A stretch of 6,020 bases of DNA, from the IMG/VR virus record IMGVR_UViG_2778261349_000007, positions 1-6,020 of that record. One strand, 5' to 3'. The number at the start of each line of letters is the position of its first letter. Position 1 is the first letter of the stretch. This document shows, in pieces, positions 1 through 6,020 of this stretch. This DNA is from a virus (lineage: Duplodnaviria > Heunggongvirae > Uroviricota > Caudoviricetes). Below the pieces are notes generated by a model, which did not search any database, was not told the origin of the DNA, and worked only from the letters and a program-made list of their open reading frames with translations. Both the position numbers and the translations under genes were made by a program.

Positions 1-1410
1 ATGAAACTGGCACCGAACGTAAAACGATTACCGAAAGACAAATACACCGATGCGATTATTTTTGCGGGTATTGATGCTCATTCATTCGCAGAGCATTACA
101 TCATTGCACAGGCCAAAAAAGCAGGCGATCCAGTCCCTCCCGTTTATCTGGGGCGTTATCAGTTAAGCGAACTGGATAACCTCCAGATTGTTGATGATGG
201 GCGATACAGGGCGACGGTGATACGCGCCGGAAATATTGAAGAGCCGCAGCTGTTAACCATCGCCACGAAACTGGCGATCGCCGGAGTCCAGGAGGCGCGG
301 CTACTTTCTGAAAATTTCGAATTGCTGGAGGAATGGAGCGACCAGCTTCCACGGCTTAGGGAGGCATGGGAACGCGGGGAAAGCCTGGTCATGAAAAAAA
401 TCCCCCAGCGAAAAACCACGCTACCGATGAGCGTTGGATCTACCGGATACGACACACAGCTTGATTACGTGGTAAAGGGGATTATTCCGGCATCGTCGCT
501 TTGCAGCATATACGGGGCGAGCGGTTCCTATAAATCATTCCTTGCCGGATCGTGGGCGTGTCACGTTTCCACGGGCCGCCAGTGGGGAGGCCGCAGGGTG
601 GCGCATGGCGCTGTTCTCTATGTGGTTGGTGAAGGCGGTATCGGCGTTCCGCGTCGTGTAAAAGCCTGGGAGGTTGTGCACGGTGAGCAGGTGAAAAATC
701 TGTATCTGGTAAACCGTCCCATCTTTCCGGCTGTCTCGCTTGATGTTGATGAACTGGTTATTGCTGCCAGTCAGGTGGAGAGGGAAACGGGTAAACCTGT
801 TCGCATGATTATTCTGGATACGCTGGCGCGTTGCTTTGGTGGGAATGATGAAAATGATTCCCGTGATATGGGGGCGTTTATCCGTGGTTGTGACGAACTG
901 AAACGGCGCACAGGGGCCACGGTGCTGGTGGTTCACCATTCCGGCAAGGATGAGACGAAAGGCGCGCGCGGTTCCAGTGCATTTCGTGCTTCGCTGGATG
1001 CTGAATACCGGATACGCAGAGAGGACGCAGGCAGCGAAGCGCTGGTTATCTCATGCACCAAAATGAAGGACGCGGAGGAACTCAAAGAAGCCGCATATGA
1101 CTTACGCGTGGTGGAGCTTTTTACCGACGCTGACGGGGAGTTAATCACGTCGCTGGTGGTGGTGGATAAGCCGCGCCCTCCCGTTGAACTGGAGCGCATC
1201 GAGGAGGCAGGGAACAAGACGGAGAATCACGCCGCGCTATGGCAGTGCATCAGAACACGAACAGCACACGGGGAGGCGTGCACTATCGCCCTTCTCCGCG
1301 ACGATATGAAAAAGCTGGGGTATGAGATGAAGCACTTCCGGCGCTGGCTGTACAAGCTGGAAAATGATGGCGTAATCGTTATTGATGGTGATGACGTGCG
1401 CCCGCTGTAA
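1..1410 (+). CDS. Replication initiator/helicase, RecA-like P-loop NTPase (RepA/AAA_25-like), 469 aa
   Basis: Long ORF with ATG at nt 1 and stop at 1408-1410. Walker A-like GASGSYKS (about nt 514-537), Walker B-like MIILDTLARCF (about nt 805-837), and VLVVHHSGKDE motif typical of RepA/DnaB-type replicative helicases of plasmids, phages and satellites. An N-terminal ~150 aa domain could be the origin-binding part. Iteron origin lies immediately downstream. Confidence 0.75.
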   Translation: MKLAPNVKRLPKDKYTDAIIFAGIDAHSFAEHYIIAQAKKAGDPVPPVYLGRYQLSELDNLQIVDDGRYRATVIRAGNIEEPQLLTIATKLAIAGVQEARLLSENFELLEEWSDQLPRLREAWERGESLVMKKIPQRKTTLPMSVGSTGYDTQLDYVVKGIIPASSLCSIYGASGSYKSFLAGSWACHVSTGRQWGGRRVAHGAVLYVVGEGGIGVPRRVKAWEVVHGEQVKNLYLVNRPIFPAVSLDVDELVIAASQVERETGKPVRMIILDTLARCFGGNDENDSRDMGAFIRGCDELKRRTGATVLVVHHSGKDETKGARGSSAFRASLDAEYRIRREDAGSEALVISCTKMKDAEELKEAAYDLRVVELFTDADGELITSLVVVDKPRPPVELERIEEAGNKTENHAALWQCIRTRTAHGEACTIALLRDDMKKLGYEMKHFRRWLYKLENDGVIVIDGDDVRPL

Positions 1411-1613
1411 AAAGTGGGGAGCAAAAGTGGGGAGCAGTGGGGAATTTAACAAAATTGAAACATAATTACCCACTTTCCCACCTGTATATACCCAAAAAAG
1501 TGGGGAGTAAAAAACATATTGAAAAACATAACGTTAGAATCACAAAAAAAAGAGGTGGGGAGACGGTGGGTAATTTCAAAAAGTGGGGAGCAAAAGTGGG
1601 GAGTGGTGGGGAA
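1411..1613. repeat. Iteron-type replication origin: about 9 direct and 2 inverted copies of AGTGGGGAG-like repeats flanking an AT-rich core
   Basis: Direct copies at 1413-1421, 1425-1433, 1435-1443, 1499-1507, 1553-1561, 1563-1571, 1582-1590, 1594-1602, 1605-1613 (AGTGGGGAG / GGTGGGGAG / GGTGGGTAA variants, 10-12 bp spacing within clusters). Inverted copies inside 1465-1480 (aattacccactttcccacc). AT-rich segment 1445-1550 between clusters. Sits directly 3-prime of the helicase gene. Confidence 0.7.
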
Positions 1614-1864
1614 TGAACAGAAAAACCAGAGATAAGACAGCGCCAAAATATAAAGCGTTAGACATGACAGAGCACGCTTTAAAGGTGGCAATCAGAACGA
1701 TAGACCGCCACGCGGGGGAAGGATACGCGAAAGAACATCCCGACCTGATAAGCGCATTCATGACCACAGCAGCGGCAAACTTTGCCACGCTGACAGAACG
1801 TGAGATTGCCGAAGCGGAACAGGTAACAACCATCAACGTTAAAACCGGAGAGGTGGAATCATGA
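1613..1864 (+). CDS. Hypothetical small protein (83 aa from ATG 1613; the ORF track starts at GTG 1583)
   Basis: ORF in frame from MNRKTRDK...; stop TGA 1862-1864 overlaps the ATG of the next gene (ATGA overlap at 1861-1864), suggesting translational coupling with ssb. Start overlaps the last iterons. No recognisable motifs. Confidence 0.5.
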   Translation: MNRKTRDKTAPKYKALDMTEHALKVAIRTIDRHAGEGYAKEHPDLISAFMTTAAANFATLTEREIAEAEQVTTINVKTGEVES

Positions 1865-2283
1865 CAGCACAGATAGCCGCTTACGGGCGGCTGGTGGACG
1901 ACCCGCAGGTAAAACAGACCAGCAAGGGCACACCGATGACGCTGGTTCGTATGGCGGTATCGCTGCCATGCAGCCAGGCACAGGACGGACAGGCGACGTT
2001 ATGGCTGTCCGTCATCGCATTTGGCAAGCAGGCCGACTTCCTGGCTAAACATCAAAAAGGCGACGTTGCCAGCGTATCCGGCACGATGCAGGTAAGCCAG
2101 TGGACAGGCCAGAACGGCGAAACGCGGCAGGGCTGGCAGGTTATCGCAGACAGCGTAATCAGTGCGAGAACGGCGCGACCGGGCGGCAAAAAAGGCCAGC
2201 AGGGGCAGGCTACTGACGCACTGAACAGGGCAAAACAACAGGCGGGTAACGATGATCCGTACGGGGATAACATACCGTTTTAA
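1861..2283 (+). CDS. ssb: Single-stranded DNA-binding protein (SSB-like OB-fold), 140 aa
   Basis: Translation aligns by eye to the E. coli SSB OB-fold (GRLVDDPQV..., WLSVIAFGKQADFLAKHQKGDVASVSGTMQVSQWTGQNGETRQ...) followed by a Gly/Gln-rich linker and an acidic C-terminal tip ...NDDPYGDNIPF resembling the canonical DDDIPF tail. Followed by a rho-independent terminator. Confidence 0.8.
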   Translation: MTAQIAAYGRLVDDPQVKQTSKGTPMTLVRMAVSLPCSQAQDGQATLWLSVIAFGKQADFLAKHQKGDVASVSGTMQVSQWTGQNGETRQGWQVIADSVISARTARPGGKKGQQGQATDALNRAKQQAGNDDPYGDNIPF

Positions 2284-2298
2284 GCAACGAGTGACAGA

Positions 2299-2321
2299 AG
2301 CCGGAGCAATCCGGCTTTTTT
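2299..2321 (+). terminator. Rho-independent terminator after ssb
   Basis: Stem agccgga (2299-2305), loop gcaa, stem tccggct (2310-2316), then a T run 2316-2321. Confidence 0.7.
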
Positions 2322-2370
2322 ACGGGTCCTCCTGGCGGGGTGGGCCTGAACACGGGGCGGAGGGGCGCGG
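2322..2370 (+). repeat. Degenerate cos-like repeat (cosQ-like acgggtcct retained, cosN core altered)
   Basis: acgggtcctcctggcggggtgggcctgaacacggggcggaggggcgcgg parallels the 4764-4812 cos copy (acgggtcctttccggcatatggacccgttacggggcggcgacctcgcgg), but the 12-nt GGGCGGCGACCT core is replaced by GGGCGGAGGGGCG. The preceding terminator hairpin is also near-identical to the one at 4741-4763. Confidence 0.5.
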
Positions 2371-2502
2371 AAAAAAGCGCATTTTTGTGGTTTTATCGTC
2401 ATCATCATCATGAGCGTAATTTATTGTTTTTAATTGTTTTGATGCAAAAAAGATGATGATTGTGGTTAATTTTCGTTCGACATCTTTGCAGGCAGATAAA
2501 AA

Positions 2503-2535
2503 AGCCCGATAAGGTCAGAGGAAACCTATCGGGCT
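2503..2535. other. Intergenic hairpin (9-bp perfect stem agcccgata / tatcgggct, 15-nt loop) flanked by an A run upstream and T runs downstream
   Basis: Stem arms 2503-2511 and 2527-2535. aaaaaa at 2497-2502 and tttt at 2535-2538 make it terminator-like on either strand. Could be a bidirectional terminator or the 3-prime end of a small RNA. Confidence 0.35.
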
Positions 2536-2616
2536 TTTGCATATGAGGTTTTTTTGGTGCACTGACACACATGATCGGGATAATCATTTCATAATTTGCA
2601 ACACAACTCAACATCA

Positions 2617-2644
2617 TTGCACAAAATGCAATCATGATTATAAT
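2617..2644 (+). promoter_or_regulatory. Candidate sigma70 promoter for the capsid operon (TTGCAC -35 at 2617-2622, 16-bp spacer, TATAAT -10 at 2639-2644)
   Basis: Near-consensus hexamers with 16-bp spacing, about 55 bp upstream of the first capsid-operon ATG (2701). Overlapped by palindromes (ATGATTATAATCAT 2634-2647 and the 32-bp palindrome 2642-2673). Sequence-only prediction. Confidence 0.45.
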
Positions 2645-2673
2645 CATAACTGGATGAACATCCAGTTATGATT
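2642..2673. promoter_or_regulatory. 32-bp perfect palindrome (15-bp arms AATCATAACTGGATG / CATCCAGTTATGATT, 2-bp spacer): operator or leader hairpin/terminator
   Basis: Left arm 2642-2656, right arm 2659-2673, exact reverse complements. Overlaps the candidate -10 and predicted +1. Followed by tttttt (2672-2677) and then the RBS AAGAGGA (2683-2689) of the first capsid-operon gene. Confidence 0.6.
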
Positions 2674-2700
2674 TTTTAAGTCAAAGAGGAATTTCTGACT

Positions 2701-2907
2701 ATGGCAGAAGAGAAAAAAGGCGGGGTGACCGTGTACATAAGCCCCGACATCGTGGAGGCGCTCAAGGAACGCCACCAGCAGAACGTAAAAGCAGGCATCG
2801 CAGCAGGACTTGATCCGCTGGCGATGGTTGAGCCGTCAACAGGCTGGCAGGTACGCGCCTATTTACGCGCGGCGCTGGGCATGAATCAGACGCATGGAGG
2901 TGAATAA
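2701..2907 (+). CDS. Hypothetical small protein (68 aa) immediately upstream of, and coupled to, the major capsid gene; possible scaffold-like or assembly factor
   Basis: RBS AAGAGGA at 2683-2689. Stop TAA 2905-2907 overlaps ATG 2907 of the capsid gene (TAATG). No recognisable motif; the function is inferred only from position. Confidence 0.55.
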   Translation: MAEEKKGGVTVYISPDIVEALKERHQQNVKAGIAAGLDPLAMVEPSTGWQVRAYLRAALGMNQTHGGE

Positions 2908-3962
2908 TGGCAGGCAAAGCAACGGCACTTAACACTAACCAGCTTTTCGCGTACCTGAATCGCGGGGATATTGCGGAATTTAAATTCAGTCCGCTGTTTA
3001 CCACGCTGTTTTTCCCGAACGTGGCGACATTCAACACCCAAAACATCATGCTGGACACCCTGGACATTGAAGAGGTTACGATGTCGGCGTTTTGTTCGCC
3101 TATGGTGGGTAGTCAGGTCCAGCGCGATAAAGGGTACGAAACCAGCACGATTAAACCTGGATACATGAAGCCGAAGCACGAAATCGATCCAACGAAAACC
3201 ATCATGCGCATGGCCGGAGAAGATCCGGCACAGCTTAACGACCCTACCTATCGCCGTATGCGCCTGATTACTGGCAATATGCGCCGCCAGGTAAACGCCA
3301 TAAAAGCGCGCGTGGAATGGCTGGCGGTAAATGCGGTAACGACCGGAAAAAACATCATTGAGGGCGAAGGCATAGAGCGCTATGAAATCGACTGGAAGAT
3401 ACCGGAAAAAAACATCATAGAGCAGGCCAAAGGCCGTAAATGGTCAGAGCAGGACAAAGAAACTCACGATCCAATCTATGATATTGAGCTTTATGCGGAT
3501 CAGGGCAATTGCCCCGCAAACGTCATGATTATGGGCGCTGAGGTATGGCGCACGTTACGCAGCTTTAAAAAATTCCGCGAACTGTACGATCTTTCCCGTG
3601 GTTCAGAATCCGCCGCAGAACTGGCCTGCAAAAACCTGGGCGAAGTAGTGAGCTTTAAAGGCTATCTGGGCGATATTGCCCTTATCGTCTATTCCGGCAA
3701 ATACGCCGACAGCGACGGCACAGAAAAATATTTCCTTGAGCCTGATTTGCTGGTCCTGGGTAACACCAACAATAAAGGGCTGGTGGCCTATGGTGCGATT
3801 ATGGATCAGGAAGCTGTAAGAACAGGCGCAACGCAAAACATGTACTACCCGAAAAACTGGATTGAGGACGGCGATCCGGCGATTGAGTACGTGCAGACGC
3901 ACAGCGCACCGCAGCCGGTTCCGGCAGATATTCGCAAATTTGTTACCGTCAAAATTGGTTAA
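2907..3962 (+). CDS. Major capsid protein, lambda gpE-like (HK97-fold), 351 aa
   Basis: Translation matches remembered lambda gpE along its length: FKFSPLFTTLFF (lambda FKFDPLFLRLFF), PGYMKPKHE (PGYVKPKHE), EDPAQLNDPTYRRMRLITGNMR (EDPQNLADPAYRRRRIIMQNMR), RGSES...LG.VVSFKGYLGDIALIVYSGKY, VLGNT..GL.AYG, YPKNW..GDPA, SAP. Length is close to gpE. Confidence 0.9.
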   Translation: MAGKATALNTNQLFAYLNRGDIAEFKFSPLFTTLFFPNVATFNTQNIMLDTLDIEEVTMSAFCSPMVGSQVQRDKGYETSTIKPGYMKPKHEIDPTKTIMRMAGEDPAQLNDPTYRRMRLITGNMRRQVNAIKARVEWLAVNAVTTGKNIIEGEGIERYEIDWKIPEKNIIEQAKGRKWSEQDKETHDPIYDIELYADQGNCPANVMIMGAEVWRTLRSFKKFRELYDLSRGSESAAELACKNLGEVVSFKGYLGDIALIVYSGKYADSDGTEKYFLEPDLLVLGNTNNKGLVAYGAIMDQEAVRTGATQNMYYPKNWIEDGDPAIEYVQTHSAPQPVPADIRKFVTVKIG

Positions 3963-3973
3963 CGGGGGATTCT

Positions 3974-4309
3974 ATGGACACTCCATACATTGAGTTATTT
4001 GCTGGCAGTCAGCAGGTATCAACGACGCTGGTACATTTTGCCGCTGATGCTGGCGTTATTCAGGAATTTACCCCGCTGATGCTGGCGGACAATGGTGAGT
4101 TTAAGCCGTGGGATGGTCAGGAATCTGGCAAGGCTGTTTATCTGACCTCGTACCCCGTGGACACGTCAAAGCAGAAATCAGCACAGTGTTACAAGACGGG
4201 GATATTTAATATCGCCGCCGTAAACTGGCCTGAGAGCGCCGACACTGACGCGAAAAAATGCGCCGCCTTTGCGGGTTCTGGCGTATCCGTTCAGCCGCTG
4301 GCGCGATAA
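3974..4309 (+). CDS. Head decoration protein, lambda gpD-like, 111 aa
   Basis: TPLMLADNGEFKPWDG, KTGIF...WPESAD..AKK.AAFAGSGVS align by eye to lambda gpD (TPLMLDTSSRKLVAWDG ... KSGTF...[21 protein letters not shown]). Size matches gpD. RBS GGGGGA upstream. Gene order E-then-D is reversed relative to lambda. Confidence 0.8.
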   Translation: MDTPYIELFAGSQQVSTTLVHFAADAGVIQEFTPLMLADNGEFKPWDGQESGKAVYLTSYPVDTSKQKSAQCYKTGIFNIAAVNWPESADTDAKKCAAFAGSGVSVQPLAR

Positions 4310-4321
4310 GCAGGGGGAACG

Positions 4322-4735
4322 ATGGCTACGAATGAAAGCATCATGGCGCTACCGCTGGCGAGTAAATTTAAAGCAGAAGCGCGGGCAATGGCTGACAGAG
4401 GTTTATCAACCTACGAGGCCGTATATCAACTCAACAGACTGGAAGAGCAGGACAAACCGCGCGCTGATGCGATTATGGCACTTGATGAATCTGGCGACTA
4501 TCAGCCGCTGCTACGTGCAATGGCAAACGTGCCTTGTATCGATGTTGGTACGGCTAAAAGCATCCTTAGCATGACCATAGAGCAGGAACGCCAGAAGGTT
4601 GCACCAGAGCTTACCGCAGCCTTTGAAAACTTTATGGACATGCACAGCCCGCAAGCCGTATCAGCAGGCATGGCATACGATGGCAGAAACCCGGGCGATG
4701 ACGGCGACATCGATCGCATACTGAAAACCATCTGA
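4322..4735 (+). CDS. Hypothetical protein (137 aa), last gene of the capsid operon; possible packaging/assembly accessory
   Basis: Good RBS (GGGGGA about 4312-4317). Ends 5 bp before a strong terminator. No motif recognised; no convincing by-eye match to lambda FI, FII or W. Confidence 0.65.
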   Translation: MATNESIMALPLASKFKAEARAMADRGLSTYEAVYQLNRLEEQDKPRADAIMALDESGDYQPLLRAMANVPCIDVGTAKSILSMTIEQERQKVAPELTAAFENFMDMHSPQAVSAGMAYDGRNPGDDGDIDRILKTI

Positions 4736-4740
4736 GACAG

Positions 4741-4763
4741 GCCGGAGAAATCCGGCTTTTTTT
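4741..4763 (+). terminator. Rho-independent terminator after the capsid operon
   Basis: Stem gccgga (4741-4746), loop gaaa, stem tccggc (4751-4756), T7 run 4757-4763. Near-identical to the terminator at 2299-2321. Confidence 0.7.
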
Positions 4764-4830
4764 ACGGGTCCTTTCCGGCATATGGACCCGTTACGGGGCG
4801 GCGACCTCGCGGTTTTTCGCTATTTATGAG
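4764..4830 (+). other. Lambda-type cos site, + orientation: cosQ-like (acgggtcctttccgg), cosN 12-nt core GGGCGGCGACCT (4796-4807), and the start of cosB
   Basis: gttacg-GGGCGGCGACCT-cgcggtttttcgctatttatga matches the remembered lambda cohesive-end region (GTTACG / GGGCGGCGACCT / CGCGGGTTTTCGCTATTTATGA), and ACGGGTCCTTTCCGG matches the lambda right-end cosQ region. Downstream (4831-4940) it diverges from lambda cosB, with no CCGTTCTTCTTC R3-like motif and a GGGTGGTGGTGGTGG run instead. It lies upstream of a Nu1-like gene, as in lambda. Confidence 0.75.
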
Positions 4831-4940
4831 CTTTTTCAGGGTGGTGGTGGTGGTTTTGTTGTTTGCTCTATCTTTATGAATAAAAAGGGAAAGATGCAAG
4901 CAATACACCAACCTGAAGCAGTAATTAAGTTGGTGTATTA

Positions 4941-5483
4941 ATGAAATCGCACCTGATGAACAAAAAAAACATGGCTAAAAGCTGCCGTGTAAGTGCGACA
5001 GCGTTCGACAAGTGGGGAGTAACTCCCGTTGAGCGTAAAGGCCGTGAGGCGTTTTATGATGTTGCCAGCGTGATAGACAATAGGGTTAACAATGCAATTA
5101 GCCAGCTTACAAACGGCAAAGGTGAGATTGATGATGATGAACTTTTACGAGTCAGGATCAGATTACTGACAGCACAGGCAGAGGCGCAGGAACTTAAAAA
5201 CGAGCGCGATCGCGGTGACGTGATTGATACAGAGTTTTGCATGTACGCGCTTTCAAAACTGGCGAGTCAGATTTCATCAATCATGGACAGCCTCCCGCTT
5301 ACTATGCAAAGGAACTTCCCACAGATTACCCCCGCCATGCTGGATAGGCTTAAAAGGGAAGTGGTTAAAGCCTGTAATGCCAGCGCAAAAGCTGCCGACA
5401 ACCTCCCGCAGATACTGGTTGCTTACCTGAATGAAACTACCGGAAACGTGCCGAAGAAGTTGCTACAGAAGAAAGGCGAGTAA
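4941..5483 (+). CDS. Terminase small subunit, lambda Nu1-like, 180 aa (start alternatively at ATG 4956)
   Basis: C-terminal two thirds align closely to remembered lambda Nu1 (LLTAQAEAQELKNERDRGDVIDTEFCMYALSKLASQISSIMDSLPLTMQRNFPQI vs LTRAQADAQELKNARDSAEVVETAFCTFVLSRIAGEIASILDGLPLSVQRRFPEL). The N-terminal DNA-binding region is more diverged (MNKKNMAKSCRVSATAFDKW... vs MEVNKKQLADIFGASIRTIQNW...). No clear SD upstream of either candidate start. Confidence 0.85.
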   Translation: MKSHLMNKKNMAKSCRVSATAFDKWGVTPVERKGREAFYDVASVIDNRVNNAISQLTNGKGEIDDDELLRVRIRLLTAQAEAQELKNERDRGDVIDTEFCMYALSKLASQISSIMDSLPLTMQRNFPQITPAMLDRLKREVVKACNASAKAADNLPQILVAYLNETTGNVPKKLLQKKGE

Positions 5484-5510
5484 CAGACGCGCAATTATTG
5501 AACAAAAATG

Positions 5511-5573
5511 AGAAAGGATCTGATAATGGCATTTTCTGGCTAAAATGCCTCGTGTCAGATCCTTTCTTTTTTT
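5511..5573 (+). terminator. Nested hairpin with T run downstream of the small-terminase gene (likely intrinsic terminator)
   Basis: Outer 13-bp perfect stem agaaaggatctga (5511-5523) / tcagatcctttct (5555-5567). Inner stem ggcatttt (5528-5535) / aaaatgcc (5542-5549) with loop ctggct. Followed by ttttttt (5567-5573). Confidence 0.6.
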
Positions 5574-5584
5574 AATGTTTTCAT

Positions 5585-5705
5585 TGTTAAACAATCTGTT
5601 ATAGAGAAGAAGAACGGATCTGACTTTTGCCAGAAAATTTTCATAAACAGATAAAATCCGCGAGGTCGCCGCCCCGTAACGGGCCATAATTCCAGGAAGG
5701 ACCCG
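5585..5705 (-). other. Second, complete lambda-like cos site in inverted orientation (cosQ-like, cosN, lambda-like cosB motifs on the minus strand)
   Basis: The minus strand reads cgggtccttcctggaattatggcccgttacg-GGGCGGCGACCT-cgcggattttatctgtTTATGAAAATTTTCtggcaaaagtcagatCCGTTCTTCTTCtct. cosN core is at 5663-5674 (forward aggtcgccgccc). TTTATGAAAATTTTC (forward 5633-5647) and CCGTTCTTCTTC (forward 5606-5617) match the remembered lambda cosB left-end sequence, including the R3-like element. It is convergent with the 4764-4830 cos, and the two flank the Nu1-like gene. Confidence 0.75.
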
Positions 5706-5738
5706 ACGACACCAGACTATCAGAACGATGGGGGCACA

Positions 5739-6020
5739 ATGACAGAAGCCGAACTACTGCGATTAATCCGTCGCGTTGCCGAAATCAGCCAGCAGGCTGA
5801 CGAACAGGCCACGCAGCCGGACAGCGTGACCGCCGAAAATTATGCGCGTGTGGTTGCTGAGGTGATGCGCCGTGACGGTATTGAGCTTAACGGCGTGGAT
5901 ATGCGCGACATACGGATCCGCGTTCTGGAAATGCTGGCCTACAATCGCCGCGTTGAACTGTATCGGGAGAAAGAAAAAATTACGTACCACTGGAAGAAGC
6001 CGGAGCGGTTACGGCGATAA
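5739..6020 (+). CDS. Hypothetical protein (93 aa)
   Basis: ORF with GGGGG SD-like run (5730-5734) 4 nt before ATG 5739; stop TAA at 6018-6020 (window end). No recognisable motif. Confidence 0.55.
   Translation: MTEAELLRLIRRVAEISQQADEQATQPDSVTAENYARVVAEVMRRDGIELNGVDMRDIRIRVLEMLAYNRRVELYREKEKITYHWKKPERLRR

Follow-up and report, generated by a model that had tools for sequence, protein, structure and literature searches.

A probable iteron origin in an EcCICFT073-type phage-inducible chromosomal island and the helicase-initiator domain predicted to read it

Genes of the window and of its island

The stretch of DNA analyzed here, referred to as the window, is 6,020 nucleotides long and carries, in this order, an AAA_25 helicase gene (1–1410), a repeat array, an 83-aa ORF, and genes for an SSB, a lambda-E-like major capsid protein, a gpD-like decoration protein, and a Nu1-like small terminase. 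The helicase gene (rep, + strand) encodes a 469-aa helicase-initiator of the RepA family with a RecA fold, in which AAA_25 (aa 151–318, E = 8.7e-44) was the only Pfam hit. Rep matched phrog_2850 over its full length and bears the PGAP name 'helicase RepA family protein'; its only match among PDB sequences was a weak one, to the RSF1010 RepA helicase (1g8y, E = 0.019). The conserved 83-aa ORF (1613–1864, + strand; phrog_1231) follows the origin whichever type of initiator is present. The next gene (1861–2283, + strand; Pfam SSB, E = 7.2e-17) encodes the island's own SSB, which is likely an accessory of the replicon.

Aligned over its whole length, the window shares 98.3% identity with an island in the chromosome of E. 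coli 2015C-3905. This island lies between roxA and phoQ and harbors genes for a tyrosine integrase and an AlpA regulator (E = 5e-18), with a DUF4222 gene just upstream of rep. Locus L001, at the roxA–phoQ site, comprises the tyrosine integrase, AlpA (E = 5e-18), DUF4222, rep, ssb, capsid E, decoration D, Nu1-like TerS, and cosN. The sequence hallmarks of Gram-negative phage-inducible chromosomal islands (PICIs) were found: int occurs together with alpA, the genes are unidirectional, the island measures about 11 kb and occupies a specific att site, and its capsid, packaging, and cos functions derive from phages. EcCICFT073, the prototype Gram-negative PICI of E. coli CFT073, has both its site and its gene order in common with the island of the window. 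By these sequence comparisons, the window is assigned to an EcCICFT073-type PICI beside phoQ. Of 5426 complete E. coli genomes, 195, with many STEC strains among them, contained the exact origin sequence described below, which always lay between a RepA-family helicase gene and the same ORF. All 217 copies in E. coli were chromosomal and none was on a plasmid.

Several features of the packaging side of the island were also observed. Two exact inverted copies of the lambda cohesive-end 12-mer GGGCGGCGACCT, at 4796–4807 (+) and 5663–5674 (−), flank the Nu1-like terS gene, and the surrounding arms (4765–4840 and 5630–5705) are 76 nt long and 80% complementary. The + copy matches the cos region of phage 21, and the cos of the window is of the lambda/21 type. 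In EcCICFT073 (L094, 7559+ and 8298−), as in L001, L095, and L096, this inverted pair likewise flanks the gene that occupies the corresponding place. A third, degenerate cos-like copy lies after ssb at 2292–2400, where a terminator hairpin is followed by CGGGTCCT...ACGGGGCGGAGGGGCGCGG; it aligns with both cos regions and is devoid of the exact cohesive-end 12-mer. The capsid operon starts at 2701 and is closely preceded, at 2626–2673, by an 18-nt palindrome (ATGCAATCATGATTATAA...) and a hairpin with a 14-bp stem followed by a T-run; these elements may act as a terminator or as an operator where the replication module gives way to the morphogenesis module. The Nu1-like small terminase gene occupies 4941–5483, where EcCICFT073 has a gene for a 144-aa hypothetical protein (L094, 7660–8094). 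This difference at the same position suggests that the packaging-specificity gene between the cos copies is another swappable cassette in this island family.

The repeat array downstream of rep

The array begins one base after the rep TAA stop codon (1408–1410), directly downstream of the helicase gene, as a sequence-only reading of this DNA had noted. That reading had also counted about nine direct and two inverted repeats within 1411–1613, and both the number and the positions proved correct. In a word count, the 6,020-bp window contained 10 copies of GTGGGGA, of which eight lie on the + strand at 1414–1612; shuffling gave an expectation of 0.64 copies, and none of 200 shuffles reached 10. 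The looser pattern RGTGGGKA gave nine direct copies, at 1413, 1426, 1436, 1499, 1554, 1565, 1582, 1595, and 1605, and one inverted copy (AGTGGGTA) at 1467–1474, next to which a second, degenerate inverted copy (GGTGGGAA) lies at 1475–1482. In total, 1411–1612 contains nine direct and two inverted repeats of the AGTGGGGA type around AT-rich DNA. These iterons are 9–10 bp long and are spaced by 10–13 bp.

In detail, the left cluster (1413–1443, + strand) consists of three direct iterons at 1413–1420, 1426–1433, and 1436–1443, and the rep TAA runs into the A-rich leader of the first copy. It is followed by an AT-rich spacer (1445–1466) with a GC fraction of only 0.14, against 0.54 for rep, and then by the inverted pair (1467–1482, − strand). 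Between the inverted pair and the central direct iteron (1499–1506, + strand) lies the box TGTATATACC (1483–1492), whose consensus 'tgTATAta' is kept across 34 aligned origins from many genera. The central iteron and positions 1467–1476 together form an inverted repeat, CCCACTT-N21-AAGTGGG, around this TATA box. The main AT-rich core follows at 1508–1552 (GC 0.20) and is the presumed DNA-unwinding element; the 30-mer of lowest stability within 1300–1750 begins at its first base, 1508. The right cluster (1554–1612, + strand) has five direct iterons, at 1554–1561, 1565–1572, 1582–1589, 1595–1602, and 1605–1612. A 37-nt block of three repeats (1409–1445) recurs with 95% identity at 1578–1614, 169 bp away.

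The sequence-only reading had described the interval between the outer clusters as an AT-rich core of roughly 100 bp that holds the two inverted copies. The interval measures 109 bp and does hold the inverted pair, but it is not uniform: the TGTATATA box and the central direct repeat also lie in it, and its AT-rich parts free of repeats are 1445–1466 and 1508–1552. The inverted copies are found only to the left of the main AT-rich core; the TGTATATA box is enclosed between them and the central direct copy. Scans of the origin for DnaA boxes (up to one mismatch) and for the IHF consensus found none, and the window-wide counts of both were at the level of chance; this fits a self-contained initiator. 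An Rfam scan of the whole window matched no family.

Isolated perfect iteron words (AGTGGGGAG) were also seen in coding DNA, at 581–589 in rep (encoding QWGG) and at 5009–5021 in terS (encoding KWGV). The terS word is identical over 13 nt to the central iteron. We considered it as a second iteron site comparable to crr of P4 and rejected this idea: the word is also present in islands whose origins have TCTACC or GTGAGG repeats, and its TGG codon cannot co-vary, which argues for a coincidence of coding.

The arrangement of the array was compared across more than 90 related loci. A scan of one genome per species contributed 80 loci from about 40 Enterobacterales genera and one Oceanospirillaceae genome, and more than 70 of these keep the same positional plan relative to the rep stop codon. 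Two or three direct repeats lie at about +2, +13, and +23, and one inverted repeat lies near +55. Then come the TGTATATA box, a single direct repeat near +85, some 55 bp of AT-rich spacer, and, from +145 to +198, a further three to five direct repeats. The single inverted copy near +55 is present in essentially every related origin. The repeat word itself varies by lineage and is GTGGGGA, GTGAGGA, GTGCGGCA, GTGGGGGAA, GTGGGGGC, or ATGAGGAA. Within one locus, however, all copies, the inverted one included, carry the same variant, apart from two mixed origins (those of Rep homologues P0057 and P0067). Between the window and L004, for example, all 11 copies, inverted ones included, switch from GTGGG to GTGAG. 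Such a concerted change is expected for the binding sites of one protein whose specificity has drifted.

Two further elements of these origins were conserved in other ways. The TGTATATA box, found at 1483–1492 and in the same place in L002–L093, is kept in every iteron class and genus, which suggests that it is not read by the variable winged helix of Rep described below; it may be the site of first melting or of priming. In nine non-E. coli RepA-type loci (L038, L039, L042, L043, L047, L052, L089, L092, and L093), the AT-rich core contains a box of the form GAAAcCCgC.tCATTACTGG. This box is absent from the origin of the window and is found in E. coli Pri-Rep origins (L009–L013), whose iterons are unrelated; it may be a shared host-factor or priming signal.

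On its right side, the array reaches the next ORF, as had been proposed from the sequence: position 1612 is the final base of the last repeat, directly before the ATG at 1613, and in all E. coli RepA-type islands the last iteron adjoins this start codon. A scan of 1200–2700 found no promoter-like site, and no terminator between rep and ORF 1613, which suggests that these genes are co-transcribed through the origin. The same 83-aa ORF also follows the Pri-Rep and DUF927 origins, which end 40–100 bp upstream of it, and the contact between iterons and ORF is thus not a conserved requirement. The sequence-only reading had proposed that initiator binding could repress ORF 1613 and ssb; a roadblock effect of this kind is possible.

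Rep domains and repeat specificity

Rep can be divided into an N-terminal domain (aa 1–135; 1–405), the AAA_25 core, and a C-terminal domain (aa 396–469; 1186–1407). The nearest structures are RSF1010 RepA, RadA/Rad51, and Twinkle. An AAA+ superfamily-3 helicase core (D5/P4-like) was not found in Rep, its sole Pfam hit being AAA_25. Searches of Pfam and NCBIfam with the isolated N- and C-terminal domains gave no significant family, and a RepA_N domain was not hit by Pfam, even at E-values up to 10 on aa 1–135. The AlphaFold2 model of full-length Rep was mediocre (pLDDT 68.9) but showed a folded, alpha/beta N-terminal domain; a fold search with this model returned Twinkle and RadA as best hits at E-values above 0.004 and was uninformative. 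For the C-terminal domain, the prediction is a winged helix similar to that of Orc/Cdc6, with a recognition helix at 446–455, H445 at its N-cap, and a beta-hairpin wing at 459–468. From the comparisons below, this is the putative iteron-binding domain.

The sequence-only reading had assigned iteron binding to the N-terminal domain of Rep, and the comparison of islands spoke against this. In E. coli islands, the slot between the DUF4222 gene and the 83-aa ORF is occupied by one of three unrelated initiators, each with its own repeats on its 3' side: AAGTGxGG for the RepA-type helicase, TCTACC for Pri-Rep, and TAACCCGCA for DUF927. The N-terminal ~125 aa of the window Rep are nevertheless 45–46% identical to the N-termini of a DUF927 initiator (L008, E = 6e-31) and a Pri-Rep initiator (L009, E = 7e-28), both of which use unrelated iterons. 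This portable module (L008, 15–400; L009, 425–820) shows 45–57% identity among the three otherwise unrelated PICI initiator types, and in Klebsiella it also heads DUF927 proteins. Most relatives of Rep, on the other hand, have another N-terminus, some being forms of 672–703 aa with a zinc-ribbon and a Toprim primase, and yet keep AAGTGxGG iterons. L005 differs from the window in 58% of the N-terminal 135 aa, whereas its C-terminal 74 aa and its iterons are identical. Since the module occurs in initiators with unrelated repeats and can be swapped without a change of repeat, it does not set specificity. It may instead serve as a shared adaptor that links the initiators to a partner from the host, the helper, or the island itself; one candidate is the DUF4222 protein, which is always encoded just upstream.

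The reverse situation was seen in the pairs L005/L006, L003/L004, and L039/L053, in which the N-terminus and helicase differ by only 0–5% but the C-terminus by 15–45%, and the iteron classes differ. We infer from these sequence pairs that the iteron class follows the C-terminal winged-helix domain, that is, the last 74 residues. BLAST matches between islands break at about nt 370–405 of rep and at 1605–1621, which suggests that the helicase core, the C-terminus, and the origin move as one cassette.

Within the protein, columns 441 and 445 had the highest mutual information with iteron base 6 among about 469 columns. Residue 445 and iteron base 6 were paired as Asn–A in 19 cases, Lys–G in 19, His–G in 12, and Ser–C in seven, with one exception, although these counts are inflated by shared ancestry, for which the sister pairs and the prospective test that follow correct only partly. 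Among five sister pairs that differ in iteron class, 445 was the sole C-terminal position to differ in every pair, always with His accompanying GTGGG and Asn accompanying GTGAG. Predictions for 12 further homologues were fixed before their DNA was fetched; 10 were cleanly as predicted, two had mixed origins in which the majority of copies was as predicted, and none contradicted the rule. These results suggest that H445 reads the fourth base of the GTGGGG core, and that residue 445 is matched to this base by a simple rule, in which G is paired with His or Lys, A with Asn, and C with Ser.

L007 alone clearly broke this rule, as its Rep has H445 but all its iterons are GTGAGG. The origin of L007 is essentially that of the N445 protein P0022, from which its C-terminus differs only by N445H, and L007 is possibly a recent mutant or recombinant. 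A 478-bp intergenic region of L007 (3007–3484) contains a second, partial copy of the origin, with an inverted iteron, a TATATA box, and a direct iteron. The mixed iteron classes were those of L108 (2105–2310, P0057) and L104 (P0067). In L108, the left-half, inverted, and central copies are GTGAGG and three of the right-hand copies are GTGGGG, so that this origin looks like a chimera made by recombination inside the AT-rich core. The BLAST match of the window to L007 breaks at position 1528, near the switch point of L108. L007 and the two mixed origins suggest either that residue 445 is not the whole code or that some islands are recent recombinants.

Proposed initiation, alternative readings, and known systems

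Taken together, we consider it very probable that 1411–1612 is the replication origin of an EcCICFT073-family PICI and that the predicted C-terminal winged helix of the adjacent helicase-initiator reads its AAGTGGGGAG iterons, with H445 reading the fourth base. The earlier proposal of a rep-ori unit of a phage satellite thus agrees with the int, alpA, and cos content of the island, with the gene order and att site of EcCICFT073, with the published layout of PICI origins, and with the co-variation of the iterons with the adjacent Rep. The case is comparative and predictive throughout: the sequences show the repeat architecture, its conservation, the modularity of rep and origin, and the covariation of the C-terminal domain with the iterons, and the winged-helix fold is predicted, whereas binding, melting, helicase loading, polarity, and priming are modelled below by analogy with the SaPI Reps. 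Rep would act as a self-loading helicase-initiator composed of the portable N-terminal module, the RepA/DnaB-like (AAA_25) core of RecA fold, and the C-terminal winged helix. Its protomers would sit on the three left iterons, the five right iterons, and the back-to-back pair (CCCACTT-N21-AAGTGGG) that encloses the TGTATATA box. Melting would follow in the 45-bp AT-rich core (1508–1552), in the TATA box, or in both, and hexameric helicase rings would assemble on the opened single strands. Priming would be left to a host or helper primase, because the window Rep does not have the zinc-ribbon and Toprim primase of its longer relatives, and the unwound DNA would be coated by the island's own SSB.

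Other readings of the array were weighed against this one. The repeats might mainly be an operator array through which Rep or another regulator controls ORF 1613–1864 and ssb, with replication starting elsewhere; the abutment of the last iteron on the ATG at 1613 in all E. coli RepA-type islands fits this idea, as does the resemblance of the purine-rich iterons to Shine-Dalgarno sequences. We regard it as unlikely, because no sigma-70-like promoter or terminator was found in 1200–1700, the ORF and ssb also follow Pri-Rep and DUF927 origins that stop 40–100 bp upstream, other genera keep the layout beside different downstream genes, and the layout matches an origin type that was validated experimentally (PMC6092414). 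That the array is an origin whose iterons are bound by the N-terminal ~150 aa of Rep, in the manner of RepA_N initiators such as PLE RepA, appears very unlikely. The N-terminal domain of RepA_N proteins does bind DNA (PMC7145576), and that of Rep is modelled as a folded alpha/beta module, but the same module (45–46% identity, E of about 1e-28 to 1e-31) heads initiators with unrelated iterons, it was exchanged without a change of iteron, most relatives combine a different or primase-type N-terminus with AAGTGxGG iterons, and Pfam gave no RepA_N hit.

An even slimmer chance is given to a classical iteron-plasmid origin (Rep_3/pPS10/RK2) or an IncQ origin, dependent on DnaA or on a separate initiator. 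Direct repeats do adjoin an AT-rich stretch here, and the helicase is distantly related to RSF1010 RepA; against this, no Rep_3 (WH1-WH2) or RepC-like protein was present among the gene annotations of the window and island, the origin has no DnaA box within one mismatch, the iterons are of 9–10 bp at 10–13-bp spacing rather than 17–22 bp, and every one of the 217 E. coli copies is chromosomal. Least probable of all, and practically negligible, is a reading without any role in replication, in which the repeats are chance or degenerate simple sequence or serve for packaging or recombination. Only the general frequency of G-rich words, together with the two isolated AGTGGGGAG copies in coding DNA, speaks for it, whereas the observed count was not reached in any of the 200 shuffles, the repeats keep their positions from genus to genus and evolve together with Rep, and the cos sites lie elsewhere (4796–4807 and 5663–5674). 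An origin read by the C-terminal domain of Rep therefore remains the preferred reading.

In a wider sense, the chances are about even that Enterobacterales PICIs possess a second class of self-loading initiator, which would combine a RecA-fold helicase like RepA or T7 gp4, with or without a zinc-ribbon/Toprim primase, with an Orc/Cdc6-like C-terminal winged helix and a rule of nearly one residue to one iteron base. If this is true, a single substitution and concerted turnover of the iterons would create orthogonal replicons, and several satellites could replicate in one cell without cross-talk. The exchangeable cassette of rep C-terminus and origin, with iterons diverging by a simple rule, is a plausible basis for the compatibility of co-resident PICIs; up to 10 matching places were counted per genome. 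The rule is also a possible starting point for the design of orthogonal small replicons. For binding experiments, the domain of choice is corrected from the N-terminal 150 aa to the C-terminal 74 aa, and the origin is now annotated for a satellite replicon carried by 195 of 5426 complete E. coli genomes. The parts of the literature available to us contained no description of a PICI Rep class with RecA fold and winged helix or of a residue-445 rule; Fig. 2a of PMC6092414 may already draw a RepA-type origin, and the iteron sequences of that figure are not given in the available parts of its text and supplements. What this adds is modest: the helicase belongs to a different superfamily, and iteron recognition appears to obey a simple rule. 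The current understanding of PICI replication is not overturned.

Among the known systems, iteron plasmids have a Rep_3 initiator, iterons of 17–22 bp, and adjacent DnaA boxes, none of which was found for the origin of the window. T7 gp4, Twinkle, and RSF1010 RepA belong to the same RecA-fold family as the helicase core of the window Rep, and the Rep relatives of 672–703 aa carry the zinc-ribbon and Toprim primase of gp4-like proteins. To our knowledge, however, none of these helicases has a sequence-specific, origin-binding winged helix, and in RSF1010 the iterons are bound by a separate protein, RepC. The alpha protein of phage P4 is likewise a satellite initiator, with a helicase and, at its C-terminus, a domain that binds the origin by recognizing short repeated octamers; it has an active primase and a superfamily-3 helicase and needs a second repeat cluster (crr) kilobases away, unlike the window, which has no second cluster. 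RepA of the Vibrio cholerae satellites known as PLEs is a RepA_N protein that binds repeats at its cognate origin through its N-terminal domain and has no helicase (PMC7145576). It resembles the window Rep as a satellite-encoded initiator with a cognate repeat origin, but Rep lacks a RepA_N domain and its specificity maps to the C-terminus.

The SaPI Reps load themselves: a C-terminal winged helix contacts the iterons, melting of the origin requires no ATP, and neither DnaA nor a loader is needed; the SaPI origin has six to twelve iterons immediately downstream of rep around a central AT-rich region, some of them in the opposite orientation (PMC9371898). Short iterons on the 3' side of rep around AT-rich DNA, and a C-terminal winged helix as their reader (predicted in the window Rep), are common to both systems. 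On the other hand, the SaPI Rep is an AAA+ superfamily-3 helicase of 3'–5' polarity, whereas the window Rep has a RecA fold like RepA, DnaB, and T7 gp4 and presumably moves 5'–3'; it would thus act like a SaPI Rep without belonging to that protein family. The SaPI iterons are 5–6 bp long compared with 9–10 bp in the window, where, unlike in the description of SaPIs, the inverted iterons lie on only one side of the main AT-rich core.

EcCICFT073 belongs to the same island family as the window. According to Fillol-Salom et al. [quoted passage not shown] EcCICFT073 shares with the island of the window the phoQ-side site and the order of DUF4222, initiator, origin, 83-aa ORF, ssb, lambda-E-like capsid, decoration protein, and inverted cos pair, and its initiator shares the N-terminal ~125-aa module with the window Rep. 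It differs in that this initiator is a 584-aa P4/D5-like Pri-Rep (D5_N, DUF5906, Pox_D5) with TCTACC iterons, as against the AAA_25 RecA-fold protein with AAGTGGGGAG iterons in the window, and the C-terminal domains of the two have no detectable sequence similarity. Since the layout of the CFT073 origin has already been published, the origin of the window is an ordinary PICI origin and a member of a published kind of element.

Follow-up and report, generated by a model that had tools for sequence, protein, structure and literature searches.

Why does a satellite that has two lambda-type cos sites carry a third cos-like site after ssb, and is that site a damaged copy of the other two or a packaging signal of another kind? 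An earlier note on this DNA took the site to be a degenerate copy, produced by duplication of a terminator-cosQ module and altered in its cosN core, at the boundary between the replication and morphogenesis modules. Here, we compare the site with the other cos sites of the element, with phages, and with related satellites.

The satellite and its cos sites

The window, i.e., the entire 6,020-bp stretch of DNA analyzed, represents the right two-thirds of an integrated satellite of about 11 kb that is found in the roxA/phoQ interval of E. coli chromosomes. The top genome match is 98.3% identical over the full length, and at least 80% of the window is covered in 389 of 5,426 complete genomes. The window starts with a RepA-type helicase, an iteron origin (iterons at 1408-1603), SSB, and a 68-aa protein, continues with a lambda-E-family capsid protein, a lambda-D-family decoration protein, and a 137-aa protein, and ends with a Nu1-family small terminase (TerS) and a 93-aa protein. 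The late operon starts at 2701. The full element has int, an alpA-type regulator, pri/rep with an iteron origin, a length of about 11 kb, a capsid homologue, cos sites, and a specific att site. By these sequence features, we identify the satellite as a PICI of the EcCICFT073 family. EcCICFT073 shares both the attachment site and the late-gene layout (68-aa protein, MCP, decoration protein, 137-aa protein, cos, Rpp or TerS, inverted cos, 93-aa protein) but encodes the 144-aa RppA at the locus occupied in the window by the 180-aa TerS. The latter is 36% identical to the TerS of a CFT073 prophage and unrelated to the TerS of VT1-Sakai.

The features relevant to the third site (copy A) and its two counterparts (copies B and C) are as follows.

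1861-2283, plus strand: ssb, which closes the replication module and precedes copy A (Pfam SSB, E=7e-17; the best genome match carries the annotation single-stranded DNA-binding protein)
2296-2321, plus strand: hairpin 1, intrinsic-terminator-like and separate from the cos cassette (stem-loop 2296-2319, T-run 2316-2321)
2322-2496, plus strand: copy A cos cassette (cosQ-cosN-cosB), 175 bp, flanked by two hairpins; a clean gap in the CFT073 alignment and a match to VT1-Sakai/Stx2 phages
2324-2330, plus strand: cosQ-like heptamer GGGTCCT, invariant across copies A to C, the 29 unique phage copies, and 13 unique slot-B PICI copies
2331-2351, plus strand: cosQ-cosN spacer of the VT1 type, 21 nt, near-identical in VT1-Sakai, CP-1639, and Stx2_112808
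2352-2370, plus strand: cosN-like site ACGGGGCGGAGGGGCGCGG, 19 nt (left half-site, variable center, right flank)
2371-2488, plus strand: cosB-like segment, 82-84% identical to VT1-Sakai/Stx2_112808
2500-2538, both strands: hairpin 2, terminator-like in either direction (-22 kcal/mol on the plus and -23.5 kcal/mol on the minus strand), the right border of the cassette
4766-4860, plus strand: copy B, lambda-type cosQ and cosN (GGGCGGCGACCT) with a PICI-specific cosB that includes (GGT)4; corresponds to EcCICFT073 cos1
4941-5483, plus strand: PICI-encoded Nu1-family small terminase, paired with copy B rather than copy A (Pfam Phage_Nu1, E=2e-23)
5609-5704, minus strand: copy C, inverted lambda-type cos in the same position as in CFT073; corresponds to EcCICFT073 cos2

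The lambda-type cos sites of E. coli PICIs work through Rpp and, in the window PICI, through TerS. EcCICFT073 has two lambda-like cos sites that are both functional: cos1, which is essential, Rpp dependent, and equipped with a PICI-specific cosB, and cos2 as a second site (PMC6092414; PMC6739421). The window resembles EcCICFT073 in having more than one cos per element, and both cos1 and cos2 have the lambda cosN that is also present in copies B and C. As published for cos1, the likeness of copy B to phages is confined to cosQ-cosN, the first 81 to 82 of 186 nt. Copies B and C form an inverted repeat (I1) of 76 nt with 80% complementarity. Copy A differs from cos1 and cos2 in its location after ssb, in the right half of its cosN, and in a cosB that is of a phage type rather than PICI specific.

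Relation of copy A to copies B and C

The description of copy A as a third cos-like site is borne out by the pattern GGGTCCT-N18-23-ACGGGGCGG, which has three matches in the window (at 2324, at 4766, and, on the minus strand, at 5704) and none in 200 dinucleotide-preserving shuffles. Hence, the likeness between the copies is not confined to the preceding hairpin. As in lambda, where GGGTCCT lies about 20 nt upstream of ACG^GGGCGG and is followed by the binding region of the small terminase subunit, the cosQ heptamer of copy A precedes ACGGGGCGG by 21 nt in the same orientation, and a putative binding region follows. The cosN-like site consists of the invariant left half-site ACGGGGCGG (2352-2360), the variable center AGGGG (2361-2365), and CGCGG (2366-2370), an invariant right flank; the nick position in lambda predicts a top-strand nick between 2354 and 2355. 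The cosB-like segment harbors two blocks in inverted orientation, TCATCATCATCAT (2399-2411) and AGATGATGATTGTGG (2451-2465), that are the same in phages.

Also as noted earlier, the core is altered. Copy B and the reverse complement of copy C read ACGGGGCGGCGACCTCGCGG (20 nt) and contain the cohesive-end sequence of lambda, phi80, and 21, GGGCGGCGACCT, whereas copy A reads GGGCGGAGGGGC, with AGGGG in place of CGACCT, and is 1 nt shorter, bringing CGCGG 1 nt closer. Apart from this center, copy A is further distinguished from lambda by an unrelated cosB. The reported near-identity of hairpin and cosQ at copies A and B was confirmed: the hairpins (2292-2321 versus 4733-4762) are 87% identical over 30 nt and the cosQ-like motif TACGGGTCCT does not differ. 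An alignment of the two copies did not support the proposed relationship, however. Hairpin, cosQ, ACGGGGCGG, and CGCGG are common to both, but the remainder is at chance identity, both in the cosQ-cosN spacer (45.5%, against 42.6 +/- 6.2 for shuffled sequence) and in the 128 nt downstream of CGCGG (49.6%, against 51.4 +/- 2.1). Above-chance likeness outside the constrained motifs, as expected of a recent internal duplicate, was not observed between copies A and B.

The hairpin itself is a separate entity. Hairpin 1 has a 10-bp stem, a GCAA loop, and six T residues and is a predicted terminator by folding (-15.4 kcal/mol, z -4.9); the hairpin before copy B folds similarly (-14.6 kcal/mol, z about -4.9) and is likewise followed by a T-run. 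A consensus terminator scanner did not report the hairpin at 2296-2321; a likely reason is that some of the T-run is paired in the predicted stem. In EcCICFT073, hairpin AGCCGGAGCAATCCGGCTTTTTT follows perC with a second, bidirectional hairpin 6 nt further on and no cos in between, so that the prototype lacks the cassette and the window has 175 additional bases (2322-2496) between the two common hairpins. The presence of the same hairpin without a cos indicates that it is independent of cos. In other contexts, i.e., in phages and in the other PICI slot, cosQ is preceded by a different hairpin or a T-run. Taken together, these arrangements are at odds with the duplicated terminator-cosQ module that had been proposed.

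The phage counterpart of copy A

When window positions 2285 to 2420 were used as a blastn query against phage genomes, about 92% identity (approximately 100 nt) to VT1-Sakai and a set of Stx2-converting phages was found from about position 2317 onward, with mEp213, mEp043, and mEp460 at 75 to 81%. The entire block of approximately 175 bp (2322-2496) is about 92% identical to the VT1-Sakai/Stx2 phages over some 170 bp, with 93.6% over cosQ-cosN and 82 to 84% over cosB, and the homology to VT1-Sakai takes in a (CAT)4 block and, in inverted orientation, a ATGATGAT block before ending near 2488. In VT1-Sakai, Stx2_112808, and related Stx-converting phages, cosQ, spacer, both cosN flanks, and both cosB blocks match those of copy A at identical spacing. 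In VT1-Sakai, CP-1639, Stx2_112808, and 606R10, the matching DNA is flanked by Rz on one side and by the small and large terminase genes on the other, and the homologous site in mEp460, mEp213, and 606R10 is located 100 to 190 bp upstream of terS, which is followed by a GpA-type terL. The phage sites related to copy A thus lie just upstream of terS-terL, as in lambda. In contrast, copy A has ssb on its left and a terminator and the capsid operon on its right, with no DUF1441 terS nearby, a location away from terS-terL that is expected for a satellite copy.

With respect to DNA ends, the mEp460 and mEp213 records are opened at the start codon of terS. For mEp460_4F5, a record derived from virions, the last bases are ...GGGTCCTCCCGGTGGGGTGGCCTG and the first are CCACGGGGCGGG, which places its termini 5 nt from the nick that the analogy to lambda predicts. 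A metagenome locus (L088) that starts 6 nt from the predicted nick was not counted as end evidence because it is a stored fragment of a longer contig and because assembly breaks are expected at shared repeats. The 16-kb vB_EcoS-606R10 was considered as a packaged satellite but rejected, as it is a partial phage genome.

The TerS proteins of the VT1-Sakai/Stx2-type phages belong to the DUF1441 family and are unrelated to Nu1, the family of the lambda protein, while their TerL is GpA-like with 23% identity to the lambda-type TerL of the CFT073 prophage. Together with the phage match, these distant terminases lead us to assign copy A, by sequence, to the cos sites of the VT1-Sakai/Stx2 type, i.e., of a different terminase family. 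The assignment argues against a degenerate copy derived from B or C by duplication. In our view, copy A is a complete and, to judge from its motifs, structurally intact cos site rather than a decayed lambda cos.

Between lambda and phage 21, packaging specificity swaps as a unit that comprises cosB and the N-terminal domain of TerS. VT1-Sakai and CP-1639 resemble this pair (for the lambda/21 comparison, see also PMC9026076) in that cosB and the TerS N terminus differ while cosQ, cosN, and the TerS C terminus are common. More specifically, VT1-Sakai and Stx2_112808 share cosB and have TerS proteins that are 97% identical, whereas CP-1639 has a different cosB and a TerS in which the N-terminal approximately 65 aa diverge and the C-terminal two-thirds are identical to VT1-Sakai. 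Such covariation is the signature expected of a true specificity pair. The PICI modules break at the same cosN/cosB junction, but the PICI possesses only the DNA half of the pair.

Variation of the core center

To place the altered core in context, a census was made of 82 (CAT)4-type sites in IMG/VR plus genome copies, dereplicated; the IMG/VR pattern demanded an exact (CAT)4 block, so the conservation of that block there is by construction.

Phage, 29 unique alleles: intact cosQ in 29/29, left half-site in 28/29, CGCGG in 29/29; centers GCGG 11, GTCGG 8, GCGGG 4, ACGG 4, others 2
PICI slot B, 13 unique alleles: intact cosQ in 13/13, left half-site in 13/13, CGCGG in 13/13; centers GCGG 9, GCGGG 2, GTCGG 2
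PICI slot A, 14 unique alleles: intact cosQ in 11/14, left half-site in 13/14, CGCGG in 14/14; centers GAGG 10, AGGGG 2, GAAG 1, GTCGG 1

The center of the core varies in both sequence and length among the phage sites (GCGG, GCGGG, GTCGG, or ACGG, compared with AGGGG in the window PICI). Since polymorphism of the cohesive-end center is normal in phage copies, the altered core of copy A is not a sign of decay, as had been suggested. Slot-B copies have core alleles in common with phages, but the slot-A alleles AGGGG and GAGG were not found among the 29 unique phage copies, and all 18 IMG/VR contigs with the exact window core allele are PICIs. Mutated cosQ motifs were present in 3 of the 14 unique slot-A alleles and in none of the 42 phage and slot-B alleles (Fisher p=0.013, for alleles that are not phylogenetically independent); in CP-1639-type slot-A sites, found in ClpP/MCP-type PICIs, cosQ often reads AGGTACT.

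Among nine aligned cassettes, the mean pairwise difference was 0 to 0.06 for cosQ, the CGCGG flank, the next 26 nt, and both cosB blocks, compared with 0.34 for the core center and 0.22 to 0.25 for the spacers, and there were no indels between CGCGG and the first cosB block. Conservation of the cassette does not exceed that of neighboring intergenic DNA, but the PICI copies are 96 to 100% identical, so this flank comparison does not separate function from hitchhiking.

Distribution and module boundary

The cassette was detected at 210 places in 194 E. coli genomes, with at least 80% of its length in 181 of them, and the ssb-hairpin-cassette-hairpin arrangement is present in about 160. Identity to the window is mostly 95 to 99% and reaches at least 99% to the window allele in only 8 genomes. 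Resident prophages with a copy A-type cosB rarely co-occur with the cassette across these 210 places. Like EcCICFT073, the ETEC1734 PICI is without the cassette, which is otherwise combined with varied replication and late modules, as exemplified by three elements.

ATCC 25922 PICI: primase; lambda-E module with TerS; cassette 97% identical to the window
Strain 142 PICI: RepA helicase; lambda-E module with an Rpp-sized gene; GAGG core allele as in ATCC 25922
KY176 cf-PICI: RepA helicase; HK97-type capsid genes, HNH, P27-family TerS, and TerL; cassette 89% identical to the window

The left half-site of KY176 is intact by anchor-based parsing (MAFFT had mis-registered this row). Given that KY176 encodes its own P27-family TerS and TerL and has another candidate site, G-rich and flanked by hnh and terS, the cassette is probably heterologous in this element too.

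At the position of copy A, sister PICIs have complete phage-type cos sites of other kinds. In PICIs with a ClpP-protease/capsid fusion, the same ssb and hairpin are followed by a site that does not differ from copy A in cosQ, spacer, and core (GGGCGGAGGGGC) but has another cosB (CACCATCACCACCAC); over its whole length, including cosB, this site is 93.5% identical to phages 1720a-02 and CP-1639. Downstream of the capsid gene, these PICIs have a second cos in direct orientation, in which cosB is of the (CAT)4 type and the core is phage-identical. In still other PICIs, the post-ssb slot contains an mEp460-type site. Loci L007-L010 were considered as cf-PICIs that use the post-ssb site with a terminase of their own, but they carry only a ClpP/MCP fusion gene and no portal or terminase, and this idea was rejected.

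The claim that the site marks the boundary between the replication and morphogenesis modules gained strong support from a comparison of two PICI types. Integrase, regulator, and SSB have the same protein accessions in the window-type PICI and in its ClpP/MCP-type counterpart from strain JNE082640, and the DNA of the two elements is 99.0% identical over 2.8 kb, ending about 75 nt past the start of ACGGGGCGG. There are no mismatches in the 400 nt to the left of ACGGGGCGG, and divergence sets in from about +35 nt. In view of this homology break just to the right of cosN, the sequences provide good support for copy A as a true module junction, with the break at the cosN/cosB junction.

Possible functions of copy A

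On balance, we lean toward the view that copy A is an accessory, helper-type cos for VT1-type helpers that would offer the PICI a second route into phage particles. Homology, architecture, phage genomic position, distribution, and module-junction status are observed, whereas cleavage and packaging at copy A are inferred and might proceed as follows. Upon induction of a VT1-type helper, its TerS would bind the (CAT)4/ATGATGAT blocks and its TerL would nick at ACG^GGGCGG, after which PICI concatemers would be packaged rightward from copy A, ending at the next copy A. As EcCICFT073 is reportedly packaged as phage-sized DNA (PMC6092414), a head might hold about four 11-kb units. This route would be independent of the PICI TerS or Rpp and of the lambda-type sites, and neither route would cut the sites of the other, owing to the differences in cosB and in the right half of cosN. 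The window copy has all of its motifs in intact form, the pattern of conserved motifs and divergent spacers looks functional, and the cassette accompanies either type of replication gene (primase or RepA helicase) and either TerS or a gene of Rpp size, and also occurs in a true cf-PICI. Against an accessory cos stand the private core alleles of slot A, the eroded cosQ in 3 of 14 alleles, the rarity of co-resident prophages with this cosB, and the efficient transfer of EcCICFT073, which does not have the cassette (PMC6092414).

These same observations may be read differently. Possibly, although we consider it the less probable account, copy A is a hitchhiking relic, a VT1-type cos by descent that is no longer used in a lambda-type PICI. 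An int-to-ssb-to-cosN module of a ClpP/MCP-type PICI might have recombined with a lambda-E-type late module, and the remnant, being small, neutral, and enclosed by two terminators, might simply have persisted. A homology break between two PICI types that falls inside the site, core alleles not seen in phages, cosQ erosion with AGGTACT widespread in slot A of ClpP/MCP-type PICIs, the absence of the cassette from EcCICFT073 and ETEC1734, and the scarcity of co-resident prophages would all fit such a history. On the other hand, a relic would not be expected to retain all motifs in the window copy and a functional-looking contrast between motifs and spacers, nor to be kept at 95 to 100% identity in about 160 to 180 genomes with varied replication and late modules, including a cf-PICI at 89%. 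A role in transcription, as part of a terminator or insulator or as a late-operon leader with an incidental likeness to cos, seems improbable. The cassette is indeed flanked by hairpins of terminator type and precedes a palindrome-rich, conserved region and the 68-aa/MCP operon, but the hairpins and regulatory region are the same in EcCICFT073, where the cassette is missing, and the phage homologues of the cassette occupy the cos position; no promoter-like site was found in 2200-2760. We are equally skeptical of a decoy that, by binding the VT1-type terminase or being cut by it, would titrate the enzyme or misdirect packaging and inhibit the phage without productive PICI packaging. The cassette contains the phage's own cosB blocks, and PICIs do interfere with helper packaging (PMC6739421). 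Yet a complete cosQ-cosN-cosB would also bring packaging, and one copy per 11 kb makes a weak sink. To our knowledge, there is no example of interference that acts through DNA alone. The least plausible explanation is a lambda-type cos that decayed after internal duplication of the terminator-plus-cos module. It accounts for the similar hairpins and the common cosQ, ACGGGGCGG, and CGCGG but is contradicted by chance identity to copies B and C in the spacer and downstream DNA, by the much closer match to the cos of another phage family in both cosQ-cosN and cosB, by the EcCICFT073 hairpin that lacks a cos, and by core variation in working phage sites.

An accessory helper-type cos would have precedents. 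It is already known that E. coli PICIs can have several cos sites and that the satellites P4, SaPIbov5, and 11capE copy the helper cos. For the HE-PICI 11capE, a 258-bp cos region is common to satellite and helper (PMC10111431). These satellites carry the full packaging signal of the helper and need no redirecting protein, the same strategy as we propose for copy A, but the window PICI is unlike them in that its helper-type cos resides beside a separate, TerS/Rpp-dependent lambda-type system. In the papers that we consulted, we found no description of a single PICI with cos signals of two terminase families, of a regular post-ssb cos slot with different phage-type cassettes, or of a hypervariable cosN center. 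If copy A works, many islands, including those of the reference strain ATCC 25922 and about 160 sequenced genomes, would hold packaging signals for two unrelated terminase systems. Their helper range would be widened to Stx-converting lambdoid phages, which bears on the spread of virulence-associated islands in STEC-rich settings, and copy A would be a simple example of a helper range set by a swappable 175-bp DNA cassette.

More speculatively, and with little confidence on our part, cos sites might be the physical joints at which satellites and helpers swap modules, with PICIs collecting orthogonal cos cassettes as interchangeable determinants of helper range. Ends cut at different cos alleles would anneal and then be repaired, which could generate both cosN/cosB breakpoints and the hypervariability, in sequence and length, of the cohesive-end center. 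Conceivably, the private core alleles of satellites could then serve as end-identity tags against joining to helper DNA. A cosN center that is naturally hypervariable should also help to learn what GpA-type terminases read.

Two cos sites in the ClpP/MCP PICIs

The PICIs that carry a ClpP-protease/capsid fusion gene have two direct cos sites with unlike cosB types, the CP-1639-type cos following ssb and the VT1/Stx2-type cos following the capsid gene. The positions of both sites in two compared loci are as follows.

L012, 15827-15923 and 13289-13385: cos sites of a ClpP-protease/capsid-fusion PICI
L019, 70 and 2608: cos sites of a ClpP-protease/capsid-fusion PICI

At the CP-1639-type post-ssb sites of these PICIs, cosQ mostly reads AGGTACT, not GGGTCCT, while the remainder of the site is retained; AGGTACT was found in the L054-type contigs, in L008, and in at least 12 of the 18 loci among L020 to L037. 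Its presence in most of these sites suggests that, in the ClpP/MCP PICIs, selection on the post-ssb slot is weaker than on the second cos site. Contig L026 of IMG/VR appears to have arisen by recombination between the two sites, with deletion of the capsid gene.

Variation in the presumed cohesive end was assessed by comparing the cosN centre of the window (2361-2365) with the homologous sites of the IMG/VR loci and of L003, L017, L018, and L038 to L040. Its right half is hypervariable in both sequence and length, with 3 to 6 nt separating ACGGGGCGG from CGCGG. This is seen even between cassettes that are 97 to 98% identical elsewhere, and phages vary too. Candidate explanations are slippage in the G-runs, repair of mismatched cohesive ends, and an absence of terminase contacts.

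The TerS locus and its flanking cos sites

In the window, the TerS gene is bracketed by two intact lambda-type cos sites in opposite orientations, which form an inverted repeat of 76 nt with 80% complementarity.

4766-4860, plus strand: intact lambda-type cos (copy B), equivalent of EcCICFT073 cos1
5609-5704, minus strand: intact lambda-type cos (copy C), equivalent of EcCICFT073 cos2

Published work has reported that transfer rises when EcCICFT073 cos2 is deleted. The gene between the two sites (4941-5483) encodes a full-length Nu1-family TerS of 180 aa, at the locus occupied by the 144-aa RppA in EcCICFT073 (L006, 13660-14094). The cosB beside this locus is also unlike, being GGTGGTGGTGGTGG in the window versus CACCACCACCAC in CFT073 cos1, and these represent one repeat in opposite orientations. 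Strain 142 has the Rpp-type version of the locus together with copy A, the VT1/Stx2-type cassette after ssb.

PICIs flanked by phage genes and candidate ends

In several IMG/VR contigs (L021, L024, L025, L031, L033, and L035), VT1-type phage genes flank the PICI. Where the flanks are visible, the upstream side carries Rz and TerS and the downstream side part of TerL, with both sides present only in L025. This arrangement suggests that these PICIs are located in the terminase region of a prophage, consistent with the published helper-embedded PICIs, which integrate in late genes such as A:Terminase_1 (PMC10111431).

The true cf-PICI of KY176 (L041, 7990-8100, minus strand) contains a G-rich stretch, GACGGGGTGGGGGGCG..., between the hnh-adjacent ORF and a P27-family terS. 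This stretch is a candidate HK97-style cos belonging to the element itself, distinct from the copy-A-class cassette of KY176. The metagenomic PICI fragment L088 (IMG/VR), when oriented, starts with AACACGGGGCGGGAGG, 6 nt off the position where a copy-A-class site is predicted to be nicked; this start may be a true DNA end, a point where assembly broke off in a repeat, or a cut made when the fragment was stored.

Other elements of the window

Two further elements were found.

2642-2673: perfect palindrome with 15-nt arms, AATCATAACTGGATG aa CATCCAGTTATGATT, with TTTTT after it
1408-1603: iteron AAAAGTGGGGAG, present six times and grouped in two clusters about an AT-rich stretch, directly after the helicase gene

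The palindrome, which is also kept in EcCICFT073, lies just 5' of the ribosome-binding site of the 68-aa gene, where it may control the late operon as an operator or a terminator. The iteron clusters are likely the replication origin. A seventh, similar iteron copy is located within the TerS gene (5004-5022).

Follow-up and report, generated by a model that had tools for sequence, protein, structure and literature searches.

The window, by which we mean the whole stretch of 6,020 nucleotides that was analysed, carries in this order the genes for a RepA-type helicase and an SSB, two terminator-like hairpins, a capsid operon, a terminator and a Nu1-like small-terminase/Rpp-type gene. By sequence comparison it is the right half of a Gram-negative PICI of the EcCICFT073 type. 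Over a 501-nt segment (2400-2900) it matches, at 99.6% identity, an E. coli 2013C-3181 island about 11 kb long that lies between roxA and phoQ; the island begins with an integrase gene and an AlpA-family gene, the product of the latter being a PF05930 protein, and it also encodes a RepA helicase and an SSB. The features that define the type, namely a chromosomal island of about 11 kb with int, alpA, a primase/helicase, capsid and decoration homologues, a Nu1/Rpp-type gene and lambda-like cos sites, were all found, the last as two lambda cosN sequences. EcCICFT073 itself, the experimentally studied prototype of the Gram-negative PICIs, whose capsid and decoration homologues are c1499 and c1500 (PMC6092414), was located in NC_004431 at the same integration site, with an identical promoter and 32-bp palindrome ahead of its capsid operon. 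Of 5426 complete E. coli genomes, at least 234 have this promoter region; every copy is chromosomal and none is annotated. When compared with phage records the region showed no similarity to any, and a search of the genome contig collection for relatives of the capsid protein returned none.

The capsid operon and the hairpins that surround it are arranged as follows; the operon was delimited from its ORFs, Pfam, PHROGs and the annotation of the near-identical island.

2300-2321, plus strand: intrinsic-terminator-like hairpin GCCGGAGCAATCCGGC followed by T6, after the SSB gene, recognised from the sequence as a palindrome with 8-nt arms
2498-2538, no strand assigned: strong hairpin GCCCGATA...TATCGGGC (-21.2 kcal/mol, z -4.5), preceded by A6 (5') and followed by T4 (3')
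2701-4735, plus strand: four-gene operon behind the promoter
2701-2907, plus strand: 68-aa protein, no function assigned
2907-3962, plus strand: lambda gpE-like major capsid protein
3974-4309, plus strand: gpD-like decoration protein
4322-4735, plus strand: 137-aa protein similar to the scaffold part at the C-terminus of a head protease
4741-4763, plus strand: terminator-like hairpin GCCGGAGAAATCCGGC followed by T7, at the end of the capsid operon

On the way from the replication module to the capsid operon, the hairpin at 2300-2321 is the first barrier. The inverted repeat at 2498-2538 is conserved in relatives and looks like a bidirectional terminator, which would insulate the capsid promoter from upstream transcription. 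With these two terminators in front of it, the capsid operon therefore needs a promoter of its own. The elements of the region in which that promoter lies are the following.

2583-2631, plus strand: two tandem copies, 30 bp apart, of an element of about 19 bp, ATCATTTCATAATTTGCAA and ATCATTGCACAAAATGCAA, forming a direct repeat
2617-2622, plus strand: -35 hexamer TTGCAC, a 3/6 match to TTGACA, its TTGC invariant among relatives
2639-2644, plus strand: -10 hexamer TATAAT, a 6/6 match
2642-2673, no strand assigned: full perfect palindrome, made up of the LexA box and the flanking hexamers AATCAT and ATGATT
2648-2667, no strand assigned: predicted LexA operator (SOS box) AACTGGATGAACATCCAGTT, heterology index 6.81, at about -3 to +17
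2649-2652, plus strand: predicted transcription start
2672-2677, plus strand: T6 run of the 5' leader, kept even in relatives that have no palindrome
2684-2689, plus strand: ribosome-binding site AAGAGG of the first gene of the operon, invariant among relatives

A reading made from the sequence only had placed a promoter and a palindrome just upstream of the capsid operon, and on recheck all of its coordinates for the two proved exact. Its description of the promoter as near-consensus was slightly overstated: the -10 does match at every position, but the -35, which stands 16 nt upstream, shares only TTG with its consensus, and for this reason the promoter is missing from a consensus scan that needs at least 4/6 in each hexamer. 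Arrangements of the form TTGnnn-16..18-TATAAT turn up in 14% of shuffled windows, as against 1% of shuffles of the 417-nt intergenic stretch, and the promoter call is supported mainly by conservation among related sequences. TATAAT or TAAAAT, at the identical 16-nt spacing, is found in every lineage that shares the capsid promoter, and the pattern TTGC..-16-TA[TA]AAT is kept in relatives from E. coli, Salmonella and Edwardsiella whose capsid identity is 64-68%. By the established geometry of sigma-70 promoters, transcription would start 7 +/- 1 nt past the -10, a position that corresponds to about 1,385,411-1,385,414 in NC_004431. The ATG of the first ORF, of 68 codons, is at 2701, and the first two residues of the T6 run in the leader are part of the right arm of the palindrome.

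Two other placements of a promoter were considered and rejected. One directed leftward from the minus-strand TATAAT (2642 to 2637) would have a -35 matching at only 2/6 positions, and relatives with TAAAAT have a usable -10 on the plus strand only. An upstream promoter at CATAAT (2590-2595), which would put the whole hairpin into the leader RNA, has neither a -35 nor an extended -10, and the hexamer is not conserved, reading CATGAT or CATATA in relatives.

The palindrome is a perfect inverted repeat with 15-nt arms, AATCATAACTGGATG (2642-2656) and CATCCAGTTATGATT (2659-2673), separated by AA. No other perfect inverted repeat in the window is as long, the runner-up having arms of 8 nt, and the longest arm in 200 dinucleotide-preserving shuffles was 11 nt. 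Two further repeats noted beside it earlier, the palindrome ATGATTATAATCAT (2634-2647) and TTGCA-N5-TGCAA (2617-2631), were both found as well. We tested the large palindrome against the SOS-box frame, a 16-bp CTG-N10-CAG set within a 20-bp imperfect palindrome (consensus TACTGTATATATATACAGTA), and its central 20 bp conform to it. For scoring, a heterology-index matrix was solved from the 140 (sequence, index) pairs given for E. coli K-12 in Table S1 of PMC12527982; the solution for an additive position matrix was exact (rank 43, held-out error <1e-4).

The index of 6.81 falls inside the LexA-binding range, as do the values of 5.41-9.61 at related loci: the LexA-binding cluster in PSOSP Table S1 reaches about 13.6, and accepted sites span 2.4-12.1 (PMC12527982). 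Indices reported for K-12 include 9.19 for ruvAB (CGCTGGATATCTATCCAGCA), 6.98 for uvrA/ssb, 6.40 for the first lexA box, 12.09 for polB and 9.54 for another accepted E. coli box of the CTGGAT..ATCCAG type, CACTGGATAGATAACCAGCA (PMC12527982). The site upstream of the capsid operon thus scores better than ruvAB and uvrA, and only about 10 loci of E. coli K-12 stand at 6.81 or better in the same table. It does so with CTGG/CCAG where CTGT/ACAG is preferred, which costs 1.4 index units per side. With ruvAB and CACTGGATAGATAACCAGCA it shares the half-site CTGGAT/ATCCAG and the 16-bp CTG-N10-CAG frame; it differs from such chromosomal SOS boxes in lying on a mobile element, in being a perfect palindrome for 6 bp beyond the box on each side, and in being a predicted site. 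Chance sites scoring 6.81 or less are expected at 2e-4 per 6 kb for the composition of the window and at 1e-3 for the local AT-rich composition. The remaining four CTG-N10-CAG matches in the window have indices of 22-25, and in each island that has a box the predicted one is the sole strong one.

The position of the box relative to the predicted promoter would also suit an operator. It starts 4 nt past the conserved 6/6 -10 and stops 33 nt ahead of the ATG, covering the predicted start, and the tightly LexA-controlled SOS genes of Salmonella have boxes that lie over the start site, with a mean index of 6.3 (PMC8072944). On these grounds we think it likely that a sigma-70 capsid promoter is repressed here by host LexA, bound at the inner 20 bp (2648-2667) of the palindrome. 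The sequence-only reading had raised the possibility that a dimeric repressor or activator binds here with high affinity and couples the expression of the capsid genes to induction of the helper. In substance its promoter and its repressor operator are supported; the regulator, though, is most likely host LexA and not a protein of the helper or of the element, and the site would be 20 bp long, not 32.

The comparison of related loci bears directly on which part of the palindrome matters. Related loci were gathered with anchors outside the palindrome, and a downstream one, AAGAGGAATTTCTNACTATGGC, which is unbiased for the box, gave 94 loci, representing 49 unique promoter sequences. A 17-nt AT-rich anchor worked in viral contigs; run against genome contigs, it matched at random in phyla unrelated to the island's hosts. 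Of the 94 loci, 93 have the CTG-N10-CAG core, the exception being a contig with a 1-nt insertion. Within the 16-bp core the only changes are G2656A, C2662A, which turns CCAG into the consensus ACAG, and an exchange of the central AA for TT, and none of the three raises the index. Variation in the outer arms is mostly uncompensated. At the pair 2647:2668, the 49 unique sequences comprise 21 with a mismatch, 2 with a compensated change and 3 with a wobble, while positions 2648 and 2649 change from A to G without any change in their partners. Perfect arms of at least 14 bp in the DNA occur in only about 27 of the 94 loci, and the perfect 32-bp symmetry is not a feature of the family. The pattern points to purifying selection on the LexA-contact positions in these orthologous loci.

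More distant relatives were reached through the capsid protein. A Salmonella island (L007, capsid 68% identical) has the promoter and a box, GACTGGATGAAAATCCAGTA, with an index of 7.98 by the K-12 matrix, and retains the outer hexamers with a 1-nt offset. In a second relative (L248, 67%) the promoter is accompanied by the box GACTGGATGAACATCCAGTT, whose 16-bp core is identical and whose first base is changed from A to G (index 8.15); its right flank, GTTACT, is not complementary to AATCAT, so that the outer symmetry is lost. The Lelliottia island L245 (59%) carries a different canonical box, CACTGTTTTTTCATACAGTT, with an index of 7.57 by the K-12 matrix, 25 nt ahead of its ribosome-binding region. 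Its sequence is unrelated to that of AACTGGATGAACATCCAGTT, and a LexA box appears to have arisen independently in that lineage. Judged by their sequences, L248 and L245 argue for LexA over the palindrome as such. Elsewhere in the family the box is absent: E. coli islands of the L008/L009 type and Edwardsiella L244 have the promoter, as TTGCAA/TTGCAT-16-TAAAAT, and the T run, with no box and no hairpin, and L010/11, L246, L247 and L249-251 have other upstream regions or promoters, again with no box. LexA control is thus optional in the family, since several related lineages, some with the same promoter, do without the box. From the comparison of relatives, the conserved and recurring feature is the LexA box, and not the 32-bp symmetry or the stability of a hairpin.

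The same data bear on what the palindrome might do as RNA. It can be read as an intrinsic terminator or attenuator that halts transcripts coming from the replication module upstream, overridden by a processive antiterminator such as the island's AlpA, working in the manner of P. aeruginosa AlpA or lambda Q, and we regard this as unlikely. When fully transcribed, the hairpin has a predicted stability of -17.7 kcal/mol (z -6.2) and is followed by U6; the Salmonella relative retains inner and outer stems at -14 to -16 kcal/mol despite a 1-nt bulge; several left-arm changes give G-U pairs, and there are a few variants in which pairing is fully compensated. The AlpA of the island, moreover, belongs to PF05930, the family of the P. 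aeruginosa AlpA, a Q-like antiterminator whose DNA site lies between the -35 and the -10 (PMC7969949). The likeness to lambda pR-prime/tR-prime with Q and to the P. aeruginosa AlpA system extends to a promoter with a strong -10 ahead of late or structural genes, a conserved spacer between -35 and -10, a nearby hairpin with a U run, and the presence of an AlpA-family gene on the island. In lambda, however, the hairpin lies downstream, whereas here it covers the -10 and the start, and no sigma-dependent pause element was found at the capsid promoter; the P. aeruginosa AlpA element, GGGACG-N5-GGTA (PMC7969949), bears no resemblance to the ATGCAAT spacer.

The sequence-only reading had suggested a leader terminator requiring antitermination, after the lambda model, and as the main function of the palindrome this was not borne out; a secondary role in ending read-through from upstream has a low probability. 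Because the left arm begins inside the -10, the promoter's own RNA would be without most of that arm, and the full hairpin would be transcribed only by upstream read-through. Since a start at about 2651 would fall within the left arm, the RNA made from this promoter would form only a 5-6-bp hairpin at its 5' end, 7 nt from the U run. Two terminators already stand upstream of the capsid promoter. An antitermination unit of the Q/AlpA type combines a promoter element with a terminator past the start; here the hairpin overlaps -10 and +1, and the sequence of the spacer motif is not common to the alpA promoter. TTGCA-N5-TGCAA and the spacer block were examined as AlpA sites that the two promoters might have in common, and both are absent from the alpA promoter. 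Conserved pairing and stability among relatives, as expected of a terminator, were not found: the predicted folding energy is -9.4 to -21.8 kcal/mol within the close group, distant relatives give values of -2.4 to -6.1 kcal/mol, and the stem is interrupted in 56 of the 94 loci. G2656A and C2662A each destroy stem pairs, yet such core changes hold or improve the LexA score. The relative L248 keeps the box and has lost the outer stem, and the T run is kept in L248, L009 and L244, from all of which the hairpin has been lost. The 32-bp hairpin is AT-rich, with 5 G-C among its 15 pairs, and in Rfam no family reached its gathering score; the sub-threshold hits, driven by the terminator, were headed by GcvB on the minus strand, with 23.5 bits where its gathering score is 42.

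A different protein might instead read the outer part of the palindrome. The 6 bp by which the symmetry extends past the box at either end, AATCAT and ATGATT, lie outside the LexA site and belong to a separate set of repeated hexamers, which number five copies within 111 nt (2570-2680) where 0.17 are expected; two of them flank the box symmetrically. These observations could mean that the whole 32-bp palindrome serves as operator for a different dimeric or multimeric regulator, of island, helper or non-LexA host origin, with the LexA-like core incidental. The palindrome ATGATTATAATCAT across the -10 is one in its own right, concerted changes are seen at 2634, 2647 and 2668 (many variants change 2647 along with 2634, a few change 2647 along with 2668), and the flanks are kept in the Salmonella relative. 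Nevertheless, we hold out little hope for this explanation. The two hexamers that flank the box start 26 bp apart (2642 and 2668), too far for a simple dimer, and they vary or vanish, the right-hand one being absent from L248, while the core stays constant. With the core at 6.81 and its LexA-relevant positions conserved, an incidental origin is very unlikely, and a regulator of the hexamers would leave the core unexplained. When the half-site AACTGGATG was sought across the whole island, only the two arms were found at 0 mismatches, with no further copy of a promoter element, and no candidate regulator for the hexamers was found.

A second regulatory input at the capsid promoter is indicated by the tandem element of about 19 bp. 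Its copies occupy 2583-2601 and 2613-2631, and the second holds TTGCA-N5-TGCAA and overlaps the -35 and the spacer. The element is nearly invariant in the 49 unique relatives, and the spacer ATGCAAT is kept from E. coli to Edwardsiella; neither TTGCA-N5-TGCAA nor the spacer/-10 block was found elsewhere in the whole island. It is because the element is near-invariant, and unique within the island, that we posit this input, and we presume the element to be the site of a second regulator.

Such an input could be combined with LexA in a bifunctional arrangement with OR-logic, for which we see only a slim chance. The DNA would serve as the LexA operator for SOS firing, and the RNA hairpin with U6 would serve as a third terminator, passed by AlpA-modified polymerase. 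The LexA arm would respond when a resident helper prophage is induced, and the AlpA arm, by read-through from the AlpA-activated early operon, to infection by a helper without DNA damage; AlpA would then be a Q-like processive antiterminator, and the AATCAT hexamers and the TTGCA-N5-TGCAA spacer element would be parts of the second input. That the palindrome is functionless, a product of chance or of template switching in AT-rich intergenic DNA, is very improbable: the loop inversion (AA<>TT) and the concerted double changes do in our view resemble quasi-palindrome template switching, but the shuffle statistics (a maximum of 11 against arms of 15) and the conservation of a core that is invariant over about 90 loci in several genera while adjoining positions vary, together with the independent LexA box in Lelliottia, exclude a chance or mutational origin.

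LexA repression of the capsid promoter, the reading we prefer, would operate as follows. The sigma-70 promoter TTGCAC-16-TATAAT would start transcription near 2651, and in an undamaged cell a LexA dimer on 2648-2667 would block RNA polymerase at the start site. Upon DNA damage RecA would be activated and LexA would cleave itself, in response to the same SOS signal that induces lambdoid helper prophages. The four-gene operon for the capsid, decoration and scaffold-like proteins (2701-4735) would then be derepressed without need of a helper or of the island AlpA, and the transcript would end at the terminator at 4741-4763. Judged from the sequence, it is thus probable that the SOS response acts directly to switch on the genes of the capsid operon, as it does in the staphylococcal SaPIs. 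This interpretation leaves three things unaccounted for: that the flanking hexamers are conserved, that the spacer is invariant, and that a few variants of the outer arms are fully compensated.

LexA sites on mobile elements, and LexA control of the late module of a PICI, are already established. In colicin promoters the LexA boxes lie just past the -10, two of them overlapping. The capsid promoter resembles these in that it belongs to a mobile element, has a good -10 and has a predicted LexA operator covering its start site, and it differs in having one box. The nearest parallel is operon I of the SaPIs, a packaging/capsid module that is LexA-controlled (Ubeda et al. 2007, Mol Microbiol 65:41, as cited in PMC6092414). 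Both are satellites of the PICI class in which a morphogenesis or packaging module has its own promoter carrying a host LexA site, predicted in the present case, so that the SOS signal that induces helper prophages would also fire the late module of the satellite. The host here is Gram-negative, however, and the site is CTG-N10-CAG rather than the Firmicutes LexA motif; the SaPI genes are cpmAB/ptiA/terS, whereas those of the present operon encode unrelated gpE/gpD-like capsid and decoration homologues; and LexA control here is a prediction that applies to only some lineages of the family.

For EcCICFT073, induction has been reported to depend on a helper and on AlpA, and alpA expression to be SOS-independent, the capsid promoter lying outside that work (PMC6092414). 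In two papers on EcCICFT073 LexA occurs in the reference lists only, and in the literature searched the expression of the capsid and decoration homologues of EcCICFT073 is not described. In the same literature, work joining PICIs of Gram-negative hosts to a LexA or SOS box was sought and no report was found, the sole hits being citations of the SaPI paper in reference lists, though a description elsewhere is possible.

If the capsid operon is under LexA control as proposed, then this module would be an SOS gene set, which DNA-damaging antibiotics would fire with neither a helper phage nor AlpA present. Morphogenesis modules would have been wired to one and the same host signal independently in Gram-negative and in Gram-positive PICIs. 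The wiring would also be modular, being present in E. coli, Salmonella and Lelliottia lineages and missing from others; several of the box-less lineages have an extra AlpA-family gene in the operon instead. Finally, mutants of the LexA box would provide a handle with which to force or silence the operon, and so to learn the roles of its genes in the reference Gram-negative PICI.

The capsid promoter region holds sequence elements other than the predicted LexA box, among them a tandem element of ~19 bp whose two copies lie 30 bp apart.

Tandem ~19-bp element at the capsid promoter
2583-2601, first copy
2613-2631, second copy

Within the second copy, TTGCA-N5-TGCAA covers the -35 hexamer and the spacer, where ATGCAAT is unchanged from E. 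coli to Edwardsiella. The Edwardsiella relative carries two full copies of the element, and no copy was found elsewhere in the island. Its half-sites may resemble CytR octamers (GTTGCATT). The same region is dense in AATCAT/ATGATT hexamers, with five in 111 nt (starts 2582, 2630, 2634, 2642 and 2668) versus 0.17 expected; these give rise to the overlapping palindromes AATCATGATT and ATGATTATAATCAT and to the outer part of each arm of the 32-bp palindrome. Both GATAATCATT (2579-2588) and 2630-2648 may likewise resemble the Fur-box consensus, GATAATGATAATCATTATC.

The 32-bp palindrome itself varies among some of the related loci in viral contigs, where either the central AA is inverted to TT or the arms carry paired changes (TA>GG with TA>CC). 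Such variants are more reminiscent of DNA-level template switching at a quasi-palindrome than of stepwise compensatory evolution. A further, weak LexA-like site, TACTGGATAAGTGCACAGAT, lies in the int-alpA spacer of L001, the near-identical E. coli island (6124-6143); its heterology index, for which lower values denote better boxes, is a borderline 12.15 (polB, 12.09). Published work describes alpA expression as SOS-independent.

Just 5' of the capsid promoter, a hairpin is found in each lineage.

Hairpin 5' of the capsid promoter
2498-2538, window
4588-4630, L007 (Salmonella)
4583-4625, L008 (E. coli)
2600-2635, L244 (Edwardsiella)
1115-1140, L248 (capsid 67% identical)

Because it has a long 5' A run and a short or poor 3' T run in all lineages, the hairpin fits better as a leftward (minus-strand) terminator. 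Weak minus-strand matches to sRNA-type Rfam families (GcvB, 23.5 bits) end at the 2498-2538 hairpin, and no convincing leftward promoter was found.

Terminators and packaging sequences recur in the window as well.

Repeated modules and cohesive-end sequences
2300-2329, terminator module after the SSB gene
4741-4772, nearly identical terminator module after the 137-aa gene, 5' of the cos site
4796-4807, plus strand, exact match to the lambda cohesive-end sequence GGGCGGCGACCT
5663-5674, minus strand, second exact match

The terminator module reads GCCGGAG[C/A]AATCCGGC, a T run and ACGGGTCC. Downstream of its first copy, ACGGGGCGGAGGGGCGCGG (2352-2370) is loosely similar to the core of cos, perhaps as a degenerate duplicate. 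The oppositely oriented GGGCGGCGACCT copies (chance expectation, 0.01) lie on either side of the Nu1-like gene and probably match the pair of cos sites described in EcCICFT073; CGCGGTTTTTCGCTATTTATGA, a putatively lambda-like sequence, follows the first. This small-terminase/Rpp-type gene is intact in the window (4941-5483); in the 99.6%-identical L001 island of strain 2013C-3181 it is annotated as frameshifted (14542-15083).

The 137-aa ORF (4322-4735) that follows the decoration gene has no Pfam match. Among PHROG families it aligns with phrog_53, the head-maturation proteases, over their C-terminal ~75 residues (E 1.4e-8), and it may be a Nu3-like scaffold devoid of the protease domain. In PICI lineages whose capsid operon lacks the LexA box, this scaffold-like ORF is replaced by an AlpA (PF05930)-domain protein of 114-145 aa.

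AlpA-domain ORFs in relatives without the LexA box
6402-6746, L010/L011
4403-4756, L246
4375-4812, L247
2902-3291, L250
2901-3284, L251

An AlpA-domain protein in this decoration-adjacent slot may represent an alternative mode of regulation of the capsid module.

Follow-up and report, generated by a model that had tools for sequence, protein, structure and literature searches.

Which kind of genetic element combines lambda-type head genes, arranged in an order foreign to lambda, with a replication module of its own? This question is raised by a stretch of viral DNA of 6,020 nucleotides (the whole of it is called the window here), for which a preliminary description had listed the order rep, ori, ssb, a 68-aa gene, E, D, a 137-aa gene, cos and Nu1. 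That order is correct, and the origin is real, with iterons at 1408-1600. We identify the window as one half, the right-hand one, of a classical Escherichia coli PICI (phage-inducible chromosomal island), a helper-dependent phage satellite, belonging to Type A of the SatelliteFinder scheme. Membership, boundaries, gene content and modular structure are demonstrated in the present analysis. As the best explanation, which we consider highly probable, the window covers the replication and packaging functions, i.e., one half, of a classical Gram-negative PICI that is of the EcCICFT073/EcCIRM12579 type and sits at the ycfD(roxA)-phoQ att site. EcCICFT073 is the prototype Gram-negative PICI and an experimental model; EcCIRM12579 (E. 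coli O55:H7 RM12579) is listed as a reference PICI by Fillol-Salom et al. 2018 (PMC6092414, Table S1), and the same island is found in O157:H7 strains. The window contains the following features.

1-1410, plus strand: replication initiator/helicase of the RepA/AAA_25 type, 469 aa (Pfam AAA_25, 8.7e-44; phrog_2850, 2e-221)
1408-1600, no strand: replication origin, two AAAAGTGGGGAG iteron groups around an AT-rich core (repeat search, at least 5 copies at 86-100% identity)
1583-1864, plus strand: conserved 93-aa protein, phrog_1231 (75% identical to the EcCICFT073 counterpart)
1861-2283, plus strand: single-strand DNA-binding protein, SSB (Pfam SSB, 7.2e-17; 84% identical to the EcCICFT073 SSB)
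2297-2370, plus strand: intrinsic terminator, then a degenerate cos-like copy with the right half of cosN mutated (aligned with cos1 and cos2)
2617-2673, plus strand: promoter-like TTGCAC-N16-TATAAT over a perfect 15-bp palindrome/hairpin, then a T-run, directly upstream of the capsid operon
2701-2907, plus strand: 68-aa protein, phrog_3255 (stop overlaps the start of the capsid gene)
2907-3962, plus strand: major capsid protein of the lambda gpE family, 351 aa (Pfam Phage_cap_E, E = 1.8e-50)
3974-4309, plus strand: head decoration protein of the gpD/SHP family, 111 aa (Pfam HDPD (lambda gpD), E = 1e-17; PDB phage 21 SHP, 6e-13)
4322-4735, plus strand: Nu3/phage-21-gp6-type scaffold homologue, 137 aa (BLASTP, hhalign, PHROG)
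4739-4837, plus strand: terminator, then cos1, the conserved helper-like part of cos (cosN core 4796-4807)
4838-4940, plus strand: cassette-specific cosB region with (GGT)n, a GTTGTTGTTT motif and an 11-bp inverted repeat at 4902-4939
4941-5483, plus strand: PICI small terminase subunit TerS, 180 aa, Nu1 family, with an N15 gp1-like DNA-binding domain (Pfam Phage_Nu1, E = 1.8e-23)
5633-5706, minus strand: cos2, a second exact cosN in inverted orientation, cosN core 5663-5674 (92% identical to the EcCICFT073 cos2 region)
5739-6020, plus strand: conserved 93-aa terminal protein, phrog_1561 (88% identical to EcCICFT073, 94% to EcCIRM12579)

In complete E. coli genomes, roxA (ycfD) and phoQ enclose an 11.5-kb island, and the window forms its right half. 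The att core GGACATATTT, which is the published core for the ycfD-phoQ site (PMC6092414), is present at both island ends in the closest genome (L001). Outside the window, the left end of this island encodes a tyrosine integrase (Arm-DNA-bind_3 and Phage_integrase matches) with an AlpA regulator downstream (Pfam Phage_AlpA, 5e-18). The island therefore has the features of a PICI, i.e., an integrase with a specific att site of a kind that prophages do not use, AlpA, rep with an iteron ori, a capsid homologue, and a small terminase with cos, and its length lies within the PICI range of about 10-15 kb. Published core components are int, a regulator, pri-rep, capsid morphogenesis and terS, and 97% of those elements carrying the full set of five were found in E. 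coli (PMC10085698). The layout of the ori agrees with the one published for PICIs, in which the rep gene is followed 3' by an AT-rich region with one set of iterons on each side (PMC6092414). A 21-bp direct repeat, CGGTGTAGTTAATGGTGTAGT, was considered as the att site and dropped in favour of the published core, which matches better and is located outside of it at each end of the island; the repeat probably represents an arm-type site of the integrase.

One could read the window as what is left of a lambdoid prophage head operon after decay or rearrangement, given that lambdoid ancestry is shared by its E, D, Nu3-like and Nu1 homologues and by the lambda-type cosN. However, the island has sharp conserved boundaries, an att core, and its own integrase, AlpA, replicon and ori. 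All ORFs are intact and under purifying selection, close homologues occur in no phage, and the same 11-kb architecture recurs at several att sites (ycfD-phoQ, tqsA, and within prophages). Instead of the lambdoid order Nu1-A-W-B-C-Nu3-D-E with tail genes, we find E-D-scaffold-cos-Nu1, placed between int/alpA and phoQ. The module genes all lie on one strand, a layout for unidirectional transcription. No genes for a large terminase, portal, protease, tail, lysis, holin or head-tail connector are present in the annotated islands of three genomes (L001, L005 and L009). A megablast search of the window against phages matched the cos flanks only, and the few matches to plasmids lie in non-mobilizable or chromosome-sized records. 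A prophage fragment is thus extremely improbable and effectively refuted by the flanking sequence, and the preliminary description was right in preferring a helper-dependent satellite to a rearranged prophage.

Its further proposal of a distinct lambda-E/D lineage does not hold, since the window is collinear with EcCIRM12579, and the EcCICFT073 module is 94-97% identical and sits at the same att site. EcCIRM12579 shares the ycfD-phoQ core and the order RepA helicase, 93 aa, SSB, 68 aa, E, D, 137 aa, cos, TerS, cos2, 93 aa. The nine proteins are all 69-99% identical (E 96%, D 99%, the 137-aa protein 93%, TerS 93%, RepA 79%). Between its SSB and 68-aa genes, EcCIRM12579 carries a PerC accessory segment that is missing from the window, and the 68-aa protein of the window is the EcCICFT073 allele, just 69% identical to that of EcCIRM12579. 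EcCICFT073, whose capsid and head-decoration genes were described in 2018 (PMC6092414), is syntenic with the window (E 96%, D 97%, the 137-aa protein 97%, the 68-aa protein 94%) and has in common with it the inverted cos2, the terminal 93-aa gene and, within cos1, the cosQ/cosN part. In contrast, it replicates with a D5-type primase and a different ori, and in the RepA helicase of the window only the N-terminal 126 aa resemble this primase (46%). It also encodes RppA (144 aa), a hijacker of the helper TerS, next to a different cosB, whereas the window encodes a full Nu1-family TerS. The element is hence not new: this kind of satellite has been catalogued since 2018, its genes are real, and the finding as originally posed amounts to the rediscovery of a well-catalogued satellite family.

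Other satellites resemble the island in part. The cf-PICIs (prototype EcCIEDL933) share the int-alpA-rep backbone family, a capsid gene, a small terminase and the lack of tail genes, but additionally encode protease, portal, head-tail connectors, HNH and large terminase and make their own small capsids (10.1101/2022.09.08.507074). None of these genes (portal, prohead protease, connector/adaptor, HNH, large terminase) was found in the window or in the whole island of the three genomes, and published phylogenies set PICI apart from cf-PICI capsid and TerS genes (PMC10085698). In SaPIs, too, a satellite TerS homologue confers packaging specificity, and Ccm of SaPIbov5 is a satellite capsid-protein homologue; Ccm leads to small capsids, an effect not seen for EcCICFT073 (PMC6092414). 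SaPIs are Gram-positive, however, with pac or cos systems and unrelated sequences. Helper-embedded PICIs (11capE; PMC10111431) match the island in size, gene order and the E-family capsid gene, and one such element (L006) was found; they sit inside helper late genes, whereas the island of the window occupies a chromosomal intergenic att site. P4-like genes (Sid/Psu/Delta, alpha primase) were seen neither among Pfam, PHROG and NCBIfam matches of the window proteins nor in the island annotation.

The assignment of gpE-like capsid, gpD-like decoration and Nu1-like small terminase proteins was confirmed by Pfam (Phage_cap_E, HDPD and Phage_Nu1), and the PHROG families agree. The capsid protein is 43% identical to lambda gpE, 45% to phage 21 gp7 and 96% to c1499, the EcCICFT073 capsid protein solved as crystal structure PDB 3BQW (match 3.7e-232); among 50,697 phage records, the closest phage coat is at most 47% identical. 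The decoration protein is 37% identical to gpD, 43% to phage 21 SHP and 97% to c1500. The 137-aa ORF aligns by BLASTP with residues 115-192 of phage 21 gp6, i.e., the C-terminal repeat and tail (36% identity, E = 3e-10), with a gp6/Nu3/N15 gp6 profile by hhalign (probability 89%) and with the C-terminus of phrog_53, a head-maturation-protease family (1.4e-8). BLASTP against lambda Nu3 and N15 gp6 gave no match, so that the relationship shows up against phage 21 gp6 and the profiles only, and a PDB search returned nothing but noise. As the ORF is homologous to the phage 21 gp6 scaffold, a scaffold-like gene is present. The reported lack of a large terminase, portal, protease or tail gene is correct, whereas the reported lack of a scaffold gene is not.

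The lambda-type cos was verified as well: at 4796-4807, the cos1 core reproduces the lambda cohesive ends exactly (GGGCGGCGACCT). The surrounding sequence (4758-4841) shows 84-96% identity to cos regions from phage 21, PhiR5_1 and related coliphages, and the cos1 stretch is common to EcCICFT073 as far as position 4837. The single cos of the preliminary description has to be corrected: the minus strand contains another exact cosN (5663-5674), and a third, degenerate cos-like copy is located at about 2321-2370. Comparison with EcCICFT073 reveals a mosaic, in which 2498-4837 and 5634-6020 are 92-95% identical, whereas 4838-5633 (cosB and terS versus cosB and rppA) is unrelated. The window cosB is conserved together with the terS cassette in 595 genomes. 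Because sister islands hold Rpp and a different cosB in the same slot, cosB and the specificity protein form an exchangeable cassette. This swap, with its fixed junction just right of cosN, represents a clean natural experiment on packaging-specificity switching in satellites.

TerS is 34% identical to Nu1, 36% to phage 21 gp1 and 45% to N15 gp1 overall. Its N-terminal domain is too diverged for phmmer, so the domains were compared by pairwise alignment. For the N-terminal 60 residues, N15 gp1 alone is similar (50% identity); over residues 81-140, identity reaches 45-50% with each of Nu1, phage 21 gp1 and N15 gp1; and the extreme C-terminus (141-168) is just 25-29% identical to any of the three. 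In Nu1, residues 100-181 bind TerL (as cited in PMC6739421). TerS shows no similarity to RppA, the protein at the same position in EcCICFT073, and lambda Nu1 and RppC were both absent from the hits of a TerS search against PDB sequences.

Redirection of packaging by the N15-like TerS and its cognate cosB is the likely mechanism of the island, its steps being drawn from homology and the published biology of the PICI family. A lambdoid helper would induce the island via AlpA, Int would excise it, and the RepA helicase with SSB would replicate it from the iteron ori into concatemers. The N15-gp1-like winged-helix domain of TerS would then bind the island-specific cosB beside the helper-type cosN, its C-terminal half presumably serving Nu1-like oligomerisation and TerL binding. 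Recruitment of the helper large terminase by TerS would lead to cutting of island DNA at cos1 and to its packaging into capsids bearing the helper portal, protease and tails. Helper-dependent induction, excision, replication and high-frequency transfer have been demonstrated by experiment only for the sister island EcCICFT073, which carries Rpp and no TerS (PMC6092414).

What, then, do the head genes contribute? The E, D, scaffold-like and 68-aa genes are a conserved, selected module with a presumably auxiliary role. dN/dS is 0.08-0.13 for the capsid protein and 0.02-0.2 for the decoration protein; at about 0.1, indicating strong purifying selection, the module must do something. Among 5,426 complete genomes of E. 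coli, 598 carry the capsid module, 592 of them with at least 80% of its length, and 768 carry the terS cassette. About one ninth of these genomes, O157:H7, O55:H7, O145 and Nissle 1917 among them, thus keep an intact lambda-type coat/decoration/scaffold-like cassette in a satellite; this cassette is strongly selected, yet the only phenotype seen in tests is 'none'. Deletion of c1499 (E) or c1500 (D) in EcCICFT073 left both interference with lambda and transfer by the resident CFT073 prophages unchanged, and with lambda as helper all virion DNA was phage-sized (PMC6092414). Extrapolated from these near-identical genes, the knock-outs show the module to be dispensable for transfer and interference with lambda-type helpers, and searches of the literature from 2021-2023 onward turned up no later paper that gives the PICI E/D genes a function.

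The preliminary description had the element supply its own capsid shell, which is unproven and partly contradicted by the null deletions and the phage-sized DNA. According to this reading, the island's E, D and Nu3-like scaffold would build a shell, possibly a smaller one, around the helper portal and protease, with motor, portal and tails borrowed. Coat, scaffold-like and decoration genes are all present, adjacent and co-oriented, purifying selection on them is at least as strong as on TerS or SSB, and the near-complete coverage of the module in its carriers and the PICI-specific coat lineage point the same way. A Pasteurella PICI with a capsid homologue makes small capsids (PMC6092414). Nevertheless, the EcCICFT073 results were obtained with E, D and 137-aa proteins 96-97% identical to those of the window, and the island encodes no portal, protease or adaptor; we consider a shell-forming satellite improbable. 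The published negatives cover one Rpp-type island, with lambda and phi80 (laboratory strains) and the resident CFT073 prophages as helpers. That the module builds the shell of transducing particles on the portal and protease of other natural helpers is similarly doubtful. If true, the island would stand between classical PICIs and cf-PICIs as a 'shell-only' capsid-forming satellite, and could gain by evading capsid-sensing host defences or by setting a different capsid size.

Slightly less unlikely is an action of the module on the helper, by co-assembly with or poisoning of its procapsids, or its use as a back-up copy in relatives that interrupt the helper E gene. Where PICIs are embedded in a helper and disrupt its capsid gene, they bring an E homologue with them (PMC10111431), the helper-embedded relative found here has a diverged E/D module, and knock-outs without a transfer phenotype fit such a role. 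The same deletions did not relieve interference with lambda, though, the island lies at a chromosomal att site and not within a prophage, and 43-47% identity to phage coats makes functional substitution uncertain. Both the strong purifying selection on E and D and the low identity of the extreme TerS C-terminus weigh against redirected packaging as a full account of the island.

No NCBIfam family matched any of the small proteins of the window. An Rfam scan gave one GcvB match below threshold (23.5 bits versus a gathering score of 42), which was taken as chance. The model of the 68-aa protein from its single sequence is weak (pLDDT 63) and shows an extended segment with two helices after it; as a guess, it might be a ribbon-helix-helix protein. 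Upstream of its gene, the putative promoter-like/hairpin element at 2617-2673 (RNA fold z = -4.3) is kept in four PICI variants with one compensatory change.

All substantial open reading frames of the window were called on the plus strand, and are listed below with Pfam matches for the capsid and packaging genes.

Substantial open reading frames of the window (ORF calls; where a Pfam match is given, PHROGs were concordant).
1-1410, plus strand, RepA/AAA_25 helicase
1583-1864, plus strand, 93-aa protein
1861-2283, plus strand, SSB
2701-2907, plus strand, 68-aa protein
2907-3962, plus strand, gpE-family major capsid protein (E; Phage_cap_E, 1.8e-50)
3974-4309, plus strand, gpD-family decoration protein (D; HDPD, 1e-17)
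4322-4735, plus strand, 137-aa protein
4941-5483, plus strand, Nu1-family small terminase (TerS; Phage_Nu1, 1.8e-23)
5739-6020, plus strand, terminal 93-aa protein

The E, D and Nu1 assignments made in the preliminary description are borne out by these profile matches and by pairwise identities, which are modest yet unambiguous: E is 43% identical to lambda gpE and 45% to phage 21 gp7, D is 37% identical to gpD and 43% to SHP, and TerS is 45% identical to N15 gp1, 36% to phage 21 gp1 and 34% to Nu1. The lambda-type cos was likewise confirmed, as the 12-nt cohesive-end sequence GGGCGGCGACCT is present as an exact copy at 4796-4807 (cos1), within an 80-bp stretch that shares 84-96% identity with cos DNA from phage 21 and coliphages related to it. 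The 137-aa ORF, previously left unassigned, is by homology a scaffold relative. BLASTP aligned it with phage 21 gp6, the Nu3 equivalent, at 36% identity over 83 residues (E = 3e-10), covering the third "Tri box" repeat and the C-terminal tail of gp6. Profile-profile comparison supported the scaffold relationship at 89% probability, and the protein also matches the C-terminal, scaffold part of a head maturation protease PHROG.

A megablast search of 5,426 complete E. coli genomes located the whole window in strain 2015C-3905 at 98.3% identity and at least 80% of it in 389 genomes. The island that contains the window in strain 2015C-3905 lies between roxA (ycfD) and phoQ, with the window as its right half. 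The left end of this island carries a tyrosine integrase followed by an AlpA regulator (Pfam 5e-18), with Icd-like and DUF4222 genes between AlpA and the window genes, and the island ends ~600 bp short of phoQ. The published ycfD-phoQ att core GGACATATTT is found at both island ends, 11.5 kb apart. No large terminase, portal, protease, adaptor, tail or lysis genes were found in the 11.5-kb island, and the flanks of the window hold no full lambdoid operon, with int and AlpA on one side and phoQ on the other. The element is thus an integrative satellite, and the earlier proposal of helper dependence was correct, the integrase-AlpA island having no packaging motor, portal or tail genes of its own.

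Comparison with known satellites identified the element as a phage-inducible chromosomal island (PICI). EcCICFT073 of E. coli CFT073, the Gram-negative PICI prototype, occupies the same ycfD-phoQ site with the same gene order as the window island, and its proteins are 94% (68-aa protein), 96% (E), 97% (D) and 97% (137-aa protein) identical to those of the window. The crystal structure of its E homologue c1499 (PDB 3BQW) matches window E at 3.7e-232. EcCIRM12579 of E. coli O55:H7, listed at ycfD-phoQ in Table S1 of PMC6092414, shares the window order of RepA helicase, SSB, 68-aa protein, E, D, 137-aa protein, small terminase and 93-aa protein, with identities of 79% for RepA, 96% for E, 99% for D, 93% for the 137-aa protein, 93% for TerS and 94% for the terminal 93-aa protein. 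The same island is carried by O157:H7 strains. Of 29 reference Gram-negative PICIs, 21 have a major capsid gene (PMC10111431), and the PICI detection model comprises five core components, i.e., integrase, regulator, primase-replicase, capsid morphogenesis and small terminase; 97% of five-component PICIs come from E. coli (PMC10085698). Taken together with its left flank, the window makes up precisely a PICI with all five of these components (Type A). Capsid-forming PICIs are defined by an additional protease, portal, head-tail connectors, HNH and large terminase (10.1101/2022.09.08.507074), all absent from the island, and this class was rejected. We conclude that the element is a classical E. 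coli PICI, already named and of wide distribution; the suggestion of a distinct lineage was wrong, as the element matches EcCIRM12579 and EcCICFT073 and its capsid and decoration genes were already covered by publications from 2018 on.

The central functional proposal, that the satellite supplies its own capsid, is partly contradicted by work on EcCICFT073. Upon induction with lambda, virion DNA was entirely phage-sized, and deletion of c1499 or of the D homologue c1500 neither relieved interference with lambda nor changed transfer by resident prophages (PMC6092414). These capsid-function experiments cover EcCICFT073 only. The simplest expectation is that window E, D and the 137-aa protein would behave as their counterparts, because they are 96-97% identical to them, and we regard it as unlikely that the E/D module builds a capsid shell of its own. 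The module is nevertheless found in 598 of the 5,426 genomes, with at least 80% of it present in 592 of these. Pairwise dN/dS was 0.08-0.13 for E and 0.02-0.2 for D at dS up to ~1, a constraint at least equal to that on TerS (~0.2) or SSB (0.16-0.26), and among 50,697 phage records no coat was more than 47% identical to window E. Prevalence, purifying selection and the lack of a close phage coat together argue that the module is not junk and retains a real function.

At the DNA level, the window and EcCICFT073 form a mosaic. Positions 2498-4837, spanning the regulatory region, the capsid module and cos1 to ~30 bp right of cosN, are 95% identical, and 5634-6020 (cos2 and the last gene) are 92% identical, whereas 4838-5633 are unrelated, holding cosB and rppA in EcCICFT073 but a different cosB and terS in the window. 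Rpp heterodimerises with helper TerS and retargets it to the island cosB (PMC6739421); the window instead carries a complete TerS where EcCICFT073 carries RppA. The N-terminal 60 residues of TerS, corresponding to the DNA-binding domain of Nu1, are 50% identical to N15 gp1, against only 27-30% for Nu1 and phage 21 gp1. Identity to each of the three proteins is 45-50% over residues 81-140 and only 25-29% over the last 28 aligned residues. Residues 100-181 of Nu1 contact the large terminase (cited in PMC6739421). A complete TerS with an N15-like N-terminus, viewed with this contact region, makes a packaging mechanism parallel to that of SaPI TerS likely: the island TerS would bind its own cosB and recruit helper TerL, which would nick the helper-type cosN. 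The cosB-terS cassette occurs in 768 genomes, with at least 80% of it in 595 of them. The island-specific cosB (4838-4940) contains a (GGT)5 run and a GTTGTTGTTT motif that phage N15 also has ~50 bp into its left end; adjoining the terS start codon is a perfect inverted repeat of 11 bp (4902-4939).

A second exact cosN lies inverted on the minus strand at 5663-5674 (flanks 5633-5706) and corresponds to cos2 of EcCICFT073, deletion of which was reported to raise, not lower, transfer. The cos2 flank is 85% identical to cos-proximal DNA of PhiR12 coliphages. A degenerate third cos-like copy was seen at 2297-2370, where a 49-bp segment just 3' of the SSB terminator aligns in register with cos1 and cos2, the right half of its cosN being mutated (GGGCGGAGGGGC). 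The SSB terminator plus a ACGGGTCC motif is repeated at 4739-4772, a unit that possibly marks a junction where modules have recombined more than once.

In the replication module, at least five AAAAGTGGGGAG iterons surround an AT-rich core at 1408-1600, in the intergenic stretch 3' of the helicase. RepA residues 1-126 (window 1-378) share 46% identity with the EcCICFT073 D5-type primase at its N-terminus, the primase being otherwise unrelated to the RepA-type helicase. The two replicase bodies thus have an N-terminal domain in common, perhaps with a role in origin or partner binding.

The stretch directly 5' of the capsid operon (2617-2673) holds a promoter-like TTGCAC-N16-TATAAT and, overlapping it, a perfect 15-bp palindrome with a T-run after it. 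Four PICI variants retain the corresponding RNA hairpin (z = -4.3), with a single C-G change that is compensatory; the hairpin may act as a terminator that insulates the operon, as an operator, or as both. The adjoining 68-aa protein occurs as two alleles with ~68% mutual identity, against 96% for the capsid gene next to it. The 68-aa protein has an N-terminus (VTVYISPDIVEALKERH) resembling a ribbon-helix-helix motif, and its structure model is weak. Comparison of window 2284-2700 with the corresponding slots of two related loci (L002, 4960-5208; L009, 6579-7202) showed a PerC-family accessory gene between SSB and the capsid operon in EcCICFT073 and EcCIRM12579, which the window lacks. It seems that cargo genes vary at this slot.

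A relative of the island located inside a prophage (locus L006 from NZ_CM143727.1, locus positions 1819-12034), between head-completion and baseplate genes, is a helper-embedded PICI. Its E/D module has diverged (85% amino-acid identity), its scaffold-like protein is shorter (115 aa), and the slot held by TerS in the window is taken by a protein of 146 aa, a size like that of Rpp. Finally, a 10,790-bp E. coli 'plasmid' record (NZ_CP148328.1), approximately of PICI size, showed an 81% match to the terminal 93-aa gene and may represent an excised, circular satellite.

Follow-up and report, generated by a model that had tools for sequence, protein, structure and literature searches.

The four-gene capsid operon in this 6,020-nt stretch of DNA (the window) is best explained, with a probability of about 0.5, as a satellite-owned lambda-type head-shell module of an EcCICFT073-type phage-inducible chromosomal island (PICI) from E. 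coli, in which a 137-aa Nu3-like protein would act as scaffold and which as a whole is a dispensable accessory. The block is a known but unexplained satellite module. Homology identifies the product of its last gene as a shortened, stand-alone paralogue of the Nu3 scaffold of lambdoid phages (phage 21 gp6), and because the 137-aa gene is a cut-down Nu3, the block can be read as a coherent shell set (capsid, decoration, and scaffold) and not as a stray capsid gene. The identification gives testable partners for the question of why satellites keep the block, and it corrects the annotations 'hypothetical' and 'head-tail connector' of the 137-aa gene.

Island context and spread of the operon

Of an ~11.3-kb island, the window covers the right half. 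The gene map of the island, between roxA and phoQ, showed int, an alpA-type HTH gene, a RepA helicase gene, an SSB gene, the capsid module, cos, and terS, and a 21-bp direct repeat with copies 11,295 bp apart bounded it on both sides. The integrase gene, the alpA-type regulator, the replication module with an AT-rich region, and the unidirectional packaging genes with cos are those of Gram-negative PICIs of the EcCICFT073 type; the size (PICIs span ~10-20 kb), the att-repeat borders, and the lack of lysis and tail genes also agreed with a PICI. Pfam searches and the gene map showed no portal, protease, head-tail connector, or TerL gene in the 11.3-kb island. The cos site held the exact lambda cohesive-end sequence GGGCGGCGACCT (4796-4807). 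The 180-aa small terminase subunit downstream showed 34-36% identity to lambda Nu1 and phage 21 gp1, and its gene occupies the place of rppA in EcCICFT073. An Rpp identity was rejected for the 180-aa protein and for a 93-aa protein, neither of which matched the Rpp structures in the PDB.

Table 1. Features of the capsid operon and its surroundings, in window coordinates.
Feature	Position	Strand	Remarks
Conserved promoter-like region of the capsid operon	2594..2644	+	Putative promoter
Perfect inverted repeat, 15-bp arms, then T-run	2642..2679	+	22 nt upstream of the 68-aa start
68-aa ORF	2701..2907	+	EcCICFT073 c1498 orthologue (c-number from gene order); ATG, Shine-Dalgarno AAGAGGA upstream
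Major capsid protein, lambda gpE family, 351 aa	2907..3962	+	Pfam Phage_cap_E, 1.8e-50
Head decoration protein, gpD/SHP-like, 111 aa	3974..4309	+	Pfam HDPD, 1e-17
137-aa ORF	4322..4735	+	EcCICFT073 c1501 orthologue (c-number from gene order); Shine-Dalgarno GGGGGA
Nu3-type ~41-aa repeat and Nu3 C-terminal tail	4454..4714	+	Residues 45-131 of the 137-aa protein (FENFMDMHSPQAVSAG...DDGD)
Intrinsic-terminator-like G+C-rich hairpin and T-run	4739..4765	+	Directly after the 137-aa gene stop; G+C-rich hairpin with T-run at 4739-4758
cos site	4760..4841	+	Matches R4-cosN-I2 of phage 21-type lambdoids; outside the operon (context)
Nu1-type small terminase subunit, 180 aa	4941..5483	+	Pfam Phage_Nu1; context

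The products of the operon were 94-97% identical in amino acid sequence to those of EcCICFT073 c1498-c1501, and the two islands have identical operon gene lengths and gene order, the same roxA/phoQ insertion site, and cos downstream. However, EcCICFT073 carries rppA, while the window island carries the Nu1-type terS, plus a RepA-helicase replication module. The capsid-forming PICIs (cf-PICIs) encode capsid proteins, portal, protease, head-tail connectors, TerS, TerL, and HNH (bioRxiv 10.1101/2022.09.08.507074). The window island shares with them the possession of its own capsid protein but has capsid, decoration, scaffold fragment, and TerS only, and does not belong to that class.

Identity of the capsid protein was 43% with lambda gpE and 45% with its phage 21 counterpart, and the decoration protein was 37% identical to lambda gpD and 43% identical to its phage 21 homologue. 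Among 50,697 phage records, the closest capsid protein was at most 47% identical to that of the satellite. This divergence, together with the absence of the 68-aa protein from the same records, points to an old lineage of the block in satellites and disfavours a recent capture.

The same four coding sequences were annotated in RefSeq in seven related islands, intact and with identical gene lengths throughout. Mean dN/dS across the seven was 0.29, 0.12, 0.09, and 0.26 for the 68-aa, capsid, decoration, and 137-aa genes, respectively; purifying selection acts on all four genes. The block, counted as present at 80% coverage or more, was found in 591 of 5426 complete E. coli genomes (~11%), yet published assays have found no phenotype for it. 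That lack of phenotype, and the use of the block by engineers as a replaceable 'adaptable module' or cargo slot in PICIs (PMC6092414; PMC10530653), would suit a block that is mere expendable cargo, or one made of helper late genes that were captured once and now decay without a present role. We consider this reading very unlikely, as four intact ORFs in seven diverse islands under dN/dS of 0.09-0.29, the spread over hundreds of genomes, a capsid protein deeply diverged from all phage capsids, and a regulatory region conserved across genera all argue against decay. Since the block is already a cargo slot in engineered PICIs, the practical consequence of identifying its parts is modest.

The 137-aa protein as a relative of lambdoid Nu3

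The 137-aa protein was assigned to PHROG_1999 and PHROG_53. The PHROG_53 match ('head maturation protease') covered profile positions 494-567 of 583 (E = 1.4e-8), and the CFT073 orthologue gave the same match. BLASTP aligned 83 aa of the protein, at 36% identity, with the very end of phage 21 gp6 (E = 3e-10) and with that of gpC from the CFT073 prophage (E = 1e-9). Lambda Nu3 aligned weakly in the same register (E = 0.038, 23% identity). A tblastn search of the 50,697 phage records returned only C/Nu3 genes of phage 21-like phages, and hhalign of the satellite 137-aa family against a phage-only Nu3 alignment gave 91% probability (E = 1e-6). Against the PDB, the sequence gave only chance matches with phmmer.

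The Nu3-type repeats of the 137-aa protein and of the phage proteins aligned without gaps. The protein has tandem ~41-aa helical repeats of the form IMxCxEAKGRExLAxxLAxxPGMTVExARxILAA, followed by the tail F(E/D)xFMxxHSPxAV...DGD; the second repeat and the tail were clear, and the first repeat was weak (20-24% identity). In a natural 93-aa variant exactly one repeat is missing. The structure model was all-helical at low confidence (pLDDT 44), which is compatible with what is expected of a scaffold. A profile search based on the Nu3 tail also returned many matches of 131-137 aa, which were rejected as satellite orthologues and proved to be lambda-type Nu3 fragments.

With lambda gpNu3 and phage 21 gp6 the 137-aa protein thus shares, in residues 45-131, the last ~41-aa repeat and the C-terminal tail, a predicted helical and flexible nature, and a gene position beside E-type capsid and D-type decoration genes. 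In contrast to Nu3, which is nested in the protease gene upstream, the 137-aa gene stands alone downstream of the E-like and D-like genes and does not lie in frame within the 3' part of an S49 protease gene upstream of D/E. Phage 21 has three repeats against the two (one weak) found here, the N-terminus of the 137-aa protein is unique, without the protease-linked N-terminal part of gpC/Nu3, and the satellite has neither protease nor portal. Because the gene stands alone downstream of the E-like and D-like genes in an island without a protease gene, it is a paralogue or derivative and no canonical Nu3. We found no link of Nu3 to PICIs or satellites in a literature search.

The first-pass annotation had called both small proteins unannotatable and had proposed them as candidate scaffold or capsid-size determinants. 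For the 137-aa protein the first label no longer applies in view of its homology to the lambdoid gpC/Nu3 C-terminus, and its candidacy as a scaffold is strengthened by the Nu3-type repeat and tail. The same annotation correctly took the 137-aa ORF to close the operon, because a terminator-like hairpin and T-run directly follow its stop codon. Several homologues are named 'phage head-tail connector protein' at NCBI, and some RefSeq names follow suit. A connector role is extremely improbable: no Pfam or NCBIfam connector family was matched and the homology was solely to the scaffold part of gpC/Nu3. The name probably arose because old phage 21 records say 'head-tail preconnector gp5/gp6'.

We propose that, in the late phase of the helper, the operon would be transcribed from its own conserved promoter and leader. 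By analogy with other scaffolds, we infer that the Nu3-like tail of the 137-aa protein is a capsid-binding element. It would attach to an E-type capsid protein (in all likelihood that of the satellite itself) on the inner face, and the helical repeats would bridge capsid subunits as an internal scaffold. Since portal, protease, and large terminase are all missing from the island, the shell would be built on the helper portal and matured by the helper gpC protease, and the gpD-like protein would stabilise the shell after expansion.

The 137-aa gene was missing from a related Edwardsiella island, and no homologue was detectable in a Pluralibacter island, so the protein is no obligatory partner of the satellite capsid protein. 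Two Pluralibacter genes were considered and set aside. A 77-aa gene product as a mimic of the Nu3 tail was unsupported (BLASTP E = 0.34-0.47, no PHROG_53 match), and a 139-aa gene product resembled the N-terminus of a small terminase (Rpp-like) instead of the 137-aa protein.

The 68-aa protein and the operon leader

The first-pass annotation described the 68-aa ORF as translationally coupled to the capsid gene through a TAATG overlap and as standing where a scaffolding protein usually does, and it named the protein as a candidate. The overlap was verified in the sequence (TAA/ATG at 2907), and the final codons of the 68-aa ORF (CATGGAGGTGAA) double as the Shine-Dalgarno sequence for the capsid gene. 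For this protein the label 'unannotatable' stands, as no match was found in Pfam, NCBIfam, or the PDB. It fell in PHROG_3255, a family listed as of unknown function, and it was absent from the 50,697 phage records. The family profile, run against 1.84 billion representatives, recovered 15 clusters only. One long match (P0077, 586 aa) was discarded as spurious, being a repetitive zinc-finger-like eukaryotic protein. From this distribution, the 68-aa protein is to all appearances an orphan confined to these satellites.

The 68-aa, capsid, and decoration genes were kept as a trio, with the same overlap, in the Edwardsiella and Pluralibacter islands, which have different replication modules. Across three genera and three replication modules, the 68-aa gene always lay directly upstream of the satellite capsid gene. 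This strict linkage is compatible with a capsid cofactor and with an operon regulator alike.

We compared the 68-aa protein with the lambda and phage 21 head proteins (BLASTP and family HMM, filters off) and found no similarity. Lambda gpW, which is also 68 aa long, was rejected as a relative for want of any BLASTP or HMM match. The AF2 model showed a beta-alpha-alpha fold (pLDDT 73), and its weak structural matches included the ribbon-helix-helix (RHH) proteins TraM, ParD, omega, and NikA. The only recurring Pfam matches of the family were RHH_1, in five of 13 members, and BrnA; both were sub-threshold, with a best E of 0.064 for RHH_1 (12 bits against a cut-off of 20.5) and 0.12 for BrnA. 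The predicted order of elements and an N-terminal pattern like VTVYISPDIVEALKERH resemble the CopG/Arc/MetJ type of RHH protein, whereas the sub-threshold scores and a long loop between the two helices differ from it. The favoured candidate for the 68-aa protein, weakly hinted at, is a small RHH-type dimer, which may act as a regulator of the operon at the TGCA motifs or hairpin described below, or as a cofactor of the capsid protein.

A different division of labour would make the 68-aa protein, and not the 137-aa protein, the capsid-specific assembly factor. It would then be a chaperone or small scaffold, close in size to the 72-aa CpmB of SaPI1, and translational coupling would match its synthesis to that of the capsid protein. 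The overlap upstream of the capsid gene is invariant in three genera, even where the 137-aa gene is missing, and the protein is satellite-specific. However, it resembles no scaffold or head protein, the model of one beta strand and two helices with weak RHH-like matches is no elongated helical scaffold, and the linkage could come from being the first gene after a conserved promoter. We regard this assignment as doubtful, though a possibility to be reckoned with. Position proved a weak argument for a scaffold, and the remote-homology searches and structure predictions proposed in the first-pass annotation, carried out for each protein alone, returned scaffold homology for the 137-aa protein and no significant match for the 68-aa protein.

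The promoter-like region upstream of the 68-aa gene has a perfect TATAAT (2639-2644) and a weak -35 element, TTGCAC (2617-2622). Because the -35 element is weak, a consensus promoter scan gave no call in this region. Three conserved TGCA(A/C) motifs, with ATTGCACA and AATGCAAT between the -35 and -10 elements, were invariant in an alignment of the E. coli, Edwardsiella, and Pluralibacter islands. The inverted repeat that follows gave an RNA fold of -14.4 kcal/mol (z = -4.8) and is a candidate terminator-like or operator-like element. The Pluralibacter island retained the leader hairpin and U-run with a different sequence.

Published tests of the module and capsid size

The orthologous operon of EcCICFT073 has been studied genetically. 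The packaged DNA of that island was phage-sized throughout (Fillol-Salom et al., 2018, PMC6092414; Ibarra-Chavez et al., 2020, PMC10530653). Deletion of c1499 or c1500 altered neither transfer nor interference, islands with cas9 or melA in place of c1498-c1501 were still packaged and transduced by phi80, and an island with a tetA marker at c1501 still transferred and interfered (PMC6092414; PMC10530653). The two papers did not treat c1498 and c1501 individually. The module is an accessory, dispensable for transfer and for interference with lambda, phi80, and the CFT073 helper prophage.

The 137-aa protein could alternatively be an interference decoy, with its Nu3-like tail blocking the scaffold site of the helper capsid protein or titrating the helper gpC protease. 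The tail shows 36% identity with its counterpart in phage 21-type helpers, whose cos site the island shares, and the truncation leaves out the Nu3 parts upstream of the last repeats; both would suit a decoy. However, when the post-ori EcCICFT073 genes were expressed from pBAD18, lambda was inhibited by c1503 only, deletion of rppA (c1503) alone fully restored lambda plaquing, and the island marked at c1501 continued to interfere. We judge the decoy distinctly unlikely.

A formal parallel to the 137-aa protein is CpmB of SaPI1, a small helical protein of 72 aa with a C-terminus like that of the helper scaffolding protein. CpmB reportedly serves as a satellite internal scaffold that acts on the helper capsid protein and yields T=4 capsids. 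The 137-aa protein is likewise a small satellite protein, predicted to be helical, with a helper-scaffold-like C-terminus. In contrast, the window satellite brings its own capsid protein, CpmB and the 137-aa protein have no sequence relationship, and the orthologous EcCICFT073 gave no sign of small capsids. A second parallel is Ccm of SaPIbov5, a homologue of the helper major capsid protein encoded by a cos-packaged satellite; Ccm alters both the size and the shape of the capsid, and it interferes with the helper (PMC8569155). The window island is similarly a cos-type satellite with its own capsid homologue, but deletion of the capsid homologue of EcCICFT073 affected neither process.

These parallels bear on the further proposal of the first-pass annotation, that the small proteins determine capsid size. 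One or both of them, with the satellite capsid protein, would force T=3 or T=4 shells for one or two 11.3-kb copies. An own capsid homologue beside a shortened scaffold that shares the C-terminal tail of the helper scaffold is formally the CpmB situation; volume scaling gives a rough estimate of ~13-14 kb for a T=3 lambda-like shell, against an 11.3-kb island; and PmCI172, another Gram-negative PICI with a capsid homologue, makes small capsids. On the other side stand the phage-sized DNA of EcCICFT073, the capsid and decoration gene deletions without effect, and the continued transduction of islands in which the whole block was replaced; four 11.3-kb copies (45 kb) would, by our estimate, fit a full lambda head. 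The published data on EcCICFT073 do not support size redirection, and we assign it a low probability, slightly below that of the decoy. The proposal is weakened only, because the tests used an Rpp-type island with lambda, phi80, and the CFT073 prophage as helpers; the window island is of the TerS type, and a phage 21-like helper lies outside those tests.

A variant of the preferred reading, though an unlikely one, would make the operon a working 'half capsid kit'. The right natural helper would then be a phage 21-type lambdoid, whose cosN and Nu3 tail the island matches; shells of the satellite's own capsid protein would form on the helper portal, possibly below T=7, with the truncated scaffold and the orphan 68-aa protein as the factors for assembly and size. 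Expression of the operon would depend on antitermination at the conserved promoter-terminator leader, either of the Q type by the helper or of the AlpA type by the satellite. If this were true, the island would be an evolutionary intermediate on the way from classical PICIs to capsid-forming PICIs.

The island and its four-gene block

Gene mapping and family scans placed all genes of the window on one strand. Megablast found the window in E. coli chromosomes, 98% identical. In strain 2015C-3905, it forms the right half of an island between roxA and phoQ. Genes for a tyrosine integrase and an HTH protein (alpA-type) come first in this island, and a 21-bp direct repeat, with copies 11,295 bp apart, marks its two ends. 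The gene map of this island showed no portal, protease, large terminase, tail or lysis genes. Its architecture is that of the Gram-negative phage-inducible chromosomal islands (PICIs) of Fillol-Salom et al. (2018). Such islands often carry capsid genes, and the element with its capsid and decoration genes has already been published.

Features of the window
Feature	Position	Evidence
RepA/AAA_25 helicase	1-1410	family scan
93-aa ORF	between RepA/AAA_25 helicase and SSB	ORF map
SSB	1861-2283	family scan
AT-rich gap	between SSB and 68-aa ORF	
68-aa ORF	2701-2907	ORF map
Major capsid protein, lambda gpE family	2907-3962	Pfam Phage_cap_E 1.8e-50
Decoration protein, gpD family	3974-4309	HDPD 1e-17
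137-aa ORF	4322-4735	ORF map
Nu1-family small terminase (TerS)	4941-5483	family scan
Second 93-aa ORF	5739-6020	ORF map

The prototype EcCICFT073 (Fillol-Salom et al., 2018; Ibarra-Chavez et al., 2020) occupies the identical site in E. coli CFT073. Its four genes have the same lengths as those of the window (207, 1056, 336 and 414 bp), with amino acid identities of 64/68, 337/351, 108/111 and 133/137 for the 68-aa, capsid, decoration and 137-aa proteins, and are followed by a 144-aa gene at the window's terS position. The EcCICFT073 literature names the capsid gene c1499 and the decoration gene c1500; because the gene order matches, the 68-aa ORF would be c1498 and the 137-aa ORF c1501. Among islands sharing the capsid block, the terS slot holds either a full Nu1-type small terminase (window, IHE3034 and O157) or a 144-aa RppA-type gene (CU568-3 and CFT073, positions 2660-3094 of our CFT073 stretch L002), and the replication module carries a RepA helicase or a DNA primase family. 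This indicates modular shuffling round a constant capsid block.

The two small ORFs proposed by the first-pass annotation are real. RefSeq annotates both in all islands examined, both have a Shine-Dalgarno sequence (AAGAGGA for the 68-aa ORF and GGGGGA for the 137-aa ORF), and all four ORFs were intact in seven of seven islands with differing replication and packaging modules. The proposed coupling of the 68-aa ORF to the capsid gene was seen as an overlap of its TAA stop with the capsid ATG (TAATG), and the capsid Shine-Dalgarno lies in its last codons (CAT GGA GGT GAA). A G+C-rich, terminator-like hairpin with a T-run (4739-4758) begins three bases past the 137-aa ORF, which confirms that this ORF closes the operon.

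Mean dN/dS across the seven islands was 0.29 for the 68-aa, 0.12 for the capsid, 0.09 for the decoration and 0.26 for the 137-aa gene, and at least 80% of the block was covered in 591 of 5426 complete E. coli genomes. No capsid protein in 50,697 phage records shared more than 47% identity with that of the satellite, and the nearest matches were in Gifsy-1 and phage 21-like phages; the satellite gpE-type lineage therefore appears deep and distinct rather than a recent helper capture. Judged from these comparisons, the four-gene block is old and kept by selection. The rival and unlikely reading of the block as a relic has the dispensability reported below for it and these ratios against it.

The 68-aa protein and the conserved core

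Both small proteins had been called unannotatable. This held for the 68-aa protein, which had no match in Pfam, NCBIfam or PDB and falls in PHROG_3255 (function unknown), but not for the 137-aa protein, which has Nu3 homology. The 68-aa family is very small: an indexed search found 32 clusters, all in Enterobacterales, and an exhaustive profile search of 1.84 billion proteins gave 15 representative clusters, one of which was rejected as a spurious repeat protein. Phage records gave no tblastn match to the 68-aa protein up to E 1, and none of the lambda and phage 21 head proteins, among them gpW of the same length, was similar to it.

An Edwardsiella tarda island interrupts the portal gene of a lambdoid prophage and encodes a D5-type primase. 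Here too a homologue, of 70 aa, lies directly before a gpE-like gene and overlaps it, and a gpD-like gene comes next. A Pluralibacter island (DUF927 primase) has the same arrangement. The Edwardsiella island had no ORF at the expected position of the 137-aa gene and the Pluralibacter island gave no homologue of it; the conserved core is therefore 68-aa/capsid/decoration. A role of the 68-aa protein as capsid chaperone was scored as a less likely rival, with this constant position for it and the lack of similarity to phage head proteins against it. The conserved HGGE C-terminus is encoded by CATGGAGGTGAA (2890-2907), which doubles as the capsid Shine-Dalgarno, and its invariance may reflect a translation signal, not protein function.

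The Edwardsiella island fits the 'helper-embedded' satellites described by the Williams group. In CM130058.1 (L006, 1-16213), the int, AlpA, D5 primase, 70-aa, capsid and decoration genes directly precede a portal gene truncated to 257 aa; S49 protease, D, E, FI and the other lambdoid head and tail genes come after it, so that duplicate E and D genes stand side by side.

The region 5' of the 68-aa gene (2594-2679) is conserved in the E. coli, Edwardsiella and Pluralibacter islands (~7860-8000 in L006 and in L008, 3007-3091 in L015). Of its three TGCA(A/C) motifs, ATTGCACA and AATGCAAT are placed between a weak -35 and a perfect TATAAT, and a hairpin of 15-bp arms with a T-run comes directly after the TATAAT region. 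Phage 21 pR' is laid out similarly, with direct repeats bound by Q (ATTGAGCA and AATGAGCA) and a terminator close to the promoter; by analogy, the satellite capsid operon may be controlled by antitermination of the Q or AlpA type. Further upstream, 3' of the replication genes, positions 2390-2640 are AT-rich (GC about 0.40) with short direct and inverted repeats (ATCATCATC / GATGATGAT; TTTATTGTTT twice), where PICI replication origins have been mapped. Two more terminator-like hairpins lie at 2300-2322 and 2493-2545.

Relation of the 137-aa protein to Nu3

In PHROGs, the 137-aa protein matched PHROG_1999 (unknown function) and PHROG_53 'head maturation protease', the latter with residues 45-119 against profile positions 494-567 of 583 (E 1.4e-8); its CFT073 orthologue behaved in the same way. 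This C-terminal end of gpC, the S49 protease of lambdoid phages, is the part common to the nested scaffolding protein Nu3 in lambda and phage 21 annotations. By BLASTP, residues 49-131 matched the final 80 residues both of the gpC homologue in the CFT073 helper-type prophage (36% identity, E 1e-9) and of gp6, the phage 21 scaffolding protein (E 3e-10), and lambda Nu3 aligned weakly in the same register (E 0.038). All tblastn matches in the 50,697 phage records lay in C/Nu3 genes, and these belonged to phage 21-like phages. When the satellite family was compared, profile against profile, with an alignment of phage Nu3 proteins only, the probability was 91% (E 1e-6). Residues 45-131 are thus linked to the Nu3 scaffold region by several independent lines of comparison.

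Phage 21 Nu3 has three tandem repeats of ~41 aa (consensus IMxCxEAKGRExLAxxLAxxPGMTVExARxILAA) and then a tail, FEHFMANHSPAAVQGG...DGDAD. In the 137-aa protein, the last repeat and the tail (FENFMDMHSPQAVSAG...DDGD) are clearly present, and a weak second repeat stands ahead of them (20-24% identity). Natural 93-aa variants (homologues P0057 and P0063) lack residues 21-64, exactly one repeat unit, and apparently arose by recombination between repeated 'ARAMA' segments. The AlphaFold model was all-helical with low confidence (pLDDT 44), as is typical of scaffolds, and offered no basis for a search by fold. The RefSeq name 'phage head-tail connector protein' of some homologues had no Pfam or NCBIfam support, and probably derives from the old phage 21 label 'head-tail preconnector gp5/gp6'.

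On these alignments, the 137-aa protein is a truncated, stand-alone Nu3 paralogue. Canonical Nu3 is nested in the protease gene and lies upstream of D and E, whereas the 137-aa gene does neither; because both defining features fail, we file it as a Nu3 derivative. The literature searched gave no link between Nu3 and PICIs or satellites, and the EcCICFT073 literature no separate analysis of either flanking small gene, so the re-annotation is useful, as a known kind of protein in a known element. SaPI1 CpmB, reportedly a satellite-encoded internal scaffold that gives T=4 capsids, is a parallel in concept, but the DNA packaged when EcCICFT073 was induced with lambda was all phage-sized.

Published tests and proposed function

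By homology, the block is a coherent set of lambda-type shell proteins, made up of a capsid protein, a decoration protein and a fragment of a scaffold. The 137-aa protein is most likely a cognate internal scaffold, and we infer every step beyond the homology: it would bind an E-type capsid protein through its Nu3 tail, and the helper would supply portal, protease, terminase large subunit and tails.

The rival in which the block redirects capsid size, as the first-pass annotation proposed for the small proteins, ran against data for the sister island EcCICFT073, which were negative for transfer, interference and size; these tests used lambda, phi80 and one CFT073 prophage as helpers and an Rpp-type island, whereas the window has its own Nu1-type TerS. 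The deletion assay suggested in the first-pass annotation has in large part been carried out there. On induction with lambda, packaged DNA was all phage-sized, and from island length four copies would make 45.2 kb, a full lambda-sized headful. Deletion of c1499 or c1500 did not change lambda interference or transfer, and the authors report no phenotype for c1499. The standard EcCICFT073 marker is tetA at c1501, and the marked island still transfers. Synthetic islands with c1498-c1501 swapped for cas9 or melA were still packaged and transduced by phi80 delta-cosN. The 137-aa protein was also considered as an interference decoy; when the EcCICFT073 post-ori genes were expressed from pBAD18, lambda was inhibited by c1503 (rppA) alone, and c1503 deletion restored plaquing.

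Between the 137-aa gene and terS there is a lambda-type cos site (4760-4841), with the exact lambda cohesive-end sequence GGGCGGCGACCT as cosN (4796-4807). R4-cosN-I2 of phage 21 is conserved in it and its cosB part has diverged; the cosN region and the Nu3-like tail both matched phage 21-type lambdoids best. An inverted repeat of 11 bp, AATACACCAAC / GTTGGTGTATT (4902-4939), which lies close upstream of the start of terS, is a candidate binding site for the satellite's own TerS.

Follow-up and report, generated by a model that had tools for sequence, protein, structure and literature searches.

Introduction

The best-studied relative of the locus described here is EcCICFT073, an E. coli phage satellite (PICI) with a pair of cos sites (cos1, cos2) and the small protein RppA (Fillol-Salom 2018, ISME J, PMC6092414; 2019, Mol Cell, PMC6739421). 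For this family, the large terminase TerL (gpA), proheads and tails are established to come from a lambda-like helper. In the published work, either cos site of EcCICFT073 supported plasmid transduction, cos2 alone included. Island transfer required cos1 and RppA boosted cos1 only. Deletion of cos2 increased transfer by lambda and phi80. Hence, cos2 is not known to confer any advantage. Interference with helper packaging, acting on the TerS step, is a known property of the family. For EcCICFT073 this interference maps to rppA alone, and deletion of rppA brings back plaque formation. RppA, RppB and RppC are proteins of 135–153 aa without the TerL-binding C-terminus.

A second relative, EcCIIHE3034, appears in Fillol-Salom 2018 among the E. 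coli PICIs that encode a TerS. In that study, prophages resident in the same strain did not mobilise it. The papers we consulted do not describe its cos sites in their text.

Parallels also exist among the SaPIs. In pac-type elements (SaPI1, SaPIbov1), a satellite TerS redirects helper TerL to satellite DNA. In cos-type elements (SaPIbov5), the satellite carries a helper-type cos. However, the proteins and hosts are unrelated to those considered here, and TerS-encoding SaPIs package by the headful mechanism rather than from cos. We know of no report of convergent sites, or of a flipping cassette, in SaPIs. SaPIbov4 is likewise cited as an element that carries two putative cos sites.

The window is the right half of an E. 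coli PICI

We analysed a stretch of 6,020 nucleotides, referred to as the window. It represents the right-hand part, with the replication, capsid-like and packaging functions, of a PICI of ~11 kb that belongs to the EcCICFT073/EcCIIHE3034 family. The closest genome, L001, is 98.3% identical to the window. There, the island is ~11 kb long, occupies the roxA-phoQ interval, has a tyrosine integrase at its left end and extends to just short of phoQ. No tail or lysis genes were found within it. EcCICFT073 adjoins phoQ at the same chromosomal site and shares its gene order with the L001 island. Identity between the window and EcCIIHE3034 is 91.6% over 4.4 kb of nucleotide sequence, though EcCIIHE3034 differs in being integrated at cspD-clpS and in encoding a primase where the window has a RepA-type helicase. 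The latter, a protein of 469 aa encoded at positions 1–1410, matches AAA_25 and the RepA-family helicases (E 8.7e-44). Six GTGGGGAG iterons (1414–1603) lie directly 3' of the helicase gene. The island thus has the integrase, site, size and iteron-containing replication module of a Gram-negative cos-type PICI. It also has the PICI trait of two cos sites that combine lambda-type cosQ and cosN with non-lambda cosB.

The cos sites are flanked by two conserved backbone genes. Upstream of cos1 is a 137-aa gene (4322–4735, plus strand) assigned to PHROG 1999 (E 1.5e-63). It also weakly matches the C-terminal part of the head maturation protease PHROG 53. We used this gene as the anchor for a family survey of 80 IMG/VR loci; a scan of species-representative genomes with the 137-aa protein gave zero confirmed loci. 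To the right of cos2 is a 93-aa gene (5739–6020, plus strand; PHROG 1561, E 3e-55). Its position is kept in CFT073, IHE3034 and all surveyed loci. A terminator scan identified an intrinsic-terminator-like hairpin (4740–4763, plus strand) with an 8-bp stem, five GC pairs and a TTTTTTT run. This hairpin closes the capsid-gene block immediately before cosQ1. An Rfam scan of the whole window returned zero matches.

Two intact cos sites face each other

The 12-nt lambda cohesive end, GGGCGGCGACCT, occurs exactly at 4796–4807 on the plus strand (cosN of cos1) and at 5663–5674 on the minus strand (cosN of cos2), as the initial annotation had proposed. There are no further copies in the window at two or fewer mismatches. 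The chance expectation for a specified 12-mer on both strands of 6 kb is ~7e-4. Each cosN is embedded in a 76-nt arm that also contains cosQ and the cosN-proximal segment. The left arm (4765–4840, plus strand) is 80% complementary to the right arm (5630–5705, minus strand), and both share a perfect 26-nt core, CCCGTTACGGGGCGGCGACCTCGCGG.

The cosQ sequences, GGGTCCTTTCCGG for cos1 (4766–4778, plus strand) and GGGTCCTTCCTGG for cos2 (5692–5704, minus strand), are in the register of lambda cosQ. When aligned to authentic lambda ends, a cosQ-like GGGTCCT core is found 30 nt upstream of cosN in both arms. The cosQ core and the 12-nt cosN are identical to lambda. The segment from +13 to +42 is conserved too, with 87% identity to lambda for cos1 and cos2 alike. 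Consistent with the original description of two intact convergent sites, the cosQ, cosN and cosN-proximal elements look intact in both. The lambda-like motifs noted at the outset on the minus strand were also found, TTTATGAAAATTTTC at 5633–5647 and CCGTTCTTCTTC at 5606–5617. Lambda differs from the island in that the island has two oppositely oriented sites per genome. Furthermore, cos2 leads not into a Nu1 gene but into a converging gene, which is entered at its 3' end.

No described element was thought to have such an arrangement when the locus was first annotated. This is incorrect because EcCICFT073 cos1 and cos2 (PMC6092414; PMC6739421) share the exact convergent geometry. In the CFT073 locus (L002), cosN sites at 7559 (plus strand) and 8298 (minus strand) flank rppA, and the sequence published for cos2 is the reverse complement of the genome. 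Similarly, EcCIIHE3034 has a near-identical TerS and cos pair. The two opposed sites are cos1 and cos2, a pair already described for a common satellite of E. coli. Hence, having rediscovered a published arrangement, we do not count the window as a new kind of element.

The EcCICFT073 island and the window belong to the same family and have in common their site, gene order, cosN and a convergent cos pair around one small gene. Their cosQ-side arms are 93–100% identical; in the right arm, the cosQ-side 60 nt match EcCICFT073 cos2 at every position (100%). In contrast, the cassettes enclosed by these arms are unrelated, and neither cosB region of the window resembles its EcCICFT073 counterpart in sequence. 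The enclosed gene also differs, encoding a 144-aa RppA in EcCICFT073 and a 180-aa Nu1-type TerS in the window. Compared with EcCIIHE3034, TerS is identical at 171/181 positions, the cosB of cos1 is the same and convergent cosN sites are spaced by 867 nt in both. The cosB of cos2 belongs to a CATGTCGG class in EcCIIHE3034 and to an AGATCC class in the window.

The cassette encodes a full-length small terminase

The gene between the sites, terS (4941–5483, plus strand), encodes a full-length Nu1-type small terminase of 180 aa with a diverged N-terminal domain. The protein matches Pfam PF07471 over residues 62–148 (83.4 bits; cut-off 30) and PHROG 57, terminase small subunit, over residues 1–172 (E 8e-52). 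It is 34% identical to lambda Nu1 over its full length (E 8e-33; residues 6–166 against Nu1 3–180) and 41% identical to the Nu1 of PhiR5_1 (E 6e-41). Alignment to the Nu1 DNA-binding domain at the N-terminus is weak. At the other end, the alignment reaches the Nu1 terminus and so covers the region at the C-terminus that binds TerL. A promoter scan for terS gave nothing convincing.

We considered whether TerS is an Rpp protein and rejected this given its length of 180 aa, its full colinearity with Nu1 and the absence of RppA or RppC matches. Briefly, BLASTP detected no similarity to RppA (E 1.2), and comparison with solved chains, RppC included, produced no match. RppA depends on helper TerS as its partner. 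Conversely, TerS has the C-terminal region missing in Rpp. Hence, TerS probably replaces helper TerS.

cos1 and cos2 have different cosB regions

The cosB of cos1 is not lambda-like and precedes the island's own Nu1-like terS, which bears out the first description of this copy. It contains three different boxes, unrelated to those of lambda, arranged in a lambda-like arrow pattern. Box a, GGTGGTGGTGGTGG (4840–4853, plus strand; +45–58 from cosN), is at the position equivalent to R3, where Murialdo & Feiss proposed R3-PICI. It is conserved, with variable length, across TerS-type islands. Box b, ATACACCAAC (4903–4912, plus strand; +108–117), is inverted relative to boxes a and c. It is invariant in the TerS-type left arms listed (24/24). 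Box c, GTTGGTGTAT (4929–4938, plus strand; +134–143), immediately precedes the terS start codon and is replaced by GTGGGGATAT in 184-aa TerS variants. There is no recognisable I1 segment in cos1. Hence, the R3-I1-R2-R1 organisation is only partly present at this site.

The cosB of cos2 is organised as in lambda. On the minus strand, the R3 box CAGATCCGTTCTTCTTC occupies 5606–5622 (+53–69); lambda R3 is at 50–65. An I1-like (IHF-site-like) segment, ATAACAGATTGTTTAAC, recognised by sequence resemblance, follows at 5586–5602 (minus strand; +73–89). It aligns with lambda ATAACTTAATGTTTTTA, between R3 and R2. The R2 box, AAAGAAAGGATCTGAC (5554–5569, minus strand; +106–121), is inverted relative to R3 and R1. 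The R1 box, CAGATCCTTTCTCAT (5508–5522, minus strand; +153–167), is part of the inverted-repeat families I2 and I3 and agrees with R1 of both L098 and SerU-LTIIb. Box order, orientation and spacing, together with the I1-like site, therefore resemble lambda, and the positions nearly match. The lambda-like cosB initially assigned to this copy is thus upheld in its architecture, R3-I1-R2-R1 with R2 inverted, but not in the sequence of its boxes. These read CAGATCC(G/T)TTCT in cos2 and CGTTTCC(G/T)TTCT in lambda. Given this difference in the R boxes, AGATCC against GTTTCC, lambda itself is unlikely to be the cognate reader.

Phages with AGATCC boxes do exist. L098, a 38-kb contig of a lambda-like phage, combines an identical lambda cosN with AGATCC boxes beside its own Nu1, in the gene order endolysin, Rz, cos, Nu1. 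The same boxes adjoin a cognate Nu1 in SerU-LTIIb and in E. coli M8 prophages. As an exact model for cos2, SerU-LTIIb holds only in part; the boxes of its cosB agree, the region of its cosN does not, and L098 is the better match.

At cos2, most islands have preserved the cosQ core and the exact cosN, along with three R boxes at the correct spacing. Three phage-type cosB classes are found there beside the same TerS, varying independently of both TerS and cosB1. One is nearly identical to that of CFT073's own helper prophage. Such phage-type cosB regions, usual at cos2 and independent in class of TerS and cos1, suggest matching to different natural helpers. However, in RppB-like cassettes the cosB of cos2 is island-type (GGTTGTTGT/ACAACAACC) and not phage-type. 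Hence, cos2 is not universally a helper-type cos. In five surveyed TerS islands cos2 is absent and the 93-aa gene starts 12 nt after terS. A few other surveyed islands also have no detectable cos2. It follows that cos2 is dispensable.

Islands exchange the cassette, which occurs in both orientations

The ~0.85-kb segment between the cosN cores (4808–5662) contains cosB1, terS and cosB2, and can be viewed as a packaging-specificity cassette. Equivalent cassettes encode TerS only, RppA only or nothing. L007 is colinear with a version of the window in which the cassette was flipped in silico (1,722 nt, 92.8%). L007 and H54 belong to a single lineage. In complete E. coli genomes, junctions of the TerS cassette are native in 495 cases and flipped in 4. 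For the rppA cassette, 69 genomes are native and 31 flipped. A gene-less cassette of ~524 nt is native in 44 and flipped in 3, being present in 47 complete genomes in total. All informative crossovers map within the cosN-containing 26-nt core. Many of the 31 genomes with a flipped rppA cassette may be clonal, perhaps most of them, because the 15 genomes listed share one junction allele. A single clonal event behind all of the flips was rejected; three cassette types are affected and, for the ~524-nt type, the nearest backbone neighbours carry opposite orientations.

In the chimera L008, part of TerS and the neighbouring cosB were swapped jointly. Phage PhiR5_1-type sequence makes up this cosB as well as the N-terminal ~115 residues of TerS, with island-type sequence kept over the C-terminal ~80 residues. 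The joint swap lends indirect support to the N-terminus being, as in Nu1, a winged helix-turn-helix domain that binds cosB R boxes.

Short segments bounded by inverted repeats, and found in both orientations in nature, are familiar from invertons (Hin, Gin, Cin) and shufflons. The island differs from these in that no invertase gene lies in or beside the cassette, the repeats are recognition and cutting sites for terminase, and flipping switches no obvious promoter or coding sequence. Neither the cassettes nor their neighbours, which are conserved hypotheticals, encode a recombinase. A site-specific invertase was thus discarded as the driver of flipping. Ordinary homologous recombination in the 26-nt core, or recombination mediated by a phage recombinase, would explain the polymorphism. 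A more elaborate route, which we regard as doubtful, would have terminase cut both cosN sites and so excise the cassette. Its identical cohesive ends could then be religated either way round, or into a co-resident island or helper, giving cut-and-paste shuffling of packaging specificity.

We found no published reports of cosB at cos2 varying independently of TerS, of cosN-bounded cassette exchange or of cassette flipping. Hence, exchange of the cassette between islands, and its presence in both orientations in natural genomes, appear to be unreported. Such events offer satellites a simple route by which packaging specificity could be reshuffled.

A proposed dual-specificity model for packaging

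We think it likely that the locus is a packaging module of dual specificity, with cos1 read by island TerS and helper TerL, and cos2 read by the terminase of a matching helper. According to this model, which we derive from sequence comparison, the N-terminal domain of island TerS would bind the private boxes of cosB1 (GGTGGTGG, CACCAAC, GTTGGTG). Its conserved C-terminal region would recruit helper TerL, cosN1 would be cut and packaging would proceed rightward. A complete island-encoded TerS in this sub-family predicts that packaging from cos1 should need no helper TerS, unlike in Rpp islands. At cos2, a helper TerS specific for AGATCC would start leftward packaging with no island protein. The island presumably replicates as a circle or concatemer. 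If so, whole island units would be packaged in either direction. With a non-matching helper, cos2 would be useless at best and could compete with cos1. Such competition fits the published rise in transfer after cos2 deletion. Exchange and inversion of the cassette, made possible by its inverted cosQ-cosN arms, may be a by-product but could also be an additional function.

The idea that different small terminases read the two sites was already present in the initial annotation. It fits the effect of RppA on cos1 only, the joint swap in L008, and the cosN and boxes of L098. The part that named a lambda-like reader for cos2 needs amendment as regards lambda itself, which is probably not that reader. 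For the further proposal that flanking host DNA is packaged, we found no supporting evidence; the one related oddity is that CFT073 contains a co-oriented prophage cos 37.2 kb from cos1.

Several other accounts of cos2 must be weighed against dual specificity. One scenario, named from the start as a potential refutation, is that faulty assembly produced the convergent pair or that two adjacent elements meet at this point. We found nothing in its favour and give it almost no credence. The same structure recurs in 495 complete E. coli genomes with the TerS cassette and in 69 with the rppA cassette, both flanks are one island with conserved genes on either side, and the EcCICFT073 sites have been both deleted and cloned experimentally. 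A functionless leftover is harder to dismiss. Here, cos2 would be a phage cos-Nu1 region, captured in opposite orientation and then decayed, or a recombination scar, of low cost; only cos1 would matter and flips would be neutral accidents that the inverted repeat allows. Increased transfer by lambda and phi80 upon cos2 deletion speaks for this reading, several TerS islands do without cos2 altogether, and 47 complete genomes retain a ~524-nt cassette devoid of genes. Yet decay is difficult to reconcile with how well cos2 is preserved in most islands, in its cosQ core, its cosN and the spacing of its three R boxes. Moreover, at least three distinct and coherent phage-type cosB classes occur beside the same TerS, which points to repeated replacement by functional modules. 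The cos2 site of EcCICFT073 is also able to support plasmid transduction on its own. On balance, we consider the leftover unlikely.

Less probable still is that cos2 acts mainly in interference, as a decoy that titrates helper terminase on amplified island DNA. Since cos2 points into the island, packaging initiated at the decoy would carry island rather than phage DNA. Such a role would account for cosB classes at cos2 that match those of real phages and prophages, CFT073's helper included, and would suit a family known to interfere with helper packaging at the TerS step. However, published work assigns the interference of EcCICFT073 to rppA alone. The decoy also overlaps largely with dual specificity because both require helper terminase to recognise cos2.

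The finding bears on a question left open in the field. The islands are common; a considerable proportion of E. coli genomes carries them, and many of these genomes belong to pathogenic lineages. Hence, their mode of packaging affects the spread of the genes they carry.

Two convergent cos sites flank terS

The window has exactly two copies of the 12-nt lambda cohesive end, GGGCGGCGACCT: one on the + strand at 4796-4807 (cos1) and one on the - strand at 5663-5674 (cos2). Both copies lie inside a 76-nt inverted repeat. Its arms (4765-4840 and 5630-5705) are 80% complementary and have a perfect 26-nt core, CCCGTTACGGGGCGGCGACCTCGCGG, in common. We aligned both sites against the authentic lambda ends. 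In each, cosN is identical to that of lambda and is preceded, 30 nt upstream, by the cosQ core GGGTCCT; the cosN-proximal segment (+13 to +42) has 87% identity to lambda. The exact matches and the alignment confirm the initial annotation, which placed two cosN copies with cosQ-like flanks on opposite strands. The minus-strand motifs listed there were found at 5633-5647 and 5606-5617, and its structural reading of paired, opposed cos sites is largely right.

The further claim, that no described element has an opposed cos pair, is wrong. In E. coli CFT073 (L002), cosN cores at 7559-7570 (+) and 8298-8309 (-) flank the rppA gene of the published PICI EcCICFT073, and cos2 as printed in the 2019 supplement (PMC6739421) is the reverse complement of the CFT073 genome. 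Hence, the geometry is convergent, as in the window. The words 'inverted' and 'orientation' are absent from the main text of the 2018 (PMC6092414) and 2019 (PMC6739421) papers. Murialdo and Feiss (2022; PMC9026076) analysed cos1 alone and never used the terms 'cos2', 'inverted' or 'flip'. EcCIIHE3034 was catalogued in 2018 (PMC6092414) as a TerS-encoding PICI and was not mobilised. Its TerS matches that of the window at 171/181 positions, and its cos sites are likewise convergent, at the same spacing of 867 nt. We conclude that the paired sites represent the cos1/cos2 module already known from an established satellite family, here in a TerS-encoding sub-family that is catalogued but uncharacterised.

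For EcCICFT073, Fillol-Salom and colleagues (2018, PMC6092414; 2019, PMC6739421) found that either cos site alone lets lambda or phi80 transduce a plasmid. Transfer of the island requires cos1, and deletion of cos2 raises lambda-mediated transfer. Only the cosB of cos1 is recognised by the RppA-TerS heterocomplex. In these studies, cos1 is the site used with Rpp; with lambda and phi80 as helpers, the island either does not need cos2 or is mildly impaired by it.

Identity of the island

Partial matches to the window were present in 2,199 of 5,426 complete E. coli genomes; in 389, the match covered 80% or more of the window. In the genome that matches best, at 98.3% identity, the window corresponds to the right half of an island of ~11 kb, which has a tyrosine integrase at its start and lies between roxA and phoQ. 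EcCICFT073 occupies the same site with the same gene order. The window encodes a RepA-family helicase followed by GTGGGGAG iterons, SSB, a lambda E-like capsid protein with a D-like decoration protein, a 137-aa protein (4322-4735), the Nu1-like gene between the cos sites and a 93-aa protein.

Six GTGGGGAG iterons at 1414-1603 form two clusters around an AT-rich spacer, directly 3' of the helicase gene; this region is probably the island replication origin. Separating the SSB gene from the capsid block is a 416-nt intergenic stretch (2284-2700), which starts with a terminator-like hairpin, contains AT-rich ATGAT repeats and has no Rfam match. A weak match (E 1.4e-8) links the 137-aa protein to the C-terminal portion of head maturation protease PHROG 53, corresponding to the lambda C/Nu3 scaffold-like region. 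Hence, the island has E-like, D-like and possibly Nu3-like genes, although EcCICFT073 is reportedly packaged in full-size capsids.

The island TerS and cos1

The gene between the cos sites (4941-5483, + strand) encodes 180 aa. The protein has no detectable similarity to EcCICFT073 RppA (E 1.2) and no match among solved structures. It exceeds the thresholds for Pfam PF07471 and PHROG 57, and is colinear with phage Nu1 proteins over its whole length. Identity is 41% with PhiR5_1 Nu1 (E 6e-41) and 34% with lambda Nu1 (E 8e-33, residues 6-166 against 3-180). On these alignments, it is a full-length Nu1 homologue. The colinearity indicates that TerS retains the C-terminal TerL-binding region. Rpp proteins are thought to be without such a region (PMC9026076). 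We infer that the island TerS would replace the helper TerS rather than hijack it, binding cosB1 and recruiting helper TerL.

The cosB of cos1 comprises three boxes in forward-reverse-forward order, GGTGGTGGTGGTGG (+45-58), ATACACCAAC (+108-117) and GTTGGTGTAT (+134-143), which are conserved among TerS-type islands. These boxes and the Nu1 homology bear out the annotation of the + copy as a non-lambda cosB followed by the island's own Nu1-like gene. The R3-equivalent box (4840-4853) consists of a G-run/(GGT)n tract whose sequence differs from island to island (L019, L024 and L038), as GGGTGGTGGTGGTGG, GGGGGGTGGTGGTGG, GGGGGGGGGGGTGGG and a version 3 nt shorter. Such a slippage-prone tract, lying where TerS presumably binds, could tune the efficiency of packaging.

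L008 encodes a natural TerS chimera (4311-4895, - strand). Up to about residue 115, the protein is of the type of phage PhiR5_1 Nu1; the remainder (116-194) is of island type. The adjoining cosB is of the matching phage CATGT type (cos at 5070), and the other cos carries an AGATCC cosB. Judging by these matches, the DNA-binding end of TerS and its neighbouring cosB were swapped together, which is evidence that TerS reads the adjacent cosB.

cos2 has a phage-type cosB

On the - strand, cos2 has R3 at +53-69 (CAGATCCGTTCTTCTTC), an I1-like segment at +73-89, an inverted R2 at +106-121 (AAAGAAAGGATCTGAC) and R1 at +153-167 (CAGATCCTTTCTCAT). The geometry is almost that of lambda, but the box sequence is AGATCC rather than GTTTCC. 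The 'lambda-like cosB' of the initial annotation therefore holds for architecture and fails for specificity class. The same boxes adjoin a cognate Nu1 gene in prophage SerU-LTIIb (L004) and in ~42 E. coli prophages, for example in strain M8; the cosN region of these prophages (GGGGGTCTGGGGACGC in L004 and in the M8 prophage, L102 2500-2740) differs from that of cos2. The lambda-like phage contig L098 (38 kb, IMG/VR; endolysin, Rz, cos, Nu1 order) has AGATCC boxes together with a cosN identical to that of lambda. Hence, cos2 is an authentic phage-type cos; the specificity class to which it belongs exists in phages and is not that of lambda. The two combinations also show that lambda-like phages reassort their cosN and cosB modules. 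cos2 would be used by helpers of the AGATCC class. Sequence comparison documents the cos anatomy, the identity of TerS, co-variation of its N-terminal domain with cosB, and phages of cos2 type.

The cos sites bound an exchangeable cassette

We surveyed 80 IMG/VR loci anchored on the 137-aa gene, and 51 had a convergent cosN pair. Between the cores lay a TerS cassette (867 nt; 180 or 184 aa), an RppA cassette (739 nt; 144 aa), an RppB-like cassette (759 nt; 146 aa) or a gene-less cassette of ~524 nt, consisting of two cosB regions and an rpp 3' remnant. The cosQ-side arms of the window match those of CFT073 at 93-100% identity. Between positions near +43 in cos1 and near +43 in cos2, the two sequences are unrelated throughout. 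Hence, the segment between the cosN cores behaves as an exchangeable cassette.

In the surveyed loci, the same TerS and cos1 were paired with at least three phage-type cos2 cosB classes: AGATCC; CATGTCGGTAC / AGAAACGACAC / CATGTCGTTTC; and CGTGTCGGTACC / GGTCAGACAT / CATGTCGGGCC. The last differs very little from the cosB found in the helper prophage of CFT073 itself. RppB-like cassettes are the exception, with a GGTTGTTGT/ACAACAACC type at cos2 that is not a phage type. Five TerS-type islands (L066, L070, L075, L027 and L062) have cos1 and no cos2; in these, the 93-aa gene begins 12 nt past the terS stop codon. By this distribution, cos2 is accessory.

In L059 and L060 (3477-4001), the gene-less cassette has cosB regions of GGTTGTTGT and ATGTCCGG type. 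This cassette has been retained in 47 complete E. coli genomes. For recognition, islands of this kind would rely wholly on proteins from a helper or a co-resident island. Two family islands occupy different sites in one genome in strains 2015C-3905 (L001, L009) and GF4 (NZ_CP172217.1; H138, H153). Co-residence would permit cassette exchange.

Both cassette orientations occur in nature

Chimeric junction queries, with the cos1 flank joined to cos2-type cosB, were compared with native junctions. We counted complete E. coli genomes covering at least 80% of the query. The TerS cassette was native in 495 and flipped in 4; the rppA cassette was native in 69 and flipped in 31. For the ~524-nt cassette, whole-cassette queries with 300-nt flanks gave 3 genomes as L059 and 44 as L060. 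In the flipped locus L007, terS lies on the strand opposite the capsid genes, and the locus is colinear with the in-silico flipped window over 1,722 nt (92.8%). In the flipped rppA loci L010 and L011, the identical RppA (WP_000565609.1) is encoded on the opposite strand. The two islands of GF4 hold the ~524-nt cassette in opposite orientations.

Opposite orientations occur on backbones differing at 1/1,500 (L064 and L067) or 7/1,500 positions (L059 and L060), yet L059 and L064, in the same orientation, differ at 33/1,500. Cassette orientation is, by these comparisons, phylogenetically mixed. Some flips are shared by descent: H54 and L007 are one lineage, and all 15 listed rppA flips have one junction allele in common. 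By our estimate, orientation changed independently at least four or five times, though not dozens of times. Comparing loci in this way documents both cassette exchange and an orientation polymorphism.

No prior report of cassette inversion or exchange was found in the openly accessible literature. The phage-type, variable cos2 cosB classes, cassette modularity and natural inversion are unreported comparative findings. They offer a direct way to test why the islands have two cos sites, a question left open in print. The interest of the window module, which is moderate, rests on them.

Proposed routes of inversion and packaging

In flipped elements with distinguishable cosQ arms, the cos1-type cosQ stays left and the cos2-type right. 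Hence, crossover occurred between -9 and +17, cosN included. Elements with both arms of cos2 type occur in both orientations, indicating gene conversion between arms. Flipping may proceed by homologous recombination in the 26-nt core, through RecA or a helper Red/Erf-type recombinase, possibly with terminase cuts as the stimulus. Double terminase cutting followed by re-ligation fits equally well; the excised cassette would have the same 12-nt overhang at both ends.

Packaging in either direction would yield complete island units from a concatemer. If both sites were cut on one molecule, a ~0.87-kb fragment would result that could not be packaged. This would explain the benefit of deleting cos2 with non-matching helpers. 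In CFT073, the island cos1 (L002 7559) and the cos of helper prophage 4 (44745) point the same way and are separated by 37.2 kb of chromosome. This distance is close to the lower size limit of lambda-type packaging, so in-situ packaging of the phoPQ-icd segment is conceivable.

Follow-up and report, generated by a model that had tools for sequence, protein, structure and literature searches.

The window, the 6,020-nt stretch of DNA analysed here, is the right half of an E. coli PICI, a phage-parasitic island, of the EcCICFT073 family. According to the L001 annotation, the host island is ~11 kb long and lies between roxA and phoQ. It occupies the same chromosomal site as EcCICFT073 and parallels it gene for gene. 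The island has the typical PICI architecture of int, an alpA-like gene, pri-rep and an iteron ori with six AAAAGTGGGGAG iterons. Its size (PICIs span ~10-15 kb), the unidirectional int - alpA - pri/rep - ori order, the presence of cos and the lack of a full morphogenesis module all place it among the PICIs. A small terminase gene (terS) sits at the exact position of rppA in EcCICFT073, between two convergent cos sites and with the same flanking genes, orf137 and orf93. RppA, the product of this slot in EcCICFT073, sets packaging specificity via the cosB of cos1 (PMC6739421). The preliminary description of this DNA had missed this context, the rpp slot of an EcCICFT073-type PICI with two convergent cos sites. 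No TerL gene was found among the ORFs of the window or in the L001 annotation of the whole island; the phage relatives L021-L024 do have one.

The terS gene (4941-5483, + strand) encodes a protein of 180 aa, and its earlier designation as a small terminase was borne out. The protein matched Pfam Phage_Nu1 (PF07471; E = 1.8e-23, 83.4 bits with a cut-off of 30), PHROG 57 “terminase small subunit” (E = 8e-52 over residues 1-172) and, by BLASTP, lambda Nu1 (E = 8e-33). Homology to N15 gp1 was full-length (hhalign probability 100%, E = 4e-47), and the alignments with Nu1 and N15 gp1 run up to the C-termini of both. M1, H4 and L5 are invariant in the satellite family, which supports the start at 4941. 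As in Nu1-type genes, satellite terS lies immediately 3' of a cosQ-cosN-cosB, but the overlapping downstream TerL gene, another Nu1-type trait, is missing. NCBIfam gave zero matches for any ORF of the window, and the existing annotation of the gene is the generic “terminase small subunit” only. A single-sequence PDB search with satellite TerS returned nothing meaningful; the lambda TerS N-terminal fragment (6hn7_B) was reached by the family profile only (E = 0.007). The AlphaFold2 model, made with 27 close homologs, was poor (pLDDT 56, pTM 0.27), and we therefore used only its secondary structure.

Upstream of terS, an intrinsic-terminator-like hairpin with a T run (4739-4765, + strand; 8-bp stem, 5 G-C pairs, T tail) lies directly 3' of orf137 and directly 5' of cosQ1. 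The same hairpin-plus-cosQ arrangement occurs again at ~2299-2335. Between this terminator and the terS ATG we found no sigma-70-like promoter. The cosQ-like element of cos1, ACGGGTCCTTTCCGG (4764-4778, + strand), is in register with those of lambda, phage 4 and EcCICFT073 cos1, and it is included in the 76-nt inverted arms common to cos1 and cos2. The cosN of cos1 (4796-4807, + strand) has the 12-nt cohesive end GGGCGGCGACCT, identical to that of lambda. The cosQ-cosN spacer of cos1 is identical to that of PhiR5_1. An argument for the helper class from this spacer was dropped because EcCICFT073, which has the same spacer, is packaged by lambda, phi80 and phage 4 (PMC6092414). Further downstream, the GCTATTTATGAG block (4819-4830, + strand) was invariant in 10/10 satellite loci; its lambda counterpart at the same position is GCTATTTATGAA.

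The cosB of cos1 had been described as non-lambda, lacking the lambda R3 word and carrying a GGT run instead. Both observations stand: the - cos has CCGTTCTTCTTC but the + cos does not, and the run GGGTGGTGGTGGTGG occupies 4839-4853 (chance expectation of GGTGGTGGTGGTGG, 0.04). Over the cos1 region, similarity to phage DNA extends to ~4841 and ends just ahead of this run. The run and the adjoining TTTTGTTGTTT make up box A (4839-4864, + strand), a G/T-only tract of R3 type, GGGTGGTGGTGGTGGTTTTGTTGTTT, at +44..+69 from cosN bp 1. Its core, GGTGGTG..TTGTT at ~+45..+68, is kept in 10 satellite loci, across protein identities of 51-100%. The mapped R3 of N15 (bp 48-60, GAGGTTGTTGTTT) lies at the same position as box A, and G/T tracts were present at +45..+65 in five phage lineages with an N15-class domain (N15, MD8, Hali, L022 and L024), two of them marine prophages. 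As a variant form of the N15-class R3, the GGT/GTT-rich tract does not amount to a wholly new specificity. Box A can be classed as R3-like, of the N15 type, and is the candidate primary site of satellite TerS.

A second element, box B (CAATACACCAACC, 4901-4913), was found at +106 in every satellite locus. Its family form is CAATACACC(A/C)AC, it lies where lambda has an inverted R2, and it is a candidate second site of satellite TerS. The reverse complement of box B had its best match on box A in 7/8 loci (9-10/13 bases); composition-preserving shuffles often matched as well, so that the similarity is not significant, and the idea that box B repeats box A in inverted form is suggestive only. 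IHF-like sites were found at ~+74..+79 in lambda, phi80 and the cos2 of the window, but no site of at least 8/9 lies between the two boxes in the window allele. The distance from cosN to the ATG is 145-150 bp in ten satellite loci. This distance and boxes A and B are conserved even where cosN differs, and satellite alleles from four genera have kept the DNA-binding domain of the protein together with both boxes.

The second cos site is of a different kind. The cosB of cos2 (5505-5624, - strand) contains a complete phage-type R3 / I1-like / R2 / R1 array. In it the word CAGATCC stands in direct orientation at +53 and +153 and inverted at +113, and an IHF-like 8/9 match lies at +74. The cos of the SerU-LTIIb prophage shares the CAGATCC word. 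The cosN of cos2 (5663-5674, - strand) is a second lambda-identical copy, convergent with that of cos1, and the cosQ-like element (5692-5706, - strand) lies in the 76-nt inverted arms. The layout of convergent cos1 and cos2 is the same in EcCICFT073. In three loci (L014, L015 and L030) cos2 is absent or truncated while terS and cos1 are kept.

The 11-bp inverted repeat reported earlier (4902-4912 / 4929-4939) is perfect and ends 1 nt before the ATG. Its left arm is contained in box B. Its right arm (4929-4939, + strand) is an R1-like, direct-orientation copy of the box B word and also spans the Shine-Dalgarno region of terS. A 15-codon upstream ORF, MQAIHQPEAVIKLVY (4894-4941, + strand), has the SD AAGGGA and a TAATG stop-start overlap with terS. 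One alternative is that the repeat is chiefly an RNA device, in which a hairpin would hide the terS ribosome-binding site and be opened by translation of the upstream ORF, setting the dose of TerS. Consistent with this, the predicted hairpin is strong (-14.5 kcal/mol for -45..+3; -20.1 kcal/mol with z = -4.0 for 4880-4960), the SD is good, and the upstream ORF and the perfect repeat always occur together, namely in the window, L001, L016 and L017 only. On the other hand, outside these window-type alleles the repeat is imperfect: the 77-89% alleles have a degenerate form of it and distant ones none. The hairpin and the upstream ORF are missing from all 77-89% alleles and from distant genera, while the left arm of the repeat (box B) is kept at +106 everywhere. 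Because the left arm belongs to a family-wide box at a fixed position, it points to a candidate protein-binding site and not to a conserved RNA hairpin. We consider it rather unlikely, then, that the repeat is mainly an RNA device. The earlier suggestion that the repeat may occlude the translation start could apply to the window-type alleles only. In that allele group the upstream ORF and the hairpin are possibly a specific translational-coupling device, and the RNA-device and DNA-site readings are mutually compatible there.

By sequence comparison, satellite TerS is a mosaic protein. Aligned domain by domain with lambda Nu1, identity was 41% in the winged-helix DNA-binding domain (wHTH), 5% in the linker (residues 47-66), 50% in residues 67-130, the part best conserved relative to lambda, and 31% in residues 131-166, which are followed by an extra 12-residue tail. 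The wHTH (residues 6-46; 4956-5078, + strand) belongs to the N15 class. It is 61% identical to N15 gp1, shares with it three indels relative to lambda and has the AFDKWGV-type recognition region of N15-class TerS proteins. The N-terminal 66 aa retrieved only N15-class TerS proteins (from N15 and from Pseudomonas and Alteromonas phages). The low-confidence model (pLDDT 56) predicts α1-α2-β-β-α3 (H-H-E-E-H) for this domain. The central helical region (residues 67-125; 5139-5315, + strand) is 46-59% identical to all phage classes and, by homology to Nu1, is the putative self-association region. The rest of the protein (residues 126-180; 5316-5480, + strand) comprises an exchangeable C-terminal module, the presumptive TerL-docking part, and a basic tail, NVPKKLLQKKGE, found only in E. 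coli alleles. The extreme C-terminus of TerS is the gpA/TerL-binding region (PMC9026076), and its equivalent here is among the parts least conserved relative to lambda.

These values change the picture of a diverged N-terminus joined to a lambda-like C-terminus. Divergence along the protein is indeed non-uniform, but of the C-terminal two thirds said to be conserved, the central region is conserved and the extreme C-terminus is not. The N-terminus has diverged from lambda but is no orphan, given its likeness to N15 gp1. The C-terminal module of the window allele is not lambda-like; its closest phage classes are PhiR5_1 (51-54%) and PhiR12 (44-49%).

Comparison of alleles revealed a breakpoint near codon 120. 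Among E. coli alleles, nucleotide identity is ~88-100% before this point and 67-72% after it. Compared with the Enterobacter/Citrobacter-type alleles L007 and L011, the E. coli alleles are 73-80% identical in the DNA-binding domain, 62-67% in the central region and 28-42% in the C-terminal module. Within the satellite TerS family, conservation is highest in the DNA-binding domain. The C-terminal modules of different alleles resemble different phage TerS classes, that of L020 being 66-71% identical to lambda/phi80, and the N-termini of phage TerL proteins divide into the same classes as phage TerS. dN/dS was below 1 in every region of satellite terS (0.03-0.12 in the wHTH, 0.14-0.22 in the central region and 0.2-0.4 in the C-terminal module, indicating purifying selection on the module).

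The cassette is common. At the megablast level, any match to the satellite terS cassette was found in 797/5,426 complete E. coli genomes, including O157:H7 and ATCC 25922, compared to 291 for the rppA cassette; near full length, the counts were 479 and 53, the comparison being with the rppA cassette alone and leaving out other rpp variants. It was also found in genera other than that of E. coli. Defence genes adjoin terS in Enterobacter/Citrobacter-type contigs. A search of one-genome-per-species contigs gave just two island-type loci and four true phages, six in all, and the comparative set was therefore built from E. coli genomes and metagenome contigs.

Two natural pairs of satellite and prophage were informative. 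In these, a PICI with satellite TerS is embedded in the portal gene of a prophage that has a lambda-type cosB and a TerS 98-100% identical to lambda Nu1, so that the prophage site and the satellite site differ. In the embedded PICIs, the last 21 aligned residues of TerS match lambda at 10/21 positions, compared to 5/21 for the window allele, and the C-terminal module shares 41-44% identity with the prophage's lambda-type TerS. Four further alleles were sampled, of which L030 is embedded in a lambda-type prophage and three are chromosomal; no helper of a class other than lambda-type was found among them.

The slot and the kind of island are those of the Rpp proteins (RppA/RppB/RppC, PMC6739421; PDB 6HLK, 6HN7), and the presumed task, satellite-specific reading of cosB at cos1, is also shared. 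EcCICFT073 cosB has the triplet repeat CACCACCACCAC and the window cosB its reverse complement, GGTGGTGGTGG, both ~45-65 bp from cosN. Satellite TerS is nevertheless not a member of the Rpp family. It showed no similarity to Rpp (BLASTP E = 1.2, hhalign probability 0.1%), while in a control search RppA matched RppC 6HLK at 5e-31. Rpp proteins are 139-154 aa long and lack the TerL-binding end (PMC9026076), whereas satellite TerS, at 180 aa, keeps the central and C-terminal regions of Nu1. The DNA-binding domain of Rpp resembles the lambda type and that of satellite TerS is of the N15 class. Finally, Rpp needs the helper TerS, of which satellite TerS is predicted to be independent.

Among phage proteins N15 gp1 is the closest (45% identical overall), and it is itself a natural example of a different DNA-binding domain joined to a lambda-like C-terminus. 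The cosB of N15 has a single R3, a G/T-only tract at the same distance from cosN as box A; the island site differs in having GGT repeats before the GTT repeats and a second box at +106. The C-terminus of N15 gp1 is 78-83% lambda-like, as compared to ~30% for satellite TerS, which has the extra basic tail, and N15 encodes its own TerL while the satellite does not. Lambda Nu1 shares with satellite TerS the Pfam family, the cosQ-cosN-cosB-terS order and a cosN-to-ATG distance of similar order, and its R3-I1-R2-R1 array may be paralleled in the island by box A at ~+45, the inverted box B at +106 and the direct copy at +133. However, satellite TerS is only 34-38% identical to Nu1, the R words differ, a good IHF consensus is lacking between the boxes of the window and the island has no overlapping TerL gene.

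Outside the lambdoid phages, the SaPI TerS proteins (PMC6739421, PMC6092414) offer the same predicted strategy, a DNA-recognition subunit of the satellite's own used with the TerL of the helper, and by analogy satellite TerS may work like a SaPI TerS. Membership in the SaPI type (pac, Terminase_2) was rejected: SaPI TerS is of an unrelated family and serves headful pac packaging, while the only Pfam match of satellite TerS is Phage_Nu1 and the window island has cos sites. SaPIs also add Ppi to block the helper TerS; no counterpart of it was identified in the window island. Chimeras of lambda and phage 21 terminases, with crossovers within a conserved mid-region, assigned cosB specificity to the N-terminal half of TerS and TerL specificity to its C-terminal part (PMC9026076). 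In the natural alleles the breakpoint near codon 120 follows this logic, but those chimeras are laboratory phage hybrids and the mosaics described here are natural and satellite-borne.

Together, these comparisons establish that satellite TerS belongs to the Nu1 family and is a mosaic, that its DNA-binding domain and the cosB boxes are conserved together, and that every part of the protein is under selection. We lean towards an autonomous satellite TerS, one that binds its own cosB and recruits the helper TerL. When a lambdoid helper is active, satellite TerS would bind the island cosB through its N15-class winged-helix domain, at box A (+44..+69), probably at box B (+106) and, in window-type alleles, maybe at a third copy adjoining the ATG. 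The C-terminal module would dock the large terminase of the helper (TerL, the gpA homolog), and TerL would cut the lambda-type cosN at 4796-4807 and package island concatemers rightward into helper capsids. The helper TerS would be unable to read the cosB of cos1, making packaging from cos1 satellite-specific, and the convergent cos2, with its phage-type cosB, would offer a second route dependent on the helper TerS. DNA binding to the boxes, direct docking on TerL and independence of the helper TerS are predicted properties in this model. The preliminary description had proposed just such a specificity swap, with the island's own cosB used together with a helper TerL. That core idea is the best supported, and it is strengthened by the co-conservation of domain and boxes, by an exchangeable module under purifying selection and by the resemblance of modules to different phage classes; its particulars need the corrections given above. 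The absence of a TerL gene from the island also counts in its favor, as do the rpp-slot context, the full-length homology to N15 gp1 and Nu1, the G/T tracts of the five phage lineages and the two embedded pairs with their differing sites. Several points count against it. The central region, ~50% identical to phage TerS, might permit mixed oligomers with the helper TerS, the structure model is poor, and the likeness of box A to the reverse complement of box B is not significant. The upstream terminator is not followed by a sigma-70-like promoter before the ATG. Identities of ~50% to the nearest phage class, and 41-44% to the embedding helpers, may weigh against direct docking. Last, the islands of strains IHE3034 and 18098, Gram-negative PICIs described in a 2018 study as encoding TerS, did not transfer after induction of resident prophages and have no known helper (PMC6092414). 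That report gives no sequence analysis, helper or mechanism for their TerS proteins, which, matched by description only, very likely represent the same kind of cassette.

It could be speculated instead that satellite TerS acts as Rpp does, reading the island cosB but working only as a mixed oligomer with the helper TerS, which would supply the contact with TerL and whose sequestration would also block packaging of the helper. The shared slot and cos1/cos2 layout fit this reading, as does the strict dependence of EcCICFT073 on the helper TerS (PMC6092414). The ~50% identity of the central self-association region to phage TerS proteins means that mixed oligomers could form, and the low identity of the C-terminal module to the TerS of the two embedding prophages is in line with a contact made by the helper subunit. 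However, the full-length Nu1 C-terminus that Rpp proteins lack (PMC9026076) is kept here under purifying selection, and the module recombines and follows phage classes. The N15-class domain is also without 11 α3 residues (lambda K47-E57), a gap that includes positions 47 and 51 of the lambda DNA-binding-domain dimer interface copied by Rpp. With no sequence or profile similarity to Rpp in addition, we regard this explanation as distinctly unlikely.

Less probable still is a protein serving mainly in interference, competing for the helper TerL or poisoning the helper TerS while the island is packaged via cos2. The complete R3/I1/R2/R1 array of cos2 would permit this, and interference is a general trait of PICIs, with Rpp doing both jobs (PMC6739421). 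Yet the loci with absent or truncated cos2 keep terS and cos1, and nowhere is the cassette better conserved than in the DNA-binding domain and the cosB1 boxes, which is unexpected if DNA recognition at cos1 were unimportant. As for a decaying, functionless leftover of a defective lambdoid prophage, the missing adjacent TerL and the generic annotation are what such a remnant would show, but the typical PICI architecture of the ~11-kb island, the wide occurrence of the cassette in E. coli and other genera and an intact reading frame under purifying selection (dN/dS 0.03-0.4) rule it out for practical purposes.

An extension of the autonomous reading, which we put forward tentatively and with less confidence than the reading itself, is that satellite TerS is a helper-switching adaptor, in which a fixed N15-class DNA-binding domain and a private cosB are combined with TerL-docking modules swapped near codon 120, cos2 serving as backup. 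If this is true, the swappable modules come from different lambdoid terminase classes, and such interchangeable modules would let one satellite lineage commandeer several helper motors without the helper TerS. The freely swapped convergent cos2 would then be a backup dependent on the helper TerS, and the cassette, in the slot otherwise taken by Rpp, would work by a mechanism different from that of Rpp.

Satellite TerS genes had already been noted in these PICIs; what had not previously been described is their modular structure and the matching site. The cassette matters for any prediction of the prophages able to mobilise these islands along with cargo genes, for example the defence genes adjoining terS, and for the engineering of PICI-based delivery vehicles. 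Among Gram-negative cos PICIs, the mechanism of packaging hijack has been worked out only for Rpp, which depends on the helper TerS. If satellite TerS is autonomous, it would represent a cos version of the strategy followed by SaPI TerS, and its allelic C-terminal modules would provide a natural system in which to map the TerS-TerL docking code. It would also bear on the origin of Rpp and on why PICIs keep two cos sites, questions raised in PMC6739421.

Some match to the window was found in 2,199 of 5,426 complete E. coli genomes, with at least 80% of it covered in 389. In strain 2015C-3905 the window forms the right half of an ~11-kb island flanked by roxA and phoQ. Strain annotation, Pfam and PHROG together gave the gene order integrase, small HTH regulator, Icd-like protein, RepA-type helicase, SSB, lambda-E-like major capsid protein, lambda-D-like decoration protein, a 137-aa protein, “terminase small subunit” and a 93-aa protein; no large terminase (TerL) is encoded. 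Downstream of the replication gene, six AAAAGTGGGGAG-type iterons (1408-1614), forming two 37-nt blocks that are separated by 169 bp and flank an A/T-rich stretch, mark the origin region. The 137-aa ORF (orf137, 4322-4735), upstream of the + strand cos, belongs to PHROG 1999, of unknown function, and has a second, weak match to head-maturation-protease/scaffold proteins at their C-terminal end (PHROG 53, positions 494-567 of 583, E 1.4e-8). Other alleles have a 127-aa AlpA-like HTH protein in its place.

This architecture is that of the Gram-negative PICI EcCICFT073, which occupies the same chromosomal site in CFT073. There is one striking difference: the gene between the 137-aa and 93-aa ORFs encodes a 180-aa Nu1-family protein in the window (terS, 4941-5483, + strand) and a 144-aa protein in EcCICFT073. 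From its position, its length and its match to RppC (6HLK, E 5e-31), the latter is RppA (c1503; PMC6739421), which redirects helper packaging. Both islands carry an exact lambda cosN on the + strand upstream of this gene and a second copy downstream on the - strand (4796-4807 and 5663-5674 in the window). These are the cos1 and cos2 sites of the literature (PMC6092414; PMC6739421).

The satellite TerS is a member of the Nu1 family (PF07471, PHROG 57), and hhalign matched it to N15 gp1 over 163 columns (probability 100%, E 4e-47). Membership of the Rpp family was rejected (BLASTP E 1.2; hhalign probability 0.1%). No protein of >60% identity was found in any phage of the searched collection, the best being N15 gp1 at 45%. 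The preliminary description had the C-terminal two thirds conserved with lambda and the N-terminus diverged. As worded this was not borne out: the middle is best conserved and the extreme C-terminus, through which Nu1 binds gpA (PMC9026076), is poorly conserved. Identity to lambda Nu1 is 41% over residues 6-46 (the winged-helix DNA-binding domain, DBD, with three indels), 5% over 47-66, 50% over 67-130 and 31% over 131-166, and a 12-residue tail extends beyond the aligned part.

Used as a query, the first 66 residues matched only N15 and the N15-class TerS of Pseudomonas and Alteromonas phages, and no lambda, 21 or phi80 type even at E ≤ 1. The last 61 residues found E. coli lambdoid phages, with PhiR5_1 best (54%), then the PhiR12 series (48%). 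The satellite TerS is a mosaic, because its two ends, searched separately, find different sets of phage TerS. By region, the DBD is closest to the N15 class (61%; other classes 12-41%), the central region is 46-59% identical to all phage classes, and the C-terminal module is closest to PhiR5_1 (51%) and PhiR12 (44%), with lambda, phi80, N15 and 21-like proteins at 29-34%. The extreme C-terminus of the E. coli alleles is a basic tail of varying sequence (NVPKKLLQKKGE, SAPEKLLQNKGE or NVPDKLQPNKDK; window 5446-5480, residues 169-180) that has no counterpart in phage TerS or in the Enterobacter, Citrobacter, Kosakonia and Superficieibacter satellite alleles. In phage PhiR12_2 (L027:441-950) the TerS joins a PhiR5_1-class C-terminal module (61%) to a DBD that shows no relationship to those of the lambda, 21 or N15 classes (9-22%). 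The two modules reassorted among satellite alleles are thus reassorted among phage small terminases as well.

The ORF, the GGT run (4839-4853; 0.04 expected by chance) and the perfect 11-nt inverted repeat (4902-4912/4929-4939) were all present as first described, and the lambda R3 word CCGTTCTTCTTC is indeed missing from cos1 and present in cos2. Phage DNA similarity at cos1 covers only cosQ, cosN and the ~35 bp after cosN, stopping just before the GGT run. We aligned the segment from cosN to the terS ATG across ten satellite loci. Its length is constant (145-150 bp), GCTATTTATGAG at +24 from cosN bp 1 is invariant, and a box A core, GGTGGTG..TTGTT, is shared (window version GGGTGGTGGTGGTGGTTTTGTTGTTT, +44..+69, 4839-4864). 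Box B, CAATACACC(A/C)AC (4901-4913), begins at +106 in all eight loci tested. Both boxes are kept even where cosN differs, as in Kosakonia (GGGCGGCAGACT) and Superficieibacter (GGGCGTCGACCT).

Box A coincides in position with the single R3 of N15 (GAGGTTGTTGTTT), which was mapped to bp 48-60 (PMC9026076). A G/T-only tract lies at this position in each of the phages with N15-class TerS (MD8, Hali, and Glaciecola and Thalassotalea prophages). The “non-lambda cosB” is therefore a variant of the N15-class R3, matched to a reading head that is itself N15-class. Box B occupies the position of lambda's inverted R2; the best match of its reverse complement falls on box A and is not significant. The inverted repeat consists of box B and a direct-orientation copy beside the ATG, a layout resembling the lambda R2/R1 inverted pair. 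Only window-type alleles (93-100% identity) have a perfect right-hand copy; in the 77-89% alleles it is degenerate, and other genera lack it. Positions +54..+65 of EcCICFT073 cos1 read CACCACCACCAC, which is the window's GGT repeat in reverse complement.

In window-type alleles the repeat can fold as a strong RNA hairpin spanning the terS ribosome-binding region (-14.5 kcal/mol for -45..+3; window 4880-4960, -20.1 kcal/mol, z = -4.0). It is always accompanied by a 15-codon upstream ORF with a good SD and a stop overlapping the terS start (TAATG), and both are absent from all other allele groups compared. A translational-coupling device is plausible in the window-type lineage and is not a family property. 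Strong intrinsic-terminator-like hairpins lie directly before cosQ-like sequences at 4739-4765 (cos1) and 2299-2321, and no sigma-70-like promoter was found between the former and terS. The latter begins a third, degenerate cos-like site (2299-2380) directly after ssb, which continues with cosQ-like ACGGGTCCTCCTGG, a decayed cosN (GGGGCGGAGGGGCGCGG) and AAAAAAGCGCATTTTTGTG. Loci L001, L014 and L016 keep this third site, which was not found in EcCICFT073.

Convergent with cos1, cos2 (5505-5706, - strand) has all the parts of a phage-type cos: cosQ, cosN, an IHF-like site at ~+74 and, in the R3/R2/R1 arrangement of lambda, CAGATCC at +53 (direct), +113 (inverted) and +153 (direct). The same word occurs at the SerU-LTIIb prophage cos. 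Published papers found phage-type cosB not recognisable at the EcCICFT073 cos sites; CFT073 cos2 nevertheless shows three copies of a ATGTCCGG/CCGGACAT word. cos2 varies independently of terS (L014:3675-3750, L015:3676-3688 and L016:3680-3900 versus window 5484-5706). ATCC 25922 has a 21-like R word (CATGTCGG), LH09-a and 22AR0322 lack cos2, and GABEEC132 retains only cosQ and the first 8 nt of cosN joined straight to the terS stop codon, which places a deletion end point inside cosN. The window's two inverted cos copies have 76-nt arms that are 80% complementary. In ATCC 25922 and O157:H7 strain 2159 the cos1 cosQ-cosN spacer is the cos2-type TTCCTGGAATTATGGCCC, where the window has TTTCCGGCATATGGACCC (L016:2958-2990 and L017:2958-2990 versus window 4764-4795 and 5675-5706); this cos2-type spacer in cos1 suggests gene conversion between the two copies. 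A 74-aa minus-strand ORF (5463-5687) crosses cos2, and its SerU-LTIIb counterpart is annotated “NU1-like protein”, probably an artefact because the similarity merely follows conserved cosB DNA.

The nearest relatives of the satellite TerS are E. coli proteins (76-94% identity), followed by 168-170-aa Enterobacter/Citrobacter proteins (56-61%). The islands that encode the latter are built in the same way (AAA_25 replication protein, E-like capsid, D-like protein, AlpA-like HTH, Nu1-like gene, defence cargo). Beyond them lie a phage capsid gene, which is truncated, and tail genes resembling those of lambda; this is the “helper-embedded PICI” configuration of PMC10111431. Their defence-like cargo lies directly downstream of terS on the opposite strand (L007:6559-7916; L011:6540-8254), one type carrying FRG and DUF3892 and the other GmrSD_N and HEPN_RiboL-PSP. 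Kosakonia and Superficieibacter have island-type copies (51-55%) with no TerL, and four marine relatives are true phages with an adjoining TerL gene. The E. coli cassette rides PICIs with different integrases and sites (roxA/phoQ, cspD/clpS, tRNA-Ile, near narP, inside prophage portal genes). By megablast, 797 complete E. coli genomes carry the terS cassette (479 near full length) and 291 the rppA cassette (53 near full length).

Conservation within the satellite family is highest in the DBD. When E. coli alleles are compared with the Enterobacter/Citrobacter-type contigs L007 and L011, identity is 73-80% in the DBD, 62-67% in the centre and 28-42% in the C-terminus. Among E. coli alleles dN/dS is 0.03-0.12, 0.14-0.22 and 0.2-0.4, respectively; these values are low in all regions, so every part is functional. 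Nucleotide identity among these alleles is ~88-100% up to codon 120 and 67-72% over codons 121-160, with the breakpoint at a conserved SLPL..R.FP motif; the last ~60 residues are therefore an exchangeable module. This module is 51-54% identical to PhiR5_1 in the window, ATCC 25922 and GABEEC132 alleles and 66-71% identical to lambda/phi80/N15 in the Superficieibacter allele. The first ~50 residues of phage TerL, which contain the TerS-binding domain (PMC9026076), split into the same classes ({lambda, phi80, N15}, {PhiR5_1, PhiR12}, {21-like}). Such matching classes are what a docking pair would be expected to show.

Two strains, E. coli LH09-a and 22AR0322, have the island within the portal gene of a prophage. 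This prophage encodes a TerS with 98-100% (179/181) identity to lambda Nu1, and the R3/R2/R1 words of lambda occur in the prophage cosB. A phage of the lambda packaging type is thus the physical host of a satellite that has this TerS, and the cosB sites of the two are not related to each other, which is direct evidence that a single helper-satellite pair holds two specificities. Compared with lambda, the C-terminal modules of these alleles are 41-44% identical over residues 126-166 (window 29-32%) and match at 10 of the last 21 aligned residues (window 5 of 21); they are somewhat more lambda-like than the window module, a suggestive but weak sign. The TerS-encoding islands of IHE3034 and 18098 showed no transfer from their native strains (PMC6092414), so no helper is established.

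Satellites encoding their own small terminase, such as SaPIs, are already known (PMC6739421, PMC6092414), and it was stated in 2018 that “some GN PICIs encode TerS” (PMC6092414). In the searchable literature we found no analysis of this cos-type TerS cassette and no report of an N15-class head paired with conserved cosB boxes; nor did we find described the exchangeable C-terminal module of satellite TerS, the positional equivalence of the cassette to rpp, or its being commoner than the rppA cassette.

How might the satellite TerS act? It could work like Rpp, with helper TerS still required as the bridge to TerL. Mixed oligomers with helper TerS are conceivable, since the central region is ~50% identical to phage TerS; however, the C-terminus is kept, is under selection and tracks phage classes, and 11 alpha3 residues are lost, including the lambda DBD-dimer contacts 47 and 51 that Rpp mimics. 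We consider this mode, the main rival reading, rather unlikely. A role purely in interference is unlikely, as conservation is highest in the DBD and the cosB of cos1 and several alleles do without cos2.

We lean instead, with modest confidence, towards an independent role for the satellite TerS, in view of its family membership and mosaic build, the joint conservation of its DBD and boxes A and B, the purifying selection seen in every part, the lack of an island TerL and the different helper cosB. The protein would bind boxes A and B and its C-terminal module would dock the helper TerL, which would then nick cosN at 4796-4807 and package rightward; the helper TerS would not be needed.
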